A stretch of 43,064 nt of DNA from positions 1-43,064 of the forward strand of contig PWMT01000058.1 in the NCBI GenBank assembly GCA_003558085.1, given 5' to 3'. Positions 1 through 43,064 of this stretch are shown here, in pieces. Both the position numbers and the translations under genes were made by a program. Positions within the stretch are counted from its first letter, which is position 1, and every line of letters starts with the position of its first letter. The notes under the pieces are model-generated. The model was given only the letters and a program-made list of their open reading frames with translations. It was not told the DNA's origin and ran no database searches. The DNA is from Methanobacteriaceae archaeon. GTDB taxonomy: Archaea; Methanobacteriota; Methanobacteria; Methanobacteriales; Methanobacteriaceae.

Positions 1-149
1 ATGGCGGAGGCATCATCACCAAATCCTAACATGGTTTGCTCACTTACATTATATGCACCCTGCAGGATAGTGGTAATTGATCTTATTTGTTTTTTGCGGG
101 TGACTCCCCCAAAATTTTTTATAGACTTAACCAGAAGGCTTAACTCCAT
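1..149 (-). CDS. Methanogenesis marker 2 protein (AIR synthase/PurM-like), N-terminal part, runs off window
   Basis: Not in ORF track. Manual translation from ATG at 149: MELSLLVKSIKNFGGVTRKKQIRSITTILQGAYNVSEQTMLGFGDDASA. The GxTRK and GDDA motifs fit marker 2. RBS GAGGTG lies just upstream, inside the end of the DUF2117 gene. Confidence 0.8.
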   Translation of the reverse strand, partial: MELSLLVKSIKNFGGVTRKKQIRSITTILQGAYNVSEQTMLGFGDDASA

Positions 150-150
150 T

Positions 151-1284
151 CTACACCTCAACAAACTCAGTATCTTTTATATAATATTTTGCTGCTGTAT
201 TATTAATAATTTGTAATATTTCCTTTTTAAAATTTTCGATATCGTCAATTTCAATGGTCTCCTGCTCTTGGAAGACCTCCAAAAAAATTATATCACCTAT
301 TATATCATCCCAACCTTCTTCCAGTTCTATAATCATTGATCCTGAACTTTTAAAGCCGTTTTCTACCACTTGATCCAGGTCGCCATCAGTAATACCAATG
401 ATGGGAACATTAAAGCGGTAGAGAATATCTGCTGCCACCAAAGTAGTATCATCTCCAATGGTTACCACATAATCCGCATTTTTTAAACGATATATGTCTT
501 CAGCAGCATGATTTAAAAATGAGACCTTAATTTTATTATTATTGTTCTCGGATTTAATAACTCTTGGAGCTATATTGAATCTTCTAAGCAGGCCGGTTTT
601 AATAACCGCTTTATTAAGATCTATATATCCTAATTTTTCCAGGCCGTGTTCTTTTATTTTACCCCCAATCATCTGGGTGAGGATTCCATCTTCCGTCACC
701 ATGATCACTTCATGGGAAGTAGATTTGCCCACTACTATTCCATTTAAAAATATATTTTCATCTGGAGTCACTCCTACCAGTTTTCGGTAAGTTTTATGGC
801 CATGCTGATGACCACAATCGGTTCCTTCCCGGAATATTTCTTTAATAATCTGGGCAGGTAGAACAACTGATAATCCCATTTTTTGGGCTAATTCATGAGC
901 TAAAGGCCTTAAGGACTTTCTCCAGGGGATGATGCTACCATCATCTTCTCCAGGTCTTTCTATTTGAATTACTGCTGGTTTAGTTTGGGATCTTTTGAAT
1001 ACTTTATAGCCGAAACCATGGCCAGTTATATTAGATTTTCCATAATTGATTAAAAAAATGGGATGATATCCTTCTTGGTGAAATTTATCTAGGGAAGCAC
1101 TGGGTAGTCTCTTACTAGTAATATCGATAAGATGTTCTAGATGGGCGTCATGTACCGCGGTTCTGCCCATGGTGCCTCCCAGTCTCACTTTTACTTCACC
1201 ATAATTTTCCAGAAATTTGATAATTTTTAAGGCATACCCTGAATCTACAATGTAAGGTCCATGAACTACAACACCGATTTTCAT
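151..1284 (-). CDS. DUF2117 family protein (methanogen-conserved)
   Basis: N-terminal [27 protein letters not shown] and C-terminal TIGDDTT/GITDGD motifs typical of DUF2117. Confidence 0.85.
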
Positions 1285-1448
1285 AGATTATGCTTAGATG
1301 GATTAATAGTTTATAATTTGTTGTTATTTTCCAGGCTTACTTTTATTAATAATTAAAAATTTTAGATTATTTCCATATCAGATTTTATAGGAAAAAATTA
1401 TTAGAAAGTTTTAACCGACAATCCCCCCAGAATCCATTTTTTTTTGGT

Positions 1449-1955
1449 TTAAACTGACTTAAATCTTTTTTTATAAATTTTAGACCCACATATATCACAT
1501 TCCGCATCCGGATAAGTTTCAGGAAATTCTTTTTTACATCCCTGGCAAATTTTTTTCCAAGTGAAGATCTCCTGTATACCTGGAGTTAGGATACTTTTGA
1601 AGGGTATTTTCCAAATTTTTAAAACATTTTGCATGGAATAATCATCAGTAATAACCTTTACTTTCCCATATCTTTTTTTTATGGTTAATGCCAATCCTAA
1701 AAGTTTTTTATCAGTAGATGAAAGCCTTAAATTATCTCCTGAACTTTTTATAGTGCTCTCCACTTCCTGGAGATCTTCCTCGTCTGGTTCTTCCATCAGC
1801 AGCTTTCCTGCTTTAATCAAGCTTTCCATTAGAAAGCGTGATTTAAAATCTTTTAATTCCTCGCTAACCTCAGGTACGGTGTAATTTAAAGCATCCTCAG
1901 CTGAAAATTCTCCAATAAAAGCCGAAGCATCTAATACTTGATATTTTTTAGTCAT
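1449..1955 (-). CDS. nob1: NOB1-family PIN endoribonuclease (16S rRNA maturation)
   Basis: PIN motifs VLDASAFI, LSSTD, TDDYSMQNV plus C-terminal Zn ribbon CQGC..CDICGS. Confidence 0.9.
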   Translation of the reverse strand: MTKKYQVLDASAFIGEFSAEDALNYTVPEVSEELKDFKSRFLMESLIKAGKLLMEEPDEEDLQEVESTIKSSGDNLRLSSTDKKLLGLALTIKKRYGKVKVITDDYSMQNVLKIWKIPFKSILTPGIQEIFTWKKICQGCKKEFPETYPDAECDICGSKIYKKRFKSV

Positions 1956-2080
1956 GTGAACATCTTTTATTAAAAAAAATATTAAATTTTTTCGTAGAAT
2001 GGTAATTATGATGATTTTTTAGTCTTTAGAATATTTTAAACGGTTATAAATGTTTTTAGGGTTCAATTATATTTACTACT

Positions 2081-2097
2081 AAAAAAAAATTATATGC
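2081..2097 (+). promoter_or_regulatory. Putative BRE/TATA promoter for candidate sRNA
   Basis: A-rich run followed by TTATATG at 2090-2096, about 23 nt before the G-run that opens a GC-rich stem at 2119. Confidence 0.4.
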
Positions 2098-2118
2098 ATG
2101 AAAGCATATATTTATATC

Positions 2119-2200
2119 GGGGGGCAGGATGATAATTTCTCTTAAACTTGTTTAAATTGAACTAAAAAACCGCCTCCAATCCAATTTATCCCTGCCCCCT
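2119..2200 (+). ncRNA. Candidate small structured ncRNA (unknown family; strand inferred from TATA position)
   Basis: GGGGGCAGG(2120-2128) pairs with CCTGCCCCC(2191-2199). After an AT bulge, GATAATTT pairs with AATTTATC (7/8). The loop contains CCGCCTCC. GC-rich island in an AT-rich intergenic region. Confidence 0.45.
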
Positions 2201-2403
2201 ATCTAGAGGTATATTAATCTAGTGAATCTCATATCCCCGGTTAAACTCTTTCTTTATTTCATTTAAATCGGATGATAAGGGTAGTCATATTGGAAGAATA
2301 AATTAGGTTGATTTTTTAATCAATTAAATCCTTAAAGGATATAAATTATAAAATAAAAATTTGAACTAAATCTTATAGAATATTTTCTTGGAGTATTAGT
2401 AAT

Positions 2404-2928
2404 ATGAAGAGCAATAGCATGGAAGCACATCGTAAAAGTAGTCCTTCTACTGTCAAATGTGGAGTGATCACTCTAAGTGATTCTCGTTATCAGGAATCAT
2501 TGCAAAATGAAAACAAAGATGTTTCTGGGCAGATGCTGGTAGAGAAGTTAAATGAAAAGTATGCAGTGCAGGATTATAAAATCATTCCTGATGAGGCTGA
2601 AATTCTAACCCAAACTGTAGAGGACATGATCCAAAAAGGGAAGCTTCAGGTAATTTTCACTACTGGTGGCACTGGTATTGGCAGTAGGGATATTACCGTG
2701 GAAACTCTACAGGAACTGTTTGAAAAAGAATTGAAAGGTTTTGGAGAAATATTCCGTCATGAAACATATAAAGAATTAGGAGCAGCTGCAATTCTAAGTA
2801 GAGCTACCGCCGGTGTTTATAATAATTGTTTAATAGTATCCCTTCCAGGATCACCCCATGCAGTTAAGTTGGGTATCCAGATCATAGTTGACGAACTGGG
2901 ACATTTGGTTAAACATTTGCAGGAATAA
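2404..2928 (+). CDS. moaB: Molybdopterin adenylyltransferase MoaB/Mog family
   Basis: ITLSDS, DVSG, TTGGTGIGSRDITVE, SRATAG, LPGSP motifs. Confidence 0.92.
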   Translation: MKSNSMEAHRKSSPSTVKCGVITLSDSRYQESLQNENKDVSGQMLVEKLNEKYAVQDYKIIPDEAEILTQTVEDMIQKGKLQVIFTTGGTGIGSRDITVETLQELFEKELKGFGEIFRHETYKELGAAAILSRATAGVYNNCLIVSLPGSPHAVKLGIQIIVDELGHLVKHLQE

Positions 2929-2966
2929 GCTTAATATTAAATATGTCAAATTTATTAAAAAATTCT

Positions 2967-2975
2967 AAAAAAAAA
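2967..2975 (-). terminator. Oligo-U terminator downstream of pyrE
   Basis: A9 on + strand (T9 on -) just after the pyrE stop; archaeal-type intrinsic terminator. Confidence 0.35.
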
Positions 2976-2981
2976 GGTTAA

Positions 2982-3521
2982 TTAATCTAAAAATTCTTCC
3001 ACCACTATTAATGGTTCCAAGTTGACCCCATAACTTTTAAGATTTTCTTTAGCACCTTCTAATCTATCTACAACTACAAAAGCTCTTTTAACCAATCCTC
3101 CATTATCTTCAATAGCTTTAATAGCCTTTAATAGTGAATTACCAGTGGTAGTTACATCTTCAACCACCACTACCTGGTCTCCTTTTTTCAATTCACCTTC
3201 AATTAAATTAGAAGTACCATAACCTTTTTTTGATTTACGGATCATTAATAAAGGTTTACCTGATTCTAAGGAGATGGCAGTGGCAATAGGAACTGCTCCT
3301 AAAGCAGGACCTGCAATTTTAGTGATATCCTCATCTTTAATCTTTTGACTGATAATCTCAGCAATAATTGCTAGAATCGGTGGTTGGGTAATAGCTTTTT
3401 TCATATCCACATAGTAGTTACTTTCTTTACCTGAAGATAAAACAAAGTTACCTACCTTGATCACTTCATTTTTTTGCAGTAAATCCATTAGGACTTTTTT
3501 AGCCTCAATCGTGCCTTGCAT
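2982..3521 (-). CDS. pyrE: Orotate phosphoribosyltransferase
   Basis: [27 protein letters not shown] motif [12 protein letters not shown]. Confidence 0.95.
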
Positions 3522-3640
3522 AAATTACATACACCTCGATCCGGATAATAACAGTTACTGCAAACTAAGCTACCACAAATAGAACAAGTATATAATTTAC
3601 CAGCTTTACCACAAATATGGCATATGCCTTGAACTTCCAT
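3488..3640 (-). CDS. Small 8-Cys zinc-finger protein (50 aa) upstream of pyrE
   Basis: Not in ORF track. Manual translation [50 protein letters not shown]; four CxxC motifs. Confidence 0.8.
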
Positions 3641-3671
3641 GGAATACCCTAATTAGAGTTTTTTCTGATTT

Positions 3672-3683
3672 AAAAAAAAAAAA
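3672..3683 (-). terminator. Oligo-U terminator after PRC-barrel gene
   Basis: A12 on + strand about 20 nt past the stop of 3704..3937. Confidence 0.35.
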
Positions 3684-3703
3684 TAAATTAAATTTGATGA
3701 ATA

Positions 3704-3937
3704 TTAGTCCATGGCACTTTTTAGTAAAATTTTATCTCCAATTTTTTTTACCATGTCATAGGGAACTATTGTTTCACCTTTGGAAAGACCCAGACCTTCA
3801 GATATTCCTCCCTTTCCTAAAACTAATGATTCTATAGTATTGGTTTCCATATCTATTTGCACGTCTTTAACCTTTCCAATAATAACCGCAGTATTATCCA
3901 GAACTTCTTTACCGACTATTTCCTCAACAATCCTCAT
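3704..3937 (-). CDS. Single-domain PRC-barrel protein (CdpB-like)
   Basis: EIVGKEVLD...IGKVKDVQID...IVPYDMVKKIGDKILL is the PRC-barrel pattern; RBS AGGTGA. Confidence 0.88.
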   Translation of the reverse strand: MRIVEEIVGKEVLDNTAVIIGKVKDVQIDMETNTIESLVLGKGGISEGLGLSKGETIVPYDMVKKIGDKILLKSAMD

Positions 3938-4027
3938 GTTATCACCTTAATAAGATTTGTATGGTAAATTATTTAAATTTTACAGTATATTAAAAATTTT
4001 AAAAAAAAATAAAAAAGATTTTGAAGA

Positions 4028-5611
4028 TTAGATATCCTCAAAACATTTATTCAAATGCTCTTCATCAGGTGGTTTAGTAAGCAGACTCACCACTATTGTA
4101 AATATTGCCGATATTGGCAGAGCAATCACTAGAGGATCTACCGCTGCCCATGGCGCAGATTGAATTAGGGTGGGTGTTCCTACTAAAAATTGGGATATGC
4201 CTAGTGCCTCAGCAGAGGTTTTGAAGACTAAAAATAACCATGAAACACTAACTATAGTCCCTGAAACCATACCTGCAATAACTCCTGCTTTAGTGGATCG
4301 TTTCCAGAATAATGCTCCTATATACATGGAAAGGAAAGCTGCTACTGTTAAACTAAACCATAAGGCAGTTCCAATGGCAATTATACTTGCAGGTAATAAA
4401 AATCCTAAAATTACTGCAATCGCTACGGCAATGGCGATGGCACTTCGAGCAATGAATACTGAAGATCCTCCTCTAACCTGGCGAAGGGTTTCATACACAT
4501 CCCTTCCAATAGCAGTTCCCTGCACATGAAACTGGGAACTCAAAGTGGACATGGCTGCAGATAATAGAGTAACCATGAATATATAAGCAAACCATAAGGG
4601 CATGGCCGTAGAAATAAATAAAGGAATGATCCTATCAGCATTTCCTTCTGCAGCTTGAATTGCTATCTGGCCAGTTTCCTGGAAGAAAAAGACATTGGAG
4701 AGCGAACCCACTATAAAAGCAGTCCCAGTCATTAAAAATATGAAAATTCCTCCCACAAAAACCGCTCGGTTAAGTTCTTTATTGGATTTTACAGTCATAA
4801 AACGCACTGCCAATTGAGGTTGGGATAAAACACCAATACCTACCCCTAGTATCAAAGTAGAAACTAAGGTCCACCAGAAAGGACTTCCGAGGGAAGGCAT
4901 GCTCGTCCAACCTCTAGCTCCAGTTTCCACCGCTGCAGCAGGTAGTAAGGGAGTTAAATTGGTTAGTGCCTGATTAGCCTGACCTACCCCACCTAATAAG
5001 TAGTAGATGGAAAAGAGAAGAAAGATCATACCAAAAAACATGATGGTTCCCTGCAGGGCATCGGTATACATTACTCCTTTCAAACCCCCAAAAATAACAT
5101 AAACTGCAACTATAAATGCCATTGCCAGTAAAGCCAGATTATAATCAATATTTAAGGTGGTCTCTACAAAACGAGCCATTCCAATTAGTACTACCGATGC
5201 ATACAGGGGCATGCCTAAAAAAATCACCAAACCTGAGAAATATTGGATGAATTTGCTCTTATAGCGGCGAGATAAAAATTCTGGAAAAGTCAAAGCCTCT
5301 AATTTATGGCCCATTTTCCTAGTTCTTTTACCAAAGAGAACAAACGCAATGAAAATTCCCACAATTATATTTAAAGCTGTCAACCACAAAAGACCCATAC
5401 CATATACTCCGGATATTCCTCCAAATCCTACAATAGCCGCAGTACTGATGAAAGTAGCACCATAACTCATAGCCATTATATAGGGATGAGTTTTACGACC
5501 AGCGACCATATAATCTGCAGCGGTCTTAGTACGCTTCCAGGCTATATAAGCCGTAAAAGCCAGTAAAGAAAGATAAAATATTAATATTATAGTTAAAAGA
5601 GTTACGTCCAA
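4028..5611 (-). CDS. Sodium:solute symporter family protein (paralog 2)
   Basis: DYMVAGR, ATFISTAAIVG, GGLKGVMYTDALQ, LSAAMSTLSSQ; about 13 hydrophobic segments. Start probably TTG at 5611 (ORF track extends to 5626). Confidence 0.93.
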   Translation of the reverse strand: MDVTLLTIILIFYLSLLAFTAYIAWKRTKTAADYMVAGRKTHPYIMAMSYGATFISTAAIVGFGGISGVYGMGLLWLTALNIIVGIFIAFVLFGKRTRKMGHKLEALTFPEFLSRRYKSKFIQYFSGLVIFLGMPLYASVVLIGMARFVETTLNIDYNLALLAMAFIVAVYVIFGGLKGVMYTDALQGTIMFFGMIFLLFSIYYLLGGVGQANQALTNLTPLLPAAAVETGARGWTSMPSLGSPFWWTLVSTLILGVGIGVLSQPQLAVRFMTVKSNKELNRAVFVGGIFIFLMTGTAFIVGSLSNVFFFQETGQIAIQAAEGNADRIIPLFISTAMPLWFAYIFMVTLLSAAMSTLSSQFHVQGTAIGRDVYETLRQVRGGSSVFIARSAIAIAVAIAVILGFLLPASIIAIGTALWFSLTVAAFLSMYIGALFWKRSTKAGVIAGMVSGTIVSVSWLFLVFKTSAEALGISQFLVGTPTLIQSAPWAAVDPLVIALPISAIFTIVVSLLTKPPDEEHLNKCFEDI

Positions 5612-5654
5612 GCGATCACAACCCATTATCGCGTAAATATATTTTTAGTTTAAT

Positions 5655-5849
5655 TTAAAACCCTAATTCTTCTTCTTCCATTTCCAATTCTTTTTTTTCC
5701 CATTCGAGTTCTTCTAATATTTCCTTTTTTTCATCATCTCCGCCTTTATTCCAATTTAAAATTCCATAAAAGACACAGATTAATACCCCTAGTATGCTTA
5801 AAACATATGCACCCCATACCCAAGGGTCTGGAATTCCTAAAAGTTCCAA
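5655..5849 (-). CDS. Symporter small accessory membrane protein
   Basis: LGIPDPWVWGAYVLSILGVLICVFYGILNWNKG plus acidic tail; RBS AGGAGGTGA favours a TTG start at 5849. Confidence 0.85.
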   Translation of the reverse strand: MELLGIPDPWVWGAYVLSILGVLICVFYGILNWNKGGDDEKKEILEELEWEKKELEMEEEELGF

Positions 5850-5869
5850 AAATTTCACCTCCTGCGATA

Positions 5870-5897
5870 TTCCCTGGTTATTTTAAAACTCCAGGAA
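5870..5897 (-). promoter_or_regulatory. Inverted repeat directly upstream of the accessory-gene RBS
   Basis: On - strand TTCCTGG-N13-CCAGGGAA, directly 5' of AGGAGGTGA. Confidence 0.3.
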
Positions 5898-6051
5898 ATT
5901 TTAACAAATAATTATTATTAATCATTAATAATATATTTAAGTATTTATTATTTTCATCCTCTCAAATTAAGAATTAAATCAGCTAAACTCACAGCCATCT
6001 GCTAGGAATAATGATTAGAATGCAGGGATCTATGCTTAAAACCATCTTTTT

Positions 6052-7635
6052 TTAAATACCTTTAAAGCATTTATCAATATATTGCTTTTCTGGTGGTTTA
6101 GTCAAATAACTTACCAGTATGGTTACTATAAAAGCAAAAGGTACCGAAATTACAATGGGATCGATCACTGGCCAAGGTAGACTAGTTAACAGTACTTCTT
6201 TTCCAGTTAAGGATTGAACAATTCCCAGTGGCGCAGCAGTTCTTTCAAAAACAAAAAATAGCCAGAAAATACTGGTTAAGGTACCCACTAACATTCCTGA
6301 TATAGCACCCCATTTGCTGGTTCTTTTCCAAAAAAGAGCGCAAATAAAAACAGATAAAAATGCTGCAGCACAGATTCCAAAGAATAAAGCCGTGCCCAAT
6401 GCAATTATACTCCCGGGTAACAAATATCCCATTACTAGTGCAATTAAAACTGAAAATCCAATACCTATTCGAGCTATGGGAACAGATTTATCTCCCTTTT
6501 TTTTAAATATGGTTTCATATACATCTCTTCCTATGGAAGTGCCCTGTACGTGTACCTGGGAGCTGAGGGTGGACATGGCTGCAGAAAGTAAGGTAATCAT
6601 GAAAATATAGGCAAACCATTCGGGCATGGCATTGTTAATAAAAACTGGTATTATTTTATCTATATTGCCTCCCACTACCTGTGTAGCTAACTGTCCTGTT
6701 TGTTGGAAAAAATAAACATTAGAAAGTGAACCTACCAGGTAAGCAGTTCCCGGTAAAAAGAATATGAATAAACCTCCCATGAAAACGGCTCTGTTCAATT
6801 CTCGATTAGATTTAACTGTCATGAATCTAACTGCCAATTGTGGTTGGGCCAGAACACCAATACCTACACCTAAAATGATCGTGGAAACCAGAGTCCACCA
6901 CCAGGGACTGCCCAGACTAGGAAAGGAAGTCCATCCTGTTCCCCCTACAGCAGTTACCTCTGAGGTTAAAAAGGGAGTTAAATTAGTTAATGATTGATGG
7001 GCATTGCTAACTCCTCCTAAGAGATAATAAGTGCTTATCAATAGGAATATCATTCCTAAAAACATGATGGAACCTTGAAGAGCATCGGTATACATCACTC
7101 CTTTTATGCCACCCATCATCACATAAACCGCTACTATGATAGCCATAATTAACAAAGCTATATTAAAGTCAATCAGAATTGTAGCCTCTATAAATCGAGC
7201 TGCTCCAATTAAAACTACCGATGCATATAAGGGCATGGCAAAGAAGATGATTAAACCAGCAAAATATTGAATGAACTTACTATTAAAGCGTTGCCCTAAA
7301 AATTCTGGGAAAGTAAGTGCAGACATATTATGTCCCATTTTTCTGGTTCTTTTTCCAAAAACAACGAAGGCGATAAATATACCTAGAATAATATTCAAAA
7401 ACACTAACCATAGAATTCCCATACCGAACTGACCTGCGATTCCTCCAAAACCTACAATCGCAGCGGTACTGATAAAAGTAGCACCATAACTTAAGGCCAT
7501 GATATAGGGATGGCTTTTACGCCCGGCTAACATATAATCCTCCGAACTTTTGGTCTTTTTCCAGGCCACAAATCCTACATAGCCTATAATGAACAAGTAA
7601 ATTATAATTATTAGAGTCAGAACCATTATATTCAT
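6052..7635 (-). CDS. Sodium:solute symporter family protein (paralog 1)
   Basis: Same SSS motifs as 4028..5611 and colinear with it over its whole length. Confidence 0.93.
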   Translation of the reverse strand: MNIMVLTLIIIIYLFIIGYVGFVAWKKTKSSEDYMLAGRKSHPYIMALSYGATFISTAAIVGFGGIAGQFGMGILWLVFLNIILGIFIAFVVFGKRTRKMGHNMSALTFPEFLGQRFNSKFIQYFAGLIIFFAMPLYASVVLIGAARFIEATILIDFNIALLIMAIIVAVYVMMGGIKGVMYTDALQGSIMFLGMIFLLISTYYLLGGVSNAHQSLTNLTPFLTSEVTAVGGTGWTSFPSLGSPWWWTLVSTIILGVGIGVLAQPQLAVRFMTVKSNRELNRAVFMGGLFIFFLPGTAYLVGSLSNVYFFQQTGQLATQVVGGNIDKIIPVFINNAMPEWFAYIFMITLLSAAMSTLSSQVHVQGTSIGRDVYETIFKKKGDKSVPIARIGIGFSVLIALVMGYLLPGSIIALGTALFFGICAAAFLSVFICALFWKRTSKWGAISGMLVGTLTSIFWLFFVFERTAAPLGIVQSLTGKEVLLTSLPWPVIDPIVISVPFAFIVTILVSYLTKPPEKQYIDKCFKGI

Positions 7636-7695
7636 TTTTAACTCCTCAAAGCTTTATTCAATTTAATACATACTAGGAGTGATTTAATATCCCAT

Positions 7696-7744
7696 AGATT
7701 ATAATTTTAAATAGAATTTATGGAATGAGATTATAATTTTAAAT
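7696..7744. repeat. 17-bp direct repeat in the divergent SSS/paaK intergenic region
   Basis: AGATTATAATTTTAAAT at 7696-7712 and 7728-7744 (period 32); each copy holds a TATA-like element on the - strand. Confidence 0.7.
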
Positions 7745-8011
7745 GAATTATCCACTTAAACATATAAATAATGCGATTTAGTTTATAACCATAAACTATA
7801 AATCTACTTTCACCTCATAGCCAGGATATTATATTAAGCATATCTACTATTTTTTTAAAAAAAAAGAAGTCCTGACGCTGCATTGAAGACTTCCTAGTGA
7901 AGAAATATAAAACTATATCCACTATTTTATACCTAATTAAAATAAGAATTGAAATTTTGATGTTAAAAAAAATATTCGTTTGATCTACATAAATATATTA
8001 AAGGGGATAAG

Positions 8012-9313
8012 ATGATTTGGAATAAAGAAGCCGAATGCATGTCTAGAGAAGACAGAGAGAAACTGCAACTGGAAAGACTTAAAGAAACAGTGGCCAGGGC
8101 TTATGAAAAAGTACCTTATTATCGAAAAACATTTGATGCTGCAAATATAAAGCCCGATGATATTAAAAGTTTAGATGATCTGGAAAAGTTACCATTCACC
8201 ACTAAAACAGATTTAAGAGAAGCTTACCCATTCGGAATGTTCGCTGTAAATGATGAAGAGATTATAGAAGTACATACTTCTTCTGGTACTACTGGAAAAC
8301 CAACCGTATCTGGTTATACTAGAGAGGACTTAGAAATTTGGGGAGAGGTTATGGCTCGTGCCCTGACCATGGCCTTAGCTGATAAATCAGATCGTATACA
8401 GAATTGTTATGGTTACGGTTTATTTACCGGCGGTCTGGGGGTGCATTATGGTGCCCAGAAAGTTGGTTCCACAGTTATACCTATCTCTGCGGGTAATACA
8501 CAGCGACAAGTAGAAATTATGCAGGATTTTAAAACCAGTATAATCACTTGCACCCCCTCTTATGCTCTCTATTTAGGGGAAGTATTGAAAAAACAGGGGG
8601 TGGATATTGAAGATTTGAATTTGAAATCCGGAGTTTTCGGAGCAGAGATGTGGACAGAAGAAATGAGGAATGAAATCGAAAACCGATTGGGATTGCTTGC
8701 TCTAAATATATATGGTCTGACTGAAATAATAGGGCCGGGTGTAGCTCAGGAGTGTCCCCAAAAGAATGGACTGCATGTTTTTGAAGATCATTTCTATCCA
8801 GAAATTATTGATTCTAAAACTCAAGAATCATTAGCTGATGGAGAAAAGGGAGAGCTGGTTTTAACCACCCTCACTAGAGAGGGTATGCCTATAATTCGTT
8901 TTAGAACTAAAGATATAACTGCCCTTAAAAGGGATAAGTGTGGCTGTGGAAGAACCCTTGTTAGAATGGATCGTATTACTGGCCGTACCGATGATATGTT
9001 AAAAATTAGGGGAGTTATTGTTTTCCCTTCCCAAATTGAAAGAGCTTTATTGAAAATTGAAGGATTGGATCCTCAATACCAGATTATCGTTACCCGACCT
9101 CGACATCTAGATGAATTAGAAGTACAAGTAGAAGCCTCACCTATGCTCTTTTCTGATGAAGTCAAGCATGTGGAAGAAGTTAAGAATATGATTGAAAGAA
9201 AAATACATAATGAAATAGGATTAAGAGTTAACGTAACCCTGGTTGAACCAGAAAGTCTTCCTAGAAGTGAAGGAAAGGCCATAAGAGTTATTGATAAGCG
9301 AAAATTTGATTGA
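8012..9313 (+). CDS. paaK: Phenylacetate-CoA ligase (aryl-acid CoA ligase)
   Basis: [48 protein letters not shown] motifs. Confidence 0.92.
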
Positions 9314-9362
9314 TAATTAGGGTATTGCTGATAGGTATAAAGAGACTATAGGGGGAAGCAAA

Positions 9363-9794
9363 ATGAAATTAAAACAAATATCAGTATTTTTAGAAAACAA
9401 GAAAGGAAGATTAAAAAAAGCCATAAATGTTTTATCCCAAGCAAATATTAATATCAGGGCTTTATCTATTGCCGATACTTCTGAATTTGGAATTTTGAGA
9501 TTGATTGTTCCTGATCCAGAACAAGCTAAACAAGTTTTAGAGGAAAATAAATTTGTAGTGAAAGTAAATGAAGTTATTGGAGTGGAAGTTCCTGATGAAC
9601 CAGGTGGTTTAGATAGTATTCTGGACTTTCTACATGATGCTGATCTTAATGTGGAGTACATTTATGCCTTCGTGGAAAAAAAATCAGATAAGGCTATAGT
9701 GGTTATTCGAACTGAAAATATTGAGGAAGGCCTAAAAGCCTTGAAAAAAGGTAATGCTGATGTACTTTCATCAGAAGAAGTATATAATCTGTAA
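9363..9794 (+). CDS. Tandem ACT-domain protein
   Basis: [14 protein letters not shown]...[18 protein letters not shown] and PDEPGGL...NVEYIYAF; the usual paaK partner. Confidence 0.9.
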
Positions 9795-9941
9795 TTAATA
9801 AATAATTTCTTTTATTAATTTTTTATAAAAATTAGTTGGATATTATTTCTACTAATTTCCTGAATAATTAGTTAATTCAGTAAATGATTATCTAAAGAAT
9901 AGTTATTGCTACTATATTCTTAAAAAAATATTTTTAGTTGA

Positions 9942-10568
9942 TTATTGGCTGCTGCTACTTTTTACTGAATTATATCCCCTTTCGAAGGCTTTTTTATTGA
10001 TTTCTAATGTTTTTAAAGGTAGATTTTCATTCATAGCGTTAATTAAATCTTCTTTTTTTATAGGGAATTCTTTTATAGCTGCAGCAGCACCTAACATGAC
10101 CATATTCATGGATAGGATGTTTCCAGACTCTTCTGCTATTTTTTCAGCATTTAAAGTGAATAAGGTATTAGAATTAGATTTTATTTCGTCTACGATCATT
10201 TTTACATCTGGATACGGGTATTCACTATTTACTATATTGAAAGGCATTATAGGGGAAGTATTTACTACAAAGACTGTGTTCTTATTAGCTTTATTCATTA
10301 CCCTAAGTGCTTCTAAGGGTTCGAAAGAGATTAAAAGATCACTCTCACCTTCAGGAATTATAGAACTATTAGAGTTTCCAATTTTAAGTTCCGTGAAAAC
10401 CACTCCCCCTCTTTGAGCCATTCCATGAATTTCACTCATAACCACATTATAGCCGCTATTGATGGCAGCTTCTCCTAATATAATGGAAAATTTGATTATT
10501 CCCTGACCACCCACTCCTGATATGTAGATGTTATAGGAATCATTTTCTTTATCTCTTTTAAGAATCAC
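9942..10568 (-). CDS. iorB: Indolepyruvate:ferredoxin oxidoreductase beta subunit
   Basis: GVGGQG, SEIHGMAQRGG, FEPLEALR, NMVMLGA; GTGA overlap with the iorA stop. Confidence 0.93.
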   Translation of the reverse strand: MILKRDKENDSYNIYISGVGGQGIIKFSIILGEAAINSGYNVVMSEIHGMAQRGGVVFTELKIGNSNSSIIPEGESDLLISFEPLEALRVMNKANKNTVFVVNTSPIMPFNIVNSEYPYPDVKMIVDEIKSNSNTLFTLNAEKIAEESGNILSMNMVMLGAAAAIKEFPIKKEDLINAMNENLPLKTLEINKKAFERGYNSVKSSSSQ

Positions 10569-12460
10569 TTTATCACTTCTCCCCTAATTGCATTTTGAGG
10601 ACACATTTGAAGACATACTGTGCATGCCCTGCACTGAAAATTATCAATTTTAATGGTTCCATCATCCTTCTGATAAATAGAGGGGCAGCTGAGTTGATTA
10701 ATACAATTTCCACATTCATCACATTTTTCCTGATCAACTATTAATAATAAATTTTTAGGTTTAGTTCTGCTTTTAATTAACATGCAAGGATATTTGGATA
10801 TTATCACCGAGACTCCCTGCTCCTTTATTGCCTGTTCAAATAAGGGAATACTTTGTTTAAGATTCAATGGATTTATGGTTTCCACCATATCTGCCCCGGT
10901 AGCTGAGGCAATTTTTTCGATGGAAATTTCAGGGGCGGCCTCCCCCATACCATCTACCGGTAGTCCAGGATGCGGTTGGCCTCCAGTCATAGCTGTAGTG
11001 CGATTATCTAAAACCGTTAATACGAACTTATGTTTATTATGCACTGCATTGATTAAAGGGGGTATTCCAGCATGGAAAAAAGTAGAATCACCAATAAAAC
11101 AAACTATATTCTGATCTGTGGCTTTAGAAAAGCCGCAGCTAGCCCCAATACCAGAACCCATGGAAAGTAAATAATCACCGGCATTGTAAGGTGACTCAAT
11201 ACCCAAAGTATAACACCCAATATCAGTAGGGAATATCATATCTTGCTCATCAATTTCTAGATTTTCCATAGCTTTTTTAATAGCATAATAAGCAGCTCGA
11301 TGCGGACAACCTGAACAAAGAGTAGGGGGCCTTTTAGGTAATTTAAAATCCGTGGATAAACTTTTTTGTTCTGCTGAGATTTTATTATTTTCTTTATAAT
11401 TAGGTAAGACCTTCTTAAATGAGTTTCTAACCAGATCTGTATTGAATTCATAAATTAGGGGCAAAGTACCATCTAGTTTACCATGAACTTTTAGAGAAAT
11501 ATTCTGATTACCGATTAGGGCTAATACTTCTCTTTCCATGATAGGATCTACTTCCTCCACCATTACCACTCTATCTAGATCCTTTATAAATTCTAAAACC
11601 GTCTTTTCCGGGAAGGGATAAGTGAAAGCCAATTTTAAAACCGGGACAGGTAGCTCATCACTTTCCACTACATCCATTACGTAATTGAAGGCACTTCCAC
11701 TGGAAATAATTCCAAATTTGCTTTGCTCCATCTCATCAAGGTTATGTGTCTGATTTAGTGTAGAATCATTGCAGAGTTGCTTTATTTCATCTATTTTTTC
11801 TACTAGTTTTTTATGCATCACTCGGGCAGTGCTGGGAACCGGGACAAATTTAGGAGGATTTTTCTCAAAAAATCCCTTCTTTTCTATTTTAGGGATATCA
11901 TCCAACTCTACGATTCCTCGCATATGGGAAGTTCGGGTAGTGGTTCTCACTAAAACCGGAATGCCAAATTTTTCGGAAATACGGTAGGCTTCTTTCATGT
12001 ATTCTTTAATTTCATGAGGATTAGATGGTTCCAGTAAAGGCAGATTTGCTAAACGATTATAATGGCGAGTATCCTGCTCGTTTTGAGAAGAAAACATGGA
12101 TGGTTCATCTGCTACGAGAATAACCATACCCGCCCTCACTCCAGTATAAACTGCACTCATTAGAGAATCTGAAGCTACGTTAAGACCCACATGTTTCATG
12201 AAAGTAAATGATCGTAAACCTGAAGCTGCAGCAGCAGCAGCAACCTCTAAAGCCACCTTTTCATTAATGGAAAATTCGAAGTATAATCCCGCTTCTTTAG
12301 CTATTTTTGATAATTCATTTCCAATTTCAGAGGAAGGAGTTCCAGGATAGGTAGCTGCAATGGAAACACCTGCTTCTAATGCTCCTCTTACTGCAGCTTC
12401 ATTTCCCAGTAGAAATAGTTTTTCTCCTTTTTTTCCTTGAAATAATTGTTTAGGGTTCAT
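10565..12460 (-). CDS. iorA: Indolepyruvate:ferredoxin oxidoreductase alpha subunit
   Basis: LGNEA, YPGTPSSEI, MKHVGLNVA, SSQNEQD, RPPTLCSGCPHR, TPP motif GDSTFFH..DNRTTAMTG, C-terminal 2[4Fe-4S] domain. Confidence 0.95.
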   Translation of the reverse strand: MNPKQLFQGKKGEKLFLLGNEAAVRGALEAGVSIAATYPGTPSSEIGNELSKIAKEAGLYFEFSINEKVALEVAAAAAASGLRSFTFMKHVGLNVASDSLMSAVYTGVRAGMVILVADEPSMFSSQNEQDTRHYNRLANLPLLEPSNPHEIKEYMKEAYRISEKFGIPVLVRTTTRTSHMRGIVELDDIPKIEKKGFFEKNPPKFVPVPSTARVMHKKLVEKIDEIKQLCNDSTLNQTHNLDEMEQSKFGIISSGSAFNYVMDVVESDELPVPVLKLAFTYPFPEKTVLEFIKDLDRVVMVEEVDPIMEREVLALIGNQNISLKVHGKLDGTLPLIYEFNTDLVRNSFKKVLPNYKENNKISAEQKSLSTDFKLPKRPPTLCSGCPHRAAYYAIKKAMENLEIDEQDMIFPTDIGCYTLGIESPYNAGDYLLSMGSGIGASCGFSKATDQNIVCFIGDSTFFHAGIPPLINAVHNKHKFVLTVLDNRTTAMTGGQPHPGLPVDGMGEAAPEISIEKIASATGADMVETINPLNLKQSIPLFEQAIKEQGVSVIISKYPCMLIKSRTKPKNLLLIVDQEKCDECGNCINQLSCPSIYQKDDGTIKIDNFQCRACTVCLQMCPQNAIRGEVIK

Positions 12461-12500
12461 TTAATTCACCATATTTTTTTAATCATCTAAGGGTAACTAT

Positions 12501-12620
12501 ATCATTCTTAAATCCACTTAGAACAACCATAATCATTCTTAAAATACTTAGACGAATCATATCCACTTAGAACAACCATAATCATTCTTAAAATACTTAG
12601 AGGAACTATATCCTCTAAGA
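12501..12620. repeat. Composite tandem/direct repeat upstream of iorA
   Basis: 41-bp ATCCACTTAGAACAACCATAATCATTCTTAAAATACTTAGA at 12512-12552 and 12561-12601, with partial copies on both flanks. Confidence 0.85.
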
Positions 12621-12850
12621 ACTAATAATACTCTCTATTAATTTTTTTAAAATGCTTTTGAACTTGAAATTTAATACTTGAATTATAAAAGAGTTTAATA
12701 AAACTTTAAAAATATCTACTAATAGATGCTTTTTCTTAGGTTGAATTTACCTCCTAATTAAATCTTTTTATCAATTGTATTTATTAATTATTATAAATAT
12801 GATGATTATAAACAAAATTAGTAACTAATTCAGAATCAGGGATCCTATTC

Positions 12851-13585
12851 TTAGTCCAAATGGCATTCAAGTTCTAAAATCTGATTCAGGCCCCATAAAT
12901 TCAATATTTTTATTAAAGCATCGGCATGTCCCTTGGAATTAAAAATATCATGTTTTGATATTATTTGAGTAATTTTCATCCCTAGTCCATATTCCGGAGG
13001 AAAATTTTGTTTAAACGCGTTTATAAAATCTTTTAATCGCTTTTGATGAGATTTATCTAATTTAAAATATTCTAGAAAAGCCCAAGCTATAACCAGACGA
13101 CTGGTTTTGAAAATCTGGTGAAAAAGCTGATCCCCGGAATAAGGGGAATATATATTTTCTCCTTTTAAGGCAGCTTCAGTTTCTCGTATAACTGAGGGAA
13201 TGTACTCTGATCCATAAGGAGGAAAGCCATTATCTTCAATTATTTTATTAACTACGATATCATCCAGCATGGTAAAAACTAATCTGCTATTTTTGATTAA
13301 TTGATCTGATAAGTTTTTATGAAATCGGGGACGGCAATATCCTTTTTTAAAGATCAACAATCCATGTGTGGCTTCATGAGCAATAGATCTAACCATGTCA
13401 CATTCAAAGCGAGGCACACCTGCTTTGATGATGATTATGATAAAGTGCGGATCATATCTAAAAGCAGAAAGCATGCCTTTAATCCCTAGATTATTACTTT
13501 CAACTATTTTTATGGGTTTAGAGGTTTCACGTTCTACTTTCTCTAAATATGACTCTAAACGGCTGGATAATTGATTAGTGGACAT
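12851..13585 (-). CDS. Hypothetical HExxH (zincin-like) metallopeptidase
   Basis: RSIAHEATHGLL preceded by a hydrophobic beta strand (HFIIIIIK); downstream LDD could supply the third ligand. Confidence 0.6.
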   Translation of the reverse strand: MSTNQLSSRLESYLEKVERETSKPIKIVESNNLGIKGMLSAFRYDPHFIIIIIKAGVPRFECDMVRSIAHEATHGLLIFKKGYCRPRFHKNLSDQLIKNSRLVFTMLDDIVVNKIIEDNGFPPYGSEYIPSVIRETEAALKGENIYSPYSGDQLFHQIFKTSRLVIAWAFLEYFKLDKSHQKRLKDFINAFKQNFPPEYGLGMKITQIISKHDIFNSKGHADALIKILNLWGLNQILELECHLD

Positions 13586-13897
13586 TTTACTTCAGATTTA
13601 AAACAGTTGCAAATAGATTTTATATATAAATTGATATAATAAATTAATATTGATAAACTTATTCTTAATTTATTTAAAAAAAATTTAACTATAGATTTAA
13701 AGAATATAGTAAGGAAGTGCTATAAGCTGTAGGATGAAAATGAACTTATAATGATATGATCCTAAAAAATGTAATGGTTAATTACTGGGGAGAATAAGCA
13801 GAGTAAGTTTTAATCAGCCCATAACGGAAGGCTACTCTTTTCAGTGGATTATTATTTTATAAAATATAATTATATGAATATTTACAACGGAGATAGA

Positions 13898-15391
13898 ATG
13901 ATTACCATTAAAGTATTGAGATTTGATCCAGAACAGGACCAAGAGCCTTATATTGAAACTTATGAAATTGATAAGAAAGAAAAAATGAAGGTATTAGATG
14001 CTCTCAATGAAATCAATGAAAAATATCAGGCCAACTTGGGTTTTAGAAGTTCCTGTAGAGCAGGCCAGTGTGGTTCATGTGCACTTAAAATGAATAAAGA
14101 TGTGGTTTTAGACTGCAAAGAAGAAATTGAAGATGGTGCATTGATTGAACCATTGGATTTCCTGGTGATTAAAGATTTAGTCATAGATAGAACCGAAATA
14201 GATGAAAGGATCAGGGGTATGCAATTATTTTTAGAGAGGGGTTGTGATGGTGCAACCTGCCCGGAACTAATAATTCCCTCCTCTTCAGCTGACAGTAAAA
14301 AATTAAGAGGATGTATTGAATGTTTTTCATGTTTATCTGCTTGCCCGGTGATAAAAGAAAGTGATGAATATGCTGGACCATATTTTATGCGTTATTTATC
14401 TAAATTCGCATTAGATCCTAGAGATAAAGGTGATCGTGAAGAGAAAGCTTTACTAGAAGGACTATATGATTGTACCACTTGTGGTAAGTGTGCTGAAGTC
14501 TGCCCCAAAGAAGTGAGCATTCCTGGAGATGCTATAGAAAAATTAAGAGCTCTGGCATATGAAAAAGATGTAGGTCCCTTGGATGCGCATCGTGCCGTTA
14601 AAGAACTGGTTGATAAAACTGGTAGATCTGTAGAAGCTCCTTTAGAAAGTTTCATTGAAGCAGTAAATAAAGCCAAATCTAAAACAGATCCGGGAAAAAT
14701 TGCCTTCTTCACTGGTTGTATGGTGGACTATCGGATACCAGATGTGGGTTTTGCCTTATTAAATGTATTAAAAGAAAATGATATCGACGTGATCGTCCCG
14801 GAAGACCAAGTTTGTTGTGGATCTCCCTTGATTAGAACCGGACAGAGGGATGTGGTAGAAAAACTGGTTGCACAAAACCAGGAGGTATTTAAAAATTATG
14901 ATACCATTATAACTGTCTGTGCAGGATGTGGTGCCACCCTCAAAAATGATTATCCTAAGTATGGAGTACATTTCAATGTATTGGATATCAGTGAATTTTT
15001 AATGGAAAATCTTGATCCTGAAAAACTGCAGCCACTACCCCTGCGAGTCACATTCCATGACCCCTGCCATCTCTCCCGAAGTCAAGGAATAACTGAAGAA
15101 CCCCGGAAGATTCTAAGTAAAATTAAAGGATTAGAATTAATAGAAATGGATGAACCAAATCAGTGCTGTGGTGCCGGTGGTGGAGTAAAAGCTGGTCGGC
15201 CTGAAGTAGCCTATAAATTAGGTAAGAAAAAGGCAGAGATGATTAAAAAGTTAAATGTAGATGCCGTGATTAGTATATGTCCATTCTGCCAATATCATAT
15301 TCAGGATAGTCTGCAAAAGGAAGGAATAGATAATATCAAAGTTATGAACATATTAGAACTTCTGGACCTGGCATATAAAGGCGAAGCTTGA
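13898..15391 (+). CDS. tfrB: Thiol:fumarate reductase (CoM/CoB) subunit B
   Basis: SdhB-like SCRAGQCGSC, two 4Fe-4S motifs, two CCG domains (FFTGC..QVCCG; FHDPCH..QCCGAGGG). Start ATG 13898 after GGAGA. Confidence 0.92.
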   Translation: MITIKVLRFDPEQDQEPYIETYEIDKKEKMKVLDALNEINEKYQANLGFRSSCRAGQCGSCALKMNKDVVLDCKEEIEDGALIEPLDFLVIKDLVIDRTEIDERIRGMQLFLERGCDGATCPELIIPSSSADSKKLRGCIECFSCLSACPVIKESDEYAGPYFMRYLSKFALDPRDKGDREEKALLEGLYDCTTCGKCAEVCPKEVSIPGDAIEKLRALAYEKDVGPLDAHRAVKELVDKTGRSVEAPLESFIEAVNKAKSKTDPGKIAFFTGCMVDYRIPDVGFALLNVLKENDIDVIVPEDQVCCGSPLIRTGQRDVVEKLVAQNQEVFKNYDTIITVCAGCGATLKNDYPKYGVHFNVLDISEFLMENLDPEKLQPLPLRVTFHDPCHLSRSQGITEEPRKILSKIKGLELIEMDEPNQCCGAGGGVKAGRPEVAYKLGKKKAEMIKKLNVDAVISICPFCQYHIQDSLQKEGIDNIKVMNILELLDLAYKGEA

Positions 15392-15487
15392 GATTTTAAT
15401 TGATTAAGATCTCCTAAAAGATTATGCTGAAATAAAATCTCATAAAAACCCTAAAAGATTATAATTAAACTATAAATTGCTGATAAT

Positions 15488-16204
15488 ATGGATGTAGAAA
15501 GTTTTTTAGCCAATATTTACGTGGTATTTGTAGAAGCAGAGACTCCAGGAAATGTTGGTTTTTTAGCTAGAAGCATGAAAAATTTTGGCCTGGAAAAACT
15601 TATATTAATTAATCCCTGTAAATTAACCAAGGAAGCATACTTCCAGGCTAGTCATGCCCAGGATTTGGTAAAAAATAGTGTTAAGTTTGAATCTTTAGCT
15701 AAATTTTTAGAGAAGCAAGATGTGGACTTTGTAGTGGGAACAACAGGTATGCCTGGTGGAAGTTATCGGCTGGCCAGAATACCAATTAAACCAGAAAAAC
15801 TGGCAAATAATCTTAAAATTAAGGGTAAGATAGCAATTTTATTTGGAAGAGAAGGTAATGGATTATCTAACCAGGAAATTGAATTATGTGACACTATAGT
15901 CAGCATACCCACCCACACTTCCTATCCAGTGATGAACATATCCCATGCAGCCGCCATAATTTTTTATGAATTATTTAAAAATATAAATGAATTCGATTTA
16001 GAGGGATTAGAAGAAGCTTCCCTATTAGAAAAGAACTATTTATTGGGAGAAATGGATGAAATTACTTCTAAAATGGGTCTTCCCCCCCATAAAATTAAAA
16101 CTTCTCGGAAAGCATTTAAAAATATTATTGGTAGATCCTTTATAACCGGTAGAGAAGCTCATACCTTAAAGGGACTTTTTAGAAGAATGAGAATGAAATT
16201 GTAA
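15488..16204 (+). CDS. trmJ: SPOUT tRNA methyltransferase, TrmJ/TrmH family
   Basis: PGNVGFLARSMKNFG, LFGREGNGLSNQE, YPVMNISHAA. Confidence 0.88.
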   Translation: MDVESFLANIYVVFVEAETPGNVGFLARSMKNFGLEKLILINPCKLTKEAYFQASHAQDLVKNSVKFESLAKFLEKQDVDFVVGTTGMPGGSYRLARIPIKPEKLANNLKIKGKIAILFGREGNGLSNQEIELCDTIVSIPTHTSYPVMNISHAAAIIFYELFKNINEFDLEGLEEASLLEKNYLLGEMDEITSKMGLPPHKIKTSRKAFKNIIGRSFITGREAHTLKGLFRRMRMKL

Positions 16205-16216
16205 TAGGAGAATAAA

Positions 16217-17359
16217 ATGTTATTTGATTGGAGCCCCTTAACCATACTGGGAATACTGGCCTTTTTTCTTTTGATTTTAATTTTGCCCACGCTGATGCGA
16301 ATGCGTCTAATCGCCTCACTGAGTAAAACTATTCTAGAACTGGAAGAAATGGTTAAAGAATCTAAAATGATTTTAATCCATACCTCCCAGGAAAAAGGTA
16401 AGGCTGCGCAAAATTCCCAGATTGCCATTGAAAATTTTTTAGAATTTTTTATCGTGCCTCCGGTGGATATGGATCCTGCAGGTATAGTGGAAAAATTTGA
16501 TAAGATATTGGAAATGGGTGAAGAACGTTTCCAGGAAATGGCCAATATTATCGTTCCCCAAGCAGACTCAGAAATAAAATCAAATATTATAATGACTTTA
16601 AAGGCCAGTATTGGTCTTAATAATGTAGTTAAACATATGAGGCATCATTTAGAATTGGCCCGGAAAACAGGGAATATACAATTACTTTTTGCTCTGCAAA
16701 TGAATCTTGCTATTATTTTGAGATTGATAAAAGCACAATTTGAAAGTGTTAAAAGTTTCGCCGAAGGTGTTCCTATTGGAGATGGTGTAGGTCCGTTAAT
16801 AGCGAGTTTAATGATGAGAGAAGATAAAAATGGTGATTTGGAGCATGAAGAAGATATTGTAATGCTAAAAAAAGAGTTTAAAAATCGGGAATTAATTATA
16901 TTAAGATCTAAAGGACCCGGCGCCCGTATAGGTAAATTAAGTAAAATTGTGCCTCCATTAATCGATAAACAGCAAATAGATCAGATTATAACCATTGATG
17001 CTGCCGCTAAGTTAGAAGGTGAAAAAACCGGTAAAGTAGCTGAAGGTATTGGAGTGGTAATTGGAGGTCTAGGTATTGATAAATGGTTTTTAGAGGAAAA
17101 ATCGATTAAAGAAGATCTTAGAATGAATGCAATAATTATAAAAATGAGTCCAGAAGAAGCTATAACGCCCATGAGCCCTAAAATTTTAAATAGTTCCAAA
17201 AAAGCATTACAGATCCTAGAAAAGTCCATAATGAGAACACCAGAAAACTCCCGTATATTGATTATCGGGGTAGGTAATAGTTGTGGTATCCCCAATATTG
17301 TTAGTGATCCTTCCCAGATAGAAGTAAAAAAAGAAGATGATAAAAATAAGCAGAGATGA
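16217..17359 (+). CDS. DUF1512 family membrane-anchored protein
   Basis: N-terminal TM helix, PVDMDPAGIV, PIGDGVGP, IDAAAKLEGEKTG, IIGVGN. Confidence 0.8.
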   Translation: MLFDWSPLTILGILAFFLLILILPTLMRMRLIASLSKTILELEEMVKESKMILIHTSQEKGKAAQNSQIAIENFLEFFIVPPVDMDPAGIVEKFDKILEMGEERFQEMANIIVPQADSEIKSNIIMTLKASIGLNNVVKHMRHHLELARKTGNIQLLFALQMNLAIILRLIKAQFESVKSFAEGVPIGDGVGPLIASLMMREDKNGDLEHEEDIVMLKKEFKNRELIILRSKGPGARIGKLSKIVPPLIDKQQIDQIITIDAAAKLEGEKTGKVAEGIGVVIGGLGIDKWFLEEKSIKEDLRMNAIIIKMSPEEAITPMSPKILNSSKKALQILEKSIMRTPENSRILIIGVGNSCGIPNIVSDPSQIEVKKEDDKNKQR

Positions 17360-17365
17360 TAATAA

Positions 17366-17956
17366 ATGGCCATCCTTAGTGATCGAGATATCGAAAAATA
17401 TTTAGCAGAAGGACTAATTATTATCGATCCTTTAATCAACCCAGAAAAACAAATACAACCCTCTTCAGTAGATTTAAGAATGGGTAATGAATTTAAAAGT
17501 TTTCGTATAGTCAGAAAGCCTTTTATTGACCCTATGGATAAATCTGATATTGAATCTTATATGGAATCAATTCATATCAAAGAAGGAGAATCATTCATCA
17601 TCCATCCTGGAGAATTTGCTTTAGCTACCACTTATGAAACTGTGAAAATTCCAGCAAATCTGGTAGCAAGGGTGGAAGGCCGGTCTTCCATGGGGAGGCT
17701 GGGAATAACCATGCACGTAACTGCCGGGTATATTGATCCTGGATTCATGGGAAAGATTACCCTGGAAATCTCCAATATTGGTAAAATGCCTGTCGCCCTA
17801 TATCCTGGTCAAAGGGTTTGTCAAATCGTATTTGAAACCATGACTTCCCCTTCACTAAAACCCTATGGACACCCTGATCGAGATAGTAAATATATGAATC
17901 AGCAGAAACCAGAAACTAGCCGAATTAAATATGATTATGAATTGAATAATCCCTAA
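17366..17956 (+). CDS. dcd: dCTP deaminase
   Basis: ILSDRDI, IQPSSVDL, EGRSSMGRLG, AGYIDPGF, CQIVFE. Confidence 0.95.
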   Translation: MAILSDRDIEKYLAEGLIIIDPLINPEKQIQPSSVDLRMGNEFKSFRIVRKPFIDPMDKSDIESYMESIHIKEGESFIIHPGEFALATTYETVKIPANLVARVEGRSSMGRLGITMHVTAGYIDPGFMGKITLEISNIGKMPVALYPGQRVCQIVFETMTSPSLKPYGHPDRDSKYMNQQKPETSRIKYDYELNNP

Positions 17957-18020
17957 ATTAGTTTTTCAATATTTCACTGTTACTGAATAAAAATTTAACT
18001 ATTACTATGGAGATGATCAA

Positions 18021-19760
18021 ATGAAGCATGATCAAATGATGAATGTTGCTAAAAAAAGAGGATTTCTATGGTCTTCATTTGAAATTTACTCCGGAGTAGC
18101 CGGATTTGTAGATTATGGCCCATTAGGAGCTATCCTTAAAAATAATATCATGGATAAATGGAGAAAATATTATGTAGTAAGAGAAGGGTTTTATGAAATT
18201 GAATCCCCTACTATTATGCCTGAAGAAGCATTGAAAGCATCAGGCCATGTAGATCATTTTAATGATCCTATGACTGAATGTAAAGAATGTATGGACGTTT
18301 ATCGAGCAGATCATATTATAGAAGAATTTACAGGAGAGGACGTAGAGGGTTTAGAAAATCAGAAGTTAACTGAAATCATATCCCAGAATAAGATTCGATG
18401 CCCGCGATGTAATGGTCACTTTAATAAGGTCTGGAGTTATAATTTAATGTTTCAAACCTTAATTGGAGCTAAAGGCAAAAAAATAGGTTATATGCGTCCT
18501 GAAACTGCACAAGGAATATTCATACCCTTTAAACGTCTTTTAAGATTCTTCCGTAATAAGTTACCCTTTGGAGTGGTGCAACTTGGTAAAGCCTATCGTA
18601 ATGAGATATCTCCTCGGCAAGGGGTTATAAGGTTACGTGAATTCACGCAGGCTGAAGCAGAAATATTTGTAAACCCCCAAGATAAAAGCCATCCCTACTT
18701 TCCTAAAATTAGAGATGAAAAATTAAACCTGTATCCTGCAGTTAATCAAATGGATAAGAAAGAAGTTTTAACCATATCTGCCCAGGAAGCACTTGGAAAA
18801 AGTTTAGTATCCAGTGAGTTACTGCTCTACCATTTATATCTTGCTCAAAAATTTTTAAAAGAATTAGGCATACCTGATCATGCATTAAGATTCCGCCAGC
18901 ATCTACCCACGGAAATGGCGCATTATGCCATAGATTGTTGGGATGTGGAAGTAAAAACTGATCGCTATGGTTGGATTGAAATTATAGGAATAGCAGATAG
19001 AGCTGATTATGATTTAAAATCCCATAGTGGATACAGTTCTGAGGATTTAAAAGTATTTATAGAATATTCAGAGCCGATTTCAGTGGAAAAGACCCTTATA
19101 AAGGCTAACATGTCTAAGGTTGGACCGGTATTTAAAAACGATGCTCCTAAAATAATTAAAATTTTAGAGGAAGTTGATGCTGCAGAAGTTGAAAAATCTT
19201 TTAATGAGCAGGGATTTTTTGAAATAGAGTTAGAAACTAAACATCGAATCTTACCAGAACATGTGGAATTTGAGAAAGTTCATGAAACTATAAGGGGTGA
19301 GAAAATATTCCCCCATGTGATAGAACCTTCCTTTGGAATCGATCGTATCGTCTATTCTGTATTATTGCATTGTTATAGGGAAGAAGACGAAAAAACTTAT
19401 TTCCAATTCTCCAGAGACATAGCCCCGGTAGAAATAAGTGTTTTTCCACTTTTAAATCAGGATGATCTAAACCATATAGCTCTAGAAATTAAGGACCATC
19501 TAAGAAAATTAGGATTTATTGCAGAATATGATTCTTCAGGAACTATAGGGCGTCGATATGCACGATCAGATGAAATAGGTGTTCCTTTTGCCATAACCGT
19601 CGACCATCAAACCCTGGAAGATGATACCGTTACCCTAAGAAATAGAGATGATTCAAAACAAGTAAGAATACCTATTGCTGATATTGAACAGATTTCAGCT
19701 GATCTAAAAAAATTTAAAATAGAATTTGAAAATTTAAAATCCGCTGATAAGGGATTATAA
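18021..19760 (+). CDS. glyS: Glycine--tRNA ligase (archaeal/eukaryotic type)
   Basis: DYGPLG, ASGHVDHF, RPETAQG, RNEISPR, EPSFGIDR, C-terminal anticodon-binding domain. Confidence 0.97.
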   Translation: MKHDQMMNVAKKRGFLWSSFEIYSGVAGFVDYGPLGAILKNNIMDKWRKYYVVREGFYEIESPTIMPEEALKASGHVDHFNDPMTECKECMDVYRADHIIEEFTGEDVEGLENQKLTEIISQNKIRCPRCNGHFNKVWSYNLMFQTLIGAKGKKIGYMRPETAQGIFIPFKRLLRFFRNKLPFGVVQLGKAYRNEISPRQGVIRLREFTQAEAEIFVNPQDKSHPYFPKIRDEKLNLYPAVNQMDKKEVLTISAQEALGKSLVSSELLLYHLYLAQKFLKELGIPDHALRFRQHLPTEMAHYAIDCWDVEVKTDRYGWIEIIGIADRADYDLKSHSGYSSEDLKVFIEYSEPISVEKTLIKANMSKVGPVFKNDAPKIIKILEEVDAAEVEKSFNEQGFFEIELETKHRILPEHVEFEKVHETIRGEKIFPHVIEPSFGIDRIVYSVLLHCYREEDEKTYFQFSRDIAPVEISVFPLLNQDDLNHIALEIKDHLRKLGFIAEYDSSGTIGRRYARSDEIGVPFAITVDHQTLEDDTVTLRNRDDSKQVRIPIADIEQISADLKKFKIEFENLKSADKGL

Positions 19761-20582
19761 ATTTGTAATATCTATTTTTTCTGATTTTTGGAGATAATGA
19801 TTAAATATATTATTTCCCAAAACCATAGCTTCTTGATCATGAGTTAAAACTAATTTGGAAGGATCATATTCCCCATTCAATAAAAATAATCCTAAAATAA
19901 TGAAATTCTTAGAAAACATCAACGCAAATTCCAGTGAAGAATGAAACTTCCATAATCTCAGTAATCCCTTATGTATATAATTTTTAAGCTCATTTTTTCC
20001 TAACTGTTTTAACAGGACCTGATATATTTCTGGGGTCACTATCATTTCTACGTTACAATCGTTTTTTAATAAAAATTTGATTGCATCTAAATGTCTAGGG
20101 AAAAATATGGGTAGAATTGCTTTAAACTTATCTGAATTAGATATCATTTCTAAATAAGTGGTGAAAGGATTTCCAATGTTTGCTTTGGTAGATTCAATAA
20201 GCTGCGCATCATGGAAAACTTCAATATTCTGTAAAAGTTGATGTGGTAATTCCTTGATTTGATGGGTTTGCCAGAAATCATGACAAGAATTAATGGTATT
20301 CAATTGTTTAAGGAAATCTATTATTTTTAAGGAAAGAATAGTCCCTTTAGAAGTTAAAAAATAATATTCACCATTTTTTTCGATTAAATTTTTTTCGATT
20401 AATTGGTTTATTCCATGCAAAATCGTTGAAGAAGTAATCTGTGTTAGATATCTAATATTTTCCAGTTTCAAGGAGTTATCCTGGAGACTGATCATTATTT
20501 TGGTTCTAACTTTAGAAGCCAATAAAAATTTCACATCAGGGTAATCTTGTTCTAAATAACTTTTATGCCTATCTAATGCCAA
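19755..20582 (-). CDS. Winged-helix/DUF1724 transcriptional regulator (paralog 2)
   Basis: N-terminal wHTH (SKVRTKIM..YFLTSKG), FWQTHQIKELP, LGLFLLNGEYD; RBS AGGTGA favours TTG at 20582. Confidence 0.82.
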   Translation of the reverse strand: MALDRHKSYLEQDYPDVKFLLASKVRTKIMISLQDNSLKLENIRYLTQITSSTILHGINQLIEKNLIEKNGEYYFLTSKGTILSLKIIDFLKQLNTINSCHDFWQTHQIKELPHQLLQNIEVFHDAQLIESTKANIGNPFTTYLEMISNSDKFKAILPIFFPRHLDAIKFLLKNDCNVEMIVTPEIYQVLLKQLGKNELKNYIHKGLLRLWKFHSSLEFALMFSKNFIILGLFLLNGEYDPSKLVLTHDQEAMVLGNNIFNHYLQKSEKIDITNL

Positions 20583-20594
20583 TAAAATCACCTT

Positions 20595-20734
20595 ATCATA
20601 TCATTTTAGCCAACTTTTTTTTTAGACTAAGATTTAATCACCATATCATATCATTTTAGCCAACTTTTTTTTTAGACTAAGATTTAATCACCATATCATA
20701 TCATTTTAGCCAACTTTTTTGGACCAAGATTTAA
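20595..20734. repeat. 50-bp tandem repeat (2 perfect copies + diverged copy in gene end)
   Basis: ATCATATCATTTTAGCCAACTTTTTTTTTAGACTAAGATTTAATCACCAT at 20595 and 20645; a third, diverged copy from 20695 is the 3' end of the upstream regulator gene. Confidence 0.9.
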
Positions 20735-21538
20735 TGATTTTTGATAATAGTAATCGAATAATGATTCTGCCCATTGGATTGCGTTTTTATCCATGCTTAC
20801 CAAATCCCTATTTTGATCATAACTTCCATCATGGTTAAAAAGACCTAAAGACATGAATTTATCAGTTACCGTGAAGACAACCTTTATTTCTCCCTCATAT
20901 AATCTGATTTCCAGATTTTTGTTGCTAATCCCCTCAGATAGAAAATTGAAATCTGAAGATTTAAGCACTTGCTTTACTATTTCTTTAGTTAAAATGAGAA
21001 TTGTGGGAGTATTGCTCTTGATCTTGGCTCCAAAAACTTCCAGCAAATCAGGATGTGAAATGGGTGAAACGGTTCTCACTTCCTTAGATCGTATTAAAAG
21101 CTCTAAAAAATTATTATGAATCTTATAAATATCTAAATGGTTGGCTTTAACCAATTTAGAATCTTCTAATAACCCAAAATTTCCTATAAGATCATCAGGA
21201 ATACCACTAATATCATGATTGAGCCATAATTCTTCAAATTTATTAGTTACTGAAATTAGCTTGAAAAAATCTAAGAGTGAATATAAGTTCAAATAACCCA
21301 AGGAAGATATAAAATATTTACCCCGCCTTTTAATCACCAAATTTTCAGCTAAAAGTAGTTTCATGTTAATGGAAATTGAAGCAAATGTTAAATTATGTTC
21401 TTCTTTTATCTCTTTCATTGACTTAGGATGCTGACTGATGCTAGTTAAAATATTTAAACGGATTTTAGAATTCACCATAAATTTTAACTTATCATGCGCC
21501 AGATCATTAAATTTTAAAATATTTTCTACTGAAAGCAA
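20696..21538 (-). CDS. Winged-helix/DUF1724 transcriptional regulator (paralog 1)
   Basis: SKIRLNIL wHTH, WLNHDISGIP, TVTDKFMSLGLFNHDGSYD..WAESLFDYY; start probably TTG 21538. Confidence 0.85.
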   Translation of the reverse strand: MLSVENILKFNDLAHDKLKFMVNSKIRLNILTSISQHPKSMKEIKEEHNLTFASISINMKLLLAENLVIKRRGKYFISSLGYLNLYSLLDFFKLISVTNKFEELWLNHDISGIPDDLIGNFGLLEDSKLVKANHLDIYKIHNNFLELLIRSKEVRTVSPISHPDLLEVFGAKIKSNTPTILILTKEIVKQVLKSSDFNFLSEGISNKNLEIRLYEGEIKVVFTVTDKFMSLGLFNHDGSYDQNRDLVSMDKNAIQWAESLFDYYYQKSLNLGPKKLAKMI

Positions 21539-21629
21539 AAAAGACACCCCCTTTTTGCATAAATCTATCCATAAACTTACTAAAAATTAATATAATTAAA
21601 GTCATAATTAATATAATTAACGAGGTGAT

Positions 21630-22388
21630 ATGGTGATTGATGCACATATTCATGCCGACACACGGCCATATGAAGACTTTGAAAAAATGGTTATAGCAGG
21701 GATAGACACCGCCATAAGCTGTACTCATGACCCACTTAGAATGAGCAGTTCAGATGTAGTTTTGGATCATTTTTATCGTTTAATGAATAATGAAATTAAA
21801 AGAGCAGACGAAAATGGGTTGAAACTATATATAGCCCTAGGAATCCATCCCCGCAGTATTTCACCAGATTATGAAAAAGTACTACACAAGTTACCCCGCC
21901 TTATAAAAGAAGATTCAGTTGTAGCGCTAGGTGAAATTGGTTTGGAAACAGTTTCCTCGGAGGAAATTGATATATTTAAAAAGCAATTAGAATTAGCAGA
22001 GGATATAAAAGCAAAGGTTATCGTTCACACTCCTCGAACCAATAAAATAGAAGTTTCAGCAAAGACCATCTCCATCATCCATGAATATATAGATCCTAAA
22101 AGAGTCCTGATAGATCATGTTGATTTTACTATTGTAGAGGACATCCTTGATGATGATTTCATGCTGGGCTTGACTGTGCAGCCTAAAAAAATGACTCCGG
22201 AGGAAGCTATGAATATGCTAGATCAGTATGGATTCCAAAAATTTATGTTAAATAGTGATATGAGTTCTTCACCTTCAGATCCTTTAGCAGTAGCTAAAAC
22301 CGTTCATTTATTACGAATGAATGATTATAAAGAAAGTTCAATTAAGGCCGTTTCCCAGGAAAATGCCGCTGTATTTTTCTCGATTTAA
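21630..22388 (+). CDS. TatD-family metal-dependent hydrolase
   Basis: IDAHIH, LGIHP, GEIGLE, IVHTP, IDH, NSD motifs. Confidence 0.9.
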   Translation: MVIDAHIHADTRPYEDFEKMVIAGIDTAISCTHDPLRMSSSDVVLDHFYRLMNNEIKRADENGLKLYIALGIHPRSISPDYEKVLHKLPRLIKEDSVVALGEIGLETVSSEEIDIFKKQLELAEDIKAKVIVHTPRTNKIEVSAKTISIIHEYIDPKRVLIDHVDFTIVEDILDDDFMLGLTVQPKKMTPEEAMNMLDQYGFQKFMLNSDMSSSPSDPLAVAKTVHLLRMNDYKESSIKAVSQENAAVFFSI

Positions 22389-22409
22389 TACTTTTTTATT
22401 AGAAAACTT

Positions 22410-23258
22410 CTAAGCTATAGCTCCTAAGAACTTAACACAAGAACTAGCAACTTGATTTGCAAATTCTAAACTTTCTTTACTATCTTCATCCTGCAAGTAT
22501 TTAAATATAAATCCTGCAGCAAAAGCATCTCCGGCGCCAGTTGAATCTAAAGCTTTTATTTTCTCAGTGGGAGCTATTATTATATTATCTTTTGTATAAA
22601 GTTTAGCCCCCGCATTTCCTAGTGTTACAATCACCTTAGATGCTCCTTCATCTAAAAGTAATTGAGATCCTTCATCTAAACTATAATTGGTTAATATATT
22701 AACTTCTCGCTGGTTTAGAAACAAGAATTCTGATTTTTTAATCACTTTTTTTAATTTATCTATTCCATAAGAAGAAAGTAGAGGTCCTGGTGAGAAAGAT
22801 AATTTAGAAGCATGTTTAGCTACTTCCCATGCAATTTCCCAGTACACTCCAGCTAAATGAATTAATTTTGCAGACTTAATATAATCAATTTCTTCTTTTT
22901 TTAAGTTTAATTTAGCGTTTGCTCCAGGGAAAGAATAAATAGATCTTTTACCATAGTCGTCCACACTTATAAATGCCATTCCTGTTTTTGCATTGATGTT
23001 GATGCAATGGGTTGTGTCTACACCTATTTGGTTTAATTTATCTAAAATTAATTTTCCATAACCATCATTTCCCAGACGAGTTAAAAGACCGGTCCGAATG
23101 CCCAGACGAGTTAGATTTACGGCAAAATTAAGTGCTGAACCACCAGGTAAAGTGTTAATTTTTTCAATAAACATTTCACTATCTTCTTTAACAAAAGCAG
23201 GCGCCTTCAAAATAAAATCCATATTGGAGGCTCCAATGCTAACCACCAGATTTGACAA
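22410..23258 (-). CDS. PfkB-family carbohydrate/nucleoside kinase
   Basis: PGGSALN, LNQRE, VTLGNAGA, DSTGAGDAFAAGF; start probably TTG 23258. Confidence 0.92.
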   Translation of the reverse strand: MSNLVVSIGASNMDFILKAPAFVKEDSEMFIEKINTLPGGSALNFAVNLTRLGIRTGLLTRLGNDGYGKLILDKLNQIGVDTTHCININAKTGMAFISVDDYGKRSIYSFPGANAKLNLKKEEIDYIKSAKLIHLAGVYWEIAWEVAKHASKLSFSPGPLLSSYGIDKLKKVIKKSEFLFLNQREVNILTNYSLDEGSQLLLDEGASKVIVTLGNAGAKLYTKDNIIIAPTEKIKALDSTGAGDAFAAGFIFKYLQDEDSKESLEFANQVASSCVKFLGAIA

Positions 23259-23307
23259 GAGCTTCACCTTGGTCTAGATGCTAATAAAAATAGGGGAATA
23301 AAAAAAA

Positions 23308-24087
23308 TTATCTACGGCCCATTAAACCATCGATAAGCTGGGATATGACTCCTTTTTTATCAGGTTCAATCGGAATATAATCTTCACCAAGCAAGTCTGC
23401 TGCAAGTTTCATTATAGCATTGGTAACTGGAGATTTCGGATTTTGAATAACAATTGGTTCTCCAAATGCTGATGCACGACTGACTTCTGGATCATCAGGT
23501 ATTATGCTGATTACTGGTATTTCTAGTATCGTTTCAATTTCATCAACTGTTAAAAAAGTTTTATCATGTTGTTCCCGATTAATAACTACTCCGATTATAT
23601 TTACTCCTAATTTGGAGGCTATTATTTTGGTTTTTAAAACATCGCTAATAGTGGGAACTTCTGGTGTAGTTACCAGTATAAGTTCATCAGAAGCAGCAAG
23701 AGCAGCTAAAGCATCTTTTTCTAAGCCTGGTGGTGAATCTATTAACAAAATATCTGTATCTTCAATTAAATGTGATAATGTTTCTTCTAAACGTTCTAAT
23801 TTTACATTTCTTAAACCTTCCAGTGAAATACCAGCTGGAACAACTCTCAATCCATTGGGACCTTCATAAATAGCATCCTCAATAGATGCTTCCCCAGATA
23901 GTACTTCGTGAAGTGTAACGGATTTACCTTCCATGCCTAAGATTAGTTCTAGGTTAGCCATAGCAATATCTGCATCCAATACAATGGTTCTTTCACCAAA
24001 ATGAGATAAAGCAACCCCTAAATTAGCAGTGATAGTTGTTTTGCCTACCCCTCCTTTTCCGGAAGCAATGGTAATAACTCGAGTCAA
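23308..24087 (-). CDS. minD: Cell-division ATPase MinD (archaeal)
   Basis: Deviant Walker A SGKGGVGKTT, DADIAMANL, IDSPPG, C-terminal amphipathic helix KKGVISQLIDGLMGRR. Confidence 0.92.
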   Translation of the reverse strand: MTRVITIASGKGGVGKTTITANLGVALSHFGERTIVLDADIAMANLELILGMEGKSVTLHEVLSGEASIEDAIYEGPNGLRVVPAGISLEGLRNVKLERLEETLSHLIEDTDILLIDSPPGLEKDALAALAASDELILVTTPEVPTISDVLKTKIIASKLGVNIIGVVINREQHDKTFLTVDEIETILEIPVISIIPDDPEVSRASAFGEPIVIQNPKSPVTNAIMKLAADLLGEDYIPIEPDKKGVISQLIDGLMGRR

Positions 24088-24172
24088 TCCTACACCTCCT
24101 AAATAATTTTAATATATATTCCTGTGTAATCAATAATTCCTGCTAATCTTATTTAAATTATGATCATAATAA

Positions 24173-25471
24173 TTATGCAATATCAATGTTTATTTCAAAA
24201 TTATCCACGATTTCAGGATAATCTCTAAAAGTTTTTCGAATTTCCATTTTTGCAATCTCCAGGATATGGTATTTTAAAGTTTTCATATCCTTAGAAGTGC
24301 CAGTAATTTTAGAAAAAAAACTTTTGGATTCATATTCACAGACGATATTTATTTGTCCTTTCAATTCTAGAGAATACTCTAAAAAAACCATGACTTCTGC
24401 TTTTCCAATTTTAGGAATACCTATAATTGATCTTTTAATTTTATTCATTAAGGTTATCTCTATTTTTTCAAGATTCTCTATTTCTATTTTACCGCCTTTA
24501 TATGTTTCCAAGACTTTTTCCACTTCTTCATCTTCAATATCCTTTAAACCATATTTTTGCATAATTTCCGAACGATTCAAATCTTTGGATGATTGTGGTT
24601 TATCTGAAACTAAATCATCTTCAGTAACTTTGGATCCCCCTACCAAAGTATCTTCAATGGATACATCATCCTCAGCTGAAGTTTTTAGTTCATTTTTACT
24701 ATAAGAGGGCTCTTCTAATTCATTTTCTTCCTGTCTTTCTGTTTCGGTTGCATATGCATCATAAAATGTTTTAAAATGCTGAGTTTCACTTTCAGAATTA
24801 TTTTTAGACTCAACCTCATCAGAATCTAAACCACCCTCAACCTCATCAGAATCTAAAGCACTCTCAAAATCTGCAGAAATAGCATCAGATCCGTCTTCAT
24901 CAACATCTAAACTTTTATTATCTACTTTATCATTCACCTGGGGAGTTTCATCTTTATATAAATCTTCTTTTGATGGTGAATCATTAGTTTCAGAATCTTT
25001 TATAGGAACTTTAATTTGATTATTATCCTTTTCTGTTTTAATTTCTAAACCAGAATCATCTTCAACCAGTTCTTTTTCATAATCATCCTTTTCTGTTTTA
25101 GAGGTTTTAATTTCTAAACCAGAATCATCTTCAACCAGTTCTTTTATCGGGGAAATAGGATCAAATTTATAGATTTTGTTAACACCCAACAAATAATCCA
25201 TTTGCGAAATTTTTAAATCAAAAACTTCTACTAGGGTATTATTATTTTTCAAGGACTTCATGGTATGTTCTAGTGCTTCTTTTTTTAAATAATCTTGGAA
25301 GGATGCTGCTACTAGTAAACCATCTTTAAAAAGGATATAACCCTCTTTAGAACCTTCGGTAATCCTAATAAATCCATTGTATTTTTTATCATATAGTTTT
25401 TGGAATAATTTTTCAAAATCAATCTCATCAGCATAGGAAAATTGAGATGGTTTGGTAATGGGTAATTCCAT
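24173..25471 (-). CDS. DUF2226 domain protein with acidic linker and C-terminal alpha/beta domain
   Basis: N-terminal MELP..YNGFIRIT..EGYILFKDG; family motif RSEIMQKYGLKD...EEVEKVL; long D/E-rich linker. Confidence 0.78.
   Translation of the reverse strand: MELPITKPSQFSYADEIDFEKLFQKLYDKKYNGFIRITEGSKEGYILFKDGLLVAASFQDYLKKEALEHTMKSLKNNNTLVEVFDLKISQMDYLLGVNKIYKFDPISPIKELVEDDSGLEIKTSKTEKDDYEKELVEDDSGLEIKTEKDNNQIKVPIKDSETNDSPSKEDLYKDETPQVNDKVDNKSLDVDEDGSDAISADFESALDSDEVEGGLDSDEVESKNNSESETQHFKTFYDAYATETERQEENELEEPSYSKNELKTSAEDDVSIEDTLVGGSKVTEDDLVSDKPQSSKDLNRSEIMQKYGLKDIEDEEVEKVLETYKGGKIEIENLEKIEITLMNKIKRSIIGIPKIGKAEVMVFLEYSLELKGQINIVCEYESKSFFSKITGTSKDMKTLKYHILEIAKMEIRKTFRDYPEIVDNFEINIDIA
24809..24857. 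repeat. In-frame 27-bp-period duplication in DUF2226 linker
   Basis: CTCAACCTCATCAGAATCTAAA twice (LDSDEVE x2). Confidence 0.85.
25035..25145. repeat. In-frame 69-bp-period duplication in DUF2226 linker
   Basis: 42-bp identical copies at 25035 and 25104 (KELVEDDSGLEIKT x2). Confidence 0.88.
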
Positions 25472-25511
25472 ATATTTTCCTCAGATTCCTTACTACTTTA
25501 AGTCCCGGTAA

Positions 25512-25871
25512 TTATTCTTTTCTAATCAATTTAATTTCTGGAGGAGTTATAATAATAATATTTTTGCCATTCTTACAAAGTAAAATTGCTTCTACCCCTT
25601 TATCTGCCCGAAGATTCTTGAGCTTTTCCCCTGTATCTTTAAAATCTTCAGGGCTTTCTTTTTCCATGGCACTCATGTCTAGAATAATTGGATTCTTTTC
25701 TTCCAGTAACTGATCGATAGCATAATCAATATCATCAATATTCTGTGCCTTCATCAATATAATTTCGTAAAAAGAGTGTTCAGGAACAATAATATTATCT
25801 TGTTCGCTTTTTTCTTCTTTTTCTTCCTCTAAGCCCAGGTTTTTTTTGACAAAATCCATTACGTCCTTCAT
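25512..25871 (-). CDS. sepF: Cell-division protein SepF (FtsZ membrane anchor)
   Basis: N-terminal amphipathic MDFVKKNLG; core [36 protein letters not shown] matches Methanobacteriales SepF as I recall it. Confidence 0.88.
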
Positions 25872-26926
25872 TTCTGAATCTCCCCTACTTTATTCATAAT
25901 CACATCGATTAATCTTGAACAACCCCCATTTTTAACATCAACAGTAGGAAGGCCATATTTTGATTCAAATTTATTTAGAATATTATCTTCATTAGTATTT
26001 CTTAAGTTTAAAGAAATGCCCACAACTTTAGTTGGTTCAAGAGATTCTATAGCCTTGATTTCTTCATTAATTCCTCTTGGATTACGGAAAGGATGATTAG
26101 GACGATGACATAGAATCGTAGCATCAGGCATACAACCTATTAAAATAGCTGCAGCTAATCCTCTAGGATGAGGATTGCCCATTTCTGTTAAACTCGACTG
26201 GCTTTCCACAAATATAATATCTTTTTCTTTCTCTTCTTCTAAATATTTTATGGAACCCATAATAGATGAAGTAACATCCATTACCGATAAACTGCCTGCC
26301 CTAAAATTTAAATCAACAGGTTTTTCCAACCCCATTTCATCGGTAGATATAACTCCTGCCTCTAATCCTCTTTTTTTAGCTTCTTTGCCTAATAAACGTG
26401 TGGTGGTTCTTTTTCCACATTCTTGTGAAGTGCCTCCAATGTAGATAACAGGAGATTTAGGTTGATAATTTATTTTAGGCAAAATTTCCGTGCATTTAGA
26501 AGGTGCTATGCCAAAAATATTTTTGATTACATCTAAACGAGGGCTTATCTCCATAATAGTAACGTTTTTTTGTCGTGAAAATTGTAATAGGGAAGTATTT
26601 TCTGCTATTGGAAGTGATCTAAAGGAGGTAATTACATTTTTACCCATGTTTATGGCCTCCACCGCATATTTCAATGCAGAGCCTTCAGCACCTATGGGAA
26701 GCATGATAGCCACGCTATTAGCTGAGGTCTCAGCTAATAAATCTGGTAAATTAGAAGACACAGAACAACCACAAAAGATTTTTCCATGCTTTTTAGGGTC
26801 ATCATCAATAAAACCTACAGTTTTTACTCCCTCGAAGTTAGCAAATTTTTCTCCGCCGCCACCGCAACCAATGACAATAAATGGATTAAGTTTTTGAAGT
26901 TCTTCTATAGAAGATACTAGTAGCAA
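25868..26926 (-). CDS. DUF1611 (DgcN-like) protein: Rossmann-like N domain + P-loop domain
   Basis: [55 protein letters not shown] overlap with sepF. Confidence 0.82.
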
Positions 26927-27049
26927 AGAACCACTCCTTCTTTAGTATTTGTTGAGATTAAATAGAAACTTTAATTACTTATTTATTTAATAAATGATTA
27001 AAGCATATATACTTTAGGTAATTAATCTATTTGTTGAGGGAGGCAGATT

Positions 27050-27397
27050 ATGATTGAAAGAATACTTAAAGATTTGGCTAGAATAAACGGAGTGAACGGA
27101 TCCTTGGTAGTAGGAAAAGATGGCTTGATTATTGAAAGTGAAGTACCAACCGATATTGATTCTGAGCTTGTGGCAGCGATGTCATCTGCTGTTTTTGGTA
27201 CTGCTGAAAGATCAGCTGAGGAAATGAAACATGAACCTCTACAACAAGTGATGATAGAAGGAGACAGGGGAAAAACACTAATGATTGATGCTGGTGAGGG
27301 AATTCTAGTGGTGATAGCTGAAATAGAGATAAATCTTGGTCTTATTCGTATAGAGATGAGAAGAAGTTCTGAAAGAGTAAAAGATTTATTAGCTTAA
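27050..27397 (+). CDS. Roadblock/LC7 (MglB-like) protein
   Basis: [40 protein letters not shown] is the classic roadblock pattern. Confidence 0.92.
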
Positions 27398-27444
27398 ATC
27401 AATATACAAGCAAGGAAGGATTAGAAATCTAAGGGGAGTATGAT

Positions 27445-28425
27445 TTGAAAAAGCCCTATGTTATACTTGTGGGTAGTGCTTCAGGTATTGGAAAATCTAC
27501 TATTGCATCTGAATTAGCAAAAGAATTAAATATTAAACACTTGATGGAAACCGATTTCATCCGAGAGGTTGTAAGGGGAATAATAGGGCCAGAATATGCT
27601 CCTGCATTACATAAATCATCTTATGATGCTTATACTACCATTAGAAGAAAATATAGGTTTGAGGATAATAGTGAAAATATAATTAGTGAGGGCTTTGAAG
27701 AACATGCCTCTTTTGTAATTCCTGCTATTGAAACCGTGATTAACCGGGCAGTGGATGATTTTGAAGATGTAGTTATTGAAGGAGTACATTTAGTACCCGG
27801 CTTTATAAATACTAAAAAGTTTAAAAAGAATGCTTCCATTCATTTTTTTGTTTTAACTGCAGATGAAGACCTGCACAAAGAGAGATTTGTAAAACGAGCC
27901 ATGGAGGTCAAACGTGGCGGAAAACATCTAGAATACTTTAAAGAAAATAGAACAATAAATAATCATCTAGTCAATCGTGCTGAGGCCACCAACGTACCGG
28001 TAATAAATAATACTGATATTGAATGTACGGTACGCAGAATGCTATCGATCATAAAAGAAAATTGTAAAGTCCTATTTTTCAAACATTCGGTTGATGATTT
28101 AGAAGAAGTGATTAACATTATTATTAGAAAATACAGTGGCCGTATTGTAGATGTTTCTTATTTTTTACCTGGTTTTTCCGAACCCTTGCGTAGAAAGGTT
28201 AATGTATACGATCCCAAAGACTCTCAAAGATTTATTGATATGCTGCATAAGAACCCTGAACGGAAACAAGATCTGGAACGATTATATAATCTTACTGAGA
28301 ATATACACAGTCACAAAATTTGTGTTCCTGATAAAGAAACTCTAGAAAAAATGAAGAAAGAGTTAAAAGAAAAGGGTTTCCTCTATGAAGGCGACGTGGA
28401 AGATTTAAGAAAAAAAGTTAAATAA
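27445..28425 (+). CDS. 2-phosphoglycerate-kinase-like P-loop kinase fused to C-terminal 3H domain
   Basis: [33 protein letters not shown]-terminal KH...[13 protein letters not shown] of the 3H domain. Confidence 0.8.
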
Positions 28426-28484
28426 ATGATTTCCCTGAGGGAAAAACAATTTAATTAACAATCATATATTTGATTTTAATTAGT

Positions 28485-28540
28485 TTTTAAGTGGATAAAA
28501 TATTTTAGTTAATTTTAAGTGGATAAAATATCTTAGTTAA
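28485..28540. repeat. 28-bp tandem repeat upstream of ZPR1 gene
   Basis: TTTTAAGTGGATAAAATAT(T/C)TTAGTTAA x2 with one mismatch. Confidence 0.85.
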
Positions 28541-28599
28541 GATAAGCAATGTCTGATTAGAATATATAATTATATATTTTTTTAAAGGAGATATGAATA

Positions 28600-29178
28600 T
28601 TGAATAAAATGAAAATGGATTGTCCCATCTGTCAGGAACAGAATTGTATGGAATATATAACCCGTAGTGAAGAAATACCCTATTTTGGAGAGATTTTGGA
28701 AACAATTTTATTATGCAGTTCCTGCGGTTACCGGCACTCTGATGTTATCTGCCTGGATCAGAAAGAGCCAGTAAAATACACTATTACAATTGATTCTAAT
28801 AAATTAGATGCTAGGGTGGTTAAATCTCAATCGGCAACCTTAAGCATTCCTGAACTAGGACTGAAAGTTGAACCTGGACCTAAATCGATTGGATATGTTT
28901 CTAATGTGGAAGGTGTCCTGGAAAGATTTGAAAATGCAGTGAAATCTGCCTTAAAAATGTTTGAAGAAGATCAGGCCCAGGAAAATGCTAAAATGATTTT
29001 AAAAGAAATAGAAAAAATTCGACTGGGAGATAGAAAAGTTTACTTAATCTTAGAAGACCCTCTGGGACATAGTGTTATTAATCACCATACAGTGGCAAAA
29101 AGAAGACTTAAAAGTGAAGAAATTGAGCAATTGAAAACTGGGTATACCACCTTATCTCCAGAGGAAATTGATTATTAA
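28600..29178 (+). CDS. ZPR1 zinc-finger protein
   Basis: [38 protein letters not shown]. Confidence 0.92.
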
Positions 29179-29210
29179 TAATAAATTAGTAAATGTTTAT
29201 TAAATTAAAA

Positions 29211-29777
29211 TTATTCTGGAAGTTCATAGAACTCCTGTGATTCTCCTTCATCATCAACATCTTTCAATTTTAAAGTCCTCTTAACATCCATGCTCAAAGC
29301 ATTACAATCTGCTTTAATAGCCTCTAAATGCATTAAAATCCTTTCTTTTTCTTGATTAATTCTTTTTATATTTTTGTAAGGATAAATAGATTCTTTAAGC
29401 ATATCATATTCTATGGTGGTGTAGGGATATTCATTTAATTGTATGCAGACGTTTTCTAAAACTTCACCCAGGAATTTATTCATTTCCACCTTTACTCGTT
29501 CCCGGATCATTTTGTCCCGATCAAGATGTTGTTTCATCAGACGAACCACTTCTGCCTTAGCAAAAGGCAAATCTTCCTGTTCTTCTTCAGATCCTTCTTC
29601 AGATCCTTCTTCAGATCCTTCTTCAGATCCTTCTTCAGATCCTTCTTCAGATACTTCTTCAGATACTTCTGAAGCAGTCTTCATTTCTTCATTAGTTAAA
29701 TCTTCAGGTAGTTCTTCAATATCTTCACTCTCATCATTATTTATTTTTTGATCTTGCAAATCATCATTATCCAGCAT
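29211..29777 (-). CDS. Histone-fold protein with C-terminal coiled coil and acidic N-terminal tail (coiled-coil histone-like)
   Basis: [45 protein letters not shown] follows the histone fold alpha1-alpha2-alpha3, then a heptad helix; ATG 29777 after GGAGG. Confidence 0.7.
29582..29670. repeat. 12-bp coding minisatellite (SEEG/SEEV)n
   Basis: CTTCTTCAGAT(C/A) repeated about 7 times, encoding [31 protein letters not shown]. Confidence 0.92.
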
Positions 29778-30007
29778 ATAATTGCCTCCATAAAATAATT
29801 CCAATAGATCAGGTAATATAAATCCTATATTCACTAGTTAGAGAATTTACAGATTATAATTAAAATAGCAAAACCTTATCCTGACCCAGTATGCTAGCTT
29901 AAATTATGAATTAGATTCTATATAAATATATGCTAAATTAACACAATTACCCTTAATTTTTTTATAGGTAATGACCCTAGCTTCTATTAAAAAGTATGTA
30001 ATTTCAA

Positions 30008-30847
30008 TTATAATAAATGTTTTATTTCCATACTAAGATCAATGCTGGCGGCAGAATGAGTAATGTAACCCATGGAAATCACATCTGCACCTGTTTTTGC
30101 ATAATCTAAAATGTTTTCAGGAGTAATTCCACCTGATATTTCGATTATTACATTTTTCCTTAGATTAGAATCTTCTAATACACTAATAACTTCTTTAATT
30201 TGTTCGGGATTCATATTATCCAACATGATAATATCCACATCTAATTTAGCAGCTAATACTGCATCTTCTAAAGTTTCCACTTCCACTTCAATCTTTTTAC
30301 TAAAACTGACATTTTGCCGGACTTTTTTAATGGCTAAAGATATATCCCCTATAATAGCAATATGGTTATCTTTAATCAGCACACAATCATCTAAGCGGAA
30401 TCGATGGGAATCCCCACCACCAAACTTAATAGCAGATTTTTCAAAAAACTGCATTCCGGGTGTTGTTTTACGAGTACCAGCAATTTTAATCTTTTTATTA
30501 ACTGATCTAGCTTTTTTAACCATTTTAGAAGTTACAGTAGCAATTCCACTCATTTTCATCATCAAATTTAGTACTGTGCGCTCTAAAGTTAAAATAGAAC
30601 GTGCATTACCCTCTAAAAGTAATATAGAATCTCCTTTAGATATGTAATCTCCATCATACTTCCCTTTGGAGCATTTCAAATTAAAATCTTCAAAAATAAT
30701 TTCTGCAACTTCAATACCAGCTATTATTCCACTTTCACGAGCTACTATTTCCGCACAAGCTTTAATTCCAGGAGAAAATAGTGCATTGGTAGTAATATCC
30801 TCAAATCCCACATCATCATTAATCATCTGTCTAAGCGTATTTTTCAT
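30008..30847 (-). CDS. nadC: Nicotinate-nucleotide diphosphorylase (carboxylating)
   Basis: DITT, ERTVLN, TRKTTPG, HRFRLDD..LIKDNH, EVEVE, IMLDN, SGGI. Confidence 0.96.
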   Translation of the reverse strand: MKNTLRQMINDDVGFEDITTNALFSPGIKACAEIVARESGIIAGIEVAEIIFEDFNLKCSKGKYDGDYISKGDSILLLEGNARSILTLERTVLNLMMKMSGIATVTSKMVKKARSVNKKIKIAGTRKTTPGMQFFEKSAIKFGGGDSHRFRLDDCVLIKDNHIAIIGDISLAIKKVRQNVSFSKKIEVEVETLEDAVLAAKLDVDIIMLDNMNPEQIKEVISVLEDSNLRKNVIIEISGGITPENILDYAKTGADVISMGYITHSAASIDLSMEIKHLL

Positions 30848-30989
30848 AATATCGCCTTAAAGAGTATATAAAGCAGAAGTTATAAATTTATGGTAAAAAT
30901 GATTTATAGAACTTATTTAAATTAAAAAGTAACTCATAATAATTCAAGTACACTGAAAATTTTCTAAATAACTAGTTTAGGAATCTAAT

Positions 30990-31886
30990 ATGGAACTAAT
31001 ATTTTTAGGCACGGCTTCAGCAATACCTTCCAAATTTCGCAATCACTCAGCCATAGCTCTGAAAGCCTTTGGAGAAGTTTTTCTATTTGATTGTGGTGAA
31101 GGAACCCAGAGACAGATGGTTAAACTGAAACTTAGTCCCATGAAAATCAATAAAATATTCATTACTCATCTACATGGAGATCATATTCTAGGGATTCCCG
31201 GCATCATCCAATCCCTAGGATTTAGAGGGAGAACCGAAAATCTTAAAGTATATGGTCCTCCGGGAACATCCTTTGTTATTAATTCCATGATGAATTTTGG
31301 TTATTTTAATCTCCAATTTGAAATAGAAGTACATGAAATAAAATCCGGAATCATTATCGATGAAGAAGACTACCGGATAGAGTGTGTTAAGACAAACCAT
31401 AGCATTCCTAATTATTCTTATTCTATTGTGGAGAAGAAAAGACCGCGCTTTTTAAAAGATAAAGCAGTTGCATTGGGAATTAAGCCCGGTCCTGATTATG
31501 GTAAGCTTCATCGAGGTTTAAATGTGGAAGTTAATGGTAGAATCATAAAACCAGAACAAGTTCTTGGTAAACCTCGAAAAGGGATTAAAATAGTCTATTC
31601 TGGCGACACCAGCCCAACCGATGGTTTAATAGATCTAGCCAAAGATGCTGATATATTAATTCATGAATCTACCTTCCAGGCTGATAATGCAGATAAAGCA
31701 AAAGAAACCCTACATTCTACCTCTTATGATGCAGCCACTGTGGCTAAAAAAGCTAAGGTTAAAAAATTGTTTTTAACCCATATCAGTACCCGTTACAAAA
31801 AATCCTTAGAACTGGAAAATTCTGCTAGAGAAATCTTTAAAAATTCTGTGGTGGCCGAAGACCTGATGGTGATAAAGGTGAAATAG
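30990..31886 (+). CDS. rnz: Ribonuclease Z
   Basis: FLGTASAIP, DCGEGTQ, THLHGDH, exosite GIKPGP, SGDT, HEST, THISTRY. Confidence 0.96.
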   Translation: MELIFLGTASAIPSKFRNHSAIALKAFGEVFLFDCGEGTQRQMVKLKLSPMKINKIFITHLHGDHILGIPGIIQSLGFRGRTENLKVYGPPGTSFVINSMMNFGYFNLQFEIEVHEIKSGIIIDEEDYRIECVKTNHSIPNYSYSIVEKKRPRFLKDKAVALGIKPGPDYGKLHRGLNVEVNGRIIKPEQVLGKPRKGIKIVYSGDTSPTDGLIDLAKDADILIHESTFQADNADKAKETLHSTSYDAATVAKKAKVKKLFLTHISTRYKKSLELENSAREIFKNSVVAEDLMVIKVK

Positions 31887-32627
31887 ATGGTTATTACTGG
31901 TTTATTCAGAGACTTAATCGTAGTTATAATAATCATCTCCCTTTCCATTATCATTATTAAATCATTTTCTTTCTTAATTAAAAAACTTGGGAAGAAATGG
32001 GATTTGGATTTAACCTTAGTACAGATTTTACAAGATATTATTAAATATGGTATCAGCATATTGGCTTTTACTATTATTTTAAAAGAGATGGGTATCGATA
32101 TCACCGCCATAGCTGTGAGTCTGGGTATAGTGGGGATAGCGGTGGGCTTCGCCTCTCGGGATACTATTTCTAATTTTATATCCGGAATAATAATTCTCAT
32201 AGATAAAAGTTTTAAAGTAGGAGATACCATAGAAATAAATAATAATAAGGGTAAAGTAACTAAAGTTGGATTTAGGACAACTACTATTACCAATCCTAAT
32301 AATAGTGTTATTACTATCCCCAATTCTTTATTTTCAAAAAATCCATATTCTAATTACACCTACATGGACCGTAGAAGAGTGGATCTAAATGTCACCCTAT
32401 CCTACCAGGTGGACCTGGAAAAATTTTCTGATGAAATTAAAGAGAAAATCTCAACTTTTCCCTGGGTATTAACTGATACTAAACCAGAAATAATGATAAA
32501 AGAACTTTCTGATGTGGGTGTAAAGTTATTAGTCACTGCATGGACTTCTGATTTATGGCAAATAGCCCCTTATCGTTCTTTAATGGCGGAAGAAATCAAA
32601 AAAATCCTAGGAGAGAAAAATGAATAA
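31887..32627 (+). CDS. mscS: Small-conductance mechanosensitive channel, MscS family
   Basis: SLGIVGIAVGFASRDTISNFISG, FKVGDTI, IPNS. Confidence 0.92.
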   Translation: MVITGLFRDLIVVIIIISLSIIIIKSFSFLIKKLGKKWDLDLTLVQILQDIIKYGISILAFTIILKEMGIDITAIAVSLGIVGIAVGFASRDTISNFISGIIILIDKSFKVGDTIEINNNKGKVTKVGFRTTTITNPNNSVITIPNSLFSKNPYSNYTYMDRRRVDLNVTLSYQVDLEKFSDEIKEKISTFPWVLTDTKPEIMIKELSDVGVKLLVTAWTSDLWQIAPYRSLMAEEIKKILGEKNE

Positions 32628-33225
32628 TTCAAAATTAATTTCTTCAATCATAATCTTAATATGTTTAATTTTATCATTTAACATAACAATTGCAGCTTAT
32701 AGTCAATATCAAAATTTAAGAGACACCCAAGCTCGCCTAGAACATTATAAAAGCGCTCCTAGGAATTTATTAGAACCAGAAGTTAGTAATGTTAATTTAC
32801 AATCTGGAGGCGCCACCAATTTAGGGAAAATAATCATACCTCGATTAGATCTGGAAGTCTGGATTAGAACTGATACGGTCAATGCATATGATTCAGTCTA
32901 TCATTATCCTGAAAGTGTTATGCCTGGAATGGATGGTCATTGCGGACTTTTAGGGCATAGGACTAGTTATTCGGGACCTTTCAGAAATATAGGGAATTTA
33001 AGAGTGGGAGATGAAGTTATAATTCAAGACATGGTAGTCTCAAGGGAGTATGTCTACCAAGTGGTGTCTAATGGCGCAGATATCCGCTGGGACTATAAAA
33101 CCAATCCGATCCAATTTGCTCAGGATGGTGAAGCTCGATTAATGTTAATTACATGTTATCCGCCTGGAAGAAAAGATGCAGCATGGATAACACACTGTAG
33201 ATTAGTATCCACTTCTAATATTTAA
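32620..33225 (+). CDS. Sortase (class D/E-like)
   Basis: N-terminal TM anchor, IIIPRL, GHRTSYSGPF, VGDEVII, LMLITC motif. Confidence 0.85.
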   Translation: MNNSKLISSIIILICLILSFNITIAAYSQYQNLRDTQARLEHYKSAPRNLLEPEVSNVNLQSGGATNLGKIIIPRLDLEVWIRTDTVNAYDSVYHYPESVMPGMDGHCGLLGHRTSYSGPFRNIGNLRVGDEVIIQDMVVSREYVYQVVSNGADIRWDYKTNPIQFAQDGEARLMLITCYPPGRKDAAWITHCRLVSTSNI

Positions 33226-33436
33226 TGATAGCATTGATAGTATATAAATCAGAATTATTACTATCCTGCCCTTTAATTAATATATTACCACATTAAATGA
33301 ATTAAATAAATATCATAACCCTATTAAATAATTCAACATATCTTAGCTTAACCAGTAATAAATTAGTTCAGACAATTATGCATAACACATTAAAAAATGA
33401 ATAGTAAAATAAATCTATATAATAAGGAGTTTTAAA

Positions 33437-34684
33437 ATGGATGATTCCAGTTTAAGAAATAAATTAGAACTAGAATTAGCTAATCTGGAAAAAATTGATG
33501 GTGTAGAAGCTTCCTTAGTCGTAAATAATTCAGGAGAAGTATTTTACACTAATCTTAAATCAAAAGAACTATCTCTTTTTGGATCAATGGCCAATATAAT
33601 CAGTAATTCGTCTTTAAAACTACTTAAACATACCCGGCAAGGTGAAGGTGAAAGAATACTCCTGGAATCTTTACAGGGAAAAGCACTATTTTTAAATTTA
33701 AAGAAAGGCCATTTAGTAGTTTTAACTAATGCCAATGCTAATATTGGAGCTGTAATGTTATCTTCTAAAAAAGCAGCCCATAAAATTAATAATATTCCTG
33801 AAATAAAAGCCATGGGAGTAAAAATGATATCTGAGGAAAAAATTACTTCCGCTGCACTTAAGAGAGATGCTGAGGAAAATTTAGCAAAAAGTAATGCGCC
33901 TATTTCTACAATTTCCCTGGAAAAGGAAGAATTTAGTTCATCAACACCCCATAACCGGCAAGAAGAAGCTAGATTAAAATTAGAAAAAGAAATGTTAAAT
34001 AAAAATAAGGAAAAATGGAAAACCACCCAATTAAAGGTAAGACCAGATGACCAGAAAGTAGACTTGAATGAAAATAAGATTGCAGGAAAGCTATTACCGG
34101 ATAGTGAAGTGGAGATTATTGGAGATGTGGAAAAAGCTTCTAAAAAAGAGGTAACTAAAGTCAAGGATAAAGAAGTGACTCGTGATTTACCTATTATTCA
34201 ACCCCCCATCGCATTTCCAGAACTACCTCAAGATGTAGAAGTACCTGATGATTTAAAGGAAAGATGTGATTTAATTATAGATATCTATGAATATATTATG
34301 CGCGCCATGTCTATTGGTGCCAGTAAAATTATGGGGGTAGCACCAGCACGGGGGATGTTGAAAAAATCCTTACCCTACAAGGAGTTACCTCAACTTTTAG
34401 CTGGAGTGGATGTTAAAAATAATTCTGTAATTGAATTTGAAAAAATTAGGGAAAATTTAGATAAATATCCTACAGAAAACCGGTCTGAAAAATTTATTGA
34501 AGATTTAAACCAACTTATTACGGCTATCACTGACAACTATGGTAAAGTAATGGGGTATAACGCTTTTAGGGGTATGATAAGAACGGAATTCGGGCAAATA
34601 TATAATGCCTTTGGCCCGGCTATGGACGAATTAGGCATAATAAATATAATTCACTCCGCATTAAAACCCTTATTAAGTGCTTGA
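33437..34684 (+). CDS. Roadblock/LC7 domain protein with charged linker and C-terminal helical domain
   Basis: Residues ~1-120 (DGVEASLVVNNSGEV..ERILLES..ANIGAV) fit roadblock, followed by a low-complexity linker and a ~150-aa helical domain. Confidence 0.75.
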   Translation: MDDSSLRNKLELELANLEKIDGVEASLVVNNSGEVFYTNLKSKELSLFGSMANIISNSSLKLLKHTRQGEGERILLESLQGKALFLNLKKGHLVVLTNANANIGAVMLSSKKAAHKINNIPEIKAMGVKMISEEKITSAALKRDAEENLAKSNAPISTISLEKEEFSSSTPHNRQEEARLKLEKEMLNKNKEKWKTTQLKVRPDDQKVDLNENKIAGKLLPDSEVEIIGDVEKASKKEVTKVKDKEVTRDLPIIQPPIAFPELPQDVEVPDDLKERCDLIIDIYEYIMRAMSIGASKIMGVAPARGMLKKSLPYKELPQLLAGVDVKNNSVIEFEKIRENLDKYPTENRSEKFIEDLNQLITAITDNYGKVMGYNAFRGMIRTEFGQIYNAFGPAMDELGIINIIHSALKPLLSA

Positions 34685-34869
34685 ACCTGAGACAATTAAA
34701 TAAGAGTATAAAAAAATAAAAGTAAACCTACCCTATCCTAATATTTTATTGAAATATTTTTATAAGATTTAAATAAAAAATATTATATTAAATAATATAC
34801 TTCTTACTAAATTTTTTTATCAATTGTTTATCCTCTAGCTTAGCTAGGGATATTAGATAAGGGGATAAT

Positions 34870-35790
34870 ATGCTGAATAAATTACAAGAAGAAATAATAG
34901 ATCTTAAAAAAGAAAAAAATGCGATAATACTTGCTCATAATTATCAGCCTAGAGAAATACAAGAAATTGCCGATTTTTTAGGTGACTCCTTAGAACTTTG
35001 TATTAAAACATCACAGATCCAAGATAAAGAAATAGTAGTCTTCTGTGGCGTTGATTTCATGGCAGAAACCGCGGTAATACTCAATCCCCATAAAAAAATT
35101 TTAATACCTGATCAGGATGCAGAATGTCCTATGGCCCACATGCTTTCTGCAGAGGAAATCCGAGAATATAAAAAAAGGTATCCTAATGCTGCCGTCGTTT
35201 TATATGTTAACACCTTAGCTGAAGCTAAAGCCGAAGCAGATGTAATATGTACTTCTGCCAATGCAGTAAAGATAGTGGAAAGTTTAAAGGAAGATCTCAT
35301 ACTCTTTGGACCAGATAAAAATTTAGCTGAATTTGTAGCCCAGCAAACTAACAAAGAAATAATACCCATACCTGAAGAAGGTCACTGTTACGTGCATAAA
35401 ATGTTCACTCCCGCTGACATAATCTATAAAAAAGAAAAATATCCAGATGCAGAGATCTTAGTACATCCTGAATGTGATATAGAAGTTCAAGAACTAAGTG
35501 ATAAGGTTTTAGGTACCGGGGGAATGCTTAAACGTGTGGGAGAATCTCCTAAAAAAGATTTTATTTTAGGAACAGAACTAGATATGACTACACGTATTAA
35601 TATAGAGCATCCTGGAAAAAACCTCGTACCCCTCTTTGAGGAAGCCATATGTGAAACCATGAAATTACATACTCTGGAAAAAGTGAAAAACTCCTTATTA
35701 GAGGAAAAATACCTAGTAACTGTTCCGGAAGATATTGCTAGAAAAGCAGAGAAAGCAGTGCAAAGGATGATAGATATTACTTTAAGCTGA
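34870..35790 (+). CDS. nadA: Quinolinate synthase
   Basis: ILAHNYQ, GDSL, CGVDFMAE, CPMA, YVNT, CTSANA, HPEC, CETMK. Confidence 0.96.
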   Translation: MLNKLQEEIIDLKKEKNAIILAHNYQPREIQEIADFLGDSLELCIKTSQIQDKEIVVFCGVDFMAETAVILNPHKKILIPDQDAECPMAHMLSAEEIREYKKRYPNAAVVLYVNTLAEAKAEADVICTSANAVKIVESLKEDLILFGPDKNLAEFVAQQTNKEIIPIPEEGHCYVHKMFTPADIIYKKEKYPDAEILVHPECDIEVQELSDKVLGTGGMLKRVGESPKKDFILGTELDMTTRINIEHPGKNLVPLFEEAICETMKLHTLEKVKNSLLEEKYLVTVPEDIARKAEKAVQRMIDITLS

Positions 35791-36119
35791 ACTTACAATA
35801 AGGTTCTTAAAATTTTTAAGGACTACCGAGATTAGTATACTTTTTTCTGGTTAAACCGCTGACGAATTTCTATTGGATTTTGCAATCCATCATCCTTACT
35901 TCTTTCATGAATTTAATTCAAATACCCTGATTTTTTTTATGGTTTAAAATTATCTAAAATTAGTTATTCTACAGGTTTTAAATAATAAATAAGGAATGTG
36001 TAGTTTTCTTACTAGTTATTTATAAAATTTTTATTAACATAAATTAGACTGATAATTAATTTTATTATTTATTGAAAATAAATAATCATATAGGATTAAT
36101 TATAGAAAGGGGTTATTTT

Positions 36120-36884
36120 ATGCTTTTCAAGGTATCTGGTCATGAAGTTAAAGTTGAAGTTGAAAAAAAAGAAACTTTTTTATCCAAACACTCCGATAGC
36201 CAACTTAATAGGTTTAAAATACATTTTCAAGTCTATAATCCACTGCAAATACCAAAAACTGTTACTTCTATGGATGATGGGAAAAAATGGAAAGTCATTG
36301 ACTCTTATCATTATTATACAGAGGGTAATCCAGTGGTGCGCTACATCTTCCACCTAGAAGAAATAGAAAATCTGGAAATTTCCACTCTACACCTCAATGA
36401 GCTTGAAATTAAACCCCAACTTTACCAGGAAAAAGTTAAGTATGTTCAAGACATTTTAATAATTAAAACCCGATTTAATTTAAATGAAAAGCAGTGGGAT
36501 TATCTGACTGATTTATATCGACAAGGTTATTCTGAGGTTAAAAGAGAAGGAATATCTTCTAAACCTAAAAAAATGAGATTTAACAAATTAATATGGTCTA
36601 AAAATAATAATAAAGAGATAAAATGTGCTTTATCCATGATTGAAGATAAAGTTAATAATTATAAACAATTCCCAGGATTTAAAGTCGAAATCGACAACCT
36701 GGAAAAAGTATCTTCTTCTAATAAAAATGGCCTAGAGGCACTGCTAGCGATTTTAATGGATAAAAAGATAATTAATGATCAGGATTTAAATGAAATAAAA
36801 CACTCACAAGAAAATCCAGTTGAAGAGTTACTATATCTGGAAGTGGAAGATTTAGATGAATTTATGAAAAAATATGAAATATGA
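36120..36884 (+). CDS. Hypothetical protein
   Basis: Open frame of 254 aa from ATG 36120 after AGGGG; no recognisable motif. Confidence 0.6.
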   Translation: MLFKVSGHEVKVEVEKKETFLSKHSDSQLNRFKIHFQVYNPLQIPKTVTSMDDGKKWKVIDSYHYYTEGNPVVRYIFHLEEIENLEISTLHLNELEIKPQLYQEKVKYVQDILIIKTRFNLNEKQWDYLTDLYRQGYSEVKREGISSKPKKMRFNKLIWSKNNNKEIKCALSMIEDKVNNYKQFPGFKVEIDNLEKVSSSNKNGLEALLAILMDKKIINDQDLNEIKHSQENPVEELLYLEVEDLDEFMKKYEI

Positions 36885-36909
36885 TTAATAAAATTGCAGG
36901 GGTCTTCCA

Positions 36910-37572
36910 ATGAAAATAATAGCCCATAGAGGCGCTTCTTTTCTTTATGGAGAAAATACTCTTAAATCTATTCAAAAAGCTATGGAGTTGAATGCAGACT
37001 GGATAGAAGTGGATATAAGAATAACTAAAGATTCTCATCCAGTTATTATTCATGATCATACTGTGGATAGGACCACCAATGGCCAAGGTAAGGTAAACGA
37101 TATTAATTTAGCAGAAATTAAGCAATTTGATACCGATTCTGGGGAGTCTATTCCTCACTTAAAAGAGGTATTATCAGTGGTAAATGCTGAAGTCCCTTTA
37201 GTACTGGAATTAAAAGTACCTAGCTCCATTAACATTATTTTAAATCATCTGCAGGATTATGATTTAGAAAAAATCATGATTGCCTCCTTCTATCATGATC
37301 AGCTATTAAAGATTAAGGAAAGGGAATCTGAATTAAAAACAGGAGTTATTTTCAGTTCTAGGCCAGTTAAAACCCATGAATTAGCTTTAAATTGTAAATG
37401 TGAATATATATTTCCCCATAAAAATTATGTTGATACTAAGATGGTGGATCAAGCTCATCAAAATCAGATTAAAATATATCCCTGGGTAATAGACTATTCT
37501 TATGAATTAAAAGCATTAAAAAGCATAGGAGTGGATGGAATTGTGACTAATAAAGCGGGGATACTAATTTAA
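36910..37572 (+). CDS. Glycerophosphodiester phosphodiesterase
   Basis: IAHRGAS..ENTL, EVDIR.TKD, HDHTVDRTT, ELK, GVDGIVTN. Confidence 0.93.
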   Translation: MKIIAHRGASFLYGENTLKSIQKAMELNADWIEVDIRITKDSHPVIIHDHTVDRTTNGQGKVNDINLAEIKQFDTDSGESIPHLKEVLSVVNAEVPLVLELKVPSSINIILNHLQDYDLEKIMIASFYHDQLLKIKERESELKTGVIFSSRPVKTHELALNCKCEYIFPHKNYVDTKMVDQAHQNQIKIYPWVIDYSYELKALKSIGVDGIVTNKAGILI

Positions 37573-37652
37573 ATCTCTTAAAATATTATTTGAAAAAATA
37601 TCTTATAACCTTAAATACTTAATATCAATATTCTCTAAAGGAGGTTTTTTTC

Positions 37653-38057
37653 TTGGACCCGGAAGAAATTATTAGATTATTAAACATTGATTTTGTACAT
37701 GAATTAGAAGCAACTATGATTTATGCTTATAATGCTTTTATCATGGAGGATTGTGAAGCTAGCCGACTTACAGAAGCCATATCTGTGGATGAAATGAGAC
37801 ATATGTGGTGGCTGGCTGATTTGATTGTAAAAAGGGGTGGTAAACCCACCATGGAACATAGAGAACTGAATTTTGATGAAGATGATCTGAAAACCCAATT
37901 AGAAATTCAAATTCAAAAAGAAACTGAAGGTATAGATGAATACTCACGCCAAGTAGAAATTATAGATGATCCCGAAGTCGTGGGTGTTTTAAAACATATA
38001 ATTGATGAAGAAAAACGTCATCGGAAAGAGTTTAGAGAACGCTTATTGGGTGATTAA
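37653..38057 (+). CDS. Ferritin-like di-iron protein (bacterioferritin/rubrerythrin-like)
   Basis: ELEATMIY, DEMRH, ETEGIDEY, EEKRH; TTG start after GGAGG. Confidence 0.88.
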   Translation: MDPEEIIRLLNIDFVHELEATMIYAYNAFIMEDCEASRLTEAISVDEMRHMWWLADLIVKRGGKPTMEHRELNFDEDDLKTQLEIQIQKETEGIDEYSRQVEIIDDPEVVGVLKHIIDEEKRHRKEFRERLLGD

Positions 38058-38077
38058 GTTTATGTTTCCCTGATTAA

Positions 38078-38971
38078 CTAAAATGGTATTAATCTTCCAG
38101 CTAAAAAAACCATTAAGGGCCATAAAATAAATTCAAAATCCGCTAAAGTAGATGATATATACCCTAAATCATTTTCAGGTATATTTTGAGATTTTTCTAA
38201 ATAATAAATAGTATAAAAGTAAAAAAATGTCAGTATTATAGCAAAATTAGGTATAATTCCAAGGGATATCCCTATAAATAAAGGAATTAATGAAAAGAGG
38301 TTCAAATACTTTAATAGCTCCAATGTTTTTTTCTTTCCTAGTAAAACTGGTAAGGTTCTTAAATTCTGATTTTTATCTGATTTAATATCTTTTAGATCAA
38401 AGAAAATTACATTTAACAAGCATTTTAGAAAAATGAATGTCATTAATATAATATGACTCATTTGGATAGGATTGGCATTATAAAGAACCGGAAATAATGT
38501 CCCCGCAGCTGCCCAAGTTAATGCGGTATAATAATTTTTAAAGGCCGTTATTTCTCGAGTAATTCTCTTTATAGAAATTTCATATAAAATACCAGATATG
38601 ATTAATAAAAATATGAATGCAATTAGATAAAGGTTAGCAAATAATATCAAAAGAACCAATAAGATACTAAGATAGCTAAAGAGAATATAAGGATAGAAAT
38701 CAGCTTTCTTTCTAAGGTGAGAAGTTCTTTCCAAATTAGTACTTTGATCATTATCCAAATTTTGATAATAGTCATAGCTATAAACAATAAGAGGTATCAA
38801 GTAAGCTATTATTAGGATGGGAATATTTATTTTTAATCCAGATAGAATGGAAACAGTTATTACCAATGAAGGTGCTACCAAAGCAGGCAAATATCCACCA
38901 TAAAGGATCTCTTTTTGAATATCTATATCCTTTAAAAATAAGTCTTGAATATTTATAGTAAGTGCTATCAT
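38078..38971 (-). CDS. UbiA-family prenyltransferase
   Basis: Multi-TM; YSYDYYQNLDND and FFDLKDIKSDK..LRTLP Asp-rich motifs. Confidence 0.85.
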   Translation of the reverse strand: MIALTINIQDLFLKDIDIQKEILYGGYLPALVAPSLVITVSILSGLKINIPILIIAYLIPLIVYSYDYYQNLDNDQSTNLERTSHLRKKADFYPYILFSYLSILLVLLILFANLYLIAFIFLLIISGILYEISIKRITREITAFKNYYTALTWAAAGTLFPVLYNANPIQMSHIILMTFIFLKCLLNVIFFDLKDIKSDKNQNLRTLPVLLGKKKTLELLKYLNLFSLIPLFIGISLGIIPNFAIILTFFYFYTIYYLEKSQNIPENDLGYISSTLADFEFILWPLMVFLAGRLIPF

Positions 38972-39224
38972 ATCACCCCCTCCAAAATTGTTTTGTAATC
39001 ATGATAGCTAATAATATGAGAATGAAATCCTACTATAAACTTTATTATGTATTTATTTATATTAGAATCGTTAATATAATTATAACACATAAATAATACA
39101 TAAATTAATTATAAATTTCACATAAATTCAATATAAAATTTATTTAATATTCATATCTATAGGAGATATTAAATGATATGTTAATAAAAATATTATTTGA
39201 TTTAGTTGTCCTGGGGACCTAATA

Positions 39225-40922
39225 ATGAATTTTTATGCATTCATTTCACTTTTAGCATTTTTAATATGCATTTTCCTAGGTAATTTCATTTATCATAAGA
39301 ATAATAAAAGTCAATTAAATCGCTGGGTTGCGATACTTTGCTTTTTTGTAGGATTTTTGTCTTTTATAGAATTTCAATATAGGCAAGCAGCTACCTTAGA
39401 AAAAGCTTATTTTTGGTTAAATCTGAGTACCCTATGGCCTTTTGTGCCTTCTTTACTTTTACATATTTCAATAATTTTTACCAAAAATCACTGGTTAAAA
39501 AATAAAGCTATTTATTTAATTATATATCTACCTGCTTTATTCATATTTTTACTAGGATTTAATAGTGACTTACTAATTGGTGGTGCATCACAAGAATATT
39601 GGGGATGGACTTTTGAATTCCCAAAAAATCTAATATTATTTAAATTGATGAGCATATGGACCATTATTGCAGCTTTTTTAGCAGGAGCTCTTTGTTTTGT
39701 TTATTATTTAAGATCAAAACATATGAAAAAACTCCAAGCCAAATATTTTTTCTCTGGACTGTATTTGCCTTTACTAATTAGTGTACTAACTGACCTAATC
39801 CTACCGGTCACCACCGTTAGAGTACCTGAAATGACCATGACCATGTCTACCGTGGGTATTGCCTTTATCAGTTATGGAATATGGAAACATAAGTTCCCTG
39901 CCATCACTTCCGCTTTGGTAGCTGATAAAATAGTTTCCACCATGTCCAATTTCCTATTACTGGTAGATGAAAATAAAAATATTTTAAACATTAATAAATC
40001 CACCGCAGATATTCTAGGATATGATGAACAGGAATTGGTAGGCGAACCAGTGGAAAAAATTTTTTATCAGGAAAAGGACATTCCTCACTTATTTAAAGAA
40101 AATGAGATTAGTTTTTCATATCCTACTTCTGTTATTAATCTTGAATCACGGATTAAAACTGTAAAGGGCAATATTATACCGGTTATTTTATCCTTATCCC
40201 CTATAATGGATGAAAATTCTAATATAATAGCTATTGTATGTATTGGTAGTGATGTTCAGGATTTAATCACAGCCCAGGAAAAAATTAAAATTTCTTTAAA
40301 GGAAAAAGAAGTGCTTTTAAGAGAAATTCATCACCGGGTTAAAAATAACCTGCAAATAATTTCCAGTTTACTTAACTTACAAAGTAGGTACATTAAAGAT
40401 GAGGATGATCTTGAATTATTTAGAGATAGTCAAAGTAGAGTTAAATCAATGGCCATAATACATGAAAAACTTTATCAATCTCCTGATTTTGCCCATGTAG
40501 ATTTTAAGGAGTACCTATCTAGTTTAATGAATTATTTATTCCAATATTATTCTATAGATCCGAATCTAATTAAATTAAATCTGGAAGTTGAAGATTTAAT
40601 GCTGGGAATGGATACTGCTATTCCCTGTGGGTTGATTGTCAATGAACTGGTAAGTAATTCCTTAAAATATGCATTTCCACCAGGTAGTGGAGGAGAAATA
40701 AGTATCACTCTTAACATTGAAAATAATAATTTCCTATTAGAAGTTGCTGATAATGGTATAGGATTACCAGAAAATGTTGATTTAGAAAAAACTGGCACTT
40801 TAGGTTTAAGATTAGTGGTTAGCTTAACTGAACAGATAAATGGTAATATAAATTTAATTAGAGATTCAGGTACTAAATTTGAGATTAGTTTTGCTGAAGT
40901 GGAATATAATACCCGGATTTAA
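39225..40922 (+). CDS. Sensor histidine kinase (7TM-PAS-HisKA_2-HATPase)
   Basis: About 7 TM segments, PAS (LGYDEQELVG), EIHHRVKNNLQ, NELVSNSLKYAF, DNGIG, TLGL. Confidence 0.92.
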   Translation: MNFYAFISLLAFLICIFLGNFIYHKNNKSQLNRWVAILCFFVGFLSFIEFQYRQAATLEKAYFWLNLSTLWPFVPSLLLHISIIFTKNHWLKNKAIYLIIYLPALFIFLLGFNSDLLIGGASQEYWGWTFEFPKNLILFKLMSIWTIIAAFLAGALCFVYYLRSKHMKKLQAKYFFSGLYLPLLISVLTDLILPVTTVRVPEMTMTMSTVGIAFISYGIWKHKFPAITSALVADKIVSTMSNFLLLVDENKNILNINKSTADILGYDEQELVGEPVEKIFYQEKDIPHLFKENEISFSYPTSVINLESRIKTVKGNIIPVILSLSPIMDENSNIIAIVCIGSDVQDLITAQEKIKISLKEKEVLLREIHHRVKNNLQIISSLLNLQSRYIKDEDDLELFRDSQSRVKSMAIIHEKLYQSPDFAHVDFKEYLSSLMNYLFQYYSIDPNLIKLNLEVEDLMLGMDTAIPCGLIVNELVSNSLKYAFPPGSGGEISITLNIENNNFLLEVADNGIGLPENVDLEKTGTLGLRLVVSLTEQINGNINLIRDSGTKFEISFAEVEYNTRI

Positions 40923-40956
40923 TCTATATATCTGATTAATTATTTTATCTGAATTT

Positions 40957-41409
40957 TTAAAGATTATCTCTTAATTTTTCTATAATCTTCACTCGAATAG
41001 TCTTGGAAATTTTTTTTGGAGGTCGAGGTCTCATATAACCAAAAAAGGGATCCTCAAAGATTTCTCCTTCAAACTTTACTTCATGATCATAGCGGGGTAT
41101 AAAATGCCAGTGCATGTGGGGATCTGGTGTATCTTCCAGGTAAAAAGTATTCATTAACGTGCCCCAATTAAACATAGTGGCCTTGAAAGCAGTTTTTAAA
41201 GAGTTTTCTAATTTGTTTACAATTTTAATAAAATCGGACCATTCTTTCTGATTTACTTCACTTAAATATCTTGCTTTTCTTTTTAAGGCAATGACACAAG
41301 TGCCCAGGTTACTCTGGTTAGGAGCTAAAAACACAATCCAATAGCTACTCTCAAATAATAGATCACCAAAGTTATACTCCTCTAGTTTATAACAATATTC
41401 ACAATTCAT
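40957..41409 (-). CDS. HIT-family hydrolase
   Basis: N-terminal [14 protein letters not shown] histidine triad. Confidence 0.88.
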
Positions 41410-41510
41410 AATTAATAGATAGTTGATTAATCATAAAAATTTAATTATGATTTTCTATTATTTATCAACCTAAAGCTTAATATCTTAGCCTATACTCCTA
41501 AGGGATTGCA

Positions 41511-42299
41511 ATGCCTGAACTACCTAGTGTGGAAATATTCAAAAATTATTTTGATGCTTATGGCTTAAATCAAAGCATTGAAGAAGTTAACGTATTTAAT
41601 CCTGAAATGTTATGGGATATTAGTTCTAAGGATTTTAAATCTATTTTAAAAAATCAGAGATTTATTTCCAATTTCCGTTATGGTAAGTATCTTTTTTCAT
41701 CTTTTAATAGAAAATCTTATCTTATTTTACATTTTGGGATGACTGGTTTTTTAAGCTACCATCAGGTAGATGATCCTCCCCATAAACATCAAAGAGTATC
41801 TTTTATCTTTAATAATGGAAAAATTATGTCCTTTATTGATCCTAGAAAATTTGGTAAAATAGGTATCACCTTTAACAGGAATCAATTTATAAAACAACAA
41901 AATTTAGGTCCTGACGCCCTGCGCTTGGATTATAAAACATTTCATAAATTATTTAAAAATAAAAAAGGAGCTATTAAGCCTTTATTGATGAATCAGAAGT
42001 TTATTGCAGGTATAGGTAACTTATATGCTGATGAAATATTATACCAGAGTAGGTTACACCCTTTGACTAAGGCTTGCCATCTTAAAACTGCTGATTTAAA
42101 GCAGTTATATGAAAACATGATAATGGTTCTTCAAAAAGCCATTGCAGTGCAGGATCAGCTGCAAAATTTTCCAGATGATTATTTGTTAGCGCACCGCTAT
42201 AAAGGAGGAGAATGTCCTGAATGGGGGGAAATTCAAATCATTAAAGTGGGAGGACGCACCACCTATTTCTGTCCCTCCAGACAGAAAAAAATAATTTAA
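41511..42299 (+). CDS. mutM: Fpg/Nei-family DNA glycosylase/AP lyase
   Basis: MPELP, RYGKYL, HFGMTG, DPRKFG, LGPDAL, AGIGNLYADEIL, GRTTYFCP. Confidence 0.9.
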   Translation: MPELPSVEIFKNYFDAYGLNQSIEEVNVFNPEMLWDISSKDFKSILKNQRFISNFRYGKYLFSSFNRKSYLILHFGMTGFLSYHQVDDPPHKHQRVSFIFNNGKIMSFIDPRKFGKIGITFNRNQFIKQQNLGPDALRLDYKTFHKLFKNKKGAIKPLLMNQKFIAGIGNLYADEILYQSRLHPLTKACHLKTADLKQLYENMIMVLQKAIAVQDQLQNFPDDYLLAHRYKGGECPEWGEIQIIKVGGRTTYFCPSRQKKII

Positions 42300-42313
42300 A
42301 CTGGGGGATTAAT

Positions 42314-43064
42314 ATGGCCCGTGTGCTGGATGAGAAAAGTTCCTTATTTATTTTGATTGCGGTTACTTTAGGTGCCTTTTTAATCCCTTATATGGGGTCG
42401 TCCTTAAATGTTTCTCTACCCACCATCGGTAGAGATTTTGCCGTAGATCTGGTTGTTTTAAACTGGATACCCACTGCTTTCATATTGGCTAATGCTGCAT
42501 TCATACTTCCTTTCGGCCGATTAGGGGATCTTTTTGGTAGAAAAAAGATTTTCACTACGGGAGTTATCATTTTTACTCTCGCCTCTTTATTAGCTGCTAC
42601 TGCTCCCTCAGCATATTTTTTACTCTTCTTCAGTTTCCTGCAGGGATTAGGATGTTCTATGATATTTGCAACTGGAGTGGCAATCTTAAGTTCTGTTTTC
42701 CCCATGGGGTCCCGGGGAGAATCTTTTGGGATATATGTCACTTCAGTTTATTTAGGTCTCTTTTTAGGACCATTGTTAGGTGGTTTTTTAACCCAAAACT
42801 TAGGATGGAGAAGCATATTTCTCTTCAATATTCCTTTGGGTTTAATCATGCTAACCATTCTATTTTTAAAAGTTAAAAAAGATTGGATAGGATCCCCTGG
42901 AGAAAGTTTTGATGTAAAAGGTACCTTAATATATCTTCCATCAGTTATTATTCTACTTTATGGATTTACTACCATTTACACTCTTTCCGGGAGAATTCTT
43001 ATTTTAGGTGGAATTTTAGGAATTGTAACTTTTTTAAAAATAGAAAAAGAAAATAAATATCCGC
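42314..43064 (+). CDS. MFS drug:H+ antiporter (DHA2/EmrB-QacA-like), runs off window
   Basis: Not in ORF track (no stop in window). Manual translation MARVLDEKSSLFILIAVTLGAFLIPYMGSSLNVSLPTIG...FGRLGDLFGRKKIF (MFS motif A)...GWRSIFLFNIP. Confidence 0.9.
   Translation, partial: MARVLDEKSSLFILIAVTLGAFLIPYMGSSLNVSLPTIGRDFAVDLVVLNWIPTAFILANAAFILPFGRLGDLFGRKKIFTTGVIIFTLASLLAATAPSAYFLLFFSFLQGLGCSMIFATGVAILSSVFPMGSRGESFGIYVTSVYLGLFLGPLLGGFLTQNLGWRSIFLFNIPLGLIMLTILFLKVKKDWIGSPGESFDVKGTLIYLPSVIILLYGFTTIYTLSGRILILGGILGIVTFLKIEKENKYP

Follow-up and report, generated by a model that had tools for sequence, protein, structure and literature searches.

A distinct DUF1611 subfamily encoded directly upstream of sepF in Methanobacteria

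DUF1611 proteins of the class Methanobacteria form a sharply distinct subfamily, class-restricted within the searches made here, whose gene has the division gene sepF as its immediate downstream neighbour. The fold family is a known one; this genomic partner is new, and very stable. We describe the pair in a 43,064-nt stretch of DNA from a Methanobacteriaceae archaeon (GenBank assembly GCA_003558085.1, contig PWMT01000058.1), which in its whole length is called the window in what follows. The reading that we prefer, and hold tentatively, is that the DUF1611 protein is a lineage-specific enzyme co-expressed with SepF, with a predicted substrate of amino-acid-like or peptide-like nature; we regard it as possible, if somewhat short of probable. 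Coordinates of the locus are collected in Table 1.

Table 1. Features of the DUF1611-sepF locus, in window coordinates
Feature	Position	Strand	Evidence or remark
Archaeal MinD ATPase gene	23308..24087	minus	TIGR01969, 369 bits
Gene for acidic protein, 432 aa, with weak DUF4388-like N-terminus	24173..25471	minus	22.8 bits, below cut-off 25
sepF, 119 aa, FtsZ membrane anchor	25512..25871	minus	PF04472; 7AL1
ATGA, overlap of DUF1611 TGA and sepF ATG	25868..25871	minus	plus strand reads 'tcat'; two bases common to both codons
GGGGAG, Shine-Dalgarno-like site for sepF	25880..25885	minus	in final DUF1611 codons, 8 nt 5' of ATG
Methanobacteria-type DUF1611 gene	25868..26926	minus	TTG start, 352 aa; Pfam; AlphaFold2 model; Foldseek
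PF07755, DUF1611 C-terminal P-loop domain	25910..26458	minus	Pfam
Deviant Walker-A-like motif, residues 164-175	26402..26437	minus	orthologue alignment
Glycine-rich loop GCGGGG, residues 20-25	26852..26869	minus	within subfamily-specific residues 1-50
AAGGAG, Shine-Dalgarno-like	26934..26939	minus	7 nt 5' of DUF1611 TTG; read from sequence
Roadblock/LC7 protein gene, divergent	27050..27397	plus	PF03259, 73.8 bits
Gene for P-loop kinase (2-phosphoglycerate-kinase-like) fused to 3H domain	27445..28425	plus	NF008995, 516 bits; PF02829

The 352-aa ORF encodes a genuine DUF1611 protein. In Pfam it scores 161.4 bits against PF07755 (cut-off 25) over residues 157-339, and 40.4 bits against PF17396 (DUF1611_N; cut-off 22.6), the latter over residues 62-129 only. 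The gene is single-copy in the window's own genome. A search of the ESM Atlas with the protein returned its own family alone, and no fused or longer forms of it were found, which is weak evidence.

The AlphaFold2 model, based on a 69-sequence alignment, has a pLDDT of 93.5 and a pTM of 0.91. Foldseek comparison of this model with the PDB gave as top matches 2G0T (E 3e-20), 7XRJ, deposited as 'N-acetyltransferase DgcN-25328' (E 1.4e-18), and 2OBN (TM 0.69); over these three solved DUF1611 proteins the E-values range from 3e-20 to 5e-15. An earlier note on this DNA, made from the sequence alone, had proposed a structural comparison with DgcN, and for the predicted model the 7XRJ match bears the likeness out. 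The best whole-length structural matches to the window protein are TM0796 (2G0T) and Ava_3511 (2OBN), which differ from it in being bacterial, about 20% identical and without described function. The next matches are succinyl-CoA synthetase alpha chains (E about 1e-7 to 1e-5), and further ones of low TM (about 0.2) include MurD ligases and a cyclic diphosphoglycerate synthetase. As modelled, the N-terminal domain is like the CoA-binding domain of the succinyl-CoA synthetase alpha chain; the C-terminal domain is the P-loop domain.

Alignment of the protein to canonical DUF1611 proteins with hhalign covers residues 51-352, with a probability of 100, and excludes residues 1-50. The segment GCGGGGEKF sits in this unalignable part. 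Residues 1-50 are weakly like acetyltransferases of the NeuD/PglB type, at 21 bits vs a cut-off of 160.8. They are also weakly like a 471-aa membrane protein of related genomes, by eye a WbaP-like sugar transferase. Both of these weak likenesses concern glycine-rich, DDD-ended half-Rossmann regions.

The GCGGGG loop and a Walker-A-like motif were the two motifs picked out in the earlier note. Both are present, and among 27 orthologues they are invariant or nearly so: G20 and G22-G25 of the loop do not vary, nor do any of the 12 residues of the Walker-A-like motif. In the latter motif five residues separate the glycines, and an Arg stands between the Lys and the Thr. The canonical DUF1611 P-loop, GTDxxxGKxTT, has identical spacing. 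The motif departs from the classical Walker A form, GxxxxGK[ST], so nucleotide use is only putative.

Conservation extends well beyond the two loops. G165, G171 and K172 are nearly invariant in the wider DUF1611 family. Across 69 family members D41, G165, G171, K172, T195, G199, E241, Q243, P267 and D330 are invariant or conserved to at least 90%, and the Methanobacteria-type protein retains these family-wide conserved residues. Within the subfamily, mean column identity over the 27 orthologues is 74% for DUF1611 vs 55% for its partner SepF, and the DUF1611 orthologues contain long invariant motifs, HR..HP.R.P among them. A conservation level of this kind suggests an enzyme-like constraint.

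Full-length orthologues, at 60-83% identity, occur in all 121 genomes of the order and in 150 of the 151 genomes of a phylum sample, which comprises four families, all of them in the class Methanobacteria. The one genome without a match is 93% complete and split into 320 contigs. Among 1.84 billion representative sequences (50% identity), one full-length match was found, at 491 bits, and the other high scores went to subfamily fragments. The runner-up among full-length representatives scored 79 bits and was aligned over the C-domain only, and the 1.84 billion contained no full-length representative with a score in the 80-490 bit range. A tree of 69 family members places the 16 sequences from Methanobacteria in a single clade (support 1.0), whose stem, at 1.14 substitutions per site vs a median of 0.10, is the longest internal branch.

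The link to the pseudomurein-bearing lineage that the earlier note anticipated holds for this subfamily, which in these searches was found in the class Methanobacteria only. The wider family is distributed otherwise. Among control genomes, PF07755 had no match in M. jannaschii, M. acetivorans or S. acidocaldarius, and it had matches in Haloferax (distant), Thermotoga, Synechococcus and Corynebacterium. Absence from archaea without pseudomurein thus applies to the subfamily, not to DUF1611 overall.

The gene that follows is sepF. The 119-aa ORF scores 30 bits against PF04472 (Pfam cut-off 27) and matches M. smithii SepF, 7AL1, with an E-value of 2.8e-29 over residues 26-118; the N-terminal segment of SepF is conserved among orthologues. 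The overlap of the DUF1611 stop codon with the sepF ATG, pointed out in the earlier note, can be read directly as ATGA, and GGGGAGAT is seen again at the DUF1611-sepF junction of other genera. Because the two genes overlap, no intergenic promoter is possible between them in the window. The layout of the junction predicts that DUF1611 and sepF share one transcript and that translation of sepF is coupled to the DUF1611 stop codon.

A 474-aa frame in one genus was considered as a DUF1611-SepF fusion and rejected, since a stop codon separates the two genes in the ORF list. One metatranscriptome run held a contig that matches positions 26204-26430, within DUF1611, at over 99% identity; this is weak evidence of expression, as the library may contain DNA. 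Another short contig of the same run lies on part of minD, and no contig bridging neighbouring genes was found in this one run, where the share of words was small. A third contig, with just two matching stretches of about 20 nt, was disregarded.

The comparison took in 40 DUF1611 loci outside the window's genome, drawn from 26 genera of four families; nine and five of the loci come from two single genera and are therefore non-independent. In each of the 40, sepF follows DUF1611 directly on the same strand, an order too regular to be due to chance. Four sepF starts were moved to an upstream ATG, restoring the conserved N-terminal helix, before gaps were counted. The gap is then 5 nt or less, ATGA overlaps included, in 35 of the 40 loci (21 of the 26 genera). 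Wider gaps are found in the other five genera, 40 nt in two and 281-338 nt in three, so tight coupling is not universal.

The flanks of the pair are less constant. In the window a PfkB kinase gene also lies downstream on the sepF strand, in addition to the genes listed in Table 1. Genes for the DUF4388-like protein and MinD follow 3' of sepF in loci of the Methanobacterium, Methanothermobacter and Methanothermus types. Loci of the Methanobrevibacter and Methanosphaera types have a convergent TatD gene after sepF and lack the upstream Roadblock gene; overall, the Roadblock/LC7 gene adjoins DUF1611 in many, not all, genera. The stable unit is the DUF1611-sepF pair, with flanks that change between genera on both sides. 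A search of genome contigs for the 2-phosphoglycerate kinase, the other plus-strand gene of the window, kept 80 loci, all from Methanobacteria.

Pfam annotation of the window covered 38 of its 55 ORFs that reach 110 aa or more; many of the 55 are shadow frames. Among the 38 there was no Mur-type ligase, MraY-like protein, ATP-grasp protein or NTP transferase, and no racemase or epimerase. Pseudomurein cluster families were likewise missing among the labelled neighbours of DUF1611 in 20 loci of about 9 kb.

This setting bears on the alternative that the DUF1611 protein serves Methanobacteria as a housekeeping enzyme, unrelated to division or the wall, whose place before sepF is merely inherited. 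What speaks for a functional link is wholly positional and comes from one class, no pseudomurein genes were found nearby among the 38 window ORFs, and the genomic context of sepF is variable across archaea generally (PMC8178401), all of which agrees with such an enzyme. Yet the pair has been kept in 26 of 26 genera through rearrangement of its flanks, in 21 of them with a gap of no more than 5 nt, and the neighbouring genes have proved less persistent than the pair itself. We judge the inherited-position account unlikely. A gene pair internal to a class can persist by inheritance, and related genomes are non-independent, which weighs against any functional link drawn from such a pair.

The same flanks can be read differently, with the protein not an enzyme at all. 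It may be a nucleotide-dependent regulator or assembly factor for SepF, for FtsZ or for the MinD, Roadblock and DUF4388-like proteins encoded at the locus. Its P-loop domain would suit this role, as would expression in a predicted stoichiometric coupling to SepF, and many genera also hold the MinD, Roadblock/LC7 and DUF4388-like genes at the locus. However, the genera like Methanobrevibacter and Methanosphaera keep DUF1611 and sepF alone, so that the pair can do without the other neighbours, and the catalytic-type residues conserved family-wide, with many invariant polar motifs, suggest a small-molecule site. The sole characterised relative is, moreover, an acetyltransferase by name. A regulatory role is in our judgement distinctly improbable.

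That relative, DgcN, is an N-acetyltransferase of a D-glutamate catabolic pathway (NF041892, 7XRJ), an activity known here by database names. The window protein shares with it the two-domain DUF1611 fold and the P-loop Gly and Lys, T195, E241 and Q243. In sequence it resembles DgcN in the C-domain only: residues 1-50 differ, STDEMG stands where DgcN has ATGQTG, and NFRAGSLS and NPHPRG are extra. Its genomic partner, sepF, is a further difference. The remodelling of the substrate-side loops and of residues 1-50 argues that the substrate or cofactor is not that of DgcN. Against the DgcN equivalog NF041892 the window protein scores 36.5 bits vs a cut-off of 480, and none of the 69 aligned family members comes near that cut-off, the best E-value being 1.6e-86. 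Identity with DgcN was rejected on the 36.5-bit score and on the lack of a racemase or epimerase neighbour. Of the DgcN-like character ascribed to the protein in the earlier note, membership of the DUF1611 family stands, and the similarity to DgcN itself is only distant.

For canonical relatives, a 4-sequence alignment served as the query, and the sample consisted of the best 80 of 550 confirmed metagenome matches. In 46 of the 80 loci the gene directly 3' of DUF1611 encodes a PLP protein with an alanine-racemase N-domain, and in 4 it encodes an enolase-type epimerase; in 3 of the 80, a PLP (PALP) enzyme is encoded directly 5'. The racemase and epimerase neighbours tie the DUF1611 family to amino-acid stereochemistry. 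No SepF-like protein was detected in the 644 ORFs of these 80 loci using an archaeal SepF profile, the reach of which is limited. Whereas canonical DUF1611 has a racemase-type next gene, the Methanobacteria subfamily has sepF in that place. The earlier note's remark that the usual epimerase partner is absent agrees with the scan of the 38 window ORFs; genome-wide, MR_MLE_C has a single match, at 38 bits, in a 427-aa frame of a different contig.

The earlier note went further and took the DUF1611 protein for the glutamate-activating step of pseudomurein peptide synthesis, producing N-phosphoryl-Glu or N-UDP-Glu at the septum. Several observations lean that way: the subfamily occurs only in a pseudomurein-bearing class and in nearly every genome there, the gene is coupled to sepF, the distant relative DgcN targets the glutamate amino group (by its NCBIfam and PDB names), and both a P-loop and a glycine-rich loop of nucleotide type are present. 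The proposal nevertheless does poorly, and we consider it very improbable. The test against DgcN failed by a wide gap, with the score given above; no pseudomurein genes were found among the 38 window ORFs, and DUF1611 lies outside any pseudomurein cluster. The 1.84 billion representatives gave no close orthologue outside Methanobacteria, although a protein from Methanopyrus with 50% identity or more would be concealed in the 491-bit cluster.

Its premise, that no enzymes had been assigned to these steps, is also outdated, since both PMC10117817 and PMC12996149 name candidates. For the phosphoryl steps Subedi (2021) proposed Mfer335 or the ATP-grasp protein Mfer760, and the nucleotidyl step was assigned, again as a proposal, to the nucleotidyl transferase Mfer334 (PMC10117817); all three are encoded inside pseudomurein clusters. 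In a 2026 paper PMurB, an NTP transferase adjoining PMurC, was assayed, and the neighbouring PMurA was hypothesised to be the Glu-phosphorylating enzyme (PMC12996149). The main text and Table 1 of a pangenomic pseudomurein survey do not include DUF1611, SepF or MinD; the survey counts five more unnamed orthologous groups, found in pseudomurein archaea alone, and gives their identities in its supplements (PMC11915815).

We return to the preferred reading, a lineage-specific enzyme co-expressed with SepF. It would be a cytoplasmic protein with the two-domain DUF1611 fold, produced from the sepF transcript. Since the residues nearly invariant throughout the family are retained, chemistry of the family type, on a small amino-acid-like or peptide-like substrate, is what we infer to be most likely. 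This might be an acyl-CoA-dependent N-acylation, as the names of DgcN suggest, or a nucleotide-dependent activation by the P-loop domain. The product would be required in step with cell division, and the most plausible target would be the precursors of septal pseudomurein, in their supply, editing or recycling. There is a partial parallel in bacteria, where the ylm genes of the dcw cluster, enzyme-like and of unclear role, are kept beside sepF in walled organisms; the ylm products belong to protein families unrelated to DUF1611. Speaking against the wall-related target, pseudomurein genes are absent from the 38 window ORFs, and the protein is absent from the main-text catalogue of the pangenomic survey (PMC11915815).

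A more specific version of this role, which we think improbable and offer as speculation, is that the DUF1611 protein links the division ring with the synthesis of pseudomurein precursors, possibly through an amide-forming step. It would be made one-for-one with SepF, so that the building of the wall keeps to the ring. A nucleotide-binding N-domain followed by a P-loop domain would be laid out like the first two domains of a Mur ligase. One amide of the wall in particular, the bond between the amino group of the peptide glutamate and the carboxyl of N-acetyl-talosaminuronic acid, has to our knowledge had no enzyme proposed for it.

The division of walled archaea is little understood, with FtsZ and SepF as the main characterised parts in Methanobrevibacter, and we know of no factor that joins the division ring to pseudomurein synthesis. 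We found no description of the DUF1611-sepF pair in the literature on DUF1611, DgcN or Methanothermobacter SepF, supplements aside, nor, outside its supplementary figure, in the archaeal SepF paper (PMC8178401). There is a reported shuttle-vector system for Methanothermobacter (PMC8609365).

A protein that is universal in its class (150 of 151 genomes), restricted to it, better conserved than SepF and joined to sepF is a concrete candidate for a division or wall factor. If its role is in the wall, DUF1611 would be a target specific to the methanogens of gut and rumen; if it belongs to unrelated metabolism, it would give the DUF1611 fold a new substrate class.

Between sepF and minD the window encodes a 432-aa protein (see table) whose middle is long, acidic and repetitive and whose C-terminal part is conserved. 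Among the loci compared, a DUF4388-like protein of this kind occupies the sepF-minD position in those of Methanobacterium, Methanothermobacter and Methanothermus type and in no others. In the genus of genome G117, the DUF1611 gene is followed by a tandem pair of sepF paralogues, each 128 aa long (locus L037, 5000-5900). A Pfam scan of the 207-aa acidic protein gave no match. A sortase is among the pseudomurein-archaea-specific genes, in cluster C, of a pangenomic survey (PMC11915815).

Further genes of the window
Feature	Position	Strand	Annotation or basis
Two tandem FilR1-middle-domain regulator paralogues, 278 and 283 aa	19755-21547	-	Pfam
432-aa protein, weak DUF4388-like N-terminus	24173-25471	-	between sepF and minD
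207-aa acidic protein, run of SEEG repeats	29211-29834	-	sequence
Sortase gene, then 415-aa protein	32620-34684	+	415-aa protein: N-terminal Roadblock/LC7 domain (Pfam)

A 471-aa membrane protein from genome G112 (locus L209, 1053-2468) contains a stretch (IGAGKLGQKF...GFLDDDPKK) similar to residues 1-50 of the Methanobacteria DUF1611 protein, with an E-value of 1.4e-4 in a search within one genome. By eye, we take this membrane protein to be a WbaP-like sugar transferase.

True 2-phosphoglycerate kinase is widespread among Methanobacteria (105 relatives found), and the window's own genome encodes its N-terminal half, the gene being cut by a contig end (G000, contig C81, 8019-8450). One record titled 'Methanomicrobiales archaeon' (locus L054, protein P0035) carries a Methanobacteria-type DUF1611 at 71% identity and also a 2-phosphoglycerate kinase, likewise at 71%; its label looks wrong.

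Partners of canonical DUF1611 were tallied in 80 metagenome loci (L129-L208), the best 80 of 550 confirmed matches. A PLP gene with an alanine-racemase N-domain directly follows canonical DUF1611 in 46 of these, and an enolase-type epimerase follows it in four. In this sample the PLP gene is thus a much commoner partner of canonical DUF1611 than the epimerase.
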